A model generated the notes under the pieces. The model was not told the DNA's origin. It saw nothing but the letters and a program-made list of their open reading frames with translations, and did not search any database. Of a stretch of 64,000 nucleotides of DNA, positions 1 through 64,000 are shown one piece after another. The stretch is from Candidatus Lustribacter sp. (GTDB taxonomy: Bacteria > Vulcanimicrobiota > Vulcanimicrobiia > Vulcanimicrobiales > Vulcanimicrobiaceae): NCBI GenBank assembly GCA_965277805.1, contig OZ255842.1, forward strand, positions 2,624,001 through 2,688,000. Reading direction: 5' to 3'. Within the stretch, counting starts at the first letter, position 1. Every line of letters starts with the position of its first letter. The translations under genes and the position numbers were made by a program.

Positions 1-499
1 CTTTGTTGCGGCGCAAAAGCGCGAACTCCGCATCGCGCGGCACGAACGTCACGCCGGGGACGGCGCTGCGGAGAGCATCCCACTCGCGAGCCGGAAACGT
101 TTCTACCACCCCGATCGTTCCGATACGAGCCTTTGCAAGACCCTGCTCTTTCAGCGTTTCGGCGAGCTTCTTCGCCAGGTTCGCAAACATGCGGACGTCG
201 GCAATCCAGGTCACCGGACGGATCGAGGGCAACGTCCGCGCGCCGCCGTTGACGAACACGACCGGCGGCGCATCGAGCGTCACCAGCACGGCGGCATCGC
301 GGATGCGTGGAAAATAGTGCGCGACGTACGCGAGCGCTCCGCAACGCTGCGCATCCCCGTAGAAAAGCCAAGCGGAATCGCCGGCGGCTCGGATGGCCGC
401 CTGCACGTTCTCGAGCCGTGATTGCAGCAACGCCGCCGGCACGAGGTCGGCATCCCAAAAGACCGCGCCATGCTTGATGACCGTGTGAACGGTTTGCAT
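1..499 (-). CDS. M24/creatinase-like N-terminal domain protein, partial (runs off window start)
   Basis: Not in ORF track. Manual translation from ATG 499: MQTVHTVIKHGAVFWDADLVPAALLQSRLENVQAAIRAAGDSAWLFYGD...YVAHYFPRIRDAAVLV...; TGATG coupling to the upstream M24 gene; open to window edge. Confidence 0.7.
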   Translation of the reverse strand, partial: MQTVHTVIKHGAVFWDADLVPAALLQSRLENVQAAIRAAGDSAWLFYGDAQRCGALAYVAHYFPRIRDAAVLVTLDAPPVVFVNGGARTLPSIRPVTWIADVRMFANLAKKLAETLKEQGLAKARIGTIGVVETFPAREWDALRSAVPGVTFVPRDAEFALLRRNK

Positions 500-1641
500 C
501 AGACCGTGCGCCAGAAAAGCTTCGCCGGCGTCTTCGTCAGCACCCGCGGCCGCGCGTTTTCGATAACTACCGTATCGCCGAGCATTAGGTAGCCGGTGTC
601 GGGAAAATACTGATTGGGATGGATGACGAACGTCATGCCCTCTTCGAGCGTCGGACCGCCTTCCGGGTCGAGATCGCCCGGCAGCACCGACCCTCGTCCG
701 AGACCGTGACCGCGCGTGCGCATGTACGGCGGCCGGCAAAACTCACCGTAGCCGCAGTCCGCGATCACTTGGTTGGCGGCCTCAGCGATCGCGGAGCTGC
801 TCTGCCCCGGTAATGCCGCCGCGAAGGCCCGGCGCTCTGCTTCGACGAGGATGTTGAAATTTTCCACGGTTTTCGGCGTCGGCTCGCCGAGGACGAACGT
901 CCGGCATAATTGGGCGTGATAGCCGTGAAATGCGGGAGTGATTTCGCCGACGATAACGTCTCCCGCTTCGAAGCGCCGCTCGGTGGCGCTGCGCACGGCG
1001 GTGTTATGGCTTCCGCCGGCGATCAAGCCGAAATTATCGGCCGCCCCGAGCGACTTCATCGTGGCTTCCACTTCGGCCGACAACTCGTACTCCCGCATGC
1101 CCACGCGGGCAACCTCGCAGATCCTTGCAAAGCCGGCGTCGGCAATTTCCGCGGCGCGTGCAATGCGCGCGATCTCCGCCGGCGATTTCGTCGCAGCCAG
1201 GCGCGGGATAATTTCCTTTTCGTCCGTCAGCGACGCGAGCGCGGGAAACGAATCCACCGCGCGTACCGGGAGCGCATCGCCGCCGATCAGCGAGACCGGC
1301 CGCGGGGCTTGCGCGATCGATGCGGCCGCCGCATGCATCAACCCGTTTGCATTGGCCGCAACGACGTCCGCATAGGGAACGCGACGTTGGGCGCGTGGCG
1401 CATCCCATGCGGGCGTCACAAACAGCGTCGGGCGGCCGTCAAGCGGCAGCAGCAGCCAGCACGGACCGACGGCATAGAAGTCGGTGAGATAGAACAGCTC
1501 GCCCATGCGCGTCATGTCGTGCTGCGCGCTATCGTAGACGGCCAGCGTCGCGATCTTCTTCTTCGCCATCTCCGCGCGCACGCGGTCCAGCCGGCCGCGA
1601 AGTTCGGTTTCGGAAACGTGAAGCGAATCGTCGAGCAGCAT
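499..1641 (-). CDS. Xaa-Pro peptidase (M24) family protein with atypical metal ligands
   Basis: Creatinase-N region plus pita-bread motifs GDVIVGEIT, GYHAQLCRT, RGHGLG, IHPN; start moved to MLLDD at 1641. Confidence 0.85.
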   Translation of the reverse strand: MLLDDSLHVSETELRGRLDRVRAEMAKKKIATLAVYDSAQHDMTRMGELFYLTDFYAVGPCWLLLPLDGRPTLFVTPAWDAPRAQRRVPYADVVAANANGLMHAAAASIAQAPRPVSLIGGDALPVRAVDSFPALASLTDEKEIIPRLAATKSPAEIARIARAAEIADAGFARICEVARVGMREYELSAEVEATMKSLGAADNFGLIAGGSHNTAVRSATERRFEAGDVIVGEITPAFHGYHAQLCRTFVLGEPTPKTVENFNILVEAERRAFAAALPGQSSSAIAEAANQVIADCGYGEFCRPPYMRTRGHGLGRGSVLPGDLDPEGGPTLEEGMTFVIHPNQYFPDTGYLMLGDTVVIENARPRVLTKTPAKLFWRTV

Positions 1642-1697
1642 AGGGCGCCGTATTCGGCACGTCCACGAGGTTTCGCCCCTGCCGCCGCTGCACTCAA

Positions 1698-2642
1698 ATG
1701 ACGATGAAGCGTTCGCAATGGTTGGCATCAAGCGCGGCGTCGGGGATCTTCGCGGGTGCGGGGCTTTCGCGAGCGGTCGCGCAGGATGCGCCCGCGCTCA
1801 GAATCGGCCTGCCCTACGCGGAGCCGAGCGGACCGGCCTACTATGCTCAGGAGCTGGGGCTCTATAAGAAGGCCGGGCTCAACGTCGAGCTCGTGCAATT
1901 GCAAAACGGAGCAGCCATCGCGGCCGCCGTGATCGGGGGCACCGTCGACATCGGCGCCTCCCAAATTCTCTCGCTAGCGGTCGCACGCTTGCGCGGCGTA
2001 CCGTTCATGATGATCGCAGCGGGCGGCTTGTGGGATGCCGCGCGCCCCAACGCGGGGTTGATCGTCGCGCCCAACTCGCAGCTCACGCGCGGGCGCGACC
2101 TCGTCGGCCGCACGGTCGGAACGACCGTGCTCGGTGGAACCGATCAGTTGGGCGTATTCGCGTACGTCGACCGCGACGGCGCGGATCACAAAGGCGTGAA
2201 GTTCGTTGAAATGCCGGCCAGCGTCATGGTCGACGCCGTCCTGCAGGGCCGCGTCGACACGGCGCACGTAACCGACCCGGCGTTCTCGGATGCGATCGCT
2301 TCCAAGCGCATCCGCATTCTGACGAATCCCTTGAGCAGCATCGCGCGGCGGTTTATCCTAACCGCCTACTTCACGAATAGCAGTTGGCTCGCTGCGAACA
2401 AACGCGCCGCGCAAGCATTTGCCGGCGTGATCAACGACGCCGGCGTGTGGGCGATGAACAATCGCGAAGCGGCGGCGCAGATGCTCGCGAAGTACATCCC
2501 GATGGCGGAGCCGCGCGTTACGTCCACATTCGGTGACAGGCTCGACCCGGCGCTCGTTCAGCCGATGTACGATCTGGGCGCCAAGTACGGTTTTCTTTCG
2601 AGCCCGGTCGACAGCAAGACGATGCTCTGGAACGGCAAGTAA
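1698..2642 (+). CDS. ABC transporter substrate-binding protein (SsuA/NitT/TauT-like)
   Basis: Signal peptide MKRSQWLA...AVAQ; GLYKKAGLNVEL, GTVDIG motifs. Confidence 0.85.
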   Translation: MTMKRSQWLASSAASGIFAGAGLSRAVAQDAPALRIGLPYAEPSGPAYYAQELGLYKKAGLNVELVQLQNGAAIAAAVIGGTVDIGASQILSLAVARLRGVPFMMIAAGGLWDAARPNAGLIVAPNSQLTRGRDLVGRTVGTTVLGGTDQLGVFAYVDRDGADHKGVKFVEMPASVMVDAVLQGRVDTAHVTDPAFSDAIASKRIRILTNPLSSIARRFILTAYFTNSSWLAANKRAAQAFAGVINDAGVWAMNNREAAAQMLAKYIPMAEPRVTSTFGDRLDPALVQPMYDLGAKYGFLSSPVDSKTMLWNGK

Positions 2643-2648
2643 GGACGC

Positions 2649-2701
2649 CTTAAGACGTTCGAAATCTGCCCTTAATTTAAGCTTTACCGCAGACTTTTAA
2701 C
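2649..2701 (+). promoter_or_regulatory. AT-rich promoter with CTTAA-like repeats on an 11-bp phase (possible Pho/OmpR-type box)
   Basis: CTTAA 2649, CTTAA 2671, CTTTA 2682, upstream of the TonB receptor. Confidence 0.35.
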
Positions 2702-2753
2702 GTACGGCTAAGTCGGGCCTCGGCTCGAGACTTTTTGTTTTTTGGAGGGTTCG

Positions 2754-5669
2754 TTGCGCATCCGTACCTTGAGCGCGGCTTTTTTTGTCATGTGCGCGAT
2801 CGCACTGCCGCACGTCGCGATCGACGCGCAGACCAGCAAGACGATCGCAGCCGCACCCGGCGATAGCCGTCCACCGTCGCTCGGCATAAGCATCGTGATC
2901 AACCCGGGCGCCGGTGTCGGCACCTTAACGAGAGGACAGGTCGCCGGCGTCTTCAACGGCACCGTGACCAATTGGAGCCAGGTCGGCGGCGCAAACGTTC
3001 CGATCGCGGTCGTCACCCGCGGAACGGATTCGCTCGCGCAAGCGGCCTTCGATAAGGTATACCTCGGCGGTGCGAATCCGACTGCAGGCCAGGCGCAGCC
3101 AGGTACGGCTGCCGCGATCGACGCCGTGAGCGTCAACCCGGGCGGCGTAACCTTTGCGTTCGACAACGAACTCACGGGTGCCGGCGGTGTCGCCTTCGTG
3201 AGCGTGAGCGACGTACGGCAGACCGACGTGACCGGCCTCATCAACCTCGGCACGGTGGGTCAAACGACGGAAGCGGGTGCCTTCCAGATCATTGGCGGCG
3301 CAACGTCGAGCGGGCCGGCAATCGGAACAATAGCACCCACCCAGGCTGACGTTCATTCGATGGAAGCGCATTCGTTGATCACGCGGGACTTCATCGAAGA
3401 AAACGCGTCGCCGATCGCGGAATTTACGCGCATCGCGACGATCGCTCCGAGCGTCACCAACACGGGTGCGGTCAACGGACCGGGGCTCTCCGAGCAAACG
3501 CTGATCATTCGCGGCATGGCAAAAGACTTCACCAACCTCACGTTCGACGGTATCCCCGTCAGCGACACCAATGATCCGTCCTACCATTCCACCTCGTTCT
3601 TCCCGGAACTGATCGTCGGCGGCGTCGACGTCGTTCGCGGCCCCGGCTATGCGAGCAACATGGGCTATGCCACGTTCGGCGGTTCTGAAAACGTGTACAC
3701 CCTCGCGCCGTCGGAAACGAAGTCGCTTGATGCCGCCTTTTCCTACGGTTCGTGGAACACGTACATCGGCAGCCTGAGCTATCAAAGCGGCCGCCAGAAA
3801 TGGCTCGGCAACGGAACGCTGATCGCCACCTACCAGGACCTCGGCTCGCAAGGGTATCTCACCGGCAACGCGATTTGGAGCCGCAACTACTCGTTCAAGT
3901 ACGAAGTGCCGCTCGGCAGCAAGACGCTCTTGGACGCGTTCGCGACTTGGAACGATCAAGCGTTTAATGCTGCCGACGCCGGCCCCGGCGCCACGGCCTA
4001 CGAGATTCAAACCTTCGGCGCGGACTACAGCCTGAACAACAACCCGGCCAGCGGTGAATATACCGGCTATAACTTTCAAATCAAAACCACCGACCTCGGT
4101 TATTTACGCCTGCGCACCGATCTCGGCGGCGGTGCCTATCTAGACAACAAGCTCTACACCTACCGTTACGACAACGAGACGACGGCGGCCGATACGGTCG
4201 GTCTGACCTCGACAATGGCGGCAGCCGGACAGTATCCCTCGCAAGGCACGATCACGTGCATCGCGAGCCCCGCCGCATGTACGGCTCCGCTCACGCCTGG
4301 ATCGCTCGCCTCAAACGGCCTAAAGTATAACCCGACCGATATCGGCGGCTATCTCAAGCGCAACAAATACATCGCCTTCGGTGACATTCTCCAGGGCACG
4401 AAAACGTTCGGCGACAGCTTCCTGCGCGCCGGCATCTGGCTCGAACACTCCGACACGGATCGCCACCAGTACTCGGTCGATCTTACGGACGGCGCCTACA
4501 ACTACGTCAATGGTTCGAACTGCCTCTTCGGCACGGCCCTCGGCGCCGGACAGATCTCCGGTGCAGCGGCCCCGACGGTCATTGCCCCGAACTGCGCTGC
4601 GTCGGCCGCCGGTCTTCCGGCCGGTTTGAAACAATTGCCCGGTCCGAGCGCCGGCGCGCTGCTCAACGGCGTGCCCATCGGAGCCGTCAAGTTCGACCAG
4701 CAGTCGCAGATCCTCAACGCCCAACCGTTCGTCGAATTTCAGTGGGTGCTGCCCAGCGGCACCACGATCTACCCCGGCTTCAAGTGGCTGAACATCCAAC
4801 GCTACGATGACGCGGCGATTCAGAATACGTCGCGCACGCCCAACTCCACCAACAAGATCCTCTACCAAGCGGGCCTGCCGTTTCTCTCGATCAATCAGCC
4901 GATCACGAAAAATCCCGGCGCGAACACGAACAGTGCGTTCTTCTTCCAGTATGGTCGCGGCTACGAGATTCCCGATCTCGCGACATTTTACGTGGCCAAT
5001 CCCCTGCAGAACTCGCCGACACCGAACTCGACCTCAACCTATCAGGCCGGGTTCGTCGGCACGTCAAACGAATTTCTCTGGGACGTCGACTACTACACGA
5101 TCAACTTCTCCGATCTGCAGAGCGCGCTCAGTGTCGACGCAGCCGGCAATCTCTGTGCGGCGGCAGCGGCGGGTTGCAACTACACCGCGTACTTCGATGT
5201 CGGCGGCGCGAAATATCAAGGCTTCGAATTTGAAGGCACGCTGAATCTCGGCGGCGGCGCGGCGCTCTACGCAAACTTTTCGACCGACGAAGCCAAAGAG
5301 CTGACGTACAACACTCAAGTCAAGGGCGTACCCGAGATGACGGCCGCGCTGGGCCTTCTCTATAAATCGAAACATCTCGACTCGTCGCTGATCTACAAAC
5401 AGATCGGTTTCCAATACCTCAACGCGTACACGGGCCCAGCGTCCGCGGCGAACTACAATGATCCGGCCCAGCAAGTCCAGCCCTACGGTCTGCTCGATTT
5501 CGATCTGACCTGGCGGGTGGGCCGCGGAATATTCCAGTTCAACGCTTACAATGTCGGCAACTCGCAACCGTACTTGTCGGCCGTCACGACGACGCTAACG
5601 TCCGGCAGCCTGATGAACCACATTGCGCCGACGAGCATGCTGCTGAGTTACAAGCAAAAACTCTTCTAG
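2754..5669 (+). CDS. TonB-dependent receptor with N-terminal PstS/PBP-like segment
   Basis: TTG 2754 after GGAGGG; signal peptide; plug motifs IIRG, TFDGIPV, VDVVRGPG; barrel with C-terminal F; N-terminal LTRGQVAGVFNGTVTNWSQVGG...IAVVTR. Confidence 0.85.
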   Translation: MRIRTLSAAFFVMCAIALPHVAIDAQTSKTIAAAPGDSRPPSLGISIVINPGAGVGTLTRGQVAGVFNGTVTNWSQVGGANVPIAVVTRGTDSLAQAAFDKVYLGGANPTAGQAQPGTAAAIDAVSVNPGGVTFAFDNELTGAGGVAFVSVSDVRQTDVTGLINLGTVGQTTEAGAFQIIGGATSSGPAIGTIAPTQADVHSMEAHSLITRDFIEENASPIAEFTRIATIAPSVTNTGAVNGPGLSEQTLIIRGMAKDFTNLTFDGIPVSDTNDPSYHSTSFFPELIVGGVDVVRGPGYASNMGYATFGGSENVYTLAPSETKSLDAAFSYGSWNTYIGSLSYQSGRQKWLGNGTLIATYQDLGSQGYLTGNAIWSRNYSFKYEVPLGSKTLLDAFATWNDQAFNAADAGPGATAYEIQTFGADYSLNNNPASGEYTGYNFQIKTTDLGYLRLRTDLGGGAYLDNKLYTYRYDNETTAADTVGLTSTMAAAGQYPSQGTITCIASPAACTAPLTPGSLASNGLKYNPTDIGGYLKRNKYIAFGDILQGTKTFGDSFLRAGIWLEHSDTDRHQYSVDLTDGAYNYVNGSNCLFGTALGAGQISGAAAPTVIAPNCAASAAGLPAGLKQLPGPSAGALLNGVPIGAVKFDQQSQILNAQPFVEFQWVLPSGTTIYPGFKWLNIQRYDDAAIQNTSRTPNSTNKILYQAGLPFLSINQPITKNPGANTNSAFFFQYGRGYEIPDLATFYVANPLQNSPTPNSTSTYQAGFVGTSNEFLWDVDYYTINFSDLQSALSVDAAGNLCAAAAAGCNYTAYFDVGGAKYQGFEFEGTLNLGGGAALYANFSTDEAKELTYNTQVKGVPEMTAALGLLYKSKHLDSSLIYKQIGFQYLNAYTGPASAANYNDPAQQVQPYGLLDFDLTWRVGRGIFQFNAYNVGNSQPYLSAVTTTLTSGSLMNHIAPTSMLLSYKQKLF

Positions 5670-5691
5670 CGTTTTACCGGCGCAACACCAC

Positions 5692-5731
5692 GCGAGCCCG
5701 CCAGGGCTGTACCCGGCGGGCTCGTCTTTTT
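5692..5731 (+). terminator. Intrinsic terminator
   Basis: gcgagcccgcc...ggcgggctcgt stem followed by a T-run. Confidence 0.8.
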
Positions 5732-5771
5732 GCCAAAGGATTCGCGCCCACGGGCGTCTGAGCACGGAGGC

Positions 5772-6947
5772 ATGATCAAACGTTTTCCGGCTCTGCTCGT
5801 CCTCGGGGCGCTGCTTCTCTCGCTGCGGCCGCCGGCCGAGGCCCAACCCGCTCCGCTCGAGATCAACATCATGCTCTCGATGACCGGACCCGCCGCGTTT
5901 CTCGGCAACGCCGAGTTCGCTGCCTTTCAGGCCGCGGAGAAAACCGTCAACGCGCACGGCGGCGTCAAGGGCCGGCCGATCAAGATCGTGATTTCGGACG
6001 ACGCATCGAGCCCGCAAGTGGCGCTGCAGCTCGCCAACTCGTTCATCGCCAAAGGCGTGCCGGTCTTCCTCGGATCCCCGTTCGCATCGGCCTGCGGCTC
6101 GTTTCTTGCGATCGTCGCGAAAAATGGTCCGGTGAATTTCTGTCTGTCGCCACCGGTCAGCGCGCCGCCCGGAAGCTACGTCTTCACGGCCGGCGCCAGC
6201 GCCGCCGATCTCACCGTGGCGCTGATCCGGTACTTCCGCGAGAAGGGCATGACGCGCTTCGCGATCATCTCGACCACCGACGCCACCGGTCACGCGTTTG
6301 AGGCCGGTTATCTGACCATCCTCGGGCGGCCGGAAAACAAGAAGCTTCAAATCGTCGCAAACGAGCACTACAACCCGACCGACCTCAGCACGTCGGCGCA
6401 GATCGCGCACATCAAGGCGGCCGATCCGCAAGTGCTGCTGACCGGCACGGTCGGCACGCCGATGGGCACGATCTTGCGCGGCGTGCAAGACGTCGGCCTC
6501 GATATCCCGATCGTCGCCGTCAACGGCAACATGCTCTATCAGGAGATGGATCAGTTCGCCGCGATCATTCCGAAGGAACTGGATTTCCCGTCGTACCGCG
6601 CCATGATCGAAGGCGACGTGCGGCCCGGCCCGATCCGCGACGCGCAAAAAGTCTTCTTCAGCGCGCTCAAGGGCGCAAACTTGAAACCCGACGCCGCATC
6701 GGTGACGGGTTGGGATCCGCTGATGATCGTGTTGAGCGCCTACGCGCATCTCGGTATGAACCCGACGGCGGCGCAAATCCACGATTACATCGAGAACCTG
6801 CACGGGTTTGCCGGCGTGAACGGTCTGTATGATTTCCGCGACGGCGGTCAGCGCGGGATCGGCGCGCAAGTCATCGTCGTCGATCGCTGGGATCCCAAGG
6901 CCAAGACGTTCATCGTCTTGAGTAAGCCGGGCGGCTCGCCAAAGTAA
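5772..6947 (+). CDS. ABC substrate-binding protein (LivJ/PBP1 type)
   Basis: GGAGG-ATG; MTGPAAFLG, VNAHGGVKGRPIKIVISDD motifs. Confidence 0.85.
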   Translation: MIKRFPALLVLGALLLSLRPPAEAQPAPLEINIMLSMTGPAAFLGNAEFAAFQAAEKTVNAHGGVKGRPIKIVISDDASSPQVALQLANSFIAKGVPVFLGSPFASACGSFLAIVAKNGPVNFCLSPPVSAPPGSYVFTAGASAADLTVALIRYFREKGMTRFAIISTTDATGHAFEAGYLTILGRPENKKLQIVANEHYNPTDLSTSAQIAHIKAADPQVLLTGTVGTPMGTILRGVQDVGLDIPIVAVNGNMLYQEMDQFAAIIPKELDFPSYRAMIEGDVRPGPIRDAQKVFFSALKGANLKPDAASVTGWDPLMIVLSAYAHLGMNPTAAQIHDYIENLHGFAGVNGLYDFRDGGQRGIGAQVIVVDRWDPKAKTFIVLSKPGGSPK

Positions 6948-6972
6948 AGCTTTAGCGTTGCACGCCAGCAAG

Positions 6973-7791
6973 ATGCGCCGATTTATGCCGCTTCCGGTTT
7001 TTCTATTTGCCGCCGCAATCGGCGCCGCACCCGTAAGCGCGGACACACCGGACTTCGCGCCGGCAAGTCCGCCGAGCGCGTGCTCGACGCAAAATCCGGC
7101 ATTCACCACCGACGATCTCAGCGGCGTCGCCTCGCCGTGCGTCGTGACGCCGGGATCGCTGCTGATCGAAACGCTCTATTACCAAAACGCATCGCGCATC
7201 GGCGGCACGGCGCTAGCCGCATATCCGCTCTTCCGTCTGCGCAGCGGCATCGTGCGCCGCGTCGAGCTGGTCGTCGATCTGCCCTCGCAAATCGCCGAGT
7301 CGGGCCTCAACGGTGCAGGTCTCTATCCGCGCACGCAGATGGGTTACGGGTTGAATTACACGGCCATTGCTAACGCGCGCTTGGCGGCAGCGTTCGGGGC
7401 CGAAGTCATGCCGCCGAGCTCGCGCTTTACCGTCAACGAAGCGCAGCCTCGGTACGTGATCGATTTCACGGTGGGCTACCATCTGCTGCCCCACGCAACG
7501 CTCTCGGCGATTGCCAGCGGCTCGTCCTCACGTCAAGTCGGCTTCAACCAAGTCTTCCCGGCAGCAGCCGTACGCATGGCCTACGATTCGAGCGTCGCGA
7601 CGCAGTTCTCGACCGATGTCGGGGCGCGCGTCGTTACACGACATTCCGTCGCGCAAGCGTACGGCGACATCGCGGTCAGCGAACGGCTGCGCAAGAACTG
7701 CACCTTCGCCGTCGGCCTCGGCACGACGTTCAACCCGGTGTCGAACGCCAAGGCGCACTATCTCGCGAGCGGCTTAAACTTCCACCTTTAA
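6973..7791 (+). CDS. Secreted putative outer-membrane beta-barrel/transporter protein
   Basis: Signal peptide, amphipathic beta pattern, aromatic residue near the C-terminus (LNFHL). Confidence 0.55.
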   Translation: MRRFMPLPVFLFAAAIGAAPVSADTPDFAPASPPSACSTQNPAFTTDDLSGVASPCVVTPGSLLIETLYYQNASRIGGTALAAYPLFRLRSGIVRRVELVVDLPSQIAESGLNGAGLYPRTQMGYGLNYTAIANARLAAAFGAEVMPPSSRFTVNEAQPRYVIDFTVGYHLLPHATLSAIASGSSSRQVGFNQVFPAAAVRMAYDSSVATQFSTDVGARVVTRHSVAQAYGDIAVSERLRKNCTFAVGLGTTFNPVSNAKAHYLASGLNFHL

Positions 7792-9015
7792 CTGTTCGTC
7801 GTAGGCGGCGGGCATTGCGACTTGGCGTGAGAGCAGAATCTCGCGGCGCTCGCGCGCAGACTCGATCAGCGCCACCACAACTTCGAGCGTCGCGCGGCCC
7901 CACACGCCGTCGTGGAAGAGCGGCCGGCCGTTGACGACGCTGTCGTAGAGTTCGCCGAGGATCGAGAGCGTCAGGCCGCCGGAGGGATCGGCTTCGGGGC
8001 GCTGCAGGTCGCGTAGATCGAGTTCTTCGCGGCCGCGATCGCTATAAACGATGATCCCGTTCTCCGCGCTGCGCATCATGCCGCGCTCGCAGCTCACCTC
8101 GACCGGTCCGAGGTCGAACGGCTTCCATCCCTGACGGCCGGCGTGTTTCTTTTTCGTCGGATCGCGGCGCCCGCCGATACGCCAGTCGGCTTTCTCGCCG
8201 TCTTCGTCGCGCGTGCCGGAGAGCAAGTCGCGGCGCATGCGCGCGCGATCGGCATCGCTGAATCGCTCGTCCGCCGCGACCCACGGATACAATTCGGACA
8301 TCACGAAGTAGCCGTAGCCGTTGTGCATGATCGTGGCCGGCGTGCCGTCCTCGAACTCGAGAAACGCGGTGTAGTATCCCGGCACGGGCCGCGCTTCGAG
8401 CCAGCGCCCGGTTTGCGCGCGCACGCTGCGCACCAGACCGCCGCCGAGCAACCGGATCGTATCGATTTGATGCGGACCCTGACGGAACACGATGCCGCCG
8501 CCTTGTTCGGGATCGAGTTCGTCGGCCGTGCGCGGCCGGATGAGCCAATCGGTATACGCCCAGATATGGATCGCGGTCACCGCGCCGAGCGCGCCGCCGA
8601 GCGCGATCCGCCGCATCGCGCGATTCCAGATCGAGAGGCTGCGCGTGTGGCCGCAGGCAAGGCGCACGCCGTATTTCTCTGCGGTCTCGACCATGCGGTC
8701 CGCCTCGGCCAAATCGACCGCCATCGGCTTCTCGACGACGACGTGCTTGCCGTGGCGCATGGCCTCGATCGCGTGCTCGCAATGAAAGCGATTCGGCGTC
8801 GCGACCCACACCGCATCGACGTCATCGGCGGCGCACATCTCCGCTACCGTCGCGTACGTCTTCGTGCCGGGATAGGCGGCCTCGAAGCCGGCCCGCATCG
8901 CCGGGTTCATGTCGGCCCCGGCCACGAGCGCGTACTCCGGCATCACGTCGATGGCGGGCATCGTGCTCGCCGCTCCTTGACCCAGGCCTGCCATCCCCAT
9001 TCGCAACTGTCGCAC
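7774..9015 (-). CDS. Gfo/Idh/MocA oxidoreductase (phthalate cis-dihydrodiol dehydrogenase-like)
   Basis: GMAGLG, ATPNRFH, VEKPMA, YTDWLIRPR, QGPHQID; GTG 9015 after AAGGAG. Confidence 0.85.
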   Translation of the reverse strand: MRQLRMGMAGLGQGAASTMPAIDVMPEYALVAGADMNPAMRAGFEAAYPGTKTYATVAEMCAADDVDAVWVATPNRFHCEHAIEAMRHGKHVVVEKPMAVDLAEADRMVETAEKYGVRLACGHTRSLSIWNRAMRRIALGGALGAVTAIHIWAYTDWLIRPRTADELDPEQGGGIVFRQGPHQIDTIRLLGGGLVRSVRAQTGRWLEARPVPGYYTAFLEFEDGTPATIMHNGYGYFVMSELYPWVAADERFSDADRARMRRDLLSGTRDEDGEKADWRIGGRRDPTKKKHAGRQGWKPFDLGPVEVSCERGMMRSAENGIIVYSDRGREELDLRDLQRPEADPSGGLTLSILGELYDSVVNGRPLFHDGVWGRATLEVVVALIESARERREILLSRQVAMPAAYDEQLKVEV

Positions 9016-9047
9016 GCGGCAATCTCCTTCGCCGGGCACCGTAAACC

Positions 9048-9077
9048 TTGGACAAACGCACCCGGCCGCGCTAGACT
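9048..9077 (+). promoter_or_regulatory. Sigma70-type promoter, probably leaderless transcript
   Basis: TTGGAC(9048)-N18-TAGACT(9072), then ATG 6 nt downstream with no SD. Confidence 0.5.
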
Positions 9078-9083
9078 CGAATC

Positions 9084-10391
9084 ATGCTGACACTCGAAGA
9101 GAACGAACGGCTGACCCGCGTCGGCCCCGGAACCCCGATGGGCGCGCTGATGCGCCGCTATTGGCAACCGATCGCCGCGGCCTCGGAAATGAAGGACCGC
9201 TGGACCAAATCCGTGCGCCTGCTCGGCGAATCGCTCGTCCTCTTCAAAGACCGCAGCGGCCGCTTCGGGTTGATTGAAGAATCATGTCCGCACCGGCGCG
9301 CGTCGTTCCTCTACGGCATCCCGCAAGCGGACGGCATTCGCTGCCCCTATCACGGTTGGAAATTCGACGGCACCGGCAAATGCTTGGAACAGCCGAACGA
9401 GCCCGCCGACAGCACGTTCAAAGACCGCGTGAAGATCGCCGGCTATCCGGTTGAAGAGCGCGGCGGCTTGCTCTGGGCCTACATGGGCCCATTGCCCGCG
9501 CCGAACGTTCCGCCGCTTGCCGGCATCGATTCGCCGCATGCGATCCGGCTGCTCGGCAGCGCCGTGATCCCGTGCAACTGGCTGCAGATCATGGAGAACT
9601 CGGTCGACGCGGTGCACACCGAGTGGCTGCACGGGCATCTGTTCGAGTTCGTGCTCGAGCACAAGAACTTCAAGACCAAGTTCACGCGCAAGCATCTCAA
9701 AACGGCGTTCGATGAATTCCCCTACGGCATCATCAAGCGCCGCGTGATCGAAGGGCACACCGAAGACGGCGACGACTGGAAGATCGGTCACCCGGTCGTC
9801 TTCCCGTCCACGCTGCTCGTCGGCAATGCCGGCGACGAAGCCTGCCACATGCGTTATCAGTTCCGCGTGCCGATGGACGACACGCACACGCTTCACCTGT
9901 GGTATCACGTGATCGCGCCGCCGCCCGATCTGGAAATCCCCGCCGATCTCGCCGACACCGTGCACACCTACGACGTGCCCTATACCGACGAGCGCGGGCA
10001 GTATCTGCTCGACTCGATTCACGCGCAAGACATCATGGCGTGGATCACGCAAGGGCCGATCGCCGATCGCTCGCTCGAAGCGCTCGGCACGACCGACCGC
10101 GGGATCACCACGTACCGCAACATGCTGCGCCGCGAACTCAAGCGCGTCGAAAACGGCGAAGATCCGATGAACGTCTTCCGCGGCGCGGAGCCCGAAACGA
10201 TGGATCTGCCGCTCGAACTCGAGCGCACGCAAGGCGATCTCAGCCCCGAGGGTGCGCGCGGCGAAGGCTTCGCGATCACCAACCTGCGGGCGATGTTCAG
10301 CCGGCACGAGGGGCGCTTCTGCCCGCGCGGCCCCGAAATCGTCGACATGTTCGTGCAGCACCGGGAGCGCCAGCCGGCCGGCGTGGTCTAG
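9084..10391 (+). CDS. Rieske aromatic oxygenase alpha subunit (LigX/phthalate 4,5-dioxygenase-like)
   Basis: CPHRRA...CPYHGW Rieske motif; ENSVDAVHTEWLH non-heme Fe motif; N-terminal LTRVGPGTPMG. Confidence 0.92.
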   Translation: MLTLEENERLTRVGPGTPMGALMRRYWQPIAAASEMKDRWTKSVRLLGESLVLFKDRSGRFGLIEESCPHRRASFLYGIPQADGIRCPYHGWKFDGTGKCLEQPNEPADSTFKDRVKIAGYPVEERGGLLWAYMGPLPAPNVPPLAGIDSPHAIRLLGSAVIPCNWLQIMENSVDAVHTEWLHGHLFEFVLEHKNFKTKFTRKHLKTAFDEFPYGIIKRRVIEGHTEDGDDWKIGHPVVFPSTLLVGNAGDEACHMRYQFRVPMDDTHTLHLWYHVIAPPPDLEIPADLADTVHTYDVPYTDERGQYLLDSIHAQDIMAWITQGPIADRSLEALGTTDRGITTYRNMLRRELKRVENGEDPMNVFRGAEPETMDLPLELERTQGDLSPEGARGEGFAITNLRAMFSRHEGRFCPRGPEIVDMFVQHRERQPAGVV

Positions 10392-11342
10392 GTGCGGTCG
10401 ATCGATCGCCGGGCAGCGCTCGGTGGGCTCGCCGCGTTCGCGAGTGCGGCCGCACTCGGCGCATCGGCGCGTGCGGAGGGAGCGCCCGTGCGCATCGGCG
10501 TCGGCAATGCCGACACGTTCGCCGAGGGCTACTACGCGACCGACCTAGGCTTCTTCGCCAAGGCCGGTCTCAACATCGATCAGCAGGTCTTCAATTCCGG
10601 CGGTGCGATTCTCGTTGCGGCCGGCGGCAACGCGCTCGACATCGGTCTCTCCAACACCGGCAATCTGGCGACCGCGATCGCGCACGGCGCGCCGTTCACG
10701 CTGATCGCCGGCGCCGGCATGTACACGGCGAGCAATCCCACCACGGTGCTGATGGTGGCGTTGAATTCACCGCTGCAGAAACCGGCCGATCTCGCCGGCA
10801 AGACGATCGCCGTTACGGCGCTCAAAGATCTCACCGAAGTCGGCACGCGCGCGTGGCTCGCGCGCAGCGGCGTCGAGCCGAACAGCGTCAAGTTCGTCGA
10901 GCTGTCGATGAACCAGATGGCCGCGGGTCTCGACCGCGGCACGTTCGATGCCGCGATCATCGGCGAACCGTTCCTCTCCGCCGTGCGCGGCAAGACGCTG
11001 CGCGTCTTCGCCAACGCCTACGACGCGCTCGGCCCGCAGTTCCTAATCGCGAACTGGTTTTCGACCACCGACTACGTGAAGAAAAACCCCGACGTCATCC
11101 GCCGCTTCGTCGCGTCGGTGTACGATACGGCGCGCTGGGCGAACGCCAACCACCCCGCATCGGGCAAGATCCTCGCCAAGTGGACGCAGATGGATCCGGT
11201 CGCCGTCAGCGCGATGGGCCGCTGCCAGTACGCCACCTCGCTCGATGCGAAGCTGCTCGATCCGGTGCTCGCCGCGATGTACAAGTACAACGCGATCGAT
11301 AAGAAACTGAGCGCCGCCGACCTCGTTACAACGCTCGGCTGA
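10392..11342 (+). CDS. ABC substrate-binding protein (NitT/TauT-like), Tat-type signal
   Basis: DRRAAL twin-arginine signal; GFFAKAGL; paralogous to 1698..2642. Confidence 0.85.
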   Translation: MRSIDRRAALGGLAAFASAAALGASARAEGAPVRIGVGNADTFAEGYYATDLGFFAKAGLNIDQQVFNSGGAILVAAGGNALDIGLSNTGNLATAIAHGAPFTLIAGAGMYTASNPTTVLMVALNSPLQKPADLAGKTIAVTALKDLTEVGTRAWLARSGVEPNSVKFVELSMNQMAAGLDRGTFDAAIIGEPFLSAVRGKTLRVFANAYDALGPQFLIANWFSTTDYVKKNPDVIRRFVASVYDTARWANANHPASGKILAKWTQMDPVAVSAMGRCQYATSLDAKLLDPVLAAMYKYNAIDKKLSAADLVTTLG

Positions 11343-12552
11343 CCAGCGCTCCCAGGCGCGCGACGCCTTCGGCGATCACGTCTTCCGGTGCGAGCGAGTA
11401 GTTCAGCCGGATCGTGTTGCGCACGGCACCGTTGGGTGAGAACGCGCCGCCGGGCACGAACCCGATGCGCTCTTCGAGTAGCGAGCGCTCGAGCAATTCC
11501 GCACCGTCGATGCCCTCGGGCAACGTCACCCAGACGAACATTCCGCCTTCGGGCTTGCTCCACGTCACGCCGGGCGGCATGCTTGCGGCCAGCGCGTTCA
11601 GCATCGCGTCCCGCCGGCGCCGGTAAGGCGGTACGAGCGTGCGCACGTGCTCGTCGAACATCGTGCTCGCGATGCGGTGCACCACCATCTGATTGATCGT
11701 TGCCGAGTGCAGATCGCCGCCTTGCTTCGCCAGCACGATCTTGCCCACGAACTCGCGCGCGGCGCAAATCCAGCCGACGCGCAAACCCGGGCACACGGTT
11801 TTCGAAAACGTCCCGCAGTAGATCACGGGGCTGCGCTCGATGCTGCCGCTGCGTTCGATCGCGAGCGCCGCAATCGCCGGCACCGGCTCGCCGTCGAAGC
11901 GAATCGCTTCATACGCGGCATCTTCCAGCACCGGCACGTTCAACTCGGCGGCGAGATCGAGCAGCGCACGCCGGTTCGCCAGGCTCAGCGTTTCACCCGA
12001 TGGGTTGGCAAAGTCCGACACGACGTAGCCGAACGCGACGCGTCCGCCGTTCTCCGCGGCCTTGCGCCGGTACTCGGCGGCCGTGTTGCTAAACAGCACG
12101 TCGTAGTGCGGTTCGTATGCGTTGAAGGCTTGCAGCGCGCCGAGATACGTCGGTTCTTGCACCAGTACCGTATCGTGCGGGTGGATGAACAATTTCGCGA
12201 TGAAGTCGAGGCCCTGTTGCGAGCCCGACGTAATGACGATGTTGTCGAGCTCGCACGGAACGCCGCGGCGGCCCATGTAATCGACGATCCAGCGGCGCAG
12301 CGGCCCGTAGCCCTCGCTGACGGAATACTGCAGCGACGACGTGCCCAGCACCGGATCGGCGAGAATCTCGCTGTACGCGCGCCGGATCGCGTCCATCGGG
12401 AAGAGCGCCGGATCGGGGATGCCGCCGGCAAACGACACCACGTCGGGGCGTTCGAGCAGCTTGAGCAGCTCGCGAATTTCGGAGGCGTGCATGCGCGACA
12501 CGCGGCCGGCAAACCAGTCGCTCCAGTCGACGGCCGCTTCGGGTGCTAACAT
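11326..12552 (-). CDS. PLP-dependent aminotransferase class I/II (LysN/Aro8-like)
   Basis: SFAGGIPD, ITSGSQQGLD, FANPSG, EDAAY, TFSKTVCPGLRVGW. Confidence 0.92.
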   Translation of the reverse strand: MLAPEAAVDWSDWFAGRVSRMHASEIRELLKLLERPDVVSFAGGIPDPALFPMDAIRRAYSEILADPVLGTSSLQYSVSEGYGPLRRWIVDYMGRRGVPCELDNIVITSGSQQGLDFIAKLFIHPHDTVLVQEPTYLGALQAFNAYEPHYDVLFSNTAAEYRRKAAENGGRVAFGYVVSDFANPSGETLSLANRRALLDLAAELNVPVLEDAAYEAIRFDGEPVPAIAALAIERSGSIERSPVIYCGTFSKTVCPGLRVGWICAAREFVGKIVLAKQGGDLHSATINQMVVHRIASTMFDEHVRTLVPPYRRRRDAMLNALAASMPPGVTWSKPEGGMFVWVTLPEGIDGAELLERSLLEERIGFVPGGAFSPNGAVRNTIRLNYSLAPEDVIAEGVARLGALVSRAL

Positions 12553-12564
12553 CGGCGACCCGGC

Positions 12565-13446
12565 CTAAAGGCTAACGAGCGGATCGGGTGCGCGGAACTC
12601 GACGATATCGGGCTTGGAACCCCACGCGCAGAACGCCTCGGCCGTGAACGGCAATTGACGCGGAATGAAGCTCGACTCGTCTTCGATGATCCGCACGCCG
12701 CACGAGTACTCATAGACCATCTTGTCGAGGCCTTCGAAGTACAAGAACACCGCACCCGACGAGACGTGACGGCCCGGACCGAACACGATCCGGATGCCGC
12801 GCTGTTCGCGCAGCAGATACCACGAGCGCATCACGTCGTCGATCGATTCGACCTGATGGTTGATGTGCTGCACGCCCACGTGCGAACTCGGAAAGAGCGC
12901 GATCGTGTGGTGGACTTCGTTGATGCGCAAGAGCGGCGCGTCGCCGATCCAGTCGCTGGGGCGCGCGTTGAACACGCGCGTCCAGAACTTCTCGTCGCGC
13001 GGAGCGTCGTTCGTATGCAAGCCGATATGGCTGAAGCCCGTGATCCCGGCATCGCGCGACGGAAAATAGCGTCGCGTCGCGGCTTGGGCGCGCCACACGA
13101 TCTCGATCTGGTTTCCCGTCGGATCCTTGAACGCGATGAAATCGAGGACGCGCCGCGCTTCACGTTCGGACGCCGTGCCGGCATGCACGGGATAGCCGGC
13201 GCGTTCGATCTCCGCGGCCATCGCTTGCAAGTCGGCGCTCTCCGAGACTTCAAAGGCGATCGCATGCTGCGCCGGGTCGCCTTCGACGTAGCAGATCGTG
13301 TGGTCGCGATCGTCGCTGCGGAAGTACGCCATGCCGCGCTCGCGGCCGGCCGCCTCGAGACCTAGCACCTTCGTTGCAAAGTTGGCGGCTTCGCCCAGAT
13401 CGGGCGTGCCGATGCGCACGTAGCGAATGCGCCGCAGATCGATCAT
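12565..13446 (-). CDS. VOC-family extradiol ring-cleavage dioxygenase (CmtC-like)
   Basis: FSHIGL, HHTIAL, QHINHQV, GPGRH, FLYF, YEYS; ATGA overlap with upstream gene. Confidence 0.85.
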   Translation of the reverse strand: MIDLRRIRYVRIGTPDLGEAANFATKVLGLEAAGRERGMAYFRSDDRDHTICYVEGDPAQHAIAFEVSESADLQAMAAEIERAGYPVHAGTASEREARRVLDFIAFKDPTGNQIEIVWRAQAATRRYFPSRDAGITGFSHIGLHTNDAPRDEKFWTRVFNARPSDWIGDAPLLRINEVHHTIALFPSSHVGVQHINHQVESIDDVMRSWYLLREQRGIRIVFGPGRHVSSGAVFLYFEGLDKMVYEYSCGVRIIEDESSFIPRQLPFTAEAFCAWGSKPDIVEFRAPDPLVSL

Positions 13447-14498
13447 GCCGCGTGACCGGTGTCGGCGTACTCTTTCTGAATGTCCAGAAATTGATTCCAA
13501 CTGGCATTGAGTGCGTCGACGACCATCGGGTCGAAGTGTGAACCGGACGATTTCTGAATCACGCGCAGCGCTTCGTCGGTCGTCCACGCGCGCTTGTACG
13601 GACGCTTCGAGATCAGCGCATCAAACACGTCGCCGACGGCGGCGATGCGCGCGGCCAACGGAATCTGCGTGCCGCGCAGATGATCGGGATAACCCGTGCC
13701 GTCCCAGCGTTCGTGATGGCGCAACGCGATCTGCGAGGCCAGCTGCAGTACCTTCGACGAGCTGCCGACGAGGATGTCGTACCCGGCGCGCGCGTGGCGC
13801 TTCATGATTTCCCACTCATCGGGATTGAGCGGGCCTTCTTTGAGCAAGATGCCGTCGGGCGTCGCGACCTTGCCGATGTCGTGCATCGGCGTGGCCAAGC
13901 GCAGCAGACGCTGGTCTTCGGAGTCGAGTTCGAGCGTTCGGCCCAGCACCTCGGCGTATTTCCCCATGCGCACGATGTGCAAACCGGTTTCGCTGTCGCG
14001 GAATTCCGCCGCGCGCGTGAGCCGGTTGATCGTCTCTTCTTCGCGGTCGGCGATCTCTTGCGTTGCCCGAGCAACGTCGGCTGCCAACGACGCCGCATAG
14101 CTCTCGAGCTTCTTGCGGCTCTCGCGCAACGCGAGCAAGTTTTTTACGCGCGAGAGAAACTCGACCGGATCGGCCGGTTTGTTCAGAAAATCGCTGGCGC
14201 CGAATTCGAGCGCGCGATGGCGGATCTCGCGATCTTTTTCGCCGGTGATCATCACGAGCGGCGTTTGCGAATCGCCGTGCGCCTTGTTGTAGGCCTTGAC
14301 GAAGTCGAGCCCATCCATGCCTTCGACTTGCCCCATGCGGTAGTCGAGGATGACGAGATCGTGTTCTTGTTTACCGCACCAAACCAGCGCCGCATCCGGA
14401 GACGTGAACGGCTTCACCTTCACGTCTGCAATGCGTGAAAGAATGTGAGCGTAGGCTTTCTGGTTGGTTTCGCTGGTGTCGATGATCGCGACTACCAT
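13443..14498 (-). CDS. Response regulator with HD-GYP domain (RpfG-like)
   Basis: REC (LVILDY, FLNKP) plus ETGLHI, MHDIGK, HHERWDGTGYP, DVFDAL, RPYK. Confidence 0.92.
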   Translation of the reverse strand: MVVAIIDTSETNQKAYAHILSRIADVKVKPFTSPDAALVWCGKQEHDLVILDYRMGQVEGMDGLDFVKAYNKAHGDSQTPLVMITGEKDREIRHRALEFGASDFLNKPADPVEFLSRVKNLLALRESRKKLESYAASLAADVARATQEIADREEETINRLTRAAEFRDSETGLHIVRMGKYAEVLGRTLELDSEDQRLLRLATPMHDIGKVATPDGILLKEGPLNPDEWEIMKRHARAGYDILVGSSSKVLQLASQIALRHHERWDGTGYPDHLRGTQIPLAARIAAVGDVFDALISKRPYKRAWTTDEALRVIQKSSGSHFDPMVVDALNASWNQFLDIQKEYADTGHAA

Positions 14499-14605
14499 CT
14501 CGACTCCGATGCGAATCCGTGGGCGATATACGTAATTGTCCGACGCGACTCTCTGAGCGATGAGTGTTCTACCGGGGGAACAGTATTCCGCAATGGACAC
14601 GCCGA

Positions 14606-14628
14606 CTCTTGGTAACTAGTTCCAAGAG
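14606..14628. promoter_or_regulatory. Palindrome in divergent promoter region (candidate operator)
   Basis: CTCTTGG-T-AACTAGTT-CCAAGAG. Confidence 0.35.
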
Positions 14629-14747
14629 GTGTTTCTGGGGTAAAACAGTACCTGAGCGAGACCATGTTTCATTAACGTCCCCCTGTTCTATTGACGGCCT
14701 GCGCCAACGCGCCTCTCCCCTCGCCGCATAACATTGGGAACGTTCAC

Positions 14748-15971
14748 ATGGTCCGATCCGCTCCACGTCCACAGAGCGTCTTTCGCTCGTCGGAATTCTG
14801 CCGCTACTATGCCGGCCAGGCACTCAGTTACCTGGGCGACGGGCTCCGCACGCTCGTCATCCCACTGCTGGTTTTTCACCTAACCGGGTCGGCGGTCTCG
14901 CTCGGGCTCACCTTCGCCTTCGAGCTGCTCCCGTTTGCGGTGTTCAGCCTGCTCGGCGGCTCCCTCGCCGACCGCCTCGACCGCCGGAAGCTCATGCTCG
15001 GCGCCGACGCGGTGCGCTTCCTGATCATGACCGGCTTCACGCTGGCCCTGTGGCGCGGCGTCCTGAGCCTGCCCCTGCTTTACACGGGCGTGGTACTGCT
15101 CTCGGTCTGCGCGGCCATCTTCCTCGGCTCGCAGGCCTCGAGCATCCCGTTTCTGCTCGGGAAGGACCGGGCCAAGGCCGCCGTCGCTACCCTGGTGGCA
15201 ACCGAACAGGGCGTGAACCTGATCGCGCCGCCGCTCGGGGGCGCGATCTTCGGCCTCGTGGGCGCCGTGCCGGCCCTGGCGCTCAATGCCGTCACCTACC
15301 TGACCTCGCAGCTCTCGATCGCCTCGGTGGCCTCGTTCGGGCCCGAACGCCCGGGCGGTTTCCCGCCGGTATCGGTGATCGTGCGCGACGTCCAGGCCGG
15401 CTTCCGGTTCGTCATGGGCGACCGGACGATGCGTACGCTGACGTACTCCTCGACGTGCATGAATGCCGTCGCGATCTTTGGCTTCGTCGCCATGATCCCG
15501 TTCCTCAAGCACGAGTTCGGGGCCGGCGATCAGACGGTGGGCATCGCCTTCGGCTGTTTCTCGCTGGGCTCCGTGGCCGGGTCGATGATTTCCGGCCGCA
15601 CGCACTGGCCCTTCGGCCGCGCCCTGGTCATCGTCTACATCATCGACGCGGTGTGCTGGCTCCCGATCGCGTGGACGCATTCGCTGCCGCTGGCCGTCGG
15701 CGCGGTGACGCTGTGCGCGGGGTGCGGCGCCTACGAGATGACCGCGATCGTCGGCTGGCGCATGCGCGTCATCCCCGAGGACATGATCGGGCGCGTGTTC
15801 GGTGTGATCCGCCTGCTGGTGCTGCTGGGCATGGTCCCCGGCTCGATCCTGGGCGGCATCGCCGCCGACCATTTGGGGACGCGCGCGGTCATGGCCATTT
15901 CGGGCTTTGCGTTTCTGCTGCTGGCGCTCAATTTGCTCGGTTCGCGCGCGGTACTATCGGAGCGGCGCTAA
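14748..15971 (+). CDS. MFS transporter (DHA3/MefA-like)
   Basis: GSLADRLDRRKLM motif A; many TM segments. Confidence 0.9.
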   Translation: MVRSAPRPQSVFRSSEFCRYYAGQALSYLGDGLRTLVIPLLVFHLTGSAVSLGLTFAFELLPFAVFSLLGGSLADRLDRRKLMLGADAVRFLIMTGFTLALWRGVLSLPLLYTGVVLLSVCAAIFLGSQASSIPFLLGKDRAKAAVATLVATEQGVNLIAPPLGGAIFGLVGAVPALALNAVTYLTSQLSIASVASFGPERPGGFPPVSVIVRDVQAGFRFVMGDRTMRTLTYSSTCMNAVAIFGFVAMIPFLKHEFGAGDQTVGIAFGCFSLGSVAGSMISGRTHWPFGRALVIVYIIDAVCWLPIAWTHSLPLAVGAVTLCAGCGAYEMTAIVGWRMRVIPEDMIGRVFGVIRLLVLLGMVPGSILGGIAADHLGTRAVMAISGFAFLLLALNLLGSRAVLSERR

Positions 15972-15991
15972 ACGGGGTATTCTGATGACGC

Positions 15992-16660
15992 ATGATCGTC
16001 TCGATCTCGCGTGAACTCGGTGCCGGCGGCGGAACGCTGGGGGAAGCCCTCTCCCAAGCGTTGAGTGCCGCGCTCCTCGATGAGCGCTGGTTCCTCGCGC
16101 AGTTGACCCAGCGCTATCAGTTCTCCAGCGACTATTTGGAGCGGCGCCTCGAGCAGCCGCCGAAATTCGGCGAGAGCCTCATCGCCACGCTGGCTCGCGC
16201 CACCGCGATGGTCCCCGGCGCCACCACCTTGCAGATGCCCGACGAACAGATCATCGACGCGGTTCGGGCGCTCGTACTCGAGTCGGCCCAAGCGGGGCAC
16301 GTCGTCGTGATCGGCCATGGCGGCGTCAGCATGCTGGGCTGGCGCCCGACGAACATCCCGGTGCTCTCGATTCTGCTGCAGGCCGGCAAGGACTGGCGCA
16401 TCGACCAGCTCGCGCGGCGTTACAACATCCACCGCGATGAGGCCGCGCGGCGCGTGAAGTCGACCGACGAAGCCCGCGCGCGCTATCAGCAGCACTACTT
16501 CAACGCGCATATCTACGATTGCGCGCTCTACGACCTCGTCATCAACACCGAGGTGCTGGGTCTGGAGAACGCGATCACGCTCGCGACGACAGCCGTACGC
16601 GCGCTGTTGCCGGATTACGCGGCGGTGACGTCCGCCGAAAGCGCGGCGAAATCGACGTAA
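15992..16660 (+). CDS. Cytidylate kinase-like family protein
   Basis: ISRELGAGG, VVIGHGG, YDLVINT. Confidence 0.85.
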   Translation: MIVSISRELGAGGGTLGEALSQALSAALLDERWFLAQLTQRYQFSSDYLERRLEQPPKFGESLIATLARATAMVPGATTLQMPDEQIIDAVRALVLESAQAGHVVVIGHGGVSMLGWRPTNIPVLSILLQAGKDWRIDQLARRYNIHRDEAARRVKSTDEARARYQQHYFNAHIYDCALYDLVINTEVLGLENAITLATTAVRALLPDYAAVTSAESAAKST

Positions 16661-17319
16661 GACGGATGCGTCGTCGTCGCTCCCGGCGGCGTGTCAGCGG
16701 GCCGCAGCAAACGCGCGGTTTGTAAGCCCGCCGCGCGCGCCGCATCGAGTTCTTCCTCGGTGTCGGAGAGAAACAGCATCTCGCCCGGATGGAAACCCGT
16801 GTCGGCGAGAATTTCTTCGTAGGATGCGGCTTCGCGCTTGGGGCCCGTCGTCGTATCGAAGTGATCGGTGAAGAGCGGCGTAAGGTCGCCGGCAAATGTG
16901 TGCGCGAAGAGCACCTTCTGCGCGACGATCGAACCCGAGGAATACACGTAGAGTTCGATGCCCGCTTCGTTCCAGGCGCGCAGCACCGGTGGAACGTCGG
17001 GATAGACGTGACCGAGTAAATCGCCGTTCTCATACCCCACGTGCCAGATGAGACCTTGCAGCGTTTTGAGCGGCGTCGACTTGCGGTCTTCGCGAAGCCA
17101 GGCGTGCAGGTGCGCGAGGATCGCGGCATCATCGATGTTGCCTTCGCCGATCTCGACCGTCGCTTCGCTCAGCGCTTCGACGACGACCGGATCGTCGCGA
17201 TGCGCGGCAACGTATGCATCGAGCCGTTCGTCGGCGTACGGGAAGAGCACGTCTTTGACGAAGCTGATCGCCGAGGTCGTGCCCTCGATGTCGGTGAGGA
17301 TGGCGCTGGTGACGATCAC
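16615..17319 (-). CDS. mtnC: Acireductone synthase / enolase-phosphatase E1
   Basis: TDIEGTT, FVKDVLFPYA, DRKSTPLKTLQG, YSSGS, FLSD. Confidence 0.95.
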   Translation of the reverse strand: MIVTSAILTDIEGTTSAISFVKDVLFPYADERLDAYVAAHRDDPVVVEALSEATVEIGEGNIDDAAILAHLHAWLREDRKSTPLKTLQGLIWHVGYENGDLLGHVYPDVPPVLRAWNEAGIELYVYSSGSIVAQKVLFAHTFAGDLTPLFTDHFDTTTGPKREAASYEEILADTGFHPGEMLFLSDTEEELDAARAAGLQTARLLRPADTPPGATTTHPSYVDFAALSADVTAA

Positions 17320-17879
17320 TCGTACTTGGGAAATTGCGCGGCGATCGCGGTGCCGCTATATTGCGGCACCCAGCCCTCTTGATTGTTGAACCAGCGAACC
17401 GCGGTGAACTCGGGATCGGGCCCCATGTCGAACCAGTGCGGCGTGCCGGCCGGCACGCTGATCAAGTCGCCGCGCACGCAGATCGCCTGATACACCTTGC
17501 CGCTCAGGTGCAGATAGAACGCGCCGGATCCCTCGACGAAGAACCGCACTTCGTCTTCAGTGTGAATGTGTTCTTCGAGAAACTTGGCGCGCATCGGTGC
17601 CGTGTTGGGAGTCCCTTTCGCGAGGCGAAGCACGTCGACGGTGCCGTAGCCGCCGTCGGATTGCACGCGCTTCACCGAGGTCGCGTAGGCGGCCAGCACG
17701 GCGGCGGAATCGGCGTCGGGCGCGAGTTCCGCTTCCGCGGTCCAGCGTTCGAAGCGAACGCCGACTTCGCCCAGCAGGCGCGCGATCTCCGCACCGTCGG
17801 TCGTCGCGACCAGCGGCGTCGCCGGCGCGTTATCATCGTACACGTTGAGTTTCGAGCGTAGCAGTGTGGCAGTCGTCAT
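17316..17879 (-). CDS. mtnD: Acireductone dioxygenase
   Basis: FLEEHIHTEDEVRFF, PAGTPHWFDMG. Confidence 0.95.
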   Translation of the reverse strand: MTTATLLRSKLNVYDDNAPATPLVATTDGAEIARLLGEVGVRFERWTAEAELAPDADSAAVLAAYATSVKRVQSDGGYGTVDVLRLAKGTPNTAPMRAKFLEEHIHTEDEVRFFVEGSGAFYLHLSGKVYQAICVRGDLISVPAGTPHWFDMGPDPEFTAVRWFNNQEGWVPQYSGTAIAAQFPKYE

Positions 17880-18487
17880 CGTTGCAGTTTCCGTTCTTCT
17901 AGCGCGCACGTCAGCAAGAATTCCAAACATTCGAGATGCCGGCGCGCATCGCCCATCGTCGCGCCCCAGGCGTAGAGGCCGTGTCCGGCGAGCAAGTACC
18001 CCGGCACGGCGGCATTCCCGGCCAGGCGACTTTCGATGGTCGCCGCCAGCGCGTCCGTGTCCTGGGCGTTGGCGAACACCGGCACGTCGACGACGCTCTC
18101 GTGCGTCGTGATTCCGCTCAGCGCCTTCTGCATCTCATAGCCGCTCAAGCGCACGTAGCCGAGCGCCAGATCGGCGCGTGAAAGCACGGTCGCGGCGATC
18201 GTGTGCACGTGCACGATTGCGCCGACGTCAGCCGCGGCCCGGTAGCGCGCGAGGTGCAGCGGCGTCTCCGCCGACATGCCGGGCGGAATCGGGCCGGCGA
18301 GCGGCACCACCGCGACGTCGCCGGCACCGATGGCACCCTTGTCGATTCCCGAGCGCGTGAGCAGCGCGTGTCCGGCGTCGAGGCGGCACGAGAAGTTGCC
18401 CGAGGTCGCGGCGACCCAGCCGCGCGCGGATGCAAACCGGCCGATCGCGGCGATTGCTTCGACGGCGTGCGGATCGGCGGCCGGCAT
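17876..18487 (-). CDS. mtnB: Methylthioribulose-1-phosphate dehydratase
   Basis: ATSGNFS, SAETPLH, HVH, GHGLYAWG; operon with mtnDC. Confidence 0.92.
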   Translation of the reverse strand: MPAADPHAVEAIAAIGRFASARGWVAATSGNFSCRLDAGHALLTRSGIDKGAIGAGDVAVVPLAGPIPPGMSAETPLHLARYRAAADVGAIVHVHTIAATVLSRADLALGYVRLSGYEMQKALSGITTHESVVDVPVFANAQDTDALAATIESRLAGNAAVPGYLLAGHGLYAWGATMGDARRHLECLEFLLTCALEERKLQR

Positions 18488-18632
18488 GGCCAGCGTACCG
18501 GGTTGCGAGGTCACGTCGCTGGAACCCCCCGCAAGCGAGGCCGGTTGCGTCCCGCACTTTGTCCAACGTGCCCGGCCCACGGCGTCCGGTTTGGCAGACG
18601 AGCTTTGCGAGCCGATCCACAATGAACGAACC

Positions 18633-19481
18633 GTGGACACCGTTTCGGGAGCCGCCACGTCAATCAGCCCTTCGGTTACGACACCGAAGGCAGTAGTGTC
18701 GCGGTCGTTGCCGGGCTGGCTGTACGCGTTGCCGCTGCCCGTCATCCTGATCGCGGCGTGGCAGCTCTCCACCGGCGGAAAATCGTACTCGCTGATTCCG
18801 CCCCCGTCGACCGTCGTGCTGACGGCGTGGGACTACGCCTTCGGCGGCATTCGCAACGATCCGTACAGCGCCACCTTCGCGGCCAACGCGATCGCGAGCA
18901 TCATCCGCGTCTTCTCCGGCTTCTTCGTCGCGATGGCGGTCGCGCTTCCGCTGGGTCTGATTCTCGGCCGGAGCAAGCTCGCGCGCAACATCATCGATCC
19001 GACGCTGCAGTTCTTGCGCCCGATCCCGGTCACCGCATGGCTGCCGCTGACGATGATCCTCTTCGGTCTCGGGCCGCCGGCGACGATCGCGCTGATCGCG
19101 CTCGGCACGTTCTTTCCGATGCTCTTGAACACGGTCGACGGCGTGCGGCTGGTCGAGCCGCGCCTCATCGAAGCCGCCGAGATGCTCGGTACGCCGAAGA
19201 CCGCGATCTTCGCGCGCGTCATTCTGCCTGCGGCGTCGCCGTCGATCTTCACCGGCATCCGCATCGGCTTAGGGCTGGCGTGGGTGCTGCTGGTGGTCGG
19301 CGAGATGACGGGCGTGCCGACCGGACTCGGCGCGAACATCATGGATGCGCGTCAGTTGAGCCGCACCGATCTCGTGATCAGCGGGATGGTGTACATCGGC
19401 ATCCTCGGGTTTCTGAGCGACCGGGTCGTCATGCTGATCGGCCGGCGCGCGCTGTGGTGGAATCCCAGTGCTCGCACCTGA
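18633..19481 (+). CDS. ABC transporter permease (NitT/TauT)
   Basis: RPIPVTAWLP, EAA loop LIEAAEMLG; start placed at GTG 18633. Confidence 0.9.
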   Translation: MDTVSGAATSISPSVTTPKAVVSRSLPGWLYALPLPVILIAAWQLSTGGKSYSLIPPPSTVVLTAWDYAFGGIRNDPYSATFAANAIASIIRVFSGFFVAMAVALPLGLILGRSKLARNIIDPTLQFLRPIPVTAWLPLTMILFGLGPPATIALIALGTFFPMLLNTVDGVRLVEPRLIEAAEMLGTPKTAIFARVILPAASPSIFTGIRIGLGLAWVLLVVGEMTGVPTGLGANIMDARQLSRTDLVISGMVYIGILGFLSDRVVMLIGRRALWWNPSART

Positions 19482-20277
19482 ACTCATCCCGGCGATCGAG
19501 ACGCGCGCGCTCGACAAAACCTACATCTCGCAGAGCCGCGACGGCTCGCTGAGCGAGACGCACGCGCTGAGCGACATCAACATCACCGTCGCGCAGGGCG
19601 AGTTCATCTGCATCATCGGCGCGAGCGGTTGCGGCAAGAGCACGCTGCTGCGCATTGTCGCGGGCTTCGAGACGCTCAGCACCGGGCAGATGCACGTCAT
19701 GGGCAAGACGATCGCCGGGCCCGGTCCCGATCGCGGCATGGTCTTTCAAGATTACGCGCTCTTCCCGTGGCTGAGCGTGGCCCAGAACATCGCCTACGGT
19801 CCGCGCCAAGCGGGCTTACCGAAAGCCGAGATCGCCGAACTGACGGAACGGTATCTCGACATGGTCGGGCTGCAGAAGTTCCGCAACCGCTACCCGCACG
19901 AACTCTCGGGCGGAATGAAGCAGCGCGTTGCGATCGCCCGCGTGCTGGCCAACGATCCCGCCGTGATCTTGATGGACGAACCCTTCGGCGCGCTCGACGC
20001 GATCACGCGCAACGGTTTGCAAGAGAGCTTGCTGCACATTTGGGAAAAGGCGCGCAAGACGATCCTCTTCATCACGCATAGCGTCGACGAAGCGGTCTAT
20101 CTTGCGGATCGGGTCATCGTGCTGAGCCCGCATCCGGGCCGCTTGAAAATGGAAATCCCGATCGACCTGCCGCGCCCGCGCGATATTGCTTCGGTCGACT
20201 TCAACCGCCTCAAACGCGAGATGCTCGACGCGATCGCCCCCGATATTGCGGTAGAAGCGGCCGCGGAGGCATCGTAG
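19468..20277 (+). CDS. ABC transporter ATP-binding protein (NitT/TauT)
   Basis: GASGCGKS, LSGGMKQR, MDEPFGALD. Confidence 0.95.
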   Translation: MLAPELIPAIETRALDKTYISQSRDGSLSETHALSDINITVAQGEFICIIGASGCGKSTLLRIVAGFETLSTGQMHVMGKTIAGPGPDRGMVFQDYALFPWLSVAQNIAYGPRQAGLPKAEIAELTERYLDMVGLQKFRNRYPHELSGGMKQRVAIARVLANDPAVILMDEPFGALDAITRNGLQESLLHIWEKARKTILFITHSVDEAVYLADRVIVLSPHPGRLKMEIPIDLPRPRDIASVDFNRLKREMLDAIAPDIAVEAAAEAS

Positions 20278-21878
20278 CCCGCTCGCTGGCGATCCGGCTA
20301 GCGATCTTCTTCCTCATCGCCCTGGCGGCGCCGCCGGCGGGTGCCAATCAGGCGCACGTGTTGCGCTACAACTACGATTCTGAAGACCTCGTCCAGCTCA
20401 ACCCGTTTCTGAACACGACCTCGCCCGTCAGCACGCTCTCGGAACTGACGGCGGCGGACCTCGTGCGCTTCGACGCGCACGGCAACGCGATTCCGGAGTT
20501 AGCCACGACGGTGCCGACGCCGGCCAACGGCGGGATCAGCCGCGACGGCCTCACGATCACCTGGCACCTGCGGCACGGTTTGCGCTGGAGCGACGGTGCG
20601 CCGTTGACGGCAGACGACGCCGTCTATACGTTTCGCGTCGCGACCGATCCGGCCAACAACCTTGCCACGCGCGCTCCGTGGGAGAAGCTCACGGCACTCA
20701 CGGCACCCGATCCGTACACGATCGTGTTCCACTTCAAAGCCGCGTATGCGCTGTTTTTGAGCGACTACTTCTCACCGCTCAGCAACTCGTGCATCTTGCC
20801 CCGGCATCTGCTCGGACCGGGCACGGCGATCAACGAGGCCGCCTACAACGCGCTGCCGGCCGGCGCCGGTCCGTTCCGCTATACCGCATTTCATCGCGGC
20901 AACGACGTCGAGCTCGAAGCAAATCCGTACTACTGGCGCGGCCATGCCAAGCTCCAGCGCATCGTCTACAAGATGATCACCGATGACAATACGCTCTACA
21001 CGCAACTGCAAACGGGCGAGATCGATCTCTGGCAGCTGATCAACGGCACCCTCGCGCAGCGCGTGCAAACGCTGCCGGGAAAGGCGATCGCCACGACCTA
21101 CGGCGGTGCGTTGAGCGGGATCTACTTCAACGTCACGCACCCGGTGGTCGCGGATCCGCGCGTGCGTGAGGCGCTGCGCTACGCGACCGATCAGCGCACG
21201 ATGGTCGACAAGGTCGCGCTTGGGAACGGCTCGCCGCAGCGGTCGCTCGTGAGTACCGTGAATCCCGATTACCTGCCGTTGCCGCTGCTGCCGTACGACC
21301 TTGCTCGCGCCGGCGCGCTGCTCGACGCCGCCGGCTGGCGTCCCGGCCCCGATGGAAAACGCTCGAAGAACGGAACGCCGCTCACCATCGATCTCGCCGT
21401 CCCCGCCGGCTATCCGCCGAGCGAAAGCGAAGCGGGTATCCTGAGCGCGGACTGGGGACGCATCGGCGTTCAAGTCGCGATCCATCCGTGGGCGATGTCA
21501 TCGTACTTCGCACCGGCCGAGGCCGGCGGTCCGCTGCGCGGCGGAAAGTTCGACGCCGCGCTGTTCTCACAGGCGAGCGGCGTGCTCTACGTCGGCGTTC
21601 GCAACAACTTGACGTGCGATTCGATTCCGCCGCACGGCTTCAACTTCACGCGCTACTGCAATCCCGCCCTGGACGCGCTGAACGCCCAATACGAAACGTC
21701 CTTCGACCCCGGCCGGCGGAAGGCGATCGCCGGCACGATGCAGCGCATGCTCGATCGCGACGTGCCGGGCATCGTGATCTATCAGCGGCGCTTCTTGTCG
21801 GCATTCGACGCACATCTCACCGGCTTTCATCCCAACCCGTTCAGCAGCTGGGGCGATCCGCTCGACCTCGATATCTAG
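20271..21878 (+). CDS. Peptide/nickel ABC substrate-binding protein (family 5); start uncertain
   Basis: PELA, LRWSDGAPLTADD, GAGPFRY; in-frame signal peptide (LAIRLAIFFLIALAAPPAGA) lies upstream of first canonical start 20358. Confidence 0.8.
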   Translation: MVARSLAIRLAIFFLIALAAPPAGANQAHVLRYNYDSEDLVQLNPFLNTTSPVSTLSELTAADLVRFDAHGNAIPELATTVPTPANGGISRDGLTITWHLRHGLRWSDGAPLTADDAVYTFRVATDPANNLATRAPWEKLTALTAPDPYTIVFHFKAAYALFLSDYFSPLSNSCILPRHLLGPGTAINEAAYNALPAGAGPFRYTAFHRGNDVELEANPYYWRGHAKLQRIVYKMITDDNTLYTQLQTGEIDLWQLINGTLAQRVQTLPGKAIATTYGGALSGIYFNVTHPVVADPRVREALRYATDQRTMVDKVALGNGSPQRSLVSTVNPDYLPLPLLPYDLARAGALLDAAGWRPGPDGKRSKNGTPLTIDLAVPAGYPPSESEAGILSADWGRIGVQVAIHPWAMSSYFAPAEAGGPLRGGKFDAALFSQASGVLYVGVRNNLTCDSIPPHGFNFTRYCNPALDALNAQYETSFDPGRRKAIAGTMQRMLDRDVPGIVIYQRRFLSAFDAHLTGFHPNPFSSWGDPLDLDI

Positions 21879-23209
21879 TGCAGCGCCGGCTCGATTGCGC
21901 GGCGCGCGAACGCGGCGAGCGCGCCGTCGGCGAACGCTGGCGCGATCAGCGTGATGCCGATCGGCACGCCGCTCGCATAGCGGCCCGAGGGAATCGCGAT
22001 CGCGCACAGGTCGAAGAAGTTCACGAAGTTCGTGTACGTACCGAGCGTGGCGTTGAGCGCGAGCGGTTCGGCGGCGATTTGCTCGAGCGTGTAGATCGTC
22101 GGCGACGTCGGCACGACCAGCACCGGTGCCCGTTCGAAGATCGTCATCGCGGCGGCGCGCAGTTCGCGGATCCGGTAGCCGGCGCGAAACGCGTCGACCG
22201 CGCTGAAGCGCCGGCCGCCTTCGACGATCGTGCGCGTGACGTCGAGCAGTGCGTCCGGATGCGATGCCGCGAAGTCCCCGAACGCGGCCGTTCGCTCGGC
22301 CACGAACGCCCCGTTGTAAAGTAAGTCCGCCGCTTCATAACAGGCCGTCATGTCGACCGCGACCGGCGTTCCGCCGAACGCTTCGAGTCGCGCAACCGCC
22401 TGTTCGAAGCTGCGCTGCGCCTCGGCGTCACCGCAAAACTTCCGCTGCTCGACGGCAGGTACGGCGAAATCAAAGCGCTCCGGAATTTCCGGCATACCAT
22501 CGCCGCGCTGCCGCGAGAACGCATCGCGGGCATCCAATCCCGCGGCTACGTCGAGAACGGCTTCGGCATCGTCGACGCTGCGCGCGAAGATCGACACGCA
22601 GTCGAGCGAACGGCAAGCCGGCACGACGCCCGCCGCACTGATGATGCCGAACGTCGGTTTGAGACCGACGATGCCGTTGAAGCCCGCCGGCACGCGTCCC
22701 GAACCGGCGGTGTCGGTGCCGAGCGCAAACGTCACGAGCTCGCGCGCGACGGCGACGGCCGAACCCGAACTCGAACCGCCCGGGATGTAGCGCGCATCGT
22801 GCGGATTCTTCGGCACCCCGTAGGGCGAACGCGTACCGACGAGTCCGGTGGCGAACTGATCGAGATTGGTCTTGCCGACGAGAATCGCGCCCGCCGCCTC
22901 GAGCCGCGCCACGGCCGTCGCTGAAAATTCCGGCACGTATGCGAAATCGGGACACGCCGCCGTCGTCGGCATCCCGGCGACGTCGATGTTGTCTTTGACC
23001 GCAAACGGAACGCCGAACAGCGGCAGCGCGCTGCGTTCCGCTGCCGAGCATGCGTCGAGCGCCCGCGCCCGCGCCATGACGGCATCCGGGGGCACGCACG
23101 AGATCCACACCGGATCGTCCGCGTCGATCGCCCCGAGCGTTTTCGCCATGATCTCGCTCGGCGTCGTGCCGTCGGCATATGCGGCGGCGAGCGCGCGCAG
23201 GTCGTTCAA
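21875..23209 (-). CDS. atzF: Allophanate hydrolase (amidase domain only)
   Basis: FAVKDNID, KTNLDQFATGLVGTRSPYG, GGSSSGS, GTDTAGSGR; TTG 23209 overlaps upstream stop. Confidence 0.85.
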   Translation of the reverse strand: MNDLRALAAAYADGTTPSEIMAKTLGAIDADDPVWISCVPPDAVMARARALDACSAAERSALPLFGVPFAVKDNIDVAGMPTTAACPDFAYVPEFSATAVARLEAAGAILVGKTNLDQFATGLVGTRSPYGVPKNPHDARYIPGGSSSGSAVAVARELVTFALGTDTAGSGRVPAGFNGIVGLKPTFGIISAAGVVPACRSLDCVSIFARSVDDAEAVLDVAAGLDARDAFSRQRGDGMPEIPERFDFAVPAVEQRKFCGDAEAQRSFEQAVARLEAFGGTPVAVDMTACYEAADLLYNGAFVAERTAAFGDFAASHPDALLDVTRTIVEGGRRFSAVDAFRAGYRIRELRAAAMTIFERAPVLVVPTSPTIYTLEQIAAEPLALNATLGTYTNFVNFFDLCAIAIPSGRYASGVPIGITLIAPAFADGALAAFARRAIEPALH

Positions 23210-24537
23210 GCGAACACCGGAACGGTGCCGGCGCCGGCGACGCCGCGGCGCTCGAGATCTTCCGCGACCGCGAGCAACATGCTCTCGCTGCCGGGACGGC
23301 CGATCAGTTGCACGCCGAGCGGCAACGCACCGTCCTCGACGATCGGCACCGTGACGACCGGCACGCCGGCGAGCGTGATCGGCTGCGTGAACACGCCGAC
23401 GTTGGGCCGGATCTCCGTTTCGACGCCGCCGATGACGATCGTGCGCTGCCCGATCGCGGTCGCCGGATACGGCGTCGCGGCCGCGACGAGAACGTCGCAG
23501 TCCGCGAACGCTGCGGCAATCTCGGCGCGGAAGAGCGAACGGAAGCGCTGCGCGCGCACGTACCAGCCGGCGGGCATCAGCGCCCCCGCGATCAGCCGGT
23601 CGCGCGTGGCGGGATCGTAATCGGCAGCGTGCCGGCGCAGGCGCGCCGCGTGCAGTTCGCCCGCCTCGGCCGCCGTGATCACGAACGCGGCTTCCCGTGC
23701 TTGGCGCGCGTGCGCGAGTTCGACGATCCGGTTCGCGCCGAGCGCGGCGCAAACAACGTCGACGGCTTGCCGCGCTTCCGGCACGAGCGCCTCATCGAAA
23801 TATCCGCCGAGCCGCGCGCTGCGTACCGCGCCGGCCGGTCCGGCATCATAGCCCGGCGCGAGCGCCGCAAATGCGGCGGTGAGATCGGTCGCCGTGCGCG
23901 CGAACGGCCCGATCGTATCGAGGCTGTTCACGAACGGATAGGCGCCGTGCGTCGAGAGCGTCCCGTACGTGGGCCGGATGCCGAAGATGCCGCAGAGCGC
24001 GGCGGGTACGCGGATCGAGCCGTTGGTGTCGGACGCAAGCGCGAGCGGCACGAGTTCGGCTGCGACCGCGGCGGCCGAACCGCCGGACGAACCGCCCGCG
24101 ATCCGCGTGCGATCGTGGGGATTGTGGGTTGGGCCGTCGTGCGCGTTTTCGGTCACGAAGCCGTAGGCGAACTCATCCATGTTCGTCGCGCCGACCAGGA
24201 TGGCACCGCACCGTTCCAGCGCCGCGACCGCCGCCGCGTCGGCGAGCGCCGGCGGATCACCGGCCGTGACCTTGGCTCCGGCGCGCGTCACGACGCCCGC
24301 AACGTCGAAGAGGTTCTTCGCGGCAAACGGGACGCCGGCGAGCGTGCCCGGATCGCGACCGGCGGCAATCGCAGCATCGATCGCCCGCGCACGGGCCAGT
24401 GCGCGTTCGGCGAAGACGGCCGTAAAGGCATTCAACTCAGGGTCGGCGGCGGTGATGCGGGCCAGCGTGCCCGCAACGACCGCGGCCGCAGTCACCGTCC
24501 CGCCGCGTACCACGCGCGCGATCTCGGCGGCGGTCAT
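23206..24537 (-). CDS. AtzE-family amidohydrolase
   Basis: AKNLFD, NMDEFAYGF, GGSSGGS, SDTNGSIR; located between atzG-like and atzF. Confidence 0.85.
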   Translation of the reverse strand: MTAAEIARVVRGGTVTAAAVVAGTLARITAADPELNAFTAVFAERALARARAIDAAIAAGRDPGTLAGVPFAAKNLFDVAGVVTRAGAKVTAGDPPALADAAAVAALERCGAILVGATNMDEFAYGFVTENAHDGPTHNPHDRTRIAGGSSGGSAAAVAAELVPLALASDTNGSIRVPAALCGIFGIRPTYGTLSTHGAYPFVNSLDTIGPFARTATDLTAAFAALAPGYDAGPAGAVRSARLGGYFDEALVPEARQAVDVVCAALGANRIVELAHARQAREAAFVITAAEAGELHAARLRRHAADYDPATRDRLIAGALMPAGWYVRAQRFRSLFRAEIAAAFADCDVLVAAATPYPATAIGQRTIVIGGVETEIRPNVGVFTQPITLAGVPVVTVPIVEDGALPLGVQLIGRPGSESMLLAVAEDLERRGVAGAGTVPVFA

Positions 24538-24722
24538 GGGACGAACACGCCCGCGACCTCGATATCCAGGCTCAGTTCCACCTCGGCGACGTCGGCAGCG
24601 AATGCGGCGAGCCGCGTCATCGCGGCGATGACGCCGGTGCGATGCTGCGCGTCGAGCGGCATGCCGAGTGCAGCCGCCGCTGCATCCACATATGCAGCTA
24701 TTGCCGGCGAATCATCTGCCAT
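24534..24722 (-). CDS. AtzG/HpxX-like (DUF4089) small amidase partner, 62 aa
   Basis: MADDSPAIAAYVDAAAAALGMPLDAQHRTGV...AGVFVP; ATGA-coupled to AtzE-like gene. Confidence 0.75.
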   Translation of the reverse strand: MADDSPAIAAYVDAAAAALGMPLDAQHRTGVIAAMTRLAAFAADVAEVELSLDIEVAGVFVP

Positions 24723-24837
24723 GTTCGAACCGTTCGCATGAAAACCGCGTGCCGTTCTGTCCAACCGGACAATCGAGGTGTCCCCTACCGCAGCAATCGG
24801 CGAACGGAGACGTGCAGGTTCGACAACATTACCGAAT

Positions 24838-25788
24838 ATGATTACGAATCGCCGCTCGTTCCTATCCGCAGCTGCAGCGGTTACCGCTGCGAGCGCCGTT
24901 CCGCCGATTGCGCGAGCCGCCGATGCGCGCACCGTCAAAGTCGGCATGCTGAAGACCGCCAACTCCGTCGTGGCGCAGTTCTATCAAAAATTTGCCGCGC
25001 CCGGTTATACCTATCAAGTCGTCGTCTTCGATACGCCGCCCGACGGGAAGGACGCAGTCGTCAGCGGCAGCGTCGACTTCGGCATCTTCGGTCTCGCCGC
25101 AGCCACGCTCGGCGCCGCGAGCGGCCAACCCGTCACCGTCGTCGCGGCGGCCGGGGGCAAGGCGATGGCGGTCGTCGTCGATGCCGCGAGCCCAGCTAAA
25201 ACGTTCGCCGACCTCAAGGGCAAGAAGATCGCCTACCAGCCCGGCTCGACGCAAGAAGTCGTCTTGCGCGAACTCATGAAGATGAACTCGATGTCGAACT
25301 CCGACGTGCAACTCGTCCGCTTGAGCTTCGGCGACATGGCGAACGCGCTCGCGCGCGGCGACGTCGACGCATATGTCGGCTCCGAACCCGGCCCCTCGAT
25401 CAACGTGCTCTCGGGCAAGGGCAAGATTCTGCTCTATCCCTACAACACGCCGGTCGGCCAGATCAACGTGACGTTCGCAACGCGTTCCGACCTCGTGGCG
25501 AAACAGCCCGACTACGTGCGCGCGGTCGTGAAGACGCATTGTCAGGCCATGGCCTGGGCCGGCAAACCCAGCAGCCTCGACGAATTCGAAGCCGAGACGA
25601 CGAAGCTGCTCGGCCCGGACAAGAAAACGCTCGACATGGCGATGAAGAACATCACCTTCGACTACATGATCGACGCCGACTATCTCGCGAAAGCGAAGTA
25701 CTACGGTCAGCAGATGATCGCGCTCAAGGAAATCACGCAGGTTCCCGATTACTCGACGTTCATCAATACGTCGTTTCTGCCAAAGTAA
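24838..25788 (+). CDS. ABC substrate-binding protein (NitT/TauT), Tat signal
   Basis: NRRSFL signal; DLKGKKIA, ALARGDVDA. Confidence 0.88.
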   Translation: MITNRRSFLSAAAAVTAASAVPPIARAADARTVKVGMLKTANSVVAQFYQKFAAPGYTYQVVVFDTPPDGKDAVVSGSVDFGIFGLAAATLGAASGQPVTVVAAAGGKAMAVVVDAASPAKTFADLKGKKIAYQPGSTQEVVLRELMKMNSMSNSDVQLVRLSFGDMANALARGDVDAYVGSEPGPSINVLSGKGKILLYPYNTPVGQINVTFATRSDLVAKQPDYVRAVVKTHCQAMAWAGKPSSLDEFEAETTKLLGPDKKTLDMAMKNITFDYMIDADYLAKAKYYGQQMIALKEITQVPDYSTFINTSFLPK

Positions 25789-25818
25789 ATCGGCGTCGGC
25801 GGCGGGAAGGATGCCCGC

Positions 25819-26484
25819 ATGAAACCCGTCGCCGTCGTCTTCGATCTGTTCGGTACGCTCTTGGATATCGCGTCGCTGCGCGATGCCGCGGCAACGGTCG
25901 CGAGCGATCCGGTCGCGTTCGTCGCAACGTGGCGTGAGAAGCAGATCGCCTACGCCTTTGCGAGCGCGATCATGGGCACGCATGAAGACTTCGATGCGAT
26001 GACCGGACACGGGCTGCGCTTTGCGGCGGCGAAGCACGGCGTCGCGCTCGATGCCGCCGCGCACGCGCGGCTGGTGGCGGCATGGGAGAACGTCAGCGCA
26101 TACCCCGACACGGTGCCGGTGCTGGAGGCGCTCCACAAAGCCGGCGTGCGCAACGCGGTGCTCACCAACGGCACGCCGGCAACGGCCGCGGCCGCGATCG
26201 CGAATGCCGGCATCGCGGACTTGCTGGATGTCACACTGAGCGTCGAATCGGCCGGCGTCTTCAAGCCCGACCGGCGCGTCTACGAACTCGTCACCACCCA
26301 CTACGGCGTGAGCCCCGGCGAACTGATCTTCGTGACGTCGAACGGCTGGGATGCAACGGGTGCGGCGGCCTTCGGCATGCGGGTTGCGTGGTGCAATCGC
26401 ATCGGCGCGCCGGCCGAAACGTTCGGGCCGCCGCCGGCGTGGACGATGCGGGGACTCGCGGAACTCGTCGCGATCGCGAGCTAG
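25819..26484 (+). CDS. Haloacid dehalogenase type II
   Basis: FDLFGTL, WREKQI, LTNG, FKPD, SNGWD. Confidence 0.88.
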   Translation: MKPVAVVFDLFGTLLDIASLRDAAATVASDPVAFVATWREKQIAYAFASAIMGTHEDFDAMTGHGLRFAAAKHGVALDAAAHARLVAAWENVSAYPDTVPVLEALHKAGVRNAVLTNGTPATAAAAIANAGIADLLDVTLSVESAGVFKPDRRVYELVTTHYGVSPGELIFVTSNGWDATGAAAFGMRVAWCNRIGAPAETFGPPPAWTMRGLAELVAIAS

Positions 26485-27248
26485 AAGAACGTCACCGAGG
26501 CGATTCCGAGGCCGGCGATGCGCGTTTCGACCGTATCGCCCGCGGCGACCGGAATCGCGTCGGTAATGGCACCGCTGAGAATCATGTCGCCGGCACCGGC
26601 GCGCAGACCGCGCGCCGCGAGGTGCACGGCCAGCGCCGCGAGCGCGTTGAGCGGATGATCGAGCACATCGGCGGTCGATCCGTGCTGCGCGATGCTGCCG
26701 TTATGGACGAGATCCGCCGGTAGCGCCTCGTACGGCGGCGCGTCACCCACCGCGATCCGCGGTCCGATAACGTAGCCTGCCGATGACGTGTTGTCGGCGA
26801 CGAGTTCGACCGCGGTGCGCGTGCCGGAGCGATAGCGGCTGTCGGTGATTTCGATGGCCGGCGCGATCCACGCGACCGCACGCGCGAGCGCGGCACGGTC
26901 CATCGAGGGATCGATCTCCGCCGCGAGGCCGATCGCGAGTTCGGGTTCGGTGCGTGGCGCGATGAAGCCGGCGAGGTCGACACGCGAACCGCTCGCCCGC
27001 TCGCCGTCGTCGAACATCCGGCCGAAGAGCGGATGCGCGATGCCCATGACGCGCTGCTTGACCGGGCTCGTAATGCCGAGTTTCCAGCCTGACCGCCGCG
27101 CGCCGGCCGCTTCGCGCGCCGCAACGAGCGCATCTTGCGCGGCGTACGCATCGGCGAGAGAGAGCGAGCGCAGGACGTCGGGCGGATCGATCCCGCGGCA
27201 ATCGCGTTGCGCCGCAACCAGACGCGCCGTCAGATCCCCCGAGGTCAT
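26481..27248 (-). CDS. 2-keto-4-pentenoate hydratase family (FAH fold)
   Basis: GWKLGITS, TEPELA, EITDSRY, ADNTS, GDMILSG. Confidence 0.88.
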   Translation of the reverse strand: MTSGDLTARLVAAQRDCRGIDPPDVLRSLSLADAYAAQDALVAAREAAGARRSGWKLGITSPVKQRVMGIAHPLFGRMFDDGERASGSRVDLAGFIAPRTEPELAIGLAAEIDPSMDRAALARAVAWIAPAIEITDSRYRSGTRTAVELVADNTSSAGYVIGPRIAVGDAPPYEALPADLVHNGSIAQHGSTADVLDHPLNALAALAVHLAARGLRAGAGDMILSGAITDAIPVAAGDTVETRIAGLGIASVTFF

Positions 27249-27304
27249 GCGCTGAGTTTCGACGGTCCCAGGGAAACCCCGGCGGCGCCGTCGCACACCA
27301 TTTC

Positions 27305-27763
27305 ATGAAACATGTCGCCACAACGCTCGCGGCGGTGCTGCTCGCTTTCGGCGCGGGCTTCGGTGTCGCTCACCTGACCGCACCCGCGGCTGCTGCGCCG
27401 GTGCCGTTCACGGCGCAGGCCGTGGACGTCGGCGCGATCGGTTACGCCGATCTCCCCGCCGCAGCACCCAACAGCCCGCTGCACGTGAAGAACTTCGTGT
27501 CGGACGACGGCGCGACGGTCGACGTGCAGATGGGCCCGGCCGGCAAGCATCTCCATCAGAACGCCGACGAGATCCAGTACGTGGTCGAAGGCACCGGTAC
27601 GGAATGGCTCGGCGACAAACAAGTCGCGCTCAAACCGGGCGTGATGCTGCTGATTCCGCACAACACGCCGCACGGCGGAACGATCGAGACGAGCGGCCAC
27701 GTCAAGCTGGTCGCGATCCACACCCCACCCCTGCAAGCCGGCGAAACCAAACCGCTCCCCTAA
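27305..27763 (+). CDS. Secreted cupin-domain protein
   Basis: Signal peptide; HLHQNADE...PHNTPHG cupin motifs. Confidence 0.8.
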   Translation: MKHVATTLAAVLLAFGAGFGVAHLTAPAAAAPVPFTAQAVDVGAIGYADLPAAAPNSPLHVKNFVSDDGATVDVQMGPAGKHLHQNADEIQYVVEGTGTEWLGDKQVALKPGVMLLIPHNTPHGGTIETSGHVKLVAIHTPPLQAGETKPLP

Positions 27764-27764
27764 C

Positions 27765-28100
27765 GTGAAAGACGAACGCGTTCTCGTCTACTCTACCGAC
27801 GGCTCAATGCCGCTGCCGAAGGCGGGCGCGCGCAAACCCGCGCCCGCCGCGCAAAAGAACGCCGTCCCCGATGACGGCACGATCCGCGTCTTCCGCGAAA
27901 AACGCCGCGCCAGCCACGTCACAACGGTCCACGGCCTACTCGCACATGAGACCGACGCCATCGGCAAGGAACTACGCCGCCGCTGCGGCACCGGCGGCAC
28001 CACCAAAAACGGCATCGTCGAACTCCAAGGCGACCACCGCGACACAATCATCGCCTACTTCACCGAACGCAACCGCCGAGTAAAAAAAGCCGGCGGCTAA
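27765..28100 (+). CDS. yciH: SUI1/eIF1-like translation initiation factor
   Basis: LVYSTD, CGTGGT, ELQGDHRD, KKAGG. Confidence 0.88.
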   Translation: MKDERVLVYSTDGSMPLPKAGARKPAPAAQKNAVPDDGTIRVFREKRRASHVTTVHGLLAHETDAIGKELRRRCGTGGTTKNGIVELQGDHRDTIIAYFTERNRRVKKAGG

Positions 28101-28107
28101 CCCTAAA

Positions 28108-28259
28108 GTCATCCCGAGCAAAGCGCGCCGTTAGGCGCGTCGTCGAGGGACCGCCACGATCCACGCTACCGAGTACGAAGGCACGAGCGCTCGCACTCTA
28201 GCGGCCACGCTTATCTCGCATTCCTCGTCGACGTGCCTTCGGCACTTGCTCGGAATGAC
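28108..28259. repeat. REP/MITE-like element with terminal inverted repeats
   Basis: GTCATCCCGAGCAA...TTGCTCGGAATGAC, each arm with an internal hairpin; between convergent genes. Confidence 0.75.
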
Positions 28260-28278
28260 CGTAGACAGACACTCAGAC

Positions 28279-29559
28279 TTACGCGTACAAATCGCGTCGA
28301 GTCGGGGGTATCTTTGCGGGGCCGCCGTTTTCGGTTTTCGCCAATAGGGTTTGGATCAGGCCCATTTGGCCGCGCCAGAAGTTGCTTGCGCTGCCGGCCA
28401 TGTAGATCTTCCAGATGCGGTAGGTGCGCTCGTCGGTTGCGGCGATGATCTCGTCGCGGCGGTTCTCGAGGTTCGAGTACCAGGCGCGCAACGTGCGTGC
28501 GTAGTGTTCGCGCAGGTTCTCCACGTCGCGCACTTCGAAGCCGGCCGCCTCGGCGCCGCGCAGCGTCGTGTCGACGCTGACGAGATCGCCGTCGGGGAAG
28601 ACGTAGCGGTCCATGAAGCCGCTGACGCGATAGCCTTTACCGTCGCGCGATTGCTGCGTGATGCCGTGGTTGAGGAACAGTCCGCCGTCGCGCAGCGCAT
28701 CGTAAGCGGTGCGGAAGTACTGACCCAAGCGCTCGCGGCCGACGTGTTCCACCATGCCGACGCTGACGATCTTGTCGAAGGTTTCGCCGCGCAGGTCGCG
28801 ATAGTCGCGCAACTCGACGCGCACCTTATCGGCGACGCCGGCCTCCGCAATGCGGCGTTGGGCTTCTTCGTGCTGACGGCGGCTGAGCGTCACGCCGAGC
28901 GCCTGCGCGCCGAACTGCTGCGCGGCGCGAATGACCAGCGCACCCCAGCCGCAGCCGATGTCGAGCAGCCGTTCACCCGGGCGCAGGCGCACCTTGCGCA
29001 GAGTATGATCGATCTTCGCGACTTGGGCATCGTCGAGCGTCTGCACGCCGTCGTCCCAGTACCCGCACGAATACACCATGCGCGAATCCAGAAACGCGCG
29101 ATAGAACGCAATCGGCTGATCGTAATGAAAGCCGATCGCCGCCGCGTCGCGTTTCTTCGTATGGCGTTTTCCGCTGAGTTGCACGCCGTCGTCCGTGGCG
29201 GGCGGCGGCTTCGGCAGCTGCAACAGCTGCGCGATCATCTTCGGCAGCGCGAGCCGCCGGAACGCGCCGATCGCGCCCTCCATCGTCTGGATCGCAGCTT
29301 CGATGTCGCCCTCGATGTCGATCCACTTCTCGACGAACGCCCGGCCAGGGCTGAGATCGAGCGGCGGCGCGAACGCGGCGCGCAGCGCAAACGGTTCGTT
29401 GATCTTCAGGGTGAAGAGCGGCGCTTCGGCCGCGTCGATGCGCGTGCCGTCCCACAATTCGATCGCAAAATCACGGGCGAAACGCGGGCCGAACAACGTC
29501 CGCAGAATCGAAAGCGAACGGTCAGCTGAAATATCTTCCCGGCTAACAACGGCTGCCAT
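28279..29559 (-). CDS. Cyclopropane-fatty-acyl-phospholipid synthase family methyltransferase
   Basis: FHYD, MVYSCGYW, LLDIGCGWG, SVGMVEHVG, YVFPDG, HYARTL. Confidence 0.9.
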   Translation of the reverse strand: MAAVVSREDISADRSLSILRTLFGPRFARDFAIELWDGTRIDAAEAPLFTLKINEPFALRAAFAPPLDLSPGRAFVEKWIDIEGDIEAAIQTMEGAIGAFRRLALPKMIAQLLQLPKPPPATDDGVQLSGKRHTKKRDAAAIGFHYDQPIAFYRAFLDSRMVYSCGYWDDGVQTLDDAQVAKIDHTLRKVRLRPGERLLDIGCGWGALVIRAAQQFGAQALGVTLSRRQHEEAQRRIAEAGVADKVRVELRDYRDLRGETFDKIVSVGMVEHVGRERLGQYFRTAYDALRDGGLFLNHGITQQSRDGKGYRVSGFMDRYVFPDGDLVSVDTTLRGAEAAGFEVRDVENLREHYARTLRAWYSNLENRRDEIIAATDERTYRIWKIYMAGSASNFWRGQMGLIQTLLAKTENGGPAKIPPTRRDLYA

Positions 29560-29604
29560 GTCAGGCAAAACCCCAGCAAAGGCCAGCCGGTTCCGTTGTC
29601 ACGC

Positions 29605-29637
29605 AAAGAAAAAGCCGCCTGTTTCCAGACGGCTTTC
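29605..29637 (-). terminator. Intrinsic terminator after metK
   Basis: Minus strand aaagccgtctggaaacaggcggcttt followed by a T-rich tract. Confidence 0.75.
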
Positions 29638-29660
29638 GCAAGGTGTTCCCTCCGTACGTT

Positions 29661-30884
29661 CTACGCGCGGACGAGTTCCTTTTCGACCCCGCCTTTGAGG
29701 CCGGCGGCCGCGCGCAGCGCTTCCGCTTTGTCCGTCTTCTCCCACGGCAGATCGAGGTCGGGCCGGCCGAAGTGGCCGTACGACGCGGTCTGTTTGTAGA
29801 TCGGGCGGCGCAGGTTGAGGTTGTGGATGATCGCTGCCGGACGCAAGTCGAAGTTCGCAGCGACGAGCTCGGCGATTTTCTCTTCGGGGATCACGCCGGT
29901 GCCGAACGTCTCGACCAGCACGCTGACCGGATGCGCGACGCCGATCGCGTATGCGACCTGCACTTCGCAGCGTTCCGCGAGCCCGGCCGCGACGACGTTC
30001 TTCGCGACGTAGCGCGCCGCGTACGCCGCCGAACGGTCGACCTTCGTGGGATCCTTGCCGGAGAAGGCGCCGCCGCCGTGGCGAGCCATCCCGCCGTACG
30101 TATCGGCGATGATCTTGCGGCCGGTCAGGCCGGCGTCACCGTGCGGACCGCCGATGACGAAGCGGCCGGTCGGGTTGACGAAGATGCGCAGGTCGTTGTC
30201 GCGGAGTTCCTTCGGGATGATCTTGTCGATGATCGCCTCGGTGACTTGCTTGCGGATATCTTCGAGCGAGATGTCGTCGTCGTGTTGGGTCGAGATGACG
30301 ACGGCGTCGACCCGCTTGGGCGTGTGGCCCTCGTACTCGACGGTGACTTGCGACTTGCCGTCGGGGCGCAGAAACTTCAGCGTACCGTCTTTGCGCGCTT
30401 TGGCGAGTTGACGCGTGAGATCGTGCGCGAGCACGATCGGCAGCGGCATCAACTGCGCCGTCTCGCGGCAGGCGAACCCGAACATCATGCCCTGGTCGCC
30501 GGCACCGGTCAGCTCGAACGGGTCTTTCTTTCCGCCCTGCTGCACTTCGAACGATTCGTCGACGCCCATCGCGATGTCGGCCGACTGTTCGTCGACCGAG
30601 ATCGAAACGCCGCACGTCGTGGCGTCGAAGCCGATGCCGGAGTGGTTGTAGCCGATGTCCGACACGGTCTGCCGGACAAGCTTCGGAATGTCGACGTACG
30701 TCTTGGTCGTGATCTCGCCCGCCACGTGCACTTGGCCCGTGATGACGAACGATTCGCACGCCACGCGCCCCATGGGATCCTCAGCGAGGATCGCATCGAG
30801 CACGGCGTCGGAGATTTGATCCGCAATCTTGTCGGGATGTCCCTCAGTTACGGATTCAGACGTAAAGAGACGGCGATACGCCAT
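29661..30884 (-). CDS. metK: S-adenosylmethionine synthetase
   Basis: [28 protein letters not shown]. Confidence 0.98.
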
Positions 30885-32294
<1,410 letters not shown>

Positions 32295-32377
32295 TTACGG
32301 TCTTCGATCCGATGACCCCGGCATCCGTTTCAGCCAAGGGGTGGGTTTGCGCGCTATCGCGGGCCAAATGGGCAACC

Positions 32378-32980
32378 ATGGAGTTCGAAACCTACCTCGA
32401 CGCGCTGGCATCGGCCGAACCCACGCCGGGGGGCGGCAGCGCTGCGACCTTGGTCGGAGCCCTGGCGGCCGCGTTGTGCGCGATGGTGGCCCGGATCTCG
32501 CTGACCTCGGCGAAGCTCGCGCCGGTCCATGCGGAGGCCGCGGCGATCGTGGCGGAGGCCGACGATTTGCGTCGCCGGTTTGTCGAACTGCGCCCGATCG
32601 ACGAAGCGGCCTTTCAAGCGGTCGTCGCTGCCCAAGCGATGCCGCGCGCGAACGATGCCGAAAAAGCCGTGCGCCGCAATGCGCTTCAGGCGGCGCTCGC
32701 CGGGGCGGCCGAAGCGCCGCTCCACGCGGCGCAGTTGGCACGCGATGCGTTCGCGCTCACGGCGCGCACCGCGGAGCTCCACAACGCGAACTTGATGAGC
32801 GACGTCGATTGCGCGATGCGCTTCGCGCGCGCCGCCTTCGACGCGAGCGCCGCCAACGTCGAAGTGAATCACCGCTACATCACGGACGAAGCGACGGTCG
32901 CACAACAGCGCGAGCGTCTCGCGGCCCTCGCCCGTGCCGCGCGCGAATTTGAGTCGCGCGCCGCTGCGGCGATCGGTTAG
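32378..32980 (+). CDS. Formiminotransferase-cyclodeaminase C-terminal (cyclodeaminase/cyclohydrolase) family
   Basis: LASAEPTPGGGSAA, NANLMSD, ANVEVN. Confidence 0.88.
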   Translation: MEFETYLDALASAEPTPGGGSAATLVGALAAALCAMVARISLTSAKLAPVHAEAAAIVAEADDLRRRFVELRPIDEAAFQAVVAAQAMPRANDAEKAVRRNALQAALAGAAEAPLHAAQLARDAFALTARTAELHNANLMSDVDCAMRFARAAFDASAANVEVNHRYITDEATVAQQRERLAALARAAREFESRAAAAIG

Positions 32981-32983
32981 GGT

Positions 32984-33223
32984 CTACTCGACGGCAGCGG
33001 GGTCGTTGCTCGCGTCGGAGATCTCGGTGATCTGATCGCCGCCGTGCAACATTTCGACGACGGGCTCGCCGCCTTTTTTGATCGGGTCCGAGACGACGGC
33101 GTAGTGCACGTGTCCGTGACCTTCGTCGCCGTGTGAGTGCAACGTCCCCGCGAGAACGCGGCCGTCGGCAAGGATGAGGCGAATCGGTTTGCCGATGAAC
33201 GGCTTGATCTCAGCGTCGGTCAT
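32984..33223 (-). CDS. Small hypothetical protein, possible Sm/LSm-like fold
   Basis: AAGGAG RBS; FIGKPIRLILADGRVLAGTL. Confidence 0.65.
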   Translation of the reverse strand: MTDAEIKPFIGKPIRLILADGRVLAGTLHSHGDEGHGHVHYAVVSDPIKKGGEPVVEMLHGGDQITEISDASNDPAAVE

Positions 33224-33246
33224 GGATCTTCTCCTTATATAGGTGC

Positions 33247-34050
33247 TTATAAAACGAGATCGAGGAATGGCTTGATGTCGGCTTCATCGACGTCCATGCC
33301 GACCCCGCGCGTATTCCAGCGAATGTCGTGGAAGTCGGAACCGGCGGTCATCACCAGGCCGTTCTTCGCTGCCTTTTCCCGGAAGATCGCCGTCTGAGAC
33401 GCGTTGTGCGTCGGATAGAAGACTTCGAGCCCGTCCAGTCCGTAGGCGATCAGTTCGTCGATGATCTTCTCGTCCTTGAGGCGGCCGGGATGGGCGAGCA
33501 CCGGATGCCCGCCGCTCTGACGAATGATGTCGATCGCCTGTTCGGGGGTGATGTAGTTCGAGGGCATGTAGCCCGGCTTGCCCCGCACGAGCAGCTGGTC
33601 GAAACAGCTCTGGACGTCCTTCGCCAGGCCCTTCTCGATCAGCGCCTTGGCGACATGCGGCCGGCCGAGCGCATCGCCGCCGTCTGATTGAGCCTCGACC
33701 TCGGCACGCGTGAGCGGGTAGCCCGCCGCCGTAAGGTTCTCCGTAATGCGGTCGATGCGCGTGCGCCGGAACTCGCGGTTCTCCGAGATCACGTTTGCCA
33801 GCGGGGTGTCGTCGCCGAGCGGCAGGCCGTAGCCCAAGACGTGCACTTCGTTGTCGTTCCAGGTGGTGTTGATCTCGATCCCCGGCACGATCGTCGCGAA
33901 TTCGGCCACGAATTGACCGTATGCCCGCATCGTATCGTGGTCGGTGATCGAGAAAATACGCACGCTTTTGGCGCGCATCATCGCCACTAATTCTTCGGGC
34001 GCGAGCGCCCCGTCCGACTCGCGCGTGTGCGAGTGAAAGTCGACGATCAC
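33247..34050 (-). CDS. PHP-domain phosphoesterase (TrpH/YciV-like)
   Basis: DFHSHT, SDG, ITDHD, HVLGY, LAHP, GSDFH. Confidence 0.92.
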   Translation of the reverse strand: MIVDFHSHTRESDGALAPEELVAMMRAKSVRIFSITDHDTMRAYGQFVAEFATIVPGIEINTTWNDNEVHVLGYGLPLGDDTPLANVISENREFRRTRIDRITENLTAAGYPLTRAEVEAQSDGGDALGRPHVAKALIEKGLAKDVQSCFDQLLVRGKPGYMPSNYITPEQAIDIIRQSGGHPVLAHPGRLKDEKIIDELIAYGLDGLEVFYPTHNASQTAIFREKAAKNGLVMTAGSDFHDIRWNTRGVGMDVDEADIKPFLDLVL

Positions 34051-34847
34051 GCCAGGCCCCTCAGGTTGATGCGCTTGACGTCCAGTGCCCGCCCCGATGC
34101 GACCTCAACGGTTGCGAGCACGGCGCAAAACTGGCGCGGTCCGGTTTTCTGCACGCTGAACCGTTCGCCATACGCTTGCGTGAACCGTTGCAGCACGCCG
34201 GCCGTCTCCATTCCGATCACGCCGTCGGACGGGCCGGTCATGCCGACGTCGGTGATGTAGGCCGTACCGCCGGTGAGGATCTGCTCGTCGGCGGTCTGGA
34301 CGTGGGTGTGCGAACCGTAGACGAACGAGACTTGGCCATCGAGATAGCGGGCCATGGCCATCTTTTCCGACGTCGCCTCGGCGTGGACGTCGACGACGAT
34401 CACCGGCGTTTGATGGCGCAACATGTCGACCATCTCGCGCGCGACGCGGAACGGATCGTCGACCGTCGGCATGAAGACCCGGCCCATGACGTTGAGCACG
34501 CCGACGGTCACGCCGTCGACCTCGACGATGCCGCTGCCGCGGCCGGGCGAACCGGGCGGATAATTCGCCGGCCGGATGATGCGGTCGGTTTCGTCGAGCG
34601 CGCCGCGGAACTCACGCTTGTCCCAGATGTGGTTGCCGGACGTGATGAAGTCGACGCCGCTCGCGAACATTTCGTCGGCCGTCTGGCTCGTCAGGCCGAA
34701 GCCGCCGGCGGCGTTCTCGCCGTTGGCGATCACGACGTCGACGTGGTGCTGTTCGCGAACCAGCGGGAGATGTTTGGCGAGCGTCTCGCGACCGGGAGCG
34801 CCGACGACGTCGGCAATGGCGAGGATCGAGATATTTTGCTTTAGGAT
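34047..34847 (-). CDS. TIGR00282/YmdB-family metallophosphoesterase; non-canonical start
   Basis: ILAIADVVG (upstream of track start 34733), NGENAAGG, GNHIWD, HAEATSEK, HTHVQT. Confidence 0.88.
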   Translation of the reverse strand: MLKQNISILAIADVVGAPGRETLAKHLPLVREQHHVDVVIANGENAAGGFGLTSQTADEMFASGVDFITSGNHIWDKREFRGALDETDRIIRPANYPPGSPGRGSGIVEVDGVTVGVLNVMGRVFMPTVDDPFRVAREMVDMLRHQTPVIVVDVHAEATSEKMAMARYLDGQVSFVYGSHTHVQTADEQILTGGTAYITDVGMTGPSDGVIGMETAGVLQRFTQAYGERFSVQKTGPRQFCAVLATVEVASGRALDVKRINLRGLA

Positions 34848-35395
34848 CGCGCCCGTGCTTTCGTTCGCTTGGCGGGATGAACGAAGTACACGATCACCCG
34901 CTTTTCCTCACGGACGCCGACCAGGCGCTGCCGCTGGCTCGGATCGCGCAGCGCATCGAGCGCCAACTCGACCGACTCTTCGCTGGTTCCGGCTTCATCC
35001 TCGTCGGCTTCTTCGGCCTGCGGATTGGTCAGCAGCGCGTCGCCGAAGCGCGCGACGAACAGCGACGCCTGCAGCGCCAGCTCTTCGGGCGAGAACGTCG
35101 CAAGGTCGCGGGTCACGTGGATGAACGTGACCTTGACGTCCTGCTCGCAGGTCACCGCGAGCCGTTCGATCGGTTCGCCGCCGAGGGCGTGGAACGACCG
35201 CACGTGTTCGCCGACGAATTCTTCCAGCGCGCGCATCGCCGCCGCGTCGAGGCGCCGGCCGACCGCATAGGTGAGCGTCAGCGTCGCGTCCGCCGGGTTC
35301 GAGCGAATGCTGTGCAGCTCCGGGAAGCGCACCAACAGCGCGACAACACGGTTGACCGTGTCGGCGGACTCGAAGGCGTTGCGCGGGCGGTACAC
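34841..35395 (-). CDS. Hypothetical protein, first gene of the ymdB-like operon
   Basis: 184-aa ORF overlapping the downstream gene start; typical codon usage. Confidence 0.65.
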   Translation of the reverse strand: MYRPRNAFESADTVNRVVALLVRFPELHSIRSNPADATLTLTYAVGRRLDAAAMRALEEFVGEHVRSFHALGGEPIERLAVTCEQDVKVTFIHVTRDLATFSPEELALQASLFVARFGDALLTNPQAEEADEDEAGTSEESVELALDALRDPSQRQRLVGVREEKRVIVYFVHPAKRTKARARS

Positions 35396-35542
35396 TGGTG
35401 CTCTCTCTCTGCTCCGGGGTGGGGGGCCACTATTCAGCCGGGGACTTCCCGGTCACCTCCGGCCCGGTAGCCTCCCCCCTCAATCACTCTTCGAGAGTCC
35501 CCCGCTAGGGAGAAATTTTCACCGTACGGTTGGTCGTTCTAC

Positions 35543-35929
35543 TCAACGGCTCGACCGCGAGCACGCCGCGCACGCCCCGAAAATCATCACGTCGTGGCCG
35601 GTCGCCGTGAACCCCGGGGGCAGCTCGCCGCGGATCTCGCTCGAGCAGCCGTCGAGTTCGTACACGCGCTTGCACTGCGTGCACTCGAAGTGGTGGTGAT
35701 GCGCTTTGCCGGCGCGTTCGTAGAGCGCCGTGCGTCCCGGAATGTCGACGGCGGTGAGCCAGCCTTCATCTAAGAGCGCGCGTATCGAGCGATACACGGT
35801 CGCCCGTCCGAGCGTCGGGAGCGACGCATGCGCGCCTGCCAGAATCTCGTCGGTGCTTAGCGGCCGGCCCGCGCGCTCGACGACGTCGCGGATCGTCCGG
35901 CGCTGCCGCGTGTTGCGCTCGATGCTCAT
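35543..35929 (-). CDS. Fur-family regulator (Zur-like)
   Basis: TRQR, ATVYR, HHHHFECTQC, GACAAC. Confidence 0.9.
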   Translation of the reverse strand: MSIERNTRQRRTIRDVVERAGRPLSTDEILAGAHASLPTLGRATVYRSIRALLDEGWLTAVDIPGRTALYERAGKAHHHHFECTQCKRVYELDGCSSEIRGELPPGFTATGHDVMIFGACAACSRSSR

Positions 35930-36768
35930 CGTACGGGCGAAACCGACGTCGAGCGACGGCGCCGGCGGCCGATCGCAAGTAAGACGAAGAACGCCGCCGT
36001 GGCGACCAGCACGATCGTCGCACCGCTGGCGGCGCCGGCATAGTATGAGATGTAGAGCCCGCCCACGCAGCTGCCGATCCCGATCGCGGTCGAGGTGAGC
36101 AGCATGGGAACAAAGCGCCGCGTCACTTGCGCCGCGGCGGCTGCCGGCGTCACCAGCAGCGCGGCCACGAGAATGATGCCGATCGACTCGAGCGAGATCA
36201 CGATCGTGAGCGCCAGCAGTACCAGCAACATGTTGTCGATGAACACGACCGGGAGGCCCGACGCGCGCGCGACCGTCGGGTCAAACGCGGTGAACAAGAG
36301 CGCGCGGTAGTTCCACGCAACGGCACCGGCGACGATCGCGGCGAGGCCCAAATCGATCCACAAATCGTCCGGACCGACCCCGAGGATGTTGCCGAAGAGG
36401 AAGTCCTGGAGGTCGACGGTCGAGGTGCGAACCTGGCTCATCAAAAACACGCCGAGGGCAAAAACTCCGGTAAATATGACCCCGATCGCCGTATCGAGCG
36501 AGACGCGGCCGCGCCGGTTGATGTAGCCGATGCCGAGCGCGGTCAGCACCGCGACGACCGCCGCACCGAGTTCGAAGTTCAGTCCGCGAATGTAGGCGAT
36601 GACGATGCCGGCAAACGAAGCGTGCGCGACGCCGTCGCCGATGAACGAGAGCTTGCGCAACACGACGTAGGTTCCGAGCGTCGAACACAGGCCGCCGACG
36701 ACCAGCGCCGTGACGAACGCGCGCTGCATGAAGTCGTAGTGGAAGGGTGCCGTGAGAGCGTCGATCAC
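35926..36768 (-). CDS. Metal ABC transporter permease (ZnuB/MntB-like)
   Basis: FMQRA, GDGVAHA, DFLFGNIL, GIILVAALLVTPAAAA; GTGA coupling. Confidence 0.92.
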   Translation of the reverse strand: MIDALTAPFHYDFMQRAFVTALVVGGLCSTLGTYVVLRKLSFIGDGVAHASFAGIVIAYIRGLNFELGAAVVAVLTALGIGYINRRGRVSLDTAIGVIFTGVFALGVFLMSQVRTSTVDLQDFLFGNILGVGPDDLWIDLGLAAIVAGAVAWNYRALLFTAFDPTVARASGLPVVFIDNMLLVLLALTIVISLESIGIILVAALLVTPAAAAAQVTRRFVPMLLTSTAIGIGSCVGGLYISYYAGAASGATIVLVATAAFFVLLAIGRRRRRSTSVSPVR

Positions 36769-37667
36769 TTGAGCGCCGTGACGATCGTGGTGGTGTCGGT
36801 CTCGAGCATCGAGATGTAGTCGCGCGTCTGGGGTGAGGTTCCGACCGAGTCGTCGTAGAGCATCGCGACGTGCGGAATGCCGGCGCTGCGCGCGACCGCG
36901 TTGACCAGCTTCACGTTGTACTCCGGCTCGGTGAAGATCGCGCGCACGTGCGCGGCGCGCGCGGCGTCGATCAGCTGCGCGAGATGACCGGCACTCGGTT
37001 CGCTGCCGGGAACTTCTTCGATCGCGCCGAGCGTGCGCAAGCCGAAGCGCTTGTTGTAGTACAGCCACGCGTTGTGGAACACGATCATGTTGCGGTTGGC
37101 CGGCGGAATCGTCGCGATCTGGGCGGCGATGCGCGCACTCAACGCGACCAGCTGTCCATCGAGCGCGGCCGCGTTCGCGCGGTAGGTTTGCGCGCCGCCC
37201 GGATCGGCCGCGATCATGCCGTCACGCATTTGCGCGACGTAGTGCCGCGCGTTTTGCGGATCGAGCCACAAATGCGGGTTCGCATCGACGATCTGCAAAC
37301 CGGCGCTGCAATCGACCAGCGGCGTTTTGGTGGCGCCCGAACGCAGCAGGGGCCTGAGCCAGGCCTCGAGGCCGGCGCCGTTTTCGAGGATCAGACCGGC
37401 ATCGTGCGCCCGCACGATGTCGGTTGGGCTCGGCTCGTAGGTCTCGGGCGAAGCCCCGACCGGCATCAGGGAGGTGACGACCGCCCGGCCATGCCCCACG
37501 ACCGAGGCCAGCGAGGCCAGCAACGTCGTCGTAGCCAGCACATCAAGATGCCCCACCGCCGCGGCCCCCGAATCCGCGGGCCCTGAAGCCGCGGAGCCGC
37601 CGCAGCCCGCGAGAGCGAGCGCGGCGGCCAGCAGAACCCCTCGCGTCAGGCCTGCCCAGGGCGCCAC
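36765..37667 (-). CDS. Metal ABC substrate-binding lipoprotein (ZnuA/TroA-like)
   Basis: LAGC lipobox, SPETYEP, NPHLWLDP, FHNAW; start approximate. Confidence 0.9.
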   Translation of the reverse strand: MAPWAGLTRGVLLAAALALAGCGGSAASGPADSGAAAVGHLDVLATTTLLASLASVVGHGRAVVTSLMPVGASPETYEPSPTDIVRAHDAGLILENGAGLEAWLRPLLRSGATKTPLVDCSAGLQIVDANPHLWLDPQNARHYVAQMRDGMIAADPGGAQTYRANAAALDGQLVALSARIAAQIATIPPANRNMIVFHNAWLYYNKRFGLRTLGAIEEVPGSEPSAGHLAQLIDAARAAHVRAIFTEPEYNVKLVNAVARSAGIPHVAMLYDDSVGTSPQTRDYISMLETDTTTIVTALK

Positions 37668-37691
37668 GTCATCCTGAGCTTGTCGAAGGAT
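37668..37691. repeat. Short REP-like repeat copy
   Basis: GTCATCCTGAGCTTGTCGAAGGAT. Confidence 0.6.
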
Positions 37692-37710
37692 CGCCACCAA
37701 AGCCGCTTCG

Positions 37711-37740
37711 TTATTGCGACTGACTTCTCATTTTCAATAA
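37711..37740 (-). promoter_or_regulatory. Fur/Zur box-like operator
   Basis: TTATTGAAAATGAGAAGTCAGTCGCAATAA; AT-rich with inverted ends, just upstream of the SBP-permease-Fur operon. Confidence 0.65.
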
Positions 37741-40035
37741 CTACATGACCGCGGTTACCGTCAGGAGACCTTGAGCTCCGGCAGACCACTGGGTCGTGTT
37801 GAACCCGTTGTTGACCTTGATCACGTACTGATAGCCGCTCAGGTTGAGCACGCTCAGGGCGAATCCGAGGCGATGCGGCGTGGCCTTGCGGCCGATCGAT
37901 GCATCGAACGTCAGGTGCGGAAGCAACCGCCCGGTGCCGTTCTCGAACTCCACCGGATAGCCCGTCCCATAATCGGAGCCGATCGATGCGGTGTACTCGC
38001 CGTTGCGGCCAAAGCGCCACGCGTAGCCGTCCTTGATCGCGACGGCTTGATCGTGATCCTCGGGCTGCAGCGACGTATTGCTGATCGCGTCCGGTGGAAA
38101 CAGAAACGTTCCGCCCGAGATGCCGCCCGCCACCGACTGCGAGAACGTGCCTGAGAGGTACCAGTTCGCACGCGGTTGGCGGCCTTCGAGACGCAGTTCG
38201 AAGCCGTGCGCCAATCCGAGCGCGTTGTTGAATACCGCGAAGATCGGCGTCGGAAAGATCTGCGTCGTGTCGAGCACGTTCCACACGTTGCGCTGCCAGA
38301 CGTTGACGTAACCGTCGATCCCGTTGCCGAACGAGTGCGCGAGCCCGGCTTCGTAGTACGACTCGGTCTGCGGCTTGAGATCGTACACGGGCAACGCACC
38401 GGACGGCGATCCGCCGCCGGCGACGACGGCATCGCGCCGCGTGTCTTCGAGCGACGGTGCACCGTATAGCCGGCCGTAGTAGACGTGAAACGTCGTGTCC
38501 GGCGCTACGCGCAGGTTCGCGCCGATGCGCGGCTGCACTTGATTGCCCTGCACGAACCCGTTCGACTCATCATACCGTAGACCAACCTGTAGCGAGAAGG
38601 CTGCCGTCGGCGTCCATTTGTCTTGCACGTATGCGCTGTAGGCCGATCCGTGCTGCGCGGTATTATCGAAGAACGGCGGCGCACCGGCCGTGACAATCGT
38701 CTCGGCGCCGCTGAAGTTTTCGGCCGAACCTTCGAGGCCGGCTTTGAACGAATGGCTGCCGCTGTCGTGGCCGTAGACCGTGCGCAATCCGAACGATGTT
38801 GCGCGGCGATCGGAGTTCAGCCCGTCGAGCGAACACGGCGGCGCGGCGGGCGCGCAGTCGTCGTCGCTGTAATCGAGCGCCAGGATGTCGTTGGCCAGAT
38901 CGCCCGCGTACACGACGCGGCTCGAACGAAACCACGGGATGACTTGCGTGTACGCACCGCCGGGCGAGGTGTGGGTGTAGTTCGCGCTGCCGAAACTCGT
39001 GTACTCCAGCTGCACGTCGTCTTGTCCCGGGACGTTGACGATCGAATCGACCGGCGTGAGGGTGGGGTTGATCGGGATCTGATAGGTGTTGAACTGGTTG
39101 GAGTAGTTGAACGCGAGCGTGTCGTGCGGGCCCATGTTCGTGATCGTGCGCAAGAACACGTCCGAGAGGCTCGCGCCGTCGTGCACCTGCGCCTGCGTCG
39201 GCGCATCGAGTCCGCGATTGGTGCCTTGCGTGTTCGCATCGAAGAACACGTCGGTCGATCCGATGCGCGAAGCTTGCGAGAACGAGAACTGCGAGGTGCC
39301 GTACGTTCCGATCCCCGCCGAGAACGACGTCTGCGACCCGTTCGGGATGTCGATATCGCGCTTGGTCACGATGTTGATCACCGCGCCCGCGCGCTGGCCG
39401 CCGAACTCCGCCGGAAAGGCGCCGGTGAAGATCTCGAGCGAATCGATGTTGCGCGGATCGATCAGTTCCGAGAAGTTCGAACTTGTCGTGAGCGGCACCG
39501 GTGCGCCGTCGACTTCATAGCTGACGCCGTGAAAGCCGTGCGCCACCGGTTCGTCGTACGAGAACTCGACGATGCCGGGCACCGTTTCCACCAGCCGGTT
39601 GAGGCTTTGCGCCTGCGGCATCGCAGCGATGTCCGCGCTGGTAAACGTGGCCACCGACACCGGGTTACCGCCGGCACCGCGCGTCGTTGCGGCGGTGCGG
39701 CCGATCTCGGCCGGCGCGCCGATCGCGAGCGCAACGTCCGAGACTGAATCCGTCGATACGTCGACCTCGCTTTGAGCGGGCGGTTTTCCGGCGCTCTCCG
39801 CGCGCACGGTGTAGCGTCCAAAGGCGATTTGCCCGAATGTGAAGCGGCCTGCGGCGCCGGTGACGGTGGTCTCGGTCGTGCCTTCGCCGGCGATGGTCAC
39901 GCGAACGCCCGCTGCGGCCGCGCCGTCGATCGTCACGGTGCCGCGAACGGTACCGGTCACGGCGGCCAGCGCCGGCATTGCGAGCATAGGTAATACGAGC
40001 GCTGCGAGCAGCACTGCTATCTTGCGTCCGAACAT
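37741..40035 (-). CDS. TonB-dependent receptor with N-terminal carboxypeptidase-regulatory-like domain
   Basis: Signal peptide; GTVRGTVT...GRYTVRAE; plug YEVDGAPV, GAFPAEFG; barrel YVQDKW, GLRYD. Confidence 0.88.
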   Translation of the reverse strand: MFGRKIAVLLAALVLPMLAMPALAAVTGTVRGTVTIDGAAAAGVRVTIAGEGTTETTVTGAAGRFTFGQIAFGRYTVRAESAGKPPAQSEVDVSTDSVSDVALAIGAPAEIGRTAATTRGAGGNPVSVATFTSADIAAMPQAQSLNRLVETVPGIVEFSYDEPVAHGFHGVSYEVDGAPVPLTTSSNFSELIDPRNIDSLEIFTGAFPAEFGGQRAGAVINIVTKRDIDIPNGSQTSFSAGIGTYGTSQFSFSQASRIGSTDVFFDANTQGTNRGLDAPTQAQVHDGASLSDVFLRTITNMGPHDTLAFNYSNQFNTYQIPINPTLTPVDSIVNVPGQDDVQLEYTSFGSANYTHTSPGGAYTQVIPWFRSSRVVYAGDLANDILALDYSDDDCAPAAPPCSLDGLNSDRRATSFGLRTVYGHDSGSHSFKAGLEGSAENFSGAETIVTAGAPPFFDNTAQHGSAYSAYVQDKWTPTAAFSLQVGLRYDESNGFVQGNQVQPRIGANLRVAPDTTFHVYYGRLYGAPSLEDTRRDAVVAGGGSPSGALPVYDLKPQTESYYEAGLAHSFGNGIDGYVNVWQRNVWNVLDTTQIFPTPIFAVFNNALGLAHGFELRLEGRQPRANWYLSGTFSQSVAGGISGGTFLFPPDAISNTSLQPEDHDQAVAIKDGYAWRFGRNGEYTASIGSDYGTGYPVEFENGTGRLLPHLTFDASIGRKATPHRLGFALSVLNLSGYQYVIKVNNGFNTTQWSAGAQGLLTVTAVM

Positions 40036-40037
40036 CG

Positions 40038-40346
40038 TTAGCGACGGTGCTTCGGATCGGGGCGGATATCGGTTCCGGGCCAAGGCACGATCGACGTGTC
40101 GATCGTCGCGTAGATAACCTCGCCGACGTGCAGTTTGCGCAGGTCGGCGTGCCGCACGGGTTCCACTTCCATCGTCATGGCCATCGGCATCATCGGAAAC
40201 GGATCGTGGTGGATCATAAACGTGTCGCGTTTGGGATCGATCTTCACGATCGTCCCGTGAATGTGCGCGATCGTTTGCGGCGTCGTCGCCGCAATCGTCA
40301 ATGCCATACCGGCACCGGCGATCGCGTGGAAGAATTGCGTCGTCAT
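40038..40346 (-). CDS. CusF-like periplasmic Cu(I)/Ag(I)-binding protein
   Basis: Signal peptide; HHDPFPMMPMAMTM matches the CusF H...MxM site, with Met at the Trp position. Confidence 0.75.
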   Translation of the reverse strand: MTTQFFHAIAGAGMALTIAATTPQTIAHIHGTIVKIDPKRDTFMIHHDPFPMMPMAMTMEVEPVRHADLRKLHVGEVIYATIDTSIVPWPGTDIRPDPKHRR

Positions 40347-40394
40347 GTGTTCTCCGTCAGTTGTGCAATGTACGCCCCGCAGTGGGGCGTTGGA

Positions 40395-41069
40395 TCAGCG
40401 CACGAACGACGGCGGCGCGCGCAGGCCACGCCCGGTCGCGAGGACCGGAATCGCGTAGCCGAAATCGACGCGAGGCGGGAGGCGCTGCACGTGCAACGGG
40501 CCGGCGTCGGCGGCGCGTGCAACAACGGCAACGAGGGCGACGATGATCCGGCGCCCGAGCGCAAGCGCGATGCGTCCGGCAGCGATGCCGAGTGCGGTCG
40601 CGGCGAGGGCGCAGAGGACGAGCAGCGCGACGAGCATCGCACAAACGGGTAAGGCAGGCGGAGTGGAGCGTTCGAGACCCAGCATCGCTACGACCGCAGT
40701 GGCGCCGCCGATCAAGAGCACGACGGCCGTGCGGGCCGGCGGCAGGTGTGCGAGTGCCCCGGCGATCGTTCGCCGCGTCACCGCGCGATGCGGATCGCGC
40801 CACAGCATCACGATCGCCGCCAGCGTCAGGAGCGCGCTCGCGATGATGAGCGCCAGCACGATCGGGCAGATCATCATCGCGGATGGCCCCGGCGAACTCA
40901 TGTCCATGCCCGCCATGCCCGGCATCATCGGCATCGCGCCCGGCGCCATCGGGAGCGCGATCTTATCGGTACAGGTGAGGCTCGTCTGGGCGGCCAGCAG
41001 CATGGCCAGCACGGCTGATGTCAGCAACGCGACCAGCGGGATGGCCGTCCGGGGACGAGTGAGGCTCAC
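40395..41069 (-). CDS. Multi-TM Met/Cys-rich membrane protein with C-terminal RAPP motif (candidate regulatory leader)
   Basis: 4-5 hydrophobic segments, Met-rich loop, ends GRGLRAPPSFVR. Confidence 0.7.
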   Translation of the reverse strand: MSLTRPRTAIPLVALLTSAVLAMLLAAQTSLTCTDKIALPMAPGAMPMMPGMAGMDMSSPGPSAMMICPIVLALIIASALLTLAAIVMLWRDPHRAVTRRTIAGALAHLPPARTAVVLLIGGATAVVAMLGLERSTPPALPVCAMLVALLVLCALAATALGIAAGRIALALGRRIIVALVAVVARAADAGPLHVQRLPPRVDFGYAIPVLATGRGLRAPPSFVR

Positions 41070-41150
41070 CTAAATGGCATTCACGCACCGCGGTAACGAA
41101 ATCCCCCAGCCCAGGCTCGGGCCGTCGCTTCCACGAACGCGCTACGGCTG

Positions 41151-41723
41151 ATGGGGGTACCGCGGAAGCCGCCGGAACCGCCGTCGCAAGAGGCGACGGA
41201 GTTCCTAGAACGCGCGATGGAGCAGTACGGCAAGGCCACGTACAACTTCGCCTACCGCCTGACCGGGAACGAGGCCGATGCCCGCGACCTGACCCAGGAG
41301 GCGTTTATTCGCGTCTACCGTGCCTGGCGGTCGTTTGTGCCCGGCACGTCCTTCTTGTCCTGGATTTACCGGATCGTCACGAATTTGCACCGGGATGAAC
41401 TTCGGCGGCAAAAAGGACGTTTCCAGGAAGAGATACCGGAAGACAACGCGCCCCAAGAGTATGGCGGGTCCAAACCGCTCGCGGTGGACCCCGTCGAGGA
41501 TTACATGGCGGAGCAGTTGGGCGGGCCGCTGGCTAAAGCGCTCTCTCAGCTCTCCCCCGACCAGCGACAAGTCATCGTCCTCGCCGACATCGAGGAATAC
41601 AGCTATCAGGAGATTGCCGAAATCATGGGGTGCTCGATCGGAACGGTACGGTCTCGCCTGCATCGCGCTCGCGCGTTGCTCCGCCGCCTAGTCATTCGCG
41701 AACAGCAGCAAGCTCAACCATAA
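41151..41723 (+). CDS. ECF sigma factor
   Basis: DARDLTQEAF, SWIYRI, SYQEIAEIMGCSIGTVRSRLHRAR. Confidence 0.95.
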   Translation: MGVPRKPPEPPSQEATEFLERAMEQYGKATYNFAYRLTGNEADARDLTQEAFIRVYRAWRSFVPGTSFLSWIYRIVTNLHRDELRRQKGRFQEEIPEDNAPQEYGGSKPLAVDPVEDYMAEQLGGPLAKALSQLSPDQRQVIVLADIEEYSYQEIAEIMGCSIGTVRSRLHRARALLRRLVIREQQQAQP

Positions 41724-41728
41724 AAACT

Positions 41729-42241
41729 ATGCATTACAACGCCGAAACCCTTGACGATTACCTGCACGGCGCGCTCGGACCCGAACGCGACGCAACGATT
41801 CACGCTCATTTGGAAGGCTGCGCGACGTGTCGCGCGCTCTACGACGAAGGCGCCTCGGTGCGCGACTGGCTGCAGAACGCGGCCCGCGCGGAAGAGCGCG
41901 AGTTTCCTTCGATCATCAAAGCACGCGTGTGGGAACGCGTGCGCGCGATACCCGCACCGGTGTCGTTCGCCGATCGCTTGCGCGCCTTGTGGCGCCCGAT
42001 GATCGCGGTGCCGATTGCCGCCGTCCTCGCGGCCTTCGTGTACGTTGGGGTGCCCGGAATTCACGGCAGCGGTCAACCGGCCGGCGTTGCGGCGACGTAT
42101 CTGCTCGAAGAACACGCTGCTCTCGCCTCCGACAACCCGCTCGCCGATCGCGGCCTGATCGTACCCGCATCGATGGTCGACGATCGGCAAACCAGCGGCT
42201 TGATCGAAGCGACCGATACGGCGGCCGCATCCGACCGGTAG
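41729..42241 (+). CDS. Zinc-binding anti-sigma factor (ZAS), single TM
   Basis: HLEGCATC (HxxxCxxC), TM MIAVPIAAVLAAFVYVG. Confidence 0.85.
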   Translation: MHYNAETLDDYLHGALGPERDATIHAHLEGCATCRALYDEGASVRDWLQNAARAEEREFPSIIKARVWERVRAIPAPVSFADRLRALWRPMIAVPIAAVLAAFVYVGVPGIHGSGQPAGVAATYLLEEHAALASDNPLADRGLIVPASMVDDRQTSGLIEATDTAAASDR

Positions 42242-42243
42242 CG

Positions 42244-43290
42244 ATGCTTCGGCTCGCAGCGGCGCTCGCGATCGGAGCGGCGTTCATGTTGCCTATGGCC
42301 GCGCTGGCGGCGAAAAAGCCGGCCACGCCGCCGGCGCCCGACGCGAACGCGCTCGTGCGCGAAGCGCTCGAAGCGCCGCGCCACGTTTCGTACGTCGGGC
42401 AAATGCAAACGATCCGCTGGGGCACGCGTGTGGCCAACGCGACGATCCAGCGCGTCGAGCACCTCGCTCCCTCGAGCACGCGCCGCACGTTCCTCGCGCC
42501 CGAAGCGCTCTACGGCGAGTACGACATCACGCTCGGCACGACCACGACGAAGATCGATCCCAAGCAGCGCCGCGCGATGGTCTCGGAAAACCCGTCGTCC
42601 GACAACGAAATCGCGATGAACAGCAACATCGCGCTGCTGGTCGCCAACTACCGCGCAGTCATAGGTCCGGTCGAGATCGTCGCGGCGCGTCCGGCGACAA
42701 CGATTTCGCTCGTGAACCGCTACACCGGCGAACGCATGATGCGCTTGTGGATCGACAACGCCACCAAAGTCGTGCTGGCGAAAGAAGCCTACCACCAAGA
42801 CGGATCGCTGGCATGGCGCTCGCGCTTCGATGATATCCGCTTCACCGGTGAAATCCCGAACGGCATCTTCTCAACCGCGATTCCGTCCGACTTCCAGCAA
42901 GTCGAAGGCCGGCGCTTCGCCGACATCAACGACGATCTGCAGCAGACGCTCGAAGATGCCGGCTTCAAGCCGGAAAATCCGAAGTATCTCCCCGATGGTT
43001 TCCACATCATCGGCGCGGAGAACTCGATCTTCCGCGGCCTGCACAACCTGCATCTGCTCTACAGCGACGGTATTCGCACGCTCTCGCTCTTCGAGAACAA
43101 CTCCGACTCCGAACCTGATTTCGGCGACGTGAAGCCGTCGATCACCCACTTCGAAGGCCACGACGCGCAGTACGTCAAGGACGGCCCCACCACGCTCCTC
43201 ACCTGGCGCGAACACGGCCTTGCCTTCGCCCTCATCGGCGACCTCGACCTAAAAAACCTAACCGAAATAGCGATAAGCGTCGTCCCCTAA
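42244..43290 (+). CDS. RseB/MucB-like periplasmic sigma regulator
   Basis: Signal peptide; SYVG, RLWIDNATKVVL, YLPDGF, LLYSDGIRTLSLFE. Confidence 0.8.
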   Translation: MLRLAAALAIGAAFMLPMAALAAKKPATPPAPDANALVREALEAPRHVSYVGQMQTIRWGTRVANATIQRVEHLAPSSTRRTFLAPEALYGEYDITLGTTTTKIDPKQRRAMVSENPSSDNEIAMNSNIALLVANYRAVIGPVEIVAARPATTISLVNRYTGERMMRLWIDNATKVVLAKEAYHQDGSLAWRSRFDDIRFTGEIPNGIFSTAIPSDFQQVEGRRFADINDDLQQTLEDAGFKPENPKYLPDGFHIIGAENSIFRGLHNLHLLYSDGIRTLSLFENNSDSEPDFGDVKPSITHFEGHDAQYVKDGPTTLLTWREHGLAFALIGDLDLKNLTEIAISVVP

Positions 43291-43295
43291 AATTC

Positions 43296-43341
43296 TGTCA
43301 TCCTGAACGCCGCGCCCTGCGGCGCTTCGCTCGGGATGACA
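43296..43341. repeat. REP-like inverted repeat between convergent genes
   Basis: TGTCATCCTGAAC...GCTCGGGATGACA. Confidence 0.7.
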
Positions 43342-43344
43342 ATT

Positions 43345-45084
43345 TTACGATGGGGCTAAGCCGATGGCGTAGCCGTTGCGGCCGCGGTGTTTTACTTCGT
43401 AGAGGGCGGCGTCGGCGGCTTTGAGCATGTCGACCGGGTTTTCGGCGTCGATTGGGAAGACGGCGCAGCCGACGCTGATCGTGACGCGAATGTCGTGCGC
43501 GCCGGCGTGCAGCGTTTGATCGCGGATCGCGCAGAGTTTGGCGGCGAGTTCTTCGGCCTGCTTTTGTGTGTCGATCTCCGGCTGCAGCACCACGAACTCA
43601 TCGCCGCCGATGCGGCCGATCGTATCGCTATCGCGCAGCACCGAGCGCAGCCAGGACGAGACCGCGATCAGCACGGCGTCGCCCACGTGATGGCCATAGG
43701 TGTCGTTGATCGTCTTGAAGTGATCGATGTCTACGTAGTGCGCCGCGAACGAACGCCGGTGACGGCGCGCCGAGAGCAGCGTCTGTTCGAGACGGTCTTG
43801 CAGCAGCGCGCGATTGGGCAGGCCGGTCAGCGCGTCGCCGAACGCCAGCGTATCGAGCCGCTTCGTGCGTTCGCCCTGCTGGATCGCCGAACCGATCAGC
43901 ACGCCCAGCGCGCGGATGTAGTCACGATCGATCGTCGAGATATTCATCGGCTCGCCGGTTTGCACGAACGCGACCGCGCCGTAATGGCGGCCCTCGACGG
44001 CGAGCGCAACGCCGGCCAGCGAGGGCGGGTATGCCGACGGGTCGGAAAACACGAACACGTCTTCGGTCTCGAGTTCGGCGCGAATGCGCCCGCGTTCCGC
44101 ATCGTGCGGGATCTTCTCCGGCCGCGTGCCGGCGCTGAACATGATGCTGAAGCTTTCGTCATCGAAACGCGCGACGTAGGCCCACTCCGCACCCAGCTCC
44201 GCCAGGCCCGCTTCGAGGGCCGTTTTCACGCGTTCGTCCTGCGCGACGCTGGCCGCGGCGGCGATGCGGTAGAGCTCGGCGATGCGCGTCGCTTGGCGGG
44301 CCGAATTGCGCGCCGCCCGCCGCCCCTCGGTGACGTCGCGGATCATGCTGCAGAAGCCGCGTACTTCGCCGTCGATGAGCAACGGCACGCGCCGGCCGCT
44401 GATGTCGCGGGCGCTGCCGTTTTTGGTGTGGATCGGGTGCTCGAACTCCGTCGTCTCGCCGCGCAGCATCGCATCGCGCACTGCCTCGACGTCGTAGCCG
44501 GTTTCCGGGCCGAACATTGCCGGCGTTTGCCCGATCATTTCGTCGACCGTGTAGCCGGTCAGGCGCTCGCACGCGCCGTTCACGCGCAGAAACCGGCTCT
44601 CCAGATCGTGCAGCGCAAGCGCGTCGGGGTGGCTTTCGAAGAGCGAACGGAACTGCTGTTCGGAGCGCATGAACTGCCCGAGCACATCTTGGCGTTTGCG
44701 CAGATCGCGGGCAAAGCCGACGACGCCGACGATCCGGTCGTCGAGGCGCGCCGGCACGAGCCGCGTGCTAACGGGAATCGGCTGGCCGTCGGCGCCGACG
44801 AACGTGCTGGTGCCTTCCACGCTCTGGCCGTGCGTCACGCAATGCGCGAACGCCCGCGCAGCTTTCGTGGCCGCCTCGAGCGTCATGTGCTCGGCGAAAT
44901 GGCGCCCGAGCATATCGGCAGCTCGCTCGGTCCCGAGCATGGCTTTTGCCACGGCGTTTCCGGCCATGACCCGGCCCTCGAGATCGTAAATCGCGATAGC
45001 ATCCGACGACCGCCGGAACGTCTCGGGGACTCGTTCGAGCAGCTTCAGATAATCGCGGATGTCCGCCGGAACGTTATCACTCAT
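43345..45084 (-). CDS. PAS-PAS-GAF-like diguanylate cyclase
   Basis: Two PAS repeats, DALTGLPNR, RDSD I-site, GGDEF. Confidence 0.92.
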   Translation of the reverse strand: MSDNVPADIRDYLKLLERVPETFRRSSDAIAIYDLEGRVMAGNAVAKAMLGTERAADMLGRHFAEHMTLEAATKAARAFAHCVTHGQSVEGTSTFVGADGQPIPVSTRLVPARLDDRIVGVVGFARDLRKRQDVLGQFMRSEQQFRSLFESHPDALALHDLESRFLRVNGACERLTGYTVDEMIGQTPAMFGPETGYDVEAVRDAMLRGETTEFEHPIHTKNGSARDISGRRVPLLIDGEVRGFCSMIRDVTEGRRAARNSARQATRIAELYRIAAAASVAQDERVKTALEAGLAELGAEWAYVARFDDESFSIMFSAGTRPEKIPHDAERGRIRAELETEDVFVFSDPSAYPPSLAGVALAVEGRHYGAVAFVQTGEPMNISTIDRDYIRALGVLIGSAIQQGERTKRLDTLAFGDALTGLPNRALLQDRLEQTLLSARRHRRSFAAHYVDIDHFKTINDTYGHHVGDAVLIAVSSWLRSVLRDSDTIGRIGGDEFVVLQPEIDTQKQAEELAAKLCAIRDQTLHAGAHDIRVTISVGCAVFPIDAENPVDMLKAADAALYEVKHRGRNGYAIGLAPS

Positions 45085-45147
45085 AGAAGAACGGCGGTGC
45101 CTTTCGACCCCGCCGTTCTAGATATTCGGTCAGCCCGAGAAAGAACC

Positions 45148-45519
45148 TTACTGCGCGGGTGCCTGCCGAGGACCGTTTGGTTTCATGTGACGCGCTTGCG
45201 CCAACTGCGCGTGGAAGCGGGTGCGCTGATCGGGCGTGAGCACGCCTTCGATCTGCCGGCGTTCGGTCTCACGCGAGTTCTTCATGATGCCCGCGATCTG
45301 CTGTTGCTGCGCGGGAGAGAGACCGAGCCCGCGCATCGCGCGCATGTACGGATTGCGAATGCGGTGGTGACGGCCGGGTTGCTGTTGCAGCTGTTGCTGC
45401 TGTTGGACCGCCGGTGCAGATCCGGGAGCACCGGGATTGGGGAACGTTTGCGCTGATGCTGCCAGCGGCATGGCGAAGGCTGCGAGTAACGCGAGCGCTC
45501 CTAGATGATGTCGAACCAC
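45148..45519 (-). CDS. Spy/CpxP-like small periplasmic protein
   Basis: GAGGAG RBS, signal peptide, LSPAQQQQI and VLTPDQR (LTxxQ) motifs. Confidence 0.65.
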   Translation of the reverse strand: MVRHHLGALALLAAFAMPLAASAQTFPNPGAPGSAPAVQQQQQLQQQPGRHHRIRNPYMRAMRGLGLSPAQQQQIAGIMKNSRETERRQIEGVLTPDQRTRFHAQLAQARHMKPNGPRQAPAQ

Positions 45520-45578
45520 GGGATAACTCCTCGACGAAAGCGGTGTATACACCCTACGTCGGGGAGCCGCAAATCATC

Positions 45579-46187
45579 CTAAGAATGCGATGAGAGTATG
45601 CCGTTGAGCGCTGTTTGCAGCTCCGGCGGCGTGAGCTCGCCGCTGTTGACGTAACGGACAACCTTGTTGCTATCGATCATCACGATCGTCGGATAGCCGC
45701 CTTGCAGATACTCGTTGGCGATTTTCAGATCGGGATCGAACGCGATCGGATAGGTGACGTTGAGCTTCTGCACCCACTCGTTGATGTCGGCCTGATTTTC
45801 CGGCGAGCTGCCGTCGATACCGTACGGGCTGCCGGAAACGCCGATGAAGGCGACCTTGCCGGCATACTGTTTGGCGAGCGCATCGACGATCGGAACTTCG
45901 TGCTGACAGTGCGGGCACCACGACGCGAACACTTCGAGAAAGACCGGCGTGTTCACGGTCGCGAGATCGAACGGACCGGCGTTGCTCGTGATTTGGAACG
46001 TCGGCGCGGTCGAACCGACCTTGATCTTCGTCGCATCCGGGTTGACCGTCTGCGCGGCGTTCGAAATCGCACCGGTGTTGGCGAAGTGAATCGCCAGACC
46101 GGCAGCGATGACGACGATCGCGACCGTGATGTAAATCAAGGTCTTCCGGTTGAGCCAGCCGGACGGGGGTGCTGCTGCCTTACTCAT
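45579..46187 (-). CDS. TlpA/ResA-like membrane-anchored thioredoxin
   Basis: N-terminal TM, ASWCPHC, GYPT. Confidence 0.88.
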   Translation of the reverse strand: MSKAAAPPSGWLNRKTLIYITVAIVVIAAGLAIHFANTGAISNAAQTVNPDATKIKVGSTAPTFQITSNAGPFDLATVNTPVFLEVFASWCPHCQHEVPIVDALAKQYAGKVAFIGVSGSPYGIDGSSPENQADINEWVQKLNVTYPIAFDPDLKIANEYLQGGYPTIVMIDSNKVVRYVNSGELTPPELQTALNGILSSHS

Positions 46188-46623
46188 GACTCTCCATTCT
46201 CCGATCCAGGGCCAGCGCCCCGGGAGCTTTCCAGGCGATGATGACGCCCACCAGCGTCAAGCCGAGGTCGCGACCGACTTCGGGCCACGACGTCGTGGCT
46301 TTGTCGCTCGGGCCGAAGCAACCGCACGACGTGCTGATGCCGCGCATCACGGCCGATGCGATAGCGACCGAGAACAGCGCCATTTCGGCCGCGGCAAACC
46401 ACGCGGCAAAGCGCGTGAACAAACCGAGCACGAGATACGCGCCGATCATCAATTCGAGAAACGGCAACAGCAGCGCGAGCGGCGCGATCAGCGGATGCGG
46501 CAACAGTTGGAAGCCGGCGATCTCCGATGCGAATACGTCGGCATGGCCGACCTTGAGCGCGCCGGCCGCAAGAAACACCCCGCCGAGGGCGATGCGCAAG
46601 ACGAGTATCACGCGCGCGGTCAT
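46180..46623 (-). CDS. MauE/DoxX-family membrane protein
   Basis: FLAAGALK, LPFLELMIG, SCGCFG. Confidence 0.85.
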   Translation of the reverse strand: MTARVILVLRIALGGVFLAAGALKVGHADVFASEIAGFQLLPHPLIAPLALLLPFLELMIGAYLVLGLFTRFAAWFAAAEMALFSVAIASAVMRGISTSCGCFGPSDKATTSWPEVGRDLGLTLVGVIIAWKAPGALALDRRMESHE

Positions 46624-47624
46624 CGCGCGGCTGCTGCTTCCAGCACGGCGCGCTGTTCGGGCGGGATCGCCCCGGTTTGCGCCGGGTCGACCGGCAGCGC
46701 GTCGTCGTAACCGACGATCGTATCGGCGACGCACGCCGCCAACGCGCTCGGGTCGTAACCGCCCTCGAGCACGAACAGCGCGCGGCCGTTGCAGTAGTCA
46801 TCGGCGATTTCGCGGATCAAGCGGCCGATCTGACCGGCCGCGCTCGTCGACACGCCGAGATCGCCGACCGGATCGCCGGCCACGAAGTCGTAACCCGCGC
46901 TGACGATGATGATGCCCGGCTTCACGCGCTTGGCGAGCGTGCGTAACGCCGACGTCCAAATCGCAACGAACGCTTCGGTGGAAATGCCCGACGCCGCAAG
47001 CGGGACGTTGACGAGCTGCCCGTCGGAGGCAGCGCGATTGTCGCGCGCGGAACCGGTTCCCGGATACGCCGGCATCGCATGGGTGGAAAGATACGAGAGG
47101 CCGCGTCCGACGAGCGCCTGCGTGCCGTTGCCGTGATGGTAGTCGATGTCGGCGATAATCGCGGGCCGGCCGGTTTCGGCCGAGAACGCGCGCGCCGCGA
47201 TCGCCGCGTTGTTGAAAAGGCAAAAGCCCATGCCCCGCGCGGGTTCGGCGTGATGTCCGGGCGGGCGCACGAGCGCAAACGCCGCGCGCTTCGCTGCCGT
47301 AGCGTGAGCGAGCGCGGCTAACGCCCCGCCCGCCGCGTGCAGTGCGCCCTCGAACGACGTGGCGCCGATATCGGTATCGCCGGTCGTCAGCTCGTTGTAC
47401 TCGTTGATGTCGAGCCGCTGACATTCACGCTTCGCCAACTCGATATACGTTGTGTCGTGCGCGAGCGCGATCTCCGATTCCGTTGCGCGCCGCGTATCGA
47501 TCCGCTCGTCGAGCAATCCCCGGCGTTCCAGCTCGGCCGCCACCACGCGAACGCGGTCGGGCTGCTCGACATGGTGGACACCGGCGAGGTGACGGGTGAG
47601 CGACTCGTCATACGCGACGAGCAT
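46620..47624 (-). CDS. Histone deacetylase family protein
   Basis: RPPGHHA, GFCLFNN, DIDYHHGNGTQ, SAGYD, LEGGY. Confidence 0.93.
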   Translation of the reverse strand: MLVAYDESLTRHLAGVHHVEQPDRVRVVAAELERRGLLDERIDTRRATESEIALAHDTTYIELAKRECQRLDINEYNELTTGDTDIGATSFEGALHAAGGALAALAHATAAKRAAFALVRPPGHHAEPARGMGFCLFNNAAIAARAFSAETGRPAIIADIDYHHGNGTQALVGRGLSYLSTHAMPAYPGTGSARDNRAASDGQLVNVPLAASGISTEAFVAIWTSALRTLAKRVKPGIIIVSAGYDFVAGDPVGDLGVSTSAAGQIGRLIREIADDYCNGRALFVLEGGYDPSALAACVADTIVGYDDALPVDPAQTGAIPPEQRAVLEAAAAR

Positions 47625-47629
47625 CGTCG

Positions 47630-49213
47630 TTAGTGCTTCGGAGCCGCGCTCGGACTCGGTTTCGGTTTCGGCTTGAGGGCCGTGGTTGAAACCGGTTTGG
47701 CCGCGGATTTATGATCGTAGCTCGCGATGATTTGCTGCACTTGCGTGTAGCCTTGCGTCCCGGGCTTGAGGAAGGTGAGGAAACGCACGTAGGTCGCCTT
47801 CGCCTTCTGCGGCTGGTTTGCGCCCTGATAGGCCGTGGCCATGCTGTAGAGGATGCCCGGATTCGCCTTGACCAGCGGCGCGGCGTTCTTGTCGAGCGTC
47901 TCGTAGATCTGGACCGCTTCGGGCCAATTCTTCGAGGCTTGATCGGCGGCGGCGAGCCCGACGAGCGCGTCCGGCGTCTTCGCCAAGTTGAACGATGCCT
48001 TGAAGGCATCGCGCGCGGCGTTCGGATTTTTCGCCGCGAGGTAGGCTTGACCGAGCAGCATGTACGCGCGCGGATCGTTGGCGTCGACTTCCGTCAGGCG
48101 CTTGTAGTTCGTGACGGCTTTGTTGAAGTCGTTGGACTCGGCGGCGGCCTGGCCCAAACGCGCGAGCGCTTCCGGGTTGTCGTTATTCGGACCGGCGGCC
48201 GTGGTCCACTCGCGCAGGGCACCGGTTTTGTCGTTCACCGCTTGGAGATAGTCGCCGTACGCGAGGTGCGACTGCGGCAAGTTGCCGTAGCTGTCGATCG
48301 CGCGGCGGAAGGCCGCGTCGGCGTCGGTGTTCTGTTTTTCGCGCGCGTAGACGAGGCCCATCTGATCGGTGATGCCGGCCTTCTGCGCCTGATCGGGAAG
48401 CAGACCCAGGAGGGTGTTGTACGTATCGATCGACGTTTTGACGTCGTGCTGCGCGGAGGCGAGCTCGGCCTTGCCGGCCAGCGCTTCCAAGTCTTTGGGA
48501 TCGAGCGCGAGCGCCTTGTCGAACAGCGGCATCGCGAGGGCGAGCGAGTTCTGGTCTTCGTAGGTGCGCGCTTCGAGGATGTACGGATGCGGGTCTTTGG
48601 GATTGGCCTTCGCGACCGATTCGAACTGCGCACGCGCTTCGTCGTACTTCTTCTCAACGGCAAGAACGAAGCCGAGATTTTCGGCCGCCTCGGTCGAGTT
48701 GGCGTTGAACGTCAGCGCACGGCGGGCGACGCGCTCGGCGTCGGCCGGACGGTTCGCCGTCATGTACATCTGCGTGAGCGCCTGCAACACTTGCATGTTG
48801 GTCGGCTCGAGGTTCGCCGCTTGCTCCATGCTCGCGATGCCCGCGTCGGCCTTACCCAACGCCGCCTGCGAGGCGCCGTCGACGAAGTAGACCTGCGCGT
48901 TCTTCGTTCCGCCGGCGAGCAGCTTCTGCGTCAACTGCACGGCAAGGTCGGGCCGGTTGGCCTGCAGATACATCAGCGACAACTGCATCATCGAGTCTTT
49001 GTCGTTGGGGTTCGCCTTCAGCGCGGCTTCGAGACGCGGGATCGCGTGATCCAGCGCTTCGGGGGTCGCGGTCGGGGAAGGCGCAGCCGATGGTGATGCG
49101 GACGGCGCTGCGGCGGGCTTGCCTGCGGCACCGGCGGGGTTCGAGATACCGACGGCGACCGCGGCGGCAATTGCGCCGGCGGCGAACAGGACGGAAGAAC
49201 GGAAACGGATCAC
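47630..49213 (-). CDS. Secreted tetratricopeptide repeat protein
   Basis: GTG 49213 after AAGAG, signal peptide, many TPR repeats (ALKANPND, ALALDPKD). Confidence 0.85.
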   Translation of the reverse strand: MIRFRSSVLFAAGAIAAAVAVGISNPAGAAGKPAAAPSASPSAAPSPTATPEALDHAIPRLEAALKANPNDKDSMMQLSLMYLQANRPDLAVQLTQKLLAGGTKNAQVYFVDGASQAALGKADAGIASMEQAANLEPTNMQVLQALTQMYMTANRPADAERVARRALTFNANSTEAAENLGFVLAVEKKYDEARAQFESVAKANPKDPHPYILEARTYEDQNSLALAMPLFDKALALDPKDLEALAGKAELASAQHDVKTSIDTYNTLLGLLPDQAQKAGITDQMGLVYAREKQNTDADAAFRRAIDSYGNLPQSHLAYGDYLQAVNDKTGALREWTTAAGPNNDNPEALARLGQAAAESNDFNKAVTNYKRLTEVDANDPRAYMLLGQAYLAAKNPNAARDAFKASFNLAKTPDALVGLAAADQASKNWPEAVQIYETLDKNAAPLVKANPGILYSMATAYQGANQPQKAKATYVRFLTFLKPGTQGYTQVQQIIASYDHKSAAKPVSTTALKPKPKPSPSAAPKH

Positions 49214-49232
49214 GAGCAGCTCTTTCGGGGTG

Positions 49233-50216
49233 TTACGCGTGGGCGGCTTTCGCCTCACGAACGAGTTTGGTGAGTTCGGGGACAATGGCGAAGGCGTCGC
49301 CCACAACGAGCAAGTCCGCGAAATCGGCAATCGGAACGCCGGCGTCTTTGTTGATCGCGACGATCGTCGCGGCGGTACGCATGCCCACCTTATGTTGGAT
49401 GGCACCGGAAATCCCGACCGCAACATAGAGTGACGGGCTGATGGTCTTTCCGGTTTGTCCGACTTGATGGCCGTGCGAGACCCAGCCCGCGTCGACGGCC
49501 GCGCGCGAAGCGCCGACCGCGCCCCCAAACGCTTCGGCGAGATCGTGCAGAATGCCCGTGAACGGCTCCGGACCGCCCATGCCGCGCCCCCCGGAAACAA
49601 CGACCGACGCTTCCTCGACGCCTAGCTCGGCAGCCGCTTCCTCGACGTCGTCCTCGACGGTAACTGCGTATGACTTACCGCTCGGGGCAAGCGCCACGAT
49701 CTCGCCGGATCCGGCTTTGGGAGTCACGGCGAACACGTTCGGCCGTATCGCGGCCACACCGTAATCACAGTTCTTGAACGCGCAACTGGTAATCGTTGTT
49801 CCGCCGAGCTTGGGCGAGGCGCACACGACCCGCGCTTCGCTGACCTCGATAGCGGTCACGTCGGCGTTGATCCCCGCATCGACGCGCCCGGCGAAGCGCG
49901 AGCCGACGTCGCGTCCGATCAAGGTGTTGGCCATGATCACGAATGCCGGACCGGCAGCCCGCGCCACGGCCTCGAGCGCATCGACCAGCGGGTCGACGCC
50001 GGCCCGGCCGAGCCCGGCATCGTCGAGGACGTGGATGCGGTCGACCGGATACGCCTTGAGCGACTCCGCGACCGCGGCAGCGCCGGCGCCCGCAACGACG
50101 GCATGAACGATTCCACCGAGCGCGTCGGCGGCCGGCCGCGCGGCGCAGACCGCCTCGATCGACGAGCGGCGCGCGCTGCCGTTCTTGTGCTCGATGAACG
50201 CGATGACGTCTTTCAC
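49233..50216 (-). CDS. etfA: Electron transfer flavoprotein alpha
   Basis: GGRGMG, GASRAAVDAGW, QVGQTGK, GISGAIQH. Confidence 0.95.
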   Translation of the reverse strand: MKDVIAFIEHKNGSARRSSIEAVCAARPAADALGGIVHAVVAGAGAAAVAESLKAYPVDRIHVLDDAGLGRAGVDPLVDALEAVARAAGPAFVIMANTLIGRDVGSRFAGRVDAGINADVTAIEVSEARVVCASPKLGGTTITSCAFKNCDYGVAAIRPNVFAVTPKAGSGEIVALAPSGKSYAVTVEDDVEEAAAELGVEEASVVVSGGRGMGGPEPFTGILHDLAEAFGGAVGASRAAVDAGWVSHGHQVGQTGKTISPSLYVAVGISGAIQHKVGMRTAATIVAINKDAGVPIADFADLLVVGDAFAIVPELTKLVREAKAAHA

Positions 50217-51001
50217 AGCAGTTGCCGGCTCTTGAGAAACTCGAGCACGATGCGCGCGCCGTCCGCGCCGTCGGCCGCCGTGGCGGTGCGACCCTTCTCG
50301 CGTCCGGGCGGCGTTGCGAGCGCCAGCACTTCGGTACGCGAGCCGTCGCTGCCGACCGCCTTCGTCAAGCCGAGATCCGCAAGCGCGAGCGTCTTGATGT
50401 CCTTTTTCTTCGCGCCCATGATGCCTTTGAGCGACGGATAGCGCGGCTCGTTCGCGCTTTTCGTCACGCTCGCCAGTGCAGGCAACGGCGCGCTTATCGT
50501 TTGGTAGCCGGTTTCCGTTTCACGCTTGACGCGCAGCCGGCCGCCGTCAATTTCGAGAGCGCGCGCGTACGTGAGCGCGGGCACGCCGAGATACTCCGCC
50601 AGCATGCCGGGCAAATCACCCGAAATCGCATCGGTCGATTGCGTACCGGTGAGCACGAGATCGAAGCCGCCGGCTTTGATGCCGTGCGCGATCGCATACG
50701 CAGTCGCCCACAGATCCGAACCGGCGAGAGCGGGATCGGAGAGAATCACCGCATCGTCGGCGCCCATCGCGAGCGCTTTGCGCACGATCTCACGGCCGCT
50801 CTCGGGCGTCATCGAGAAAATCGTAACGGTCGAACCGTCGGCGAGTTTGTCACGCAACTGCAGCGCCGCTTCGATCGCGTATTCATCGAACGGGTTGAGC
50901 ACGATATCGACACCCGTGCGAACGAGGCGCTTCGTCGCCGGATCGATGCGTTTTTCGGCAGTCGTGTCCGGGACGAGTTTTACGGTGACGACGATCTTCA
51001 A
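50213..51001 (-). CDS. etfB: Electron transfer flavoprotein beta
   Basis: VKLVPD, NPFDEYAIE, ALAMGAD, NEPRYPSLKGIM. Confidence 0.95.
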   Translation of the reverse strand: MKIVVTVKLVPDTTAEKRIDPATKRLVRTGVDIVLNPFDEYAIEAALQLRDKLADGSTVTIFSMTPESGREIVRKALAMGADDAVILSDPALAGSDLWATAYAIAHGIKAGGFDLVLTGTQSTDAISGDLPGMLAEYLGVPALTYARALEIDGGRLRVKRETETGYQTISAPLPALASVTKSANEPRYPSLKGIMGAKKKDIKTLALADLGLTKAVGSDGSRTEVLALATPPGREKGRTATAADGADGARIVLEFLKSRQLL

Positions 51002-51093
51002 GAAGCCCAACCCCCGACACGCGAAACCCGGCTCGTGTGCCGGGCTTCGGAACGACTCGGGGTTCCCGCCGGATGCAGCGGGCTCCTAGTAAT

Positions 51094-53019
51094 TTACGTT
51101 TTAAAGCGCTGGTAAAACTGGATTTGGGGACCGTGGAAAGCAGGCGAGAGTCCACCCGGTATCGTCGGCAATCCTGAGACAGAGTATAGACGCCACTGCA
51201 AGCCGTAACCGGTCGTGCCGTTGGGTCGCAACTCGAGGCCCGCAAACACGAGATCTTCGGCGAGCTGCGCGTTGTTCGGGCCCGAGGTATCGAACTGGCC
51301 GTTGAGGCCGAAGCGGCCGACGCCCGCGGCGCCGTACACCTTGGGGCCGAAGTTACGCGCGAAGGTCAGCACGCCGGCGGGATAGTTCACGTTGACGTTG
51401 TCTTGCGGCTGACCGGCGGGAGCTTGACGCCACGTGTTCACCTGACCGAGATCGAGCGTGATGTCGGCGAAGCTCGCGTGGTAGTTGAACCAGCCTTCCC
51501 AATGCTGTTCGTATCCGGTCGTGCCCGGATTGGTCGTCTGCACGAGGAAGTACGGCTCGATGAAACCGGGCTGAAATGCATTGCCCGGATTGAGCGCGCT
51601 GATTTGCGAATACTGCGCGAACGCTAAGCGCACTTCAACGCCGGCAACGATGAACGTCGTGTTGATCTTTCCGCCCTGACGGTTCGGTCCCACTTGCGAA
51701 TTATCGACGAGCTGATAGTCGCCGCGCAAGAACGTGCCGGGCCACGCGGCCGGATACGACCAGACGTTTTCGAGCGTGCCGTAATCGAGAACCGCCGGCG
51801 CGTAGGTGGGCTCGAAGCGCACGCCTTCGACTTGAACGTCGAAGTGCGTGAACCCGTGATGCACCTTCGCGTAGTAGTAGTTGCCGTTGGTGCAACCCGG
51901 CGTCGGATTGACGACGCCGACGGCGCTGTAGCACGAGTAGCCGTAACGCAGTTCGCCGTCGCTCGCGGCCGGCAGATTGAACGTCGCGCCGACGCCGGCG
52001 ACGAACATCTTCTGCCCGAGCACGGTCGATTGTCCGACGCCGTTCGTCACCGTCGGCAGGGTGCCGAAGAGAACGTTACCCGTGTCCGGACCGCTCGTAT
52101 TGAGGCCGGTGAGTTGCATGGAATAGCGCAGGCCGGCGCCGTGATCTTGAATCAGCGAAGCGCTGAGAATACGCGCCGGCGCGTTGTACGGCGCGGGCAG
52201 ATCGGCGCTCGTGACTTCGAGCGTGTTGATGTCGTCCTTCACCCAAAAGTCGGCGCCCGAAAGCGGAAGAATCGTCGGGCCTTCTTTGAGCACATCGTTC
52301 GTCGGCGGACCGTTGCCGATCGATTGCGGCAACTGCGGCGCGAGTTGGAACGGCGTGTTGGTCCACGGCGCCTGACTCAACGCCCACGGCACGCTCTGAT
52401 GCAAATTGAACCAGCCGACGGTGAGTGCTCCGCGGCCCGTGTGATCGGCAATCGAGCCCGAGAGAAAACCGAGCTTCGTCGCGCTGATCGGATCTTGTCC
52501 GTTGTGCGTCGGGAATGCGGGCTTGAGCGTGTACGCGCGGCTGCCGACGTTGGCGTTGATCGAGGGCATGATCGCATCGCCCCAATAGTTGACGACGTTG
52601 CCCGTGCCGGATGCCGAACCGTAGCCGATCGTCGTCGTGACGTCGACGCTCGGCGTAATCGCATAAACCGGCTTCAGCAAGAAGTCCTGACTGATGCCCT
52701 CGCCGGTAACCAGCGGACCGCCCGAAAACAAGTCGTAAGGCGTGCCCGGCGCGGGAACGCCGCCGGCGGTGAAGGCCGGGCCCTCGGCCGGGGTCGTTCC
52801 CGGGCCGGTGAGCTGCTGGTTGGTGCCGGACGTGTACGTCTCGATCTTCAAACTGAATCTCGAGGGGGGCTTCGCCGTCGGGGCGGGACTCGGTACGGAC
52901 TGCGCGACCACGGCGGGGTCCGCGGCGGGCGCATTTTGCGCCCCGGCGGGTCGCTCGAGGCCGGCAATCCCAACGAGAATGGAAGCCGCAACTACGAGCG
53001 GCAAGGCTTGCTGACGCAC
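51094..53019 (-). CDS. Large secreted hypothetical protein, probable outer-membrane beta-barrel
   Basis: GGAGG-GTG 53019, signal peptide, beta-rich C-terminal half ending IQFYQRFKT. Confidence 0.65.
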   Translation of the reverse strand: MRQQALPLVVAASILVGIAGLERPAGAQNAPAADPAVVAQSVPSPAPTAKPPSRFSLKIETYTSGTNQQLTGPGTTPAEGPAFTAGGVPAPGTPYDLFSGGPLVTGEGISQDFLLKPVYAITPSVDVTTTIGYGSASGTGNVVNYWGDAIMPSINANVGSRAYTLKPAFPTHNGQDPISATKLGFLSGSIADHTGRGALTVGWFNLHQSVPWALSQAPWTNTPFQLAPQLPQSIGNGPPTNDVLKEGPTILPLSGADFWVKDDINTLEVTSADLPAPYNAPARILSASLIQDHGAGLRYSMQLTGLNTSGPDTGNVLFGTLPTVTNGVGQSTVLGQKMFVAGVGATFNLPAASDGELRYGYSCYSAVGVVNPTPGCTNGNYYYAKVHHGFTHFDVQVEGVRFEPTYAPAVLDYGTLENVWSYPAAWPGTFLRGDYQLVDNSQVGPNRQGGKINTTFIVAGVEVRLAFAQYSQISALNPGNAFQPGFIEPYFLVQTTNPGTTGYEQHWEGWFNYHASFADITLDLGQVNTWRQAPAGQPQDNVNVNYPAGVLTFARNFGPKVYGAAGVGRFGLNGQFDTSGPNNAQLAEDLVFAGLELRPNGTTGYGLQWRLYSVSGLPTIPGGLSPAFHGPQIQFYQRFKT

Positions 53020-53080
53020 GCCTCCGACTTCTCTTGCGGTCGGCGTTCTCCCACCTCGAAGAGAGGAGGGGGCGGACAGC

Positions 53081-53408
53081 TGGGATGACCGAGGCTCGAA
53101 CTCGGATGCCCTCGCGGGCGGCAGATTTTCGTACCACTTCGGCTTCCGCCGCCCGGCCTTCACGATGGAGTGCCGGTTCGTGGTCTGGACTGTGCCTTGA
53201 CCGTGGGGGTCCGCCTGAGTGGACTCCGATAGGCCGCGCCCGTCCAGTCTCTACACCTTCCGCCGGCAGGTAACCGGCGGCTTGGCTCGGCGTTGTCAGG
53301 GCACTGTGTGCCTCAGAGTTCACCGAATTTGAGCGCATCCCGGCCGGCGTTTCCGTTCGGCCGGCTCACGTGTAAGTCTGCTGTGTCTGCCTATTCCACC
53401 ATCATCCC
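53081..53408 (-). tRNA. tRNA-Leu(UAA), interrupted by intron (exons 53374-53408 and 53081-53129)
   Basis: Spliced sequence GGGATGATGGTGGAATAGGCAGACACAGCAGACTT^AAAATCTGCCGCCCGCGAGGGCATCCGAGTTCGAGCCTCGGTCATCCCA: 7-bp acceptor stem, anticodon stem GCAGA/TCTGC, variable arm, TTCGA loop; CCA not encoded. Confidence 0.93.
53130..53373 (-). ncRNA. Group I self-splicing intron (244 nt, no ORF)
   Basis: Follows exon U34 and ends in G; core elements CTCAAATTCGGTGAA, ACAACGCCGAGCCAAG, GTAGAGACTGGA, GGCACAGTCCA resemble P/Q/R/S of cyanobacterial tRNA-Leu introns. Confidence 0.9.
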
Positions 53409-53503
53409 GGATGCCGTTACGGGGCCTCTTCGACGGTCGCAACGAGGGCCTCCCCCGGCGAAAGCTTGTTTGGCATCATCGCATGCACGATAATGAAAAG
53501 TGA

Positions 53504-56053
53504 ATGTCCCTCCCCCGTGAACGCCTGACGGCGCTGCTCGCGGATTCGGCGCTGACCAGCGTCGAGCTCGTGATCGCGCCGCCCGGGTACGGCAAAACGA
53601 CGATTCTGCGCGACTACGCCGGAGACGATTCCGGCGCGGTCTTCGTGGCGCTCCCGGAAGCCGCGGATCTCGAAGCCTTCGTGCGTTCCGTGATCGCGGC
53701 TGCAGTGCCGGAGGCTCTGCATTCCGTGGGCGCGGTCTTTGATGGATCGAGCGACGAGAATCTCGATGCGCGGGCCGGCGACTGGCTCGTCTCTCGCCTG
53801 CGAGCGTTTGACGGAACGCTGATTATCGACGATTTCCATCGAACCGCGAGCGACGTTCGCGTAGCACAGGTTCTCGTGAACGCAATCGCCGCAACGCACG
53901 GTCGTATGCGCTGGGTCGTTGCATCGCGCGAGGCACCACGCTTCCCAATGGGGTCGTGGATCGCTCGCGGCTGGATGGGCTTGCCTCTTACCAGCGACGA
54001 TCTCCGGTTCACTCTCGATGAAGCACGAGAGTTGGCCGACATCCTCAACATCGCGATTTCGGAGCACGACCTCGAGGCGATCGTCGAAGACACGCTTGGG
54101 TGGCCGATCGGTGTCCGGCTCGCGCTGAGCCTGGTTGCGCGCAAACGCGCTCTCGGCCAGACGCGCGTGCAAACGCGCGAAGCGCTCTTCGCCCTGCTTG
54201 GTGACGAAGTCTGGGAACCACTCGAACCCGAACTGCGCGAGATCATCTCGTCGGCGGCACTGATGGCCGCGCCGACCATTACAACCCTCACGGCCGCTGG
54301 TTTCTCAGACGCGCGCAACGCCATCCCGCGAATCTTTTCGCGCGTGCCGTTTATCCAACCCATCGACGACGACTCTTTTGCAATACACGATCTCTTCCGC
54401 GAGTTCGTGACGGCCCAGACTCCTCGTCCCGCCGCTGAACGAACGGCCGTCGTGACGCGTATGGGTACAGCCCTTGTGTCCGGCGGAAATCCGGCCGATG
54501 GATTACGGCTGCTCATAGCCGCCGCCGATGTCGCCGGCGTGCGCGACGCACTTGCCGATCACGCCTTCAACCTGGTGGAAACCGGGCAGCGCACGATCGT
54601 GCAAACCGCGATCACGTTTCTCGGCGAGAATGAACTCGACGACGATGGCGTCGTGCTGGCGATTCGAGCGGCATTTGCCAACTCGGACGGGAGCGGAGTC
54701 AACGCGGCGAACCTTTACGTGCGCGCGTTGGCGCACAATCTTCCGTCAGAAATGCGATGCGAAGTAACGCATCGTCTCGCGATGAGCTATCTGTCGCGCA
54801 GTGATGTTCAGGCAGCCCTGAAGCTGCTTTTACCGGCCGCCGAAGACCCGACGTTTTCCGCCGACGAACATCTCGTCATGCGAGCCCTCTGCACGCTCGT
54901 TCGGGCGATGAACGGCGAAACCGCGACCATCCGCGAGTCGATCGATCACGTCGACCAAGCATTGACGTCGGTTGCCGCGGTAACGCAAGCACGGATCCTG
55001 CAACGGCTCGCAGTCGCAGCGTTCTATATCGGCGACTTCGAGGTCTCCGAACGCCTCGCGCATCGCGGCGCACTGCTCGCCGTCGACCTCTCGATGGACA
55101 CGCTCGCGGCGCTCTGCTACGGCACCCTCTACAGCATTGCTTCCAGCATCGACGGCAATACGCGGCGTGCGCGCGAATTCTTACGCGACCAGGCTGCCGC
55201 CGCCGAGCGCGCGGCTAATACCGCGCTGCGGGTGTTTGCGTTGCGCGCCGAGTTTGTGCTCGCCGCAGTGAATGCCGAAACGGAGCGGGCGCGCTCCCTC
55301 GATGCGACCCTCTCCAAACTCGTCGACGCTCGCACGTATCGGGATTCGTTTGCAATGCGAACGAGCCGCGCCCTACTTTACGTCGCAAGCGGTGACCTTA
55401 AAAAGGCGGAAGCGCCCCTGACGGCGCCGGCCTCCGACCTCTCCCCCGCCGAAGCGGCTTTCCGGGACGCCCTGCTCATTCTGCTGATGCTTGCCCGCGG
55501 CGAGCGTGCGGGCGCGGCGCTGGGGCTCGAACGCGCGCTGCTCATGGAAGCGTCGCTCGACAACTACAGCCGCACGCGGATCAGCTGCGCCTATGCCTTT
55601 CGCGCGGTCGCCTTTTGGATGCTCGACCGGCCCGTTCAAGCACGTCGCTCGTTCGGTTTCGACGCCACCGAGCTTCCGCAACACTATCGCATCCTCGTCG
55701 AAGCGCTGCGTACCCTGACCGAGTTCCGCCATCCGCTGCCCGACCGGAGCGCGGCCGCCGCTCTTTGCAACGATCTTGAAGAGGCGGACTTCGGCGCCTA
55801 TGCTGCCCTCGTGCGCCGCCTCGTCGAGCGCGATGCCAACGAAGTGGCACTGAGCTCAACGGAAATCGAGACACTTCGCGTCTTCGACCGGTACGGTGGG
55901 CGCGCGGTCGACGTCGCAAAGGCCTTGGGCAAGTCCCGTTATACGGTCCAGAACCAGATCCAGAGCGCAATCAAGAAGATCGGCTGCTCCGGCCGCGCCG
56001 AGGCGCTGGCGTATGCCCGGCAGCGCGGGTGGCTCGACCCGACCAATAGCTAA
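53504..56053 (+). CDS. MalT-like NTPase/helical-repeat regulator with C-terminal LuxR-type HTH
   Basis: APPGYGKT, LIIDDFH, LRFTLDEA, GWPIG, IHDLFREF; C-terminal VAKALGKSRYTVQNQIQSAIKKIG. Confidence 0.85.
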   Translation: MSLPRERLTALLADSALTSVELVIAPPGYGKTTILRDYAGDDSGAVFVALPEAADLEAFVRSVIAAAVPEALHSVGAVFDGSSDENLDARAGDWLVSRLRAFDGTLIIDDFHRTASDVRVAQVLVNAIAATHGRMRWVVASREAPRFPMGSWIARGWMGLPLTSDDLRFTLDEARELADILNIAISEHDLEAIVEDTLGWPIGVRLALSLVARKRALGQTRVQTREALFALLGDEVWEPLEPELREIISSAALMAAPTITTLTAAGFSDARNAIPRIFSRVPFIQPIDDDSFAIHDLFREFVTAQTPRPAAERTAVVTRMGTALVSGGNPADGLRLLIAAADVAGVRDALADHAFNLVETGQRTIVQTAITFLGENELDDDGVVLAIRAAFANSDGSGVNAANLYVRALAHNLPSEMRCEVTHRLAMSYLSRSDVQAALKLLLPAAEDPTFSADEHLVMRALCTLVRAMNGETATIRESIDHVDQALTSVAAVTQARILQRLAVAAFYIGDFEVSERLAHRGALLAVDLSMDTLAALCYGTLYSIASSIDGNTRRAREFLRDQAAAAERAANTALRVFALRAEFVLAAVNAETERARSLDATLSKLVDARTYRDSFAMRTSRALLYVASGDLKKAEAPLTAPASDLSPAEAAFRDALLILLMLARGERAGAALGLERALLMEASLDNYSRTRISCAYAFRAVAFWMLDRPVQARRSFGFDATELPQHYRILVEALRTLTEFRHPLPDRSAAAALCNDLEEADFGAYAALVRRLVERDANEVALSSTEIETLRVFDRYGGRAVDVAKALGKSRYTVQNQIQSAIKKIGCSGRAEALAYARQRGWLDPTNS

Positions 56054-56062
56054 ATCTAATCA

Positions 56063-56121
56063 TTCCGGATAGCTGACCGCCACGGTACGATCCTTTCAAG
56101 CTTCACTCGAATCTTGGAAGG
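56063..56121 (+). promoter_or_regulatory. Candidate promoter and RBS-sequestering hairpin for the small ORF
   Basis: TTCCGG-N17-TACGAT (56086); hairpin cctttcaag...cttggaagg (56092-56121) contains the GGAAGG RBS. Confidence 0.45.
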
Positions 56122-56129
56122 TTTGTAAA

Positions 56130-56228
56130 ATGCACGAGATCGCCACCGTCATTGCTGCCGCTGCGGCGCACGTTGCTCAACTCCTAGCCTTCATCAGCCC
56201 CACCGACATCATCCCGCCGCCGTTGTAA
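56130..56228 (+). CDS. Unannotated 32-aa peptide MHEIATVIAAAAAHVAQLLAFISPTDIIPPPL
   Basis: ATG 8 nt after GGAAGG, host-like codons, fills the gap between regulator and HD-GYP gene; below ORF-track cutoff. Confidence 0.7.
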   Translation: MHEIATVIAAAAAHVAQLLAFISPTDIIPPPL

Positions 56229-56256
56229 ATCCGGAACCGAAACGACGTATACGCCG

Positions 56257-57210
56257 ATGATAGCACTGTCTGATCACCGGCACGATGCGCGACGTAGCCT
56301 GGCCGAAAAGGTCATCGCCCGACTTCCTGAATCCGTTTTCGGAAACACGGAATGGGTGACGATGACTGCGCGTACGGGTGCAGAGCATCTCCGTGCCGCC
56401 ATCGCATCCAATCGACCTCATCGCATCGCCAACGCCGTCCGGTCCATGGCGCACGCGCCGAGCCTTGACGCCGTTCAGACTCTCGCGGATACCATTTGCG
56501 ATACCGTCGCATCCGACGGCTACTCAGCCCGCAGCGCGGAAACGGTCGCCCAGGTGACCGACGCACGAGCGGTCATAGCCTCGGTGATGGTTGAATTGCG
56601 CGACAGCGCGCCGCAGACGTCACCCGACGCCGTGCTGCTGCGCCAGTGCGTGAATGGCTACGTCCAACTAGCGGCCATGAACGACCCAGCTCTGGCCCAG
56701 CGTCTCGAGGCCGTGGGAACCTTTTCCGAGCGCCTCGCGCGATCGATGAAAGTCCCAGCGGCAACGGTGTTCGACGCCTACGTCGCCGGCAGTCTTCACG
56801 ATATCGGCATGCTGGAAATTCCGCTCGCCGTCCGTCACAAGGCCGTCGGTCTCACAAAACGGGACGAAGAACGCTTCAAGCGCCACGCGCAGGCCGGCGA
56901 ATCGTTCCTGCTCGGAATCCCATCGTTGGCTCGTTTGGCCCCGCTCGTCCGCGCTCATCACGAACGCTACGACGGACTCGGATACCCCGACGGCTTGCGC
57001 GGCGACGAGATTCCACTTGCTTCACGGATTATCGCCGTCGCGGCGGCATTCGTCGACCTGGTGACATCAACGACGCGGTTCGAGGCATTGCTCCCACACG
57101 ACGCATGTCGCGAATTAATCGGGGCGGCCGGGGCCCAATTCGATCCGGATGTCGTCTACGCAACCCTCCAATTACTTCACTATCGACGCCGGACAAACCG
57201 ATCGGCCTAA
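56257..57210 (+). CDS. Degenerate HD-GYP domain protein with unknown helical N-domain
   Basis: LHDIG and HHERYDGLGYP present; first His and late Asp ligands replaced (AQRLEAV, VAAAFVDL). Confidence 0.82.
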   Translation: MIALSDHRHDARRSLAEKVIARLPESVFGNTEWVTMTARTGAEHLRAAIASNRPHRIANAVRSMAHAPSLDAVQTLADTICDTVASDGYSARSAETVAQVTDARAVIASVMVELRDSAPQTSPDAVLLRQCVNGYVQLAAMNDPALAQRLEAVGTFSERLARSMKVPAATVFDAYVAGSLHDIGMLEIPLAVRHKAVGLTKRDEERFKRHAQAGESFLLGIPSLARLAPLVRAHHERYDGLGYPDGLRGDEIPLASRIIAVAAAFVDLVTSTTRFEALLPHDACRELIGAAGAQFDPDVVYATLQLLHYRRRTNRSA

Positions 57211-57218
57211 CATCTCGT

Positions 57219-57899
57219 ATGCCACTTAACGAAACCCTGCGGATCCGCGAAGCCGGCATGCGTGCCGGCTCTGCGGTCATTCGTCAGGCACCCCAAATCC
57301 TCGCACAAGTCCAAGAATGGATCCCGAGCGAAGAACGCGAGCAAGTCGACGTCTTGATTCGCGTCATGGCCGGTTTCGATCGGGATACTGCCGAGCATCT
57401 CGAAGCAGTCGGGACGATGTCGATGCTGCTCGCACATCGTGTGGGGATGGAGCCTGAAACGATCGGGGCGTGCCTCTTAGGCGGACGCGTTCACGATATC
57501 GGGAAGTTGGCAATCTCCCGCAGTACCTTGCTCAAACCGGGCCGGCCGTCAGAAGCGGAATGGCTCGAGCTGAAGATGCATCCGACCTATGGCGGAAGCA
57601 CGCTGACCGGATTACCGCGTCTCAAGCATCTCGCGCCCATTGTGATCGCGCATCACGAACGCGTTGACGGCCAGGGCTACCCGTACGGCCTCACGCAGCC
57701 TGAAATCCCGATCGAGAGCCAGGTTATTGCGATCGCGGATGCGTTCTGCGCGATGACCGTCCCACGTCCGTACTGCTCGACGCGGCTGCCGAAAGAGGCG
57801 CTGCAAGAACTCGAGCGTTGCGCGGGCACGCAGTTCAACGCCGATTTGGTTATTGTTTTTGCCGACATGTTCCGCGATAACGGCCTTGTAGCCGTCTAG
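57219..57899 (+). CDS. Stand-alone HD-GYP phosphodiesterase-like protein
   Basis: DTAEH, VHDIGK, MHP, HHERVDGQGYP, IADAF, RPY. Confidence 0.85.
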   Translation: MPLNETLRIREAGMRAGSAVIRQAPQILAQVQEWIPSEEREQVDVLIRVMAGFDRDTAEHLEAVGTMSMLLAHRVGMEPETIGACLLGGRVHDIGKLAISRSTLLKPGRPSEAEWLELKMHPTYGGSTLTGLPRLKHLAPIVIAHHERVDGQGYPYGLTQPEIPIESQVIAIADAFCAMTVPRPYCSTRLPKEALQELERCAGTQFNADLVIVFADMFRDNGLVAV

Positions 57900-57916
57900 C
57901 GAAACGTTAGGGCATT

Positions 57917-57991
57917 AACGTCCGGTCGGGTGTGGGTCCGATCGCGCCGGACGTTCCAGGAGAACCCCGAGTGTTCATCACCCGGGGTTCT
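57917..57991. terminator. Two tandem hairpins between convergent genes
   Basis: aacgtccgg/ccggacgtt (57917-57955) and agaaccccg/cggggttct (57961-57991). Confidence 0.5.
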
Positions 57992-57996
57992 TCATG

Positions 57997-58932
57997 TCAT
58001 GCGCTCGTTGCGCGCACGCCGTATGCCTCCGACGCGAGGTAGCCGGCGAGTAGGTCGTCGACGCTGACGAGGACGTCCGGGACGGTGAGGATACGGCAAG
58101 CTTCATCGATGATCGCGATGCCGGCGGGTAAAATGTCGGCGCGTTGCGGGCGGATGAACGGGAGCGCCTTACGTTCGTCGAGATCGCGCGCGAGGAGTTC
58201 GTCAAGCAGATCGGCACGTTGCGCGGGGTTCATCGTGACGCCGTCGCGCAGCGGCGCCTTCGCGACCATCGCGGCGGCGGTGAAAGCCGAACCGCCGACG
58301 ACGATCAGTCGCGTCGGGCGCGGCGCCGACGCGAACGGCTCGAGGATCGCCGCTGCATCGGCGCGCGATGCGGCGAGTACCTCCGCGCGTTCTTCCGGTG
58401 AGAGCGCTCGCGAGCCGAGCAACAGCGGATGCCGTTCCGCCAATCGCACTGCGCCGACCTCGACCGAGCATGTATACGCGACGGATCCGCGCACTTGCGC
58501 CGTCGCCGGCACATCGATCGCGAGTTCGGTGCTGCCGCCGCCGACATCCAAAACCGCAACGGCTTCATCGCCGCCCCCCGCTTGCGTTGCGCCGAGAAAC
58601 GAATACGTTGCTTCTTCATCACCCGAAAGAATGTGCGGCTCGACGCCGGTCAGCGCCTTGACCGCTGCGGTGAAGTCGGCGCCGTCGGCGGCGCGGCGCA
58701 TCGCGCTAGTGGCGATGCACGCGATCGCTGCTTCGTGCTCGCGCACGCCGTTCATATAATCGGCTATTGCCGCGAGCGTTCGTTCGCGCGCGTCGGGATC
58801 GAGCCGCCCGGTATGCTGCAGTCCCGTTCCAAGTCGCGTTCCGCGCGACTCCACCGCCAGCGTCTCTGCCTCGTTGAGTACGAGCAGCCGGGTGGAGTTG
58901 GTGCCGATCGAAATCAGCGCTTTCGGACGAAT
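57997..58932 (-). CDS. ppx: Ppx/GppA-family phosphatase (single ASKHA module); start uncertain
   Basis: SIGTNSTRLL, ATSAMR, GDEEA, DVGGGSTE, RADILPAG. Confidence 0.85.
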   Translation of the reverse strand: MRPKALISIGTNSTRLLVLNEAETLAVESRGTRLGTGLQHTGRLDPDARERTLAAIADYMNGVREHEAAIACIATSAMRRAADGADFTAAVKALTGVEPHILSGDEEATYSFLGATQAGGGDEAVAVLDVGGGSTELAIDVPATAQVRGSVAYTCSVEVGAVRLAERHPLLLGSRALSPEERAEVLAASRADAAAILEPFASAPRPTRLIVVGGSAFTAAAMVAKAPLRDGVTMNPAQRADLLDELLARDLDERKALPFIRPQRADILPAGIAIIDEACRILTVPDVLVSVDDLLAGYLASEAYGVRATSA

Positions 58933-58933
58933 C

Positions 58934-59806
58934 CTAGTAGCGCTTTGCTTCGGTCGCCTCGCGGGTCTTGCCGATCGTTTCGAGCGAACGGTCGTGAGCG
59001 CGGAGTGCGATCCCAACATACAGAGTATCGATGATGGTCAACTGCGCGATGCGGCTCGAGCTCGCGCTGCTGCGAAACGCGGTCTGCTTGGCGGCCGTGT
59101 ACAGGCGGATATCCGAGACCTTGGTGATCGGCGAGGTCGAGCGGTGCGTGATGCAGATCGTCGTCGCGCCGTTCCCCTTCGCGCGTTCGAGCGCGTCGGT
59201 GACGTCGCGGCTCGCACCGGTGTGCGAGATGCCGAGCGCAACGTCGCCTTTGCCGAGCAGCGCTGATGACATCGCCATCATGTCGCCGTCGGAGAGTGCG
59301 ACCGCCACCATGCCGAGTTTGAGGAACTTGTGATACGCATCGATCGCGAGCGGGTCGCTGCCGCCGACGCCGTAGATGTCGACGCGACGCGCCGTCGCCA
59401 ACGCGGCGACCGCGCGTTCGAGATCGGAATCGTCGAGCACCTCGATCGTGTCGCGCAACGCTTGCGCGTTTGCTTGAAACACTTTGTTCTTGATCGTGGT
59501 CAGATCGTCGCCCGATTCGACTTCCGCATAGATGTCCGACGTCGGCTCGACCAAATCACGGGCGAGCACGATCTTAAATTCTTGATAACCTTTGTACCCG
59601 ATCTTCTGGCACAGCCGCACAACGGTCGATTCGCTCGTGTTGGTACGCTCCGCCAGCTCGGTTACCGTGAGGTAAATCAATTCGTCAGGGTGCTTTAGGA
59701 TGAAATCGGCTACCCTCTGCTCTGCGGCACGAAGGGTTGCGTAGGCACCTTCGATTCTAACAAAGCACCCGGGGACTTTAACGGCGTCAACGCGCGAGGT
59801 AGTCAT
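58934..59806 (-). CDS. RpiR/MurR-family transcriptional regulator
   Basis: SESTVVRLCQKIGYKGYQEFK HTH; SIS domain GVGGS, ISHTG. Confidence 0.93.
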   Translation of the reverse strand: MTTSRVDAVKVPGCFVRIEGAYATLRAAEQRVADFILKHPDELIYLTVTELAERTNTSESTVVRLCQKIGYKGYQEFKIVLARDLVEPTSDIYAEVESGDDLTTIKNKVFQANAQALRDTIEVLDDSDLERAVAALATARRVDIYGVGGSDPLAIDAYHKFLKLGMVAVALSDGDMMAMSSALLGKGDVALGISHTGASRDVTDALERAKGNGATTICITHRSTSPITKVSDIRLYTAAKQTAFRSSASSSRIAQLTIIDTLYVGIALRAHDRSLETIGKTREATEAKRY

Positions 59807-59823
59807 CCCGCCTCACGTTCGCT

Positions 59824-60210
59824 CTATGGCGCCGAGTCGCCTCGAAATTGCTTTGCCCGCGTGCGTTTCCGGAACAAATGGCGCTCGGCGGGGGGCGGCG
59901 CGTCGGCCGGCGCCCACGATTCCGTCTGCTTCAAATATGCCGCGATTTGAGCCTCAAAAGTCGGGTCCTCGACAACAGTCGTAGTCGATGTCGGGACAAT
60001 TGGCTCATCAACCCGCGTCGTCGCTAGCCGAACGGAGCGACCATCGAGGTCGAACGGCAACGTTGTCTTTGTACCGAGTGCGCGCGTGTAGCTTGCGCGA
60101 TTTTTGTTCACGTCCACGAGTGGTACGGAGACGAGCCGCCCGTCTTCCAGCCGCACCGCTGCGCCGAGGGCGTGGACGTTAATCACACTTCCGCGGACGC
60201 GCTCGCTCAC
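59824..60210 (-). CDS. Degenerate S1-domain protein (YabR/YugI-like)
   Basis: VRGSVINVHALGAAVRLEDG; FEAQIAAYLKQTE tail; follows divIC. Confidence 0.55.
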   Translation of the reverse strand: MSERVRGSVINVHALGAAVRLEDGRLVSVPLVDVNKNRASYTRALGTKTTLPFDLDGRSVRLATTRVDEPIVPTSTTTVVEDPTFEAQIAAYLKQTESWAPADAPPPAERHLFRKRTRAKQFRGDSAP

Positions 60211-60518
60211 GGCCCGCTGGTCCCCGCGTCGTGGCGCTTGAGGTAGATGATCTCTTCTTTTGGACCGACCATGTGCAGGCGGTCATGAATCTCCGGGATC
60301 GCACCGCGCGGATCGCTCAAGCGTTGGATTTGCCGCAGCTGCTGGTCGCGCTTTTGTTCGAGTGCCGTGACGTCGGCATTGACGCCGTGAATCTGCTGAA
60401 TGTAGGCGACATTGCGTTCGACGATCCGCACGTATTGCACGGCGATGAGCACCGCGAACGTTCCGCCGATAGCGGTGACGCCCAAACGGGCAAGCCACGC
60501 CAGCAGCGGGGACTTCAT
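60207..60518 (-). CDS. Septum formation initiator (FtsB/DivIC family)
   Basis: TM, coiled coil, LHMVGPKEEIIY. Confidence 0.75.
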   Translation of the reverse strand: MKSPLLAWLARLGVTAIGGTFAVLIAVQYVRIVERNVAYIQQIHGVNADVTALEQKRDQQLRQIQRLSDPRGAIPEIHDRLHMVGPKEEIIYLKRHDAGTSGP

Positions 60519-61462
60519 GCCGGGGAACCGATCCGTCGAAACTTATCATACCGGCGCGCACGCAGCTCGCCGGTGGGGACGGTAACCAGACGCGTCAGCG
60601 CGCCTTCGACAGAAGACAAGACATTGCTAATCGTACCATGCGGGTCCCGGTGCGCACCACCCAGGGGTTCCGGCACGATTTCATCGACGATCCCGAAGCC
60701 CAGCAGATCGTCGCTGGTGAGTCGCAGACGCGCCGCGGCTTCTTCCGCCTTGCTCGCATCGCCCCACAGAATTGCGGCACATCCCTCGGGCGAGGCCACC
60801 GAGTACACGGAGTGCTCGAGCATGATGACGTGATCGGCCAATGCCAGGGCCAACGCGCCGCCGCTGCCGCCCTCGCCGATCACCGTGGCCACGATCGGGA
60901 TCCGGACTTCGGCCAATGCCGCGATCGACTGCGCGATCGCTTCGGACTGCGCGCGCTCTTCCGAGGCAATGCCGGGATCGGCGCCCGATGTATCGACGAA
61001 CGTCACGACCGGGATGCCCAGGTGACCCGCGAGGCGCACCAGGCGCTGCACCTTGCGATAGCCTTCGGGGCGCGGCATGCCGAAATTCCGGTGGACCTTC
61101 TCCTTCGTGTCGACGCCCTTGTCTTGAGCGATCGCGATGATCCGCCGGCCGCGCAGCTTGGCGAAGCCCCCGACGATGGCCGGATCGTCGCCGAAGTGGC
61201 GGTCGCCGTGGAGTTCGTCGAATTGGTCGAGCCCCGCCAAGTACGCCGAGCCCAGCGGCCGTTTGGGATGGCGCGCCATGTTGACGCGCTGCCACGGCGT
61301 GAGGTGCCCGAAGATCTCGCGCTGGATTTGCGCGTACTTGTCTTCGAGTATTTTGATCTCGGCGCTGAGATCGACCGGTTGATCGGCGGCGTGCGCTTTG
61401 AGATCGGCGATGCGGCCCTCGAGCTCGAGCAGGCCGCGTTCGCGCTCGACGATCGCGTTCAC
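60515..61462 (-). CDS. accA: Acetyl-CoA carboxylase carboxyltransferase alpha
   Basis: ARHPKRP, ELHGDR, FGMPRPEGYRK, GEGGSGGALA. Confidence 0.96.
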   Translation of the reverse strand: MNAIVERERGLLELEGRIADLKAHAADQPVDLSAEIKILEDKYAQIQREIFGHLTPWQRVNMARHPKRPLGSAYLAGLDQFDELHGDRHFGDDPAIVGGFAKLRGRRIIAIAQDKGVDTKEKVHRNFGMPRPEGYRKVQRLVRLAGHLGIPVVTFVDTSGADPGIASEERAQSEAIAQSIAALAEVRIPIVATVIGEGGSGGALALALADHVIMLEHSVYSVASPEGCAAILWGDASKAEEAAARLRLTSDDLLGFGIVDEIVPEPLGGAHRDPHGTISNVLSSVEGALTRLVTVPTGELRARRYDKFRRIGSPA

Positions 61463-62349
61463 GAGTTCGCTCCCGCGGTCGGGCGGCCGTTGGTCGCCGG
61501 CGGCGCGACGGCGGGTTTCGCGCCGACGCCGTAATCGAGCAAGCGCGTCAGGAGCGCTTTAAGTTGGCCGCGCTCGCTAACCATATCGATCGCGCCGTGT
61601 TCGAGCAGAAACTCCGCCGTCTGAAAATTCTCGGGCAGCTTTTGACGAATCGTTTGCTCGATCACGCGGCGGCCCGCGAAACCGATCGCTGCGCGCGCTT
61701 CGGCGACGATAACGTCGGCCTGAAATGCAAACGACGCCGATACGCCGCCCGTCGTCGGATCCGTGAGCACGGTGATCGCATAGCCGCCCTCATCACGCAG
61801 GCGTTGCAGCGCGACGGTCGTCTTCGCCATCTGCATAAGCGCCAGCATGCCTTCTTCCATACGCGCACCGCCGGACGCCGTGCAGACGACGACCGGCAGC
61901 TTACGCTCGCGCGCCCCTTCGAACAAGCGCACGAGGCGCTCGCCGACGACCGTGCCCATCGTGCCGCCGCGGAAGTTGAAATCCATCACGCCCAGCGCAA
62001 CCGGAATCTCGCCGATCGAGCCGAAGCCGCACACGACGCCTTCGGAGAGTTTCGATTTTTCGCGATCGCGTTCGAGCTTCTGCGGATATGACGTTTTGTC
62101 GGTCCACTGCAGCGGATCTCCGGGCATGACGTCGCTGCCGATCTCAACAAAATCCGCATCGACGAGCATCGCGATGCGATCGAACGCGTGCATCCGGAAG
62201 TGATATTTGCACGTCGTACAAACGAAAAGATTCGCCGCCAAATCGGGGCGATAGAGCATCGTCGAGCATTTCGGACACTTCGTCCATTGCGCCGCATCTT
62301 CGAGCGCGTGTTGCGGTCCGCGCCGAATGCGCAACCATTCCGGGATCAA
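61459..62349 (-). CDS. accD: Acetyl-CoA carboxylase carboxyltransferase beta
   Basis: WTKCPKC...CTTC, SGGARMEEG, PTTGGVSASFA, GFAGRRVIEQT. Confidence 0.96.
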   Translation of the reverse strand: MIPEWLRIRRGPQHALEDAAQWTKCPKCSTMLYRPDLAANLFVCTTCKYHFRMHAFDRIAMLVDADFVEIGSDVMPGDPLQWTDKTSYPQKLERDREKSKLSEGVVCGFGSIGEIPVALGVMDFNFRGGTMGTVVGERLVRLFEGARERKLPVVVCTASGGARMEEGMLALMQMAKTTVALQRLRDEGGYAITVLTDPTTGGVSASFAFQADVIVAEARAAIGFAGRRVIEQTIRQKLPENFQTAEFLLEHGAIDMVSERGQLKALLTRLLDYGVGAKPAVAPPATNGRPTAGANS

Positions 62350-63092
62350 GGGCGACCAAAGAGCCGGCCGCGATAGATGCGGACGAGCTGACGCAAATAG
62401 TTTAGGATCTCGCTTTGATTGAGCTTCGACGTTCCGGCGATGCGATCGGTGAACACGTAAGGAACTTCGAGCGCGCGCCCGTAGTGCGCTTTGGCGATCA
62501 CTTCGAGTCCGATCTTGAAACCGATCGGATCGAGTTCGACGTTTTCGAGCGCGCGCCGGCTAACGAGAAAAAAGCCCGACGTGATGTCGCGCACCGGCGT
62601 CAACGGTTTCGCGAGCGCGATCGCAACGAGCGAGGTGACCTTGCGGTGCATCGGCCAGTTTTCGATCCCACCGCCGGGAACGTAACGCGAGCCGATCGCG
62701 AGACCGTACTCGCCGCCGGCCAACGCCGCGACCATCGCCGGAATGACGTTGACGTCGTGCGAGAAGTCGGCATCCATCGCGCCGACGGCGTCGGACTCGG
62801 GACGCGCGAACTTCCAACCGTCGATCACGCCCGACGATAAACCCATCTTGCCGGGCCGATGCAAACAGCGCACCGGATACGTCGCCGCCAAGCGGTCGAC
62901 GATGGCGCCGGTGCCGTCGGGCGAGTTGTCGTCGACCACGATGATCTCGCCGTCGAGATGATGCGCGGCGAACACCTCGTTCAGCGAGACGATCAGCCGT
63001 TCGATGCCGCCGGCTTCGTTGTACGTCGGGATGACAATCGAAAACTTGAGCGCGTTCGCGGTAGGAGTCGACGTCGAAGTCACGGTCGTCAT
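62346..63092 (-). CDS. Polyprenol monophosphomannose synthase (GT2)
   Basis: IPTYNE, VDDNSPDGT, MDADFSH, GSRYVPGG. Confidence 0.9.
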   Translation of the reverse strand: MTTVTSTSTPTANALKFSIVIPTYNEAGGIERLIVSLNEVFAAHHLDGEIIVVDDNSPDGTGAIVDRLAATYPVRCLHRPGKMGLSSGVIDGWKFARPESDAVGAMDADFSHDVNVIPAMVAALAGGEYGLAIGSRYVPGGGIENWPMHRKVTSLVAIALAKPLTPVRDITSGFFLVSRRALENVELDPIGFKIGLEVIAKAHYGRALEVPYVFTDRIAGTSKLNQSEILNYLRQLVRIYRGRLFGRP

Positions 63093-63367
63093 GCCAGCTT
63101 GCGAACCGTCGGAAAGCGCTCTTCGCTGAAAGCCGGCAGCCCCTCGTAGTCGCGCGGGTTCTCTTGAATCAACGTCACCCCGCGCTCGTCGACGCTGCCG
63201 ATATCGATCGCCGGCACCGCAACGTTGCCGCGACCAACCCAATCGACGACCACCCACTCGACCGCGCGCGAATTGCCCTCGGCATATAAACCGCGCACCT
63301 CACCGACGCGAATTTCGCCGCAAAATACCGGGGTTCCAAGATCGAGCGTCTCCAGGGTACGTGCCAT
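63089..63367 (-). CDS. Small PRC-barrel-like hypothetical protein
   Basis: GTPVFCGEIRVGEVRGL...VVVD...VAVPA; GAAGGA RBS; ATGA coupling. Confidence 0.6.
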   Translation of the reverse strand: MARTLETLDLGTPVFCGEIRVGEVRGLYAEGNSRAVEWVVVDWVGRGNVAVPAIDIGSVDERGVTLIQENPRDYEGLPAFSEERFPTVRKLA

Positions 63368-63423
63368 CAGCACGCGTCCTTCGACAAACATCGTATCGCA
63401 ACCCCCGCGGCAAGCAACCGCGG

Positions 63424-64000
63424 TCAGCGAATGCGGCGGTAGAAATCCAGGGTCTGCGGCACGGCGTCGTACGCCTTTTGGTGCGGGGTGAAGCGCAGCG
63501 ATTCTTTCGCACCCAGCGCGAGAAATCCGAGCCGGACCAGGCTCTCATAGACCACCTGATGCGCGTGATACACGAGCACCCGGTTGAACTTCGCAAGCAC
63601 GTGGCGCACGACGACCAAGTGAAACTCGTTGAACGATCCATCGGTGGCCAGGTTGTGCTGCGCGAACACGATGTGCGAGCGCAGGCTCTCGGCGTAGCGC
63701 AGCTGCTGGCCGTCGGGCTCGAGGAAGTTCTCGATGCGGCTCTTGCCGCCCGAGCGCGCGTACCGCAGCTGAATCTCTTCGAGGTCGGCCCGGGGGAGGA
63801 TCCCGGCGCGCGCGCGATCGATGGCCAATTCGGATGCATCGGTCGCGTAGATGCGGATGCGGTCGAGAAAGCCGGCTTCACCGCAGAGCGCGGCGAGCGC
63901 ATAGGCATCATCGCCGGCACCGCAGCCGGCAACCCACACGCGCACGTGAGGAAACGTCCGCAGCCGCGGAAGTACCTGGCTGAGGAACTCGTTGAAGAAC
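63424..64000 (-). CDS. cheR: CheR-family methyltransferase, partial (5' end outside window)
   Basis: VWVAGC, IYATD, VFAQHNL, LALGAKESL. Confidence 0.85.
   Translation of the reverse strand, partial: FFNEFLSQVLPRLRTFPHVRVWVAGCGAGDDAYALAALCGEAGFLDRIRIYATDASELAIDRARAGILPRADLEEIQLRYARSGGKSRIENFLEPDGQQLRYAESLRSHIVFAQHNLATDGSFNEFHLVVVRHVLAKFNRVLVYHAHQVVYESLVRLGFLALGAKESLRFTPHQKAYDAVPQTLDFYRRIR

Follow-up and report, generated by a model that had tools for sequence, protein, structure and literature searches.

A four-helix membrane protein ending in RAPP is a candidate co-translational copper sensor-leader in an uncultured Eremiobacterota lineage

The closest described systems are two leader proteins of the DUF2946 family (PF11162). 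CruR (Bp2923) of Bordetella pertussis has a CXXC motif, arrests in vitro on a RAPP sequence three residues before its end and is followed by a TonB-dependent transporter gene; Roy et al. 2022 (PMC9426467) describe RAPP as required for regulation, the protein as 145 residues long with one export signal and an invariant CXXC fixed 45 residues before RAPP, and the output as Rho-dependent termination in a 162-nt spacer. CutF of Rhodobacter capsulatus, in the account given in 10.1101/2025.02.05.636593, is a small secreted protein with a CXXXC motif whose cysteines sense periplasmic copper while the chain is being exported. There, copper induces an EF-P-dependent stall on PPP that melts a stem-loop masking the cutO ribosome-binding site and thereby turns on a detoxifying oxidase. 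For ApdA and ApdP, RAP in the P-site with proline in the A-site is reported to block peptide-bond formation (PMC10951233). In December 2025 the EMBO Journal carried a description of a wider class of RAPP and RGPP leaders that precede TonB-receptor and copper genes (PMC12992588). Nearly all of those before TonB receptors have a signal peptide, four-transmembrane RAPP forms with conserved Cys, His and Met are described, and for four-transmembrane RAPP proteins of Streptomyces lividans arrest was shown both in vitro and in living cells; the paper makes no mention of CusF, Eremiobacterota or structures that mask a Shine-Dalgarno (SD) sequence.

We analyzed a 64,000-nt stretch of contig OZ255842.1 (the window), which comes from the metagenome-assembled genome of an uncultured member of the Eremiobacterota. 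An initial annotation of its sequence had proposed a copper-sensing ribosome-arrest system, citing CruR and CutF as precedents in terms that agree with what the two papers say. The idea proves less new than it seemed then, as RAPP leaders, including four-transmembrane proteins that stall, are already in print (PMC12992588). At its center is a 224-residue open reading frame with a GTG start at positions 40395..41069 of the minus strand, the strand of all features below. Coordinates and translation bear out that it ends in GLRAPPSFVR, with RAPP at 40410-40421 and the stop codon at 40395-40397; its GC3 is 0.85. A word search returned 63 homologues and a profile search 72 representative clusters, all of leader-family size or fragments except for one weak 1218-residue match (E 7e-4). 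The protein matched no Pfam or NCBIfam family in a profile scan, precomputed Pfam annotation gives no domain for any of the 63 homologues, and the family is confined to one uncultured bacterial lineage. This ORF is a real, conserved gene. We aligned a close set of homologues (n=31) and a wider set (n=36) reaching down to 24% identity, and searched related loci, here numbered L; because these sequences and loci are related to one another, counts across them overstate independence. Mean column identity in the wider alignment is 35%, and only eight residues are invariant: A14, C33, C68-P69 and R217-A218-P219-P220.

GLRAPP (codons 40410..40427), which contains the predicted arrest motif RAPP, is identical in 31/31 sequences of the close set and RAPP in 36/36 of the wider one. 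In the window protein RAPP occupies residues 217-220 and leaves four residues to the stop, a distance that is 3-8 residues in the 31 intact copies found among 33 related loci; one of the other two is cut by a contig end, and the second has frame breaks just ahead of a still-encoded RAPPSPAR-stop. Synonymous differences among loci occur at the motif's Gly, Leu, Arg, Ala and Pro codons, which shows selection acting on the peptide. Within 1.56 million residues of coding-like frames in this genome, RAPP occurs 17 times, making it the rarest of the 12 permutations of its residues (the other 11 have a mean of 50 and a minimum of 26), and the leader is the genome's only coding-like ORF with R[AG]PP no more than 12 residues from its C-terminus. 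Taking the geometry from the ApdA/ApdP structures and the CruR toeprint, we would place Pro219 (40413-40415) in the P-site and Pro220 (40410-40412) in the A-site of a stalled ribosome.

Upstream of this motif, hydropathy and an AlphaFold2 model (mean pLDDT 76, rising to 84-93 over residues 70-190) place four transmembrane helices at residues 6-30, 69-91, 111-132 and 140 to about 165; the "4-5" segments of the initial annotation describe it fairly, four being the more accurate number. TM1 (40980..41054), with R5 and R7 near its start, is predicted by the positive-inside rule to run N-in/C-out. The remaining membrane part (40506..40865) comprises TM2, a cytoplasmic helix at residues 95-107, TM3, and TM4, which continues as a long arginine-bearing cytoplasmic helix up to residue 188. 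Cys33 (40971..40973), invariant in 36/36, lies at the predicted periplasmic end of TM1, and Cys68-Pro69 (40863..40868), invariant in 31/31 and 36/36, at the predicted periplasmic start of TM2. Between the two cysteines, a loop predicted to be periplasmic (residues 41-66; 40872..40949) contains 9 Met in 26 residues, as first reported, and is modeled at a pLDDT of only 56-61. Its MPGM is almost invariant in the close set; the loop is variable in distant members of the wider set, some of which have His runs or additional Cys. The second cysteine pair pointed out in the initial annotation is indeed present, as C142 and C153 within VCAMLVALLVLC, but neither alignment conserves it. Judged from the alignments, the candidate sensor residues kept by the family are therefore C33 and C68-P69, and neither the second pair nor, strictly, the methionine content. 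The tail, residues 189-224, is modeled at low confidence, as expected of a segment bound in the ribosomal tunnel and not of a folded domain.

Compared with CruR, the leader likewise stands first in an operon with a TonB-dependent transporter, begins with an export or transmembrane signal, offers cysteines as candidate copper ligands and ends shortly after RAPP (four residues on, against three). It differs in having 224 residues, four transmembrane helices, a 48-nt spacer and a predicted SD-masking helix, and its C33 and C68 stand about 150 residues before RAPP, against the fixed 45 of the CXXC in CruR. No CXXC is conserved in either alignment, and the residues 45 before RAPP are G172-R173-R174. 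The initial suggestion was that a Met-rich loop stands in for CxxC; methionine-rich character is common in the family and not universal. Kinship with the DUF2946 leaders did not survive the profile comparison: the window protein had no PF11162 match at E ≤ 0.1, and 0/31 members matched at E ≤ 10. We rejected DUF2946 membership on these two grounds, the unmatched profile and the unconserved CXXC. By sequence, the leader is an analogue of DUF2946 proteins and not a detectable homologue. It fits the published class of RAPP leaders encoded ahead of TonB or copper genes, which includes four-helix forms: it has fewer than 300 residues, a membrane signal, RAPP near its C-terminus and a same-strand metal-related gene 48 nt downstream (PMC12992588). 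The Arg of RAPP, on which arrest depends in that class, is here the invariant R217. Unlike the TonB-receptor leaders of that report it is polytopic, and its likeness to the four-transmembrane Streptomyces proteins is one of description, not of sequence comparison.

The gene that begins 48 nt beyond the leader (40038..40346) encodes a 102-residue CusF-like, putatively periplasmic copper-binding protein that matches PF11604 (CusF_Ec) with an E-value of 1.8e-8 and 34.6 bits against a cut-off of 27; its orthologues in L011, L041, L043 and L044 score 36.8-38.3 bits. It had no sequence match among solved structures at E ≤ 1. A TonB-dependent transporter follows, listed as 37741..40083 from a TTG at 40083; its start is likely the ATG at 40035-40033, 2 nt past the cusF-like stop (TAA, 40040-40038), giving 37741..40035. 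It has an N-terminal CarboxypepD_reg domain and plug and barrel domains above their cut-offs (PF07715, 36.9 bits; PF00593, 65.3 bits), in line with the early reading of a CusF-like gene and a TonB receptor on the leader's strand; NCBIfam matches that might give its substrate class all fell far below their cut-offs. The arrangement recurs. With neighbors confirmed by Pfam, the first same-strand gene after the leader in 26 informative copies is CusF-like in 20, a TonB-dependent transporter in five and a CopC-CopD fusion in one (two further copies, with less than 80 nt of downstream sequence, are outside this count), and the transporter is kept downstream in related loci. Comparison with PF11162 and conservation of the motif and of the neighborhood were the computational tests that the initial annotation had proposed; all have been run, none speaks against the copper-sensing arrest reading, and that reading is supported.

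An arrest leader of this kind could respond to something other than copper, either the capacity for membrane insertion (Sec/YidC), as with ApdA, ApdP and SecM, or the periplasmic redox state through a C33-C68 disulfide. Known RAPP peptides are described as monitoring protein localization (PMC10951233), the CutF model as presented itself calls on periplasmic disulfide formation (10.1101/2025.02.05.636593), and the invariant residues are two cysteines and not methionines. Against this, no sec, yidC or dsb gene lies downstream, every one of the 26 informative copies precedes a CusF-like, TonB-transporter or CopCD gene, and the cysteines enclose a loop with many Met or His residues, typical metal ligands. 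We regard a non-copper signal as rather unlikely.

The favored copper reading gains a possible output from the mRNA. In both the minimum-free-energy (MFE) and the centroid fold, the codons from Pro220 to the stop (40396..40412) form the 5' arm of a helix whose 3' arm (40354..40370) includes GACGG, which overlaps the SD sequence GGAG (40352-40355) of the CusF-like gene. Nested inside, 5 nt past the stop, is a GC-rich hairpin (ACGCCCC-ACUGC-GGGGCGU, 40372..40390). The initial annotation did not see this helix, a plausible output mechanism. Related loci, whose stem sequences differ, have a hairpin at the corresponding position, and 79.8% of its cells are paired across 15 aligned loci. For the outer helix, pairing on the same 15 loci reaches 84% of cells, compared with 32-48% when partners are slid, and six pairs have changed on both sides, a count reached in 6/500 shuffles; this covariation is modest, and the tested structure came from one of the aligned sequences. 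At least four of the seven bases of the SD window are predicted to pair with RAPP-to-stop codons in 19/23 distinct loci, a level that just 14% of 216 comparable gene pairs in the genome attain. Distant members with unrelated spacers retain the pairing (L009, L010-L013, L041 and L043 score 4.3-7.0), and two of the 23 loci, the plus-strand copy in L006 and L044, show little predicted ensemble pairing.

Codon choice within RAPP points the same way in part of the family. The Ala codon is GCT in 12/23 loci against 4.4% genome-wide, and the first Pro codon is CCT in 7/23 against 2.2%; these choices create CUCC, the complement of GGAG. When SD pairing was set against synonymous recoding, the fraction was at or below 0.05 in only 7/23 loci and was 0.72 for the window itself. 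Within the core clade, pairing already follows from the most common codons, so codon-level selection is not demonstrated there. The fold of the 106-nt region is no more stable than its shuffles (z = -0.65); such a score is usual at 65% GC and gives no support either. Since the RAPP-to-stop codons are predicted to pair with the downstream SD sequence, a ribosome stalled on RAPP would free the site.

The stall might instead act on transcription, with the GC hairpin, or Rho loading on the untranslated spacer, terminating the transcript unless a ribosome is suitably placed. CruR, as reported, works by Rho-dependent termination (PMC9426467), and a GC hairpin lies 5-8 nt beyond the stop in nearly all loci, followed by TTT(T) in L012 and L014. 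In the window, however, the hairpin runs into ACAUUGC without a T run, no terminator-like site was found across 39900-41300, the spacer measures 48 nt against 162 in CruR, and the outer helix is predicted to extend into the SD sequence. Transcriptional control in place of masking is, in our view, unlikely. The two mechanisms could also coexist.

Returning to masking of the ribosome-binding site, we think it probable that the 224-residue protein belongs to the RAPP arrest-peptide class and acts as a co-translational sensor-leader for copper genes, and the leader is most likely best described as a well-supported candidate for a RAPP stalling-based copper sensor. From the computed motif invariance, synteny, topology and predicted helix, we infer a stall, a ribosome footprint, a copper signal and a direction of regulation as follows. 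Insertion of the four helices in the inner membrane would expose Cys33, the Met-rich loop and Cys68-Pro69 to the periplasm, and the C-terminal tail would stay cytoplasmic. With R217-A218-P219 in place and Pro220-tRNA in the A-site, the ribosome would stall. Its footprint on the mRNA would begin at the Ala/Pro codons and end near the final sense codon, coinciding exactly with the helix's 5' arm. The ribosome-binding site of the CusF-like gene would then stay open and the gene on, and the transporter would be on too through the 2-nt stop-start junction. Upon release and termination, the helix would re-form around the nested hairpin and mask the site. This proposed opening of an RBS-shielding stem-loop by a C-terminal stall, ahead of a copper gene, resembles CutF, from which the leader differs by its RAPP, its polytopic body and its uptake-like downstream genes.

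How long the stall lasts would depend on the state of the periplasmic Cys/Met site, most likely on whether it has bound Cu(I), and this would alter the packing of the helix bundle and with it the pull on the nascent chain. Release by pulling and output by unmasking a ribosome-binding site, as proposed here, are also features of SecM, MifM, VemP and ApdA/ApdP; those precede sec or yidC genes and sense transport machinery, whereas here copper genes follow and conservation of the cysteines hints at a ligand. Judging by its members, a transporter, a periplasmic chaperone and, in sister loci, CopCD and YcnI, the regulated set resembles one for copper acquisition. A set of this kind favors the sign seen in CruR and opposite to that of CutF, in which absence of copper would give a stall and expression, and copper would give release and silence. 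In its fullest form, the proposal is that the polytopic protein is a trans-membrane co-translational Cu(I) sensor, in which metal binding at a periplasmic Cys-(Met/His)n-Cys-Pro site, placed between TM1 and TM2 of the inserted nascent chain, shifts four-helix packing and so sets the pull on RAPP some 150 residues further on, and in which the arrest codons, with the help of rare GCU and CCU, also serve as the anti-Shine-Dalgarno strand for copper-uptake genes, in a family of an uncultured phylum unrelated to DUF2946. We hold this version only tentatively. C33 and C68 lie 184 and 149 residues ahead of R217, a distance over which the signal would need to cross three helices, and some loops are His-rich, which leaves room for different metals in different members; both points count against the copper sensor-leader reading.

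The leader could also be a working part of the copper pathway, such as an inner-membrane Cu(I) acceptor or channel, whose RAPP tail merely paces its own folding or couples translation and has no part in regulatory sensing. Its 224 residues and confidently modeled four-helix bundle exceed the size of a typical leader, and it always travels with copper genes. Yet so few invariant residues and so low a mean column identity are unlike a transporter, the model has no fold match in the PDB, and RAPP is strongly avoided in normal proteins, in this genome and in bacteria generally (PMC12992588); we consider a non-sensing role quite improbable. Directly downstream of the transporter, on the same strand, are genes for a ZnuA-like binding protein (PF01297, E 1e-67), an ABC-3 permease and a Fur-family regulator, the best NCBIfam models for this region being AztC/AztB and MntC, all under their cut-offs. 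Control of zinc or manganese handling, which these genes and the His-rich loops of some members would suit, is very improbable, as the ZnuA row is a separable neighbor (CopCD and YcnI-like genes stand between it and the transporter in L003 and L004, and in L006, where ZnuA is absent from the vicinity, leaders stand ahead of a transporter or CopCD) and CusF_Ec, CopC, CopD and DUF1775 are copper families.

If the copper sensor-leader reading is right, RAPP-stalling control of copper genes arose, or persisted, in a family with no detectable relation to DUF2946 and in a poorly known phylum, the Eremiobacterota. It would couple a polytopic sensing body to a highly compact output, the stall codons themselves being the strand that masks the next ribosome-binding site. 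Should the polytopic-sensor version hold as well, tertiary folding of a membrane protein would gate translation upon an external ligand. This bears on a question left by the CruR, CutF and EMBO Journal 2025 papers, namely how extracytoplasmic ligand binding becomes force on a nascent chain, and with eight invariant residues and with cysteines, RAPP and helix arms that can be mutated separately, the family is a small and clean system in which to test this. For annotation, the analysis puts a name to a family of "hypothetical proteins" and flags the genes behind the leader (CusF-like, transporter and CopCD) as probably regulated post-transcriptionally.

On the reverse strand of the window, the 224-aa leader (40395..41069 in the ORF listing) is followed by a gene for a 102-aa CusF_Ec protein (40038..40346; PF11604, 34.6 bits against a cut-off of 27). 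Domain searches place behind it a TonB-dependent transporter with CarboxypepD_reg, Plug and barrel domains (listed as 37741..40083), a ZnuA-type binding lipoprotein (36765..37700), an ABC-3 permease (35926..~36760) and a Fur-family regulator (35543..35929). We found no gene for an ABC ATPase within the ZnuA/ABC-3/Fur row (35543-37700, same strand), and the ORFs past the Fur-family gene are unrelated to the row (YmdB-like, PHP). By sequence, the closest solved structures to the transporter are the plugs of FepA/PirA alone (E about 1e-4), and the CusF-like protein has no match among solved structures. The transporter ORF as listed probably begins too early, at TTG 40083, where it shares 46 nt with cusF. 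An ATG at 40035-40033, two bases past the CusF-like stop codon (TAA, 40040-40038), opens a frame encoding a signal-peptide-like MFGRKIAVLL; judged by inspection of the sequence, it is the more likely start and would couple the two genes, which look translationally coupled. Scanning 39900-41300, we found no intrinsic terminator or sigma-70 promoter. An operon for an ECF sigma factor (SigE-like), a zf-HC2 anti-sigma factor and a MucB/RseB-like protein (41151-43290, forward strand) diverges from the leader, beginning just 81 nt from its start. Because an anti-sigma factor and an RseB-like gene already follow the sigma gene, we rejected the idea that the leader is itself the anti-sigma factor.

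The leader is not a shadow ORF, since it has a GC3 of 0.85 and homologues. It matches nothing in Pfam or NCBIfam. A word-based search at E<=0.01 returned 63 homologues. None carries a Pfam domain, and all are labeled "hypothetical" except two for which one source gives "MFS family permease". When 1.84 billion representatives were searched with a profile, 72 clusters came up at E<=0.001, all of similar length or fragments save one weak 1218-aa match (E 7e-4); short, DUF2946-sized relatives were absent from the 72. Among genomes the family is narrow: 8 of 301 sampled from the phylum have it, and they belong to 3 of 100 genera within a single taxonomic family. Its nearest clusters in the ESM Atlas are unnamed and mostly from Vulcanimicrobiota, with one from Actinomycetota, and DUF6412, the nearest named family (score 0.77), is a lead only.

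The initial annotation had drawn attention to the ORF, its RAPP motif and its setting, all of which we confirmed, and to a second cysteine pair (C142/C153), which is not conserved. Across 31 sequences, C68, P69, L74, D92, L109, R166 and the run G215-L216-R217-A218-P219-P220 are invariant. In a wider alignment of 36, reaching down to 24% identity, only A14, C33, C68, P69, R217, A218, P219 and P220 remain so, and the predicted conservation of RAPP in homologues is thus borne out in 36 of 36. The C33-C68 loop of the window leader holds 9 Met in 26 residues, and its MPGM is nearly invariant in close relatives; in distant leaders, His runs or extra cysteines replace the Met character. RAPP lies 3-8 residues before the stop of an intact copy in 31 of 33 related loci (L001-L014 and L027-L045, a set that includes the window's own copy and some duplicates). 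Of the other two, the L042 leader is cut by the contig end and the matched copy in L040 has frame breaks, with RAPPSPAR-stop still encoded in a neighboring frame. The most distant leaders, from genus g2 of the same family (L012, L013 and L014), end in RRR(P/S)SRAPP instead of GRGLRAPP.

The Gly, Leu, Arg, Ala and Pro codons of the motif vary synonymously between loci, and the constraint is therefore on the peptide. At Leu216 (40422-40424), TTG is used in 11 of 23 loci and TTA in 3, against genome-wide shares among Leu codons of 13% and 1.5%; we found no pairing partner or other reason for this choice in the 23 loci. In the coding-like frames of the window's genome, RAPP occurs 17 times, less often than any of the 11 other permutations of its residues (mean 50, minimum 26), which agrees with the avoidance of RAPP published for bacterial proteomes (PMC12992588). 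In no other coding-like ORF of the genome than the window leader does R[AG]PP fall within 12 residues of the C-terminus.

Hydropathy and an AlphaFold2 model built on 36 sequences (mean pLDDT 76) place leader helices at residues 6-30, 69-91, 95-107, 111-132 and 140-188, followed by a low-confidence tail (189-224, pLDDT 53-60). The charge distribution, as read from the sequence, obeys the positive-inside rule with the N-terminus in. This topology predicts that the Cys33/Met-loop/Cys68 segment and a short loop at 133-139 lie outside, with the WRDPHR loop and the arginine-rich tail inside. Compared with PDB folds, the model had no match at E<=0.001 (best E 2.2).

We examined whether the gene row is kept around the leader in related genomes. 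The order divergent ECF sigma, leader, CusF-like gene, transporter, ZnuA, ABC-3 and Fur recurs in L001, L002 and L005, with only Fur missing from L005. It is also kept, with inserted genes, in L003 and L004, where the available sequence stops inside ABC-3; in L004 the transporter protein query gave no match. Placed after the transporter (or CusF) and ahead of ZnuA, these insertions include a CopCD and a YcnI-type gene, and they mark the ZnuA/ABC-3/Fur block as a separable neighbor. CopCD/YcnJ and YcnI serve copper acquisition. Among the 28 distinct leader copies, 26 have at least 290 nt of downstream sequence, and in these the first same-strand gene encodes a CusF-like protein (20), a TonB-dependent transporter (5) or a CopC-CopD fusion followed by a DUF1775 (YcnI-type) gene (1). 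The association with copper families expected from the initial annotation is thus complete in this sample (26 of 26). At L006 (5003-6585, both strands), as in L032 and L040, two divergent leader paralogues stand back to back; in L006 one lies directly before a TonB-dependent transporter and the other before a CopC-CopD fusion and a DUF1775/YcnI-type gene. The metagenome-assembled genome containing L006 also carries a canonical leader-CusF-transporter locus, L002. The leaders of L012, L013 and L014 directly precede a transporter. Between loci whose leaders share only 51-58% identity, the ECF sigma factor is 96-99% identical. In L001, whose leader is 95% identical to that of the window, tblastn matches to the leader, transporter and anti-sigma/RseB genes are split over frames, which suggests indel errors of a long-read assembly rather than real pseudogenes.

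The leader had been proposed as a larger variant of the DUF2946 proteins CruR and CutF. PF11162 matched neither the window leader nor 31 members of its family, and together with the absence of a CXXC this rules out DUF2946 membership. In 121 genomes of the same taxonomic family PF11162 had no match over the cut-off; 20 genomes, a tally that includes two flagged unpublished (G238 and G329, on which only L020 otherwise rests), had sub-threshold matches, many of them containing stop codons. None of twelve such places (L015-L026) has a RAPP-ended leader, and the frames there ending in R[AG]PP/RAGP are Arg-rich and non-coding-looking. CruR is a 145-aa DUF2946 protein with a CXXC fixed 45 residues before RAPP, which itself lies three residues before the end; a 162-nt spacer, Rho-dependent termination and a downstream TonB-dependent transporter complete the system (PMC9426467), and its toeprint places two Pro codons in the P and A sites (PMC12992588). 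CutF, likewise of DUF2946, stalls on PPP (bioRxiv 10.1101/2025.02.05.636593). Our leader thus stands outside DUF2946, yet it would resemble both in its probable mode of action.

The leader fits a broader class already defined: small proteins (under 300 aa) that carry RAPP or RGPP close to the C-terminus and whose genes stand ahead of those for TonB receptors, YcnI, PCu(A)C and PepSY proteins, of which YcnI and PCu(A)C are metal-related partners (PMC12992588). Arrest is demonstrated there for four-TM proteins of Streptomyces lividans, among them one with a predicted copper site; our leader resembles these by description. The main text of that paper does not mention Eremiobacterota, CusF, Shine-Dalgarno, stem-loop or secondary structure, and the supplementary files searched do not mention Eremiobacterota, Vulcanimicrobiota or CusF. 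Our literature search did not find "arrest peptide" and "CusF" together, and the four papers found to join Eremiobacterota, copper and TonB concern other subjects, by their titles and abstracts.

Only 48 nt separate the leader stop from the CusF-like start codon. In both MFE and centroid folds of 40335-40440, a GC hairpin (40372-40390) is nested inside an interrupted outer helix. The 5′ arm of this helix runs from codon Pro220 to the stop (40396-40412), and its 3′ arm (40354-40370) reaches into GACGG of the Shine-Dalgarno (SD) region, where GGAG lies at 40352-40355. The fold is no more stable than shuffles (z = -0.65), a value with little meaning either way at 65% GC. Ensemble calculations over 23 distinct but related loci pair at least 4 of 7 SD-window bases to the RAPP-to-stop codons in 19 and at least 2.6 in 21 (mean 4.6); for 216 co-directional gene pairs of the genome with similar spacers the mean is 1.37, and 14% reach 4.0. 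Distant members with unrelated spacer sequences keep the pairing (L009, L010-L013, L041 and L043 score 4.3-7.0), and the base before GGAG matches the Pro codon (CUCCG/CGGAG, and CUCCU/AGGAG in L031, CUCCC/GGGAG in L034 and CUCCA/UGGAG in L037). In an alignment of 15 related loci, one of which supplied the tested structure, 84% of cells pair, compared with 32-48% when partners are slid, and six pairs have changed on both sides, a count reached by 6 of 500 shuffles. An alternative register joining the Ala-Pro codon CUCCG to CGGAG pairs 84.7% of cells and is weaker against shuffles; the two registers are equally compatible with the data and indistinguishable in silico.

Codon choice fits this picture. 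In 12 of 23 loci the Ala of RAPP is encoded by GCT, a codon with a genome-wide share of 4.4%, and in 7 of 23 the first Pro is encoded by CCT (genome-wide share 2.2%); each choice creates CUCC. Against synonymous recoding, SD pairing passes at 0.05 in 7 of 23 loci, and the window locus fails (0.72). SD pairing already results from the commonest codons in the core clade, where the non-coding arm may simply have adapted to them. In L012 and L014, TTT(T) follows the post-stop hairpin, and regulation at these loci may include termination. Two RNA libraries held short contigs only, among them one of 164 nt over 40103-40241 (2 mismatches) and another over 41034-41200; none crosses the leader-cusF junction.

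From known RAPP arrest, we infer that the ribosome would stall with Pro219 in the P-site. It would then cover the mRNA to about the last sense codons, and hence the whole 5′ arm in either register, without reaching the nested hairpin or, about 50 nt further on, the ribosome-binding site. With the 5′ arm held in this way, the stall would free the binding site for a second ribosome, an output that would follow the logic of SecM, MifM and CutF; once the stall is released and translation terminates, the helix would form again. The most probable input is the C33 ... C68-P69 site in the periplasm, together with its Met/His loop. Its signal may travel through the packing of the four helices and of TM4's long extension, a segment that would be emerging from the tunnel when arrest occurs. 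The opposite sign of copper regulation, with CutF as its precedent, is less favored. The genes under control resemble an uptake set, and for this reason we favor stalling and expression without copper and release with it, as for CruR.

These computational results support the copper-sensing RAPP arrest leader of the initial annotation as a candidate. That the protein is an arrest leader we consider likely; for the whole chain, with copper as the signal, our confidence is more modest, and we lean towards it. The leader extends the known RAPP-leader principle rather than establishing a new one. What it adds is a new, lineage-restricted family with a polytopic sensor body, in which only two cysteines (with Pro69), Ala14 and RAPP remain invariant and the stall codons themselves appear to be the anti-Shine-Dalgarno strand.

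Follow-up and report, generated by a model that had tools for sequence, protein, structure and literature searches.

The locus lies within a window of 64,000 nucleotides, the whole stretch of DNA that was analysed (positions are counted from its first letter). The host belongs to the Eremiobacterota (Vulcanimicrobiota), a phylum described as diderm in PMC9758169. A gene for a MalT-type regulator is followed by a small ORF and by two HD-GYP genes, and a candidate operator, a -10-like hexamer, and a hairpin precede the small ORF. The features are as follows:

53504..56053, + strand, MalT-type STAND regulator of 849 aa, identified by profile and fold matches
56047..56062, no strand assigned, imperfect 16-bp inverted repeat, candidate operator for a LuxR-type HTH, overlapping the regulator stop codon
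56086..56091, + strand, -10-like hexamer TACGAT, 31.5 nt downstream of the repeat centre
56091..56122, + strand, hairpin/palindrome, in which the 5' arm (56091-56099) pairs with 56114-56122, including GGAAGG
56130..56228, + strand, small ORF of 32 aa, candidate propeptide, with an ATG start and a TAA stop
56257..57210, + strand, HD-GYP phosphodiesterase gene 1, 317 aa, HD_5 match at E 5e-33
57219..57899, + strand, HD-GYP phosphodiesterase gene 2, 226 aa, HD_5 match at E 2e-22

The regulator consists of a P-loop NTPase (NOD) with an arm, a TPR-like helical sensor (residues ~386-775), and a C-terminal LuxR/GerE HTH domain (~781-845). Profile comparison matched residues 2-385 to the NOD of MalT (8bob; E 9e-40), and further matches were obtained with the TPR sensor of the STAND protein PH0952 (6mfv; E 9e-10), with GerE/LuxR HTH domains (E 4e-9), and with the TPRs of KLC and LGN. 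Pfam TPR_5 scored 17.2 bits, under its cut-off of 24.2. The top Foldseek matches of the AlphaFold model (mean pLDDT 86.5) were PH0952 STAND-TPR (6mfv), MalT (8bob), and Avs3. Residues G28, G30, and K31 of the NOD were invariant across 27 aligned regulator sequences, and the sensor was found to be the fastest-evolving part, with a mean identity of 54%, whereas the NOD has 68% and the HTH 85%. Orthology to MalT itself was rejected, since NCBIfam NF003420 reached 101.6 bits where its cut-off is 537, and matched residues 3-397 only. No membrane segment was apparent on inspection of the regulator sequence.

The small ORF begins 76 nt past the regulator stop codon, on the same strand, and ends 28 nt ahead of HD-GYP gene 1, with a ribosome site (GGAAGG, 56116-56121) 8 nt ahead of its ATG. 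Its product comprises a hydrophobic, His-containing N-part and a P-x-D-x-x-P-P-P tail; it has neither a positively charged n-region nor a lipobox, and no known export route is evident. The exact peptide was found in public protein collections, indicating that some gene callers do call the small ORF, and its relatives are labelled 'hypothetical protein'. Both HD-GYP proteins carry complete HD and HHExxDGxGYP motifs, are matched by Pfam HD_5, and are predicted to have phosphodiesterase activity; sequence inspection revealed no membrane segment in them. HD-GYP gene 1 starts at an ATG that lacks a Shine-Dalgarno (SD) motif, and encodes an N-terminal domain of ~130 aa, with no family assigned. The start of HD-GYP gene 2 is most likely the ATG at 57219, and a longer ORF from 56646 overlaps gene 1 in another frame. 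RNA-library contigs were 100% identical to gene 1 at 56527-56668 and 56762-56950; none lay over the small ORF, where such contigs cannot show absence. These results bear out the first-pass annotation in its description of the genes: an NTPase/helical-repeat/LuxR-HTH regulator of 849 aa, now supported by profile and fold matches; the coordinates, 76-nt gap, and own ribosome site of the small ORF; a hydrophobic N-part with a polar/Pro tail, the Pro-containing C-tail being conserved among relatives; and two following HD-GYP genes, both canonical by motif and Pfam.

The inverted-repeat block was conserved in an alignment of 10 same-genus loci. Its centre lies 31.5 nt upstream of TACGAT, and would be near -43.5, if TACGAT is the -10 element. 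At most related loci, the repeat centre was found at a distance of 31-32 nt from a downstream TAnnAT hexamer and of 70-76 nt from the small ORF, and the repeat sequence differs between clades while the spacing to the hexamer stays fixed. The spacing of the repeat and the predicted -10 looks like the geometry of a lux box, whose position is -42.5. The candidate promoter proposed at first pass was not confirmed: the match of a simple scan, at 56102-56131, overlaps the ribosome site and the start codon and is probably spurious, and the conserved repeat with TACGAT is the candidate instead. The hairpin was seen in both the MFE and the centroid folds, and its consensus has 9 pairs in 10 loci, with compensatory changes at 3 pairs.

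SD-preceded ORFs of 15-70 codons arose in 486 of 1520 shuffled gaps, so that a 32-codon ORF is not in itself beyond chance, and cross-locus conservation decides. A scan beside homologues of the regulator, of the kind suggested in the first-pass annotation, revealed that a small ORF with a Pro-containing tail recurs in the same place, in 34 of the 41 non-redundant related loci with a downstream HD-family gene, compared to 2 of the 37 loci without one, in a locus list that was curated post hoc. Under a blind criterion (an SD of 4 nt or more, a length of 15-70 codons, and a hydrophobic window), 25/38 forward strands were positive, compared to 4/38 reverse strands and 87/1520 shuffles. All 7/7 metagenome contigs that extend past a window-type regulator carry the small ORF, and the small-ORF-bearing regulators fall in clades of the regulator tree apart from a 32-row clade without it. 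A profile of the window-type peptide recovered 17 clusters among 1.84 billion representatives (31-35 aa, one of 75 aa), which have in common a fixed P...PP frame around approximately four variable residues. The small ORFs retain their reading frame, start, ribosome site, position of the stop, and tail, although the regulators beside them share only 24-30% identity. Pooled over three closely related pairs, drawn from other genera and from a second family, pN/pS was 0.26 in frame, compared to 1.48 and 2.55 in the other frames, and the L022/L025 pair showed a pN of 0.05 and a pS of 0.36 over 51 codons. Four pairs from the window's genus gave values of 0.54 in frame and of 0.72 and 2.64 in the other frames, which suggests only moderate in-frame constraint.

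The small ORFs of 42 relatives range from 15 to 66 aa (27 aa or fewer in 20, and 44 aa or fewer in 36). PP occurs within the last 8 residues of 34 of them, at least one P in 41, and 8 are without PP. Nearly all forms have a hydrophobic N-part, K or R is found among the first six residues in only 13/42, and a strict lipobox is present in 9/42, including all 4 loci of the second family, in which the small ORF bears a lipoprotein signal peptide. The element conserved family-wide is the C-tail, not the hydrophobic part, and the tail unit occurs in tandem, in three copies in L043 and in two in L010. Within the window's genus, the N-part is also conserved, with two His approximately three helical turns apart and a Q-x-x-H-L-[LI]-A core. 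Comparison of the loci established conservation of the small ORF in place, frame, and tail, under evident purifying selection, as well as its co-occurrence with regulator clades and with HD-GYP genes. What lies between the MalT-like regulator and the two HD-GYP genes in many Eremiobacterota genomes is, on this comparative evidence, a tiny conserved peptide gene.

We propose that the small ORF encodes an exported and processed peptide signal, which the neighbouring regulator would sense, and which would induce its own operon and reduce c-di-GMP, a reading to which we would give slightly less than an even chance. The first-pass annotation had likewise suggested that the tail could be a mature signal, detected by the regulator and acting on the turnover of cyclic dinucleotides. 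The small ORF would be translated, as the leading cistron of an operon that also contains both HD-GYP genes, and its product would be a propeptide, whose hydrophobic N-part (a lipoprotein signal peptide in some relatives) would provide the handle for export and processing. The C-terminal P-x-x-x-x-P-P tail would be set free outside the cytoplasm, taken back in, probably via an Opp-type permease, and bound by the TPR-like sensor of the neighbouring MalT-type STAND regulator. The ligand-bound regulator would multimerise with ATP, as in MalT, bind the repeat near -43.5, and activate the operon, resulting in positive feedback on the peptide and in the induction of HD-GYP enzymes that would hydrolyse c-di-GMP or a related cyclic dinucleotide. 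We infer translation, export, processing, uptake, binding, activation, and the HD-GYP substrate.

The lipoprotein signal peptide of the second family fits an exported propeptide, and the 17 matches to SBP_bac_5 in the window's genome indicate a capacity for peptide uptake. In a diderm phylum, an exported peptide must cross the outer membrane twice; the neighbourhood of the module holds no gene for an exporter, peptidase, permease, known RiPP enzyme, or transporter. The conserved N-part in the window's genus would be unexpected for a disposable leader, and counts against the signal reading. PP near the stop codon and an HD-GYP start without an SD would fit a translational role in cis equally well.

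The proposed circuit resembles the RRNPP (RRNPPA) systems of the Bacillota (Rap/Phr, NprR/NprX, PlcR/PapR, PrgX, Rgg/SHP, and AimR/AimP), in that a small propeptide gene adjoins the gene of a transcription factor that would double as cytoplasmic receptor, with helical repeats of TPR type, the active portion is presumed to lie at the C-terminus, and short hydrophobic forms, signal-peptide forms, and tandem duplication of the tail occur. Tandem repeats are also described for duplicated pheromone propeptides in PMC11343458. The RRNPP cassette, as delimited in PMC10075063, consists of a propeptide of 10-100 aa, secreted by a Sec signal or in SHP-like fashion, and a receptor of 250-500 aa with peptide-binding TPRs, encoded by adjacent genes. 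The propeptide size (32 aa) and the adjacency (76 nt) agree, but the receptor has 849 aa, and combines a STAND NTPase with a C-terminal LuxR-type HTH, where RRNPP receptors have an N-terminal Cro/C1-type HTH; the host is a diderm outside the Bacillota, and the output would be HD-GYP enzymes. RRNPP proteins were absent from the 52 Foldseek matches listed at E <= 0.001, and from the PDB sequence matches. The RRNPP parallel drawn in the first-pass annotation holds for the small propeptide and its adjacency, and fails for receptor size and receptor family, so that the module would work like an RRNPP system without being a member.

With MalT and the LAL regulators, the regulator shares the order of its domains (P-loop NOD, arm, helical-repeat sensor, LuxR HTH), and ligand-triggered, ATP-dependent multimerisation with class II-like activation would be expected; MalT senses maltotriose, however, and the regulator is not its orthologue. 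Literature text searches found no LAL regulator whose cognate peptide is genetically encoded, in agreement with the first-pass annotation, which knew of no described MalT-type regulator paired with such a peptide; the relevant part of one preprint (10.1101/2024.03.06.583649) merely speculates that mycobacterial TPR-LuxR proteins might bind peptides. As in LuxR systems, an inverted repeat of 16-20 bp would lie near -43 from the inferred start, and the signal gene would be the first in the activated operon, with positive feedback here proposed; in contrast to these, the signal would be a ribosomal peptide, not an acyl-homoserine lactone, and the receptor has no autoinducer-binding domain. The DSF/RpfC/RpfG system of Xanthomonas also ties a cell-cell signal to an HD-GYP phosphodiesterase, and hence to the c-di-GMP level, but its signal is a fatty acid and its HD-GYP protein is activated by phosphorylation, whereas here a peptide would be the signal, and the HD-GYP genes would be transcriptionally induced. 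Enterococcal sex pheromones, which are cut from lipoprotein signal peptides, likewise link lipoprotein-type precursors to a peptide signal; in the lipobox forms of the small ORF, by contrast, conservation falls on the C-terminal tail that follows the Cys and not on the signal peptide.

The module may represent an undescribed class of peptide cell-cell signalling in the Eremiobacterota, defined by a STAND (MalT/NLR-like) ATPase receptor, a pherotype-like P-x-x-x-x-P-P tail, and HD-GYP-driven c-di-GMP breakdown; we advance this broader claim as tentative and, on balance, somewhat doubtful. It would be the first such class in which a STAND ATPase serves as peptide receptor in the cytoplasm, and also the first from a phylum that is diderm and largely uncultured. 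According to PMC10075063, the sensing of peptide pheromones by receptors in the cytoplasm is considered a speciality of the Bacillota. Detection tools exclude receptors of more than 500 aa, and a cassette of this kind is thus invisible to them. If the proposal is true, genetically encoded peptide signalling would extend to diderm bacteria of a phylum abundant in peat and in oligotrophic soils, the LAL/MalT-type regulators, mostly without a known ligand, would gain a genome-readable ligand class, and quorum-type signalling would be linked to c-di-GMP turnover via a compact three-gene-type cassette, open to testing in a heterologous host. The rival readings, too, would leave a conserved family of small proteins in a defined regulatory context.

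One such reading is that the product is a small membrane protein or mini-lipoprotein retained by the producer cell, which would act in trans as a partner or feedback regulator, as MgrB does, and not as a diffusible signal. Its possible actions include tethering or modulating the HD-GYP enzymes and sequestering the regulator at the membrane. The almost ubiquitous hydrophobic N-part would suit this role, as would the conserved N-part and spaced His pair of the window's genus, the lipid anchoring expected of the lipobox forms, and the putative co-transcription, probably with translational coupling, of the small ORF with the HD-GYP genes. However, the hydrophobic runs of the 15-21-aa forms (L002 and L006 types) extend over ~12-14 residues or are absent, too short for a transmembrane helix, so that the 20-21-aa forms would not span a membrane. 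The confinement of family-wide conservation to the C-tail also argues against a membrane partner, the tandem tail units of L043 and L010 are hard to explain for a structural partner, and neither the HD-GYP proteins nor the regulator offer a membrane segment. We consider this reading unlikely.

Just as unlikely, in our estimate, is a cis-acting leader ORF without a role for the peptide in trans, in which translation would be slowed at the Pro pair near the stop codon (in dependence on EF-P or on the supply of prolyl-tRNA), and coupling or re-initiation would bring ribosomes to the HD-GYP start, or the start region would be unfolded. Leader ORFs that promote downstream translation are described in PMC8092293 and PMC4833913, and the frequency of PP and P in the 42 relatives is consistent with such a role. 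A median of 34 nt (range 3-121) separates the small ORF from the HD-GYP start, which is preceded by an SD of 4 nt or more in only 11/33 loci, compared to 29/33 for the small ORF, and the conserved hairpin lies over the small ORF's own ribosome site. Against this stand the 8 relatives without PP, the negative outcomes of a + strand terminator search and of an Rfam search, and a gap with no room for a terminator or antiterminator. A leader ORF would also leave unexplained the purifying selection on the whole peptide, for example in the L022/L025 pair, the conserved lipoboxes, and the tail repeats. A variant of this reading, a force-sensing arrest peptide of the SecM, MifM, and VemP kind, was rejected for most forms: given the established length of the ribosome tunnel, a nascent chain of 20-34 aa would still be inside it when the prolines are read, and most forms, at the lengths given above, are too short for a targeting segment to emerge.

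That the small ORF is a RiPP precursor, with the HD-domain proteins as tailoring enzymes, is very improbable: a short precursor-like gene with a variable core does lie beside metal-dependent HD-superfamily proteins and a pathway-type LuxR regulator, but both HD proteins bear in full the HD-GYP signature that marks phosphodiesterases of cyclic dinucleotides, the neighbourhood encodes no known RiPP enzyme, protease, or transporter, and to our knowledge no RiPP class uses HD-GYP proteins. A chance open frame in a GC-rich spacer, conserved through promoter or RNA signals only, would be in keeping with the frequency of SD-preceded ORFs in shuffled gaps, but appears the least credible of all, and is disfavoured by the persistence of frame, start, ribosome site, stop, and tail beside highly diverged regulators, by a pN/pS contrast that is specific to the frame, and by an enrichment that is specific to the strand.

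The first-pass annotation proposed that a regulator gene, a hidden 32-aa peptide and a pair of HD-GYP genes form a peptide-signalling module. Its description of the layout, with a small ORF downstream of the regulator and two HD-GYP genes after it, agrees with the coordinates and with the motif and Pfam HD_5 matches, and the regulator was correctly described as carrying an NTPase, helical repeats and a LuxR HTH. The elements of the module are as follows.

53504-56053, + strand: regulator ORF, 849 aa, MalT-type STAND by profile and Foldseek
56047-56062: inverted repeat, candidate operator
56086-56091: -10-like hexamer TACGAT
56091-56122: hairpin or palindrome, its 5' arm 56091-56099 being able to pair with 56114-56122 around the ribosome site
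56130-56228, + strand: small ORF, 32 codons, 76 nt past the regulator ORF
56257-57210, + strand: HD-GYP gene 1, with HD and HHExxDGxGYP motifs and a Pfam HD_5 match
57219-57899, + strand: HD-GYP gene 2, with the same motifs and Pfam match, ATG at 57219 being the most likely start

In profile searches, residues 2-385 of the regulator matched the MalT NOD (8bob, E 9e-40), and further matches were found to the TPR sensor of PH0952, a STAND protein (6mfv, E 9e-10), to kinesin light chain and LGN in their TPR domains, and to GerE/LuxR HTH domains (E 4e-9). In Foldseek, the AlphaFold model (mean pLDDT 86.5) matched best to 6mfv, 8bob and Avs3, a STAND protein with a TPR sensor. Each structural feature tested, whether read from sequence or from the predicted fold, assigns the regulator to the MalT/LAL STAND class; MalT orthology was rejected because the NCBIfam score is 101.6 bits against a cut-off of 537. 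The regulator evolves fastest in its sensor, with 54% identity compared with 68% in the NOD and 85% in the HTH. No exporter, peptidase or permease gene was found in the module neighbourhood. A 689-aa ORF lacking a Pfam match (51094-53163, - strand) is divergent from the regulator, a PAS-PAS-GAF-GGDEF diguanylate cyclase gene (43345-45084, - strand) lies farther upstream, and a Ppx/GppA phosphatase gene (57997-59019, - strand) is convergent with HD-GYP gene 2.

When such gaps were shuffled with dinucleotides preserved, 486 of 1520 shuffles yielded an ORF of 15-70 codons with an SD before it, so that the ORF of the window, taken alone, is not beyond chance, and the comparison across loci is decisive. 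The related public contigs are titled Vulcanimicrobiota or Candidatus Eremiobacterota and are mostly Baltobacteraceae, with one same-genus genome titled Candidatus Lustribacter. Within the genus of the window, four orthologous loci retain an intact regulator (58-67% identical), and in each of them a small ORF separates the regulator stop from HD-GYP gene 1; in a fifth, pseudogenised locus it persists as a frameshifted remnant. At L007/L094, in a same-genus genome (G003), the entire module is decaying, with many stops in the regulator, a frameshifted small ORF and a fragmented HD-GYP gene 1. All seven metagenome contigs that reach beyond the regulator also carry the small ORF.

Filtering for regulators of at least 700 aa and at least 350 nt of downstream sequence, with duplicates removed, reduced 109 loci, taken from genomes and public contigs, to 78. 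The presence of the small ORF beside regulator homologues, which the first-pass annotation had set as a test, was borne out: on a list curated post hoc, it occurs in 34 of 41 non-redundant loci with a downstream HD-family gene (three of the 41 placed there by Pfam hits, in two cases, and by tblastn in the third), whereas only 2 of 37 loci without such a gene have it. These two are L038, which ends 399 nt past the regulator, and L049, which has a different output. A blind criterion (SD of at least 4 nt, 15-70 codons, hydrophobic window) selected 25 of 38 forward strands, compared with 4 of 38 reverse strands and 87 of 1520 shuffles; of the 40 scored as having no HD-GYP, it selected 5, all five on the curated list. 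At six of the seven HD-GYP loci without a small ORF, the regulator match stops before the HTH and the HD gene abuts the regulator; the seventh, L011, is doubtful. In a FastTree phylogeny of 77 regulators, the holders of a small ORF fall into clades of 23, 9 and 4 rows (support 100), and regulators without one form a separate clade of 32 rows (support 98). Since kin on the tree share these labels, the distribution reflects long retention rather than independent events. The small ORF is very probably a real member of a conserved module, and a chance ORF is scarcely tenable.

Selection was examined in close pairs of loci. Three pairs, drawn from other genera and from a second family (pooled pS 0.305, pN 0.079), gave a pN/pS of 0.26 in frame, compared with 1.48 and 2.55 in the other frames. 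Four pairs from the genus of the window gave 0.54 in frame versus 0.72 and 2.64, a pattern of moderate constraint on a fast-evolving peptide. Exact copies of several of the peptides occur on many public contigs (one on 65, another on 27), where they are labelled just "hypothetical protein". Searched against 1.84 billion representatives, a profile of the window type recovered 17 clusters (50% identity); their lengths are 31-35 aa, apart from a single 75-aa one that continues into other sequence.

Products of the 42 non-redundant small ORFs have 15-66 aa. The last eight residues include PP in 34 of them and at least one P in 41; a C-terminal Gly is present in 19, K or R among the first six residues in 13, and a strict lipobox in nine. 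Three forms were distinguished. Most genera of the family have a very hydrophobic peptide of 20-29 aa with the tail hydrophobic-P-P-x-x-[IVM]-G. Peptides of 45-66 aa, made up of a full lipoprotein signal peptide and a conserved C-tail, are found in a second family and at a few further loci. In the genus of the window the length is 32-34 aa. The N-part of this form is conserved, contains His and looks helical, and its tail reads P-x-[D/E/N]-x-x-P-P, with variation among clusters in the residues that separate P from PP; the window's own peptide shows no recognisable export signal. In two individual loci the C-terminal unit is repeated in tandem, three times as an eight-residue unit at L043:4669-4776 and twice as a nine-residue unit at L010:3703-3903 (both positions approximate). 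Several forms of 21-24 aa (L046, L055, L070 and others) have a lipobox-like Cys 7-9 residues from the C-terminus, and lipoprotein-like processing of these, if real, would leave a lipidated product less than ten residues long. A lipobox-type small ORF at L027, from an unpublished genome (G015), was excluded from all counts and claims.

Most loci have an inverted repeat of 16-22 bp directly past, or spanning, the regulator stop, its centre lying 31-32 nt upstream of a TAnnAT hexamer and 70-76 nt upstream of the small ORF; the repeat sequence varies between clades. If TACGAT is the -10 element in the window, the repeat is centred near -43.5, the position of a lux box, and this geometry fits a LuxR-type class II activator. 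The sole hit of a simple promoter scan overlaps the start codon and was rejected, and a simple scan found no terminator on the + strand. The pairing of 56091-56099 with 56114-56122 is retained as nine pairs in ten loci, three of them with compensatory changes. Because the 5' arm abuts the hexamer, a transcript from the candidate promoter may lack it, and the hairpin would then perhaps be confined to RNA that reads through from the regulator gene, where it may silence basal translation; alternatively, the element may be a DNA palindrome that serves as a protein site. Analogous pairings were seen by eye in three other loci (L008, L020, L023) and in the paralogous module of the same genome. Rfam found no family in 55950-56400, the single snoRNA match (E 0.6) being noise.

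The ATG of the small ORF is preceded by GGAAGG at a distance of 8 nt. Across loci, an SD of at least 4 nt precedes the small ORF in 29 of 33 cases compared with 11 of 33 for the HD-GYP start, a contrast that marks the small ORF as a well-initiated first cistron. With a median of 34 nt (range 3-121) from its stop to the HD-GYP start, the SD contrast and the short gap suggest that HD-GYP translation is probably coupled to the small ORF. In two soil metatranscriptome runs, contigs identical to 56527-56668 and 56762-56950 were found; lying within HD-GYP gene 1 only, and with DNA carry-over possible, they weakly suggest natural transcription of the operon. Neither the small ORF nor the regulator was covered by such contigs, which is no sign of absence.

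The best-supported reading of the module, at somewhat less than even probability, is a putative pheromone cassette. The small-ORF peptide would be exported and then cut, and the released tail would be re-imported into the cell (the genome has 17 Opp-type binding-protein matches) and bind the TPR sensor of the regulator. MalT multimerises with ATP, and the window's regulator would do so in a MalT-like manner, activating the small-ORF promoter to yield more peptide and more HD-GYP enzymes, which would lower c-di-GMP. This reading is favoured by a C-tail that is constant family-wide while the N-part ranges from none through a short hydrophobic stretch to a full lipoprotein signal, by the tandem tail units of some forms, by short forms unable to span a membrane, by the rapid evolution of the sensor, and by an operator/promoter geometry of the autoinduction-loop type. 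Counted against it are the lack of a recognisable export signal in the window's peptide, the conservation of the N-part in its genus, the absence of a transporter or protease from the neighbourhood, and a diderm envelope; the sole cultured representative of the phylum is Gram-negative and its envelope includes an outer membrane (PMC9758169). Co-folding of regulator residues 330-780 with the peptide, run without controls, gave 0.03 against a mark of 0.32 and is neutral on binding.

Two other readings are equally unlikely. The product could stay cell-bound, as a small membrane protein or mini-lipoprotein that serves as a partner or feedback regulator. The small ORF could also be a cis-acting leader ORF that works by proline-dependent pausing or coupling, a role that the Pro pair and the SD-less HD-GYP gene fit equally well, which also counts against a pheromone; SecM-like force-sensing arrest is an unlikely variant, the ribosome tunnel being longer than most of the products. 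These readings are compatible, as the first cistron could encode a signal and also deliver ribosomes to the HD-GYP gene. A RiPP precursor is highly improbable.

The putative pheromone cassette would work like an RRNPP cassette, yet would not be a member of that group. PMC10075063 gives five criteria for such cassettes: propeptide size, secretion, receptor length, peptide-binding TPRs and adjacency. By that definition, the module in the window resembles them in propeptide size and receptor-propeptide adjacency and differs in receptor length; by profile and Foldseek matches, its receptor is also not homologous to RRNPP receptors. The claim that no MalT-type regulator with a cognate peptide had been described holds for the literature searched, which contained no LAL/MalT-type regulator with a cognate encoded peptide and no such cassette in Eremiobacterota; the supplementary candidate lists of PMC10075063 and PMC9765709 lie outside that scope and might include candidates outside Bacillota. 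Nor did the literature searched describe a small ORF upstream of HD-GYP genes. Peptide binding by mycobacterial TPR-LuxR proteins is raised as a speculation in one preprint, which names no peptide (10.1101/2024.03.06.583649).

The window's genome (G000) contains a paralogous module at G000:C1:1920263-1924547, whose regulator is 30% identical to that of the window. After the regulator comes a small ORF of 27 codons that starts with GTG and encodes a hydrophobic N-part and a final L-P-P-L; two HD-GYP genes follow it, and the spacing from inverted repeat to hexamer is 31 nt (counted by hand), as in the window. Its orthologues (L006/L034, L035-L037) have small ORFs of 15-30 codons. A whole-genome motif scan for tail-bearing small ORFs returned only the window's own; the paralogue, found via its regulator, was missed because its tail differs.

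In a sister STAND clade (L021, L024, L026, L093, L102, L109), the match to the window's regulator stops before the LuxR HTH, and G000:C1:2983512-2986480 perhaps also belongs to this clade. Here the HD-GYP gene directly follows the STAND gene with no small ORF, an arrangement that suggests a protein-protein rather than a transcriptional link to HD-GYP. At L049:5676-7000, a regulator of the small-ORF clade is followed by a 20-aa small ORF and then by a 178-aa protein with no Pfam match and an OmpR-type response regulator; with no HD-GYP gene after the small ORF, this locus indicates that the cassette can drive other outputs. Finally, the module of L070 (titled Candidatus Acidoferrum sp.) is nearly identical to that of L055 (titled Eremiobacteraeota), and its Acidobacteriota label may reflect a binning or naming error rather than transfer.
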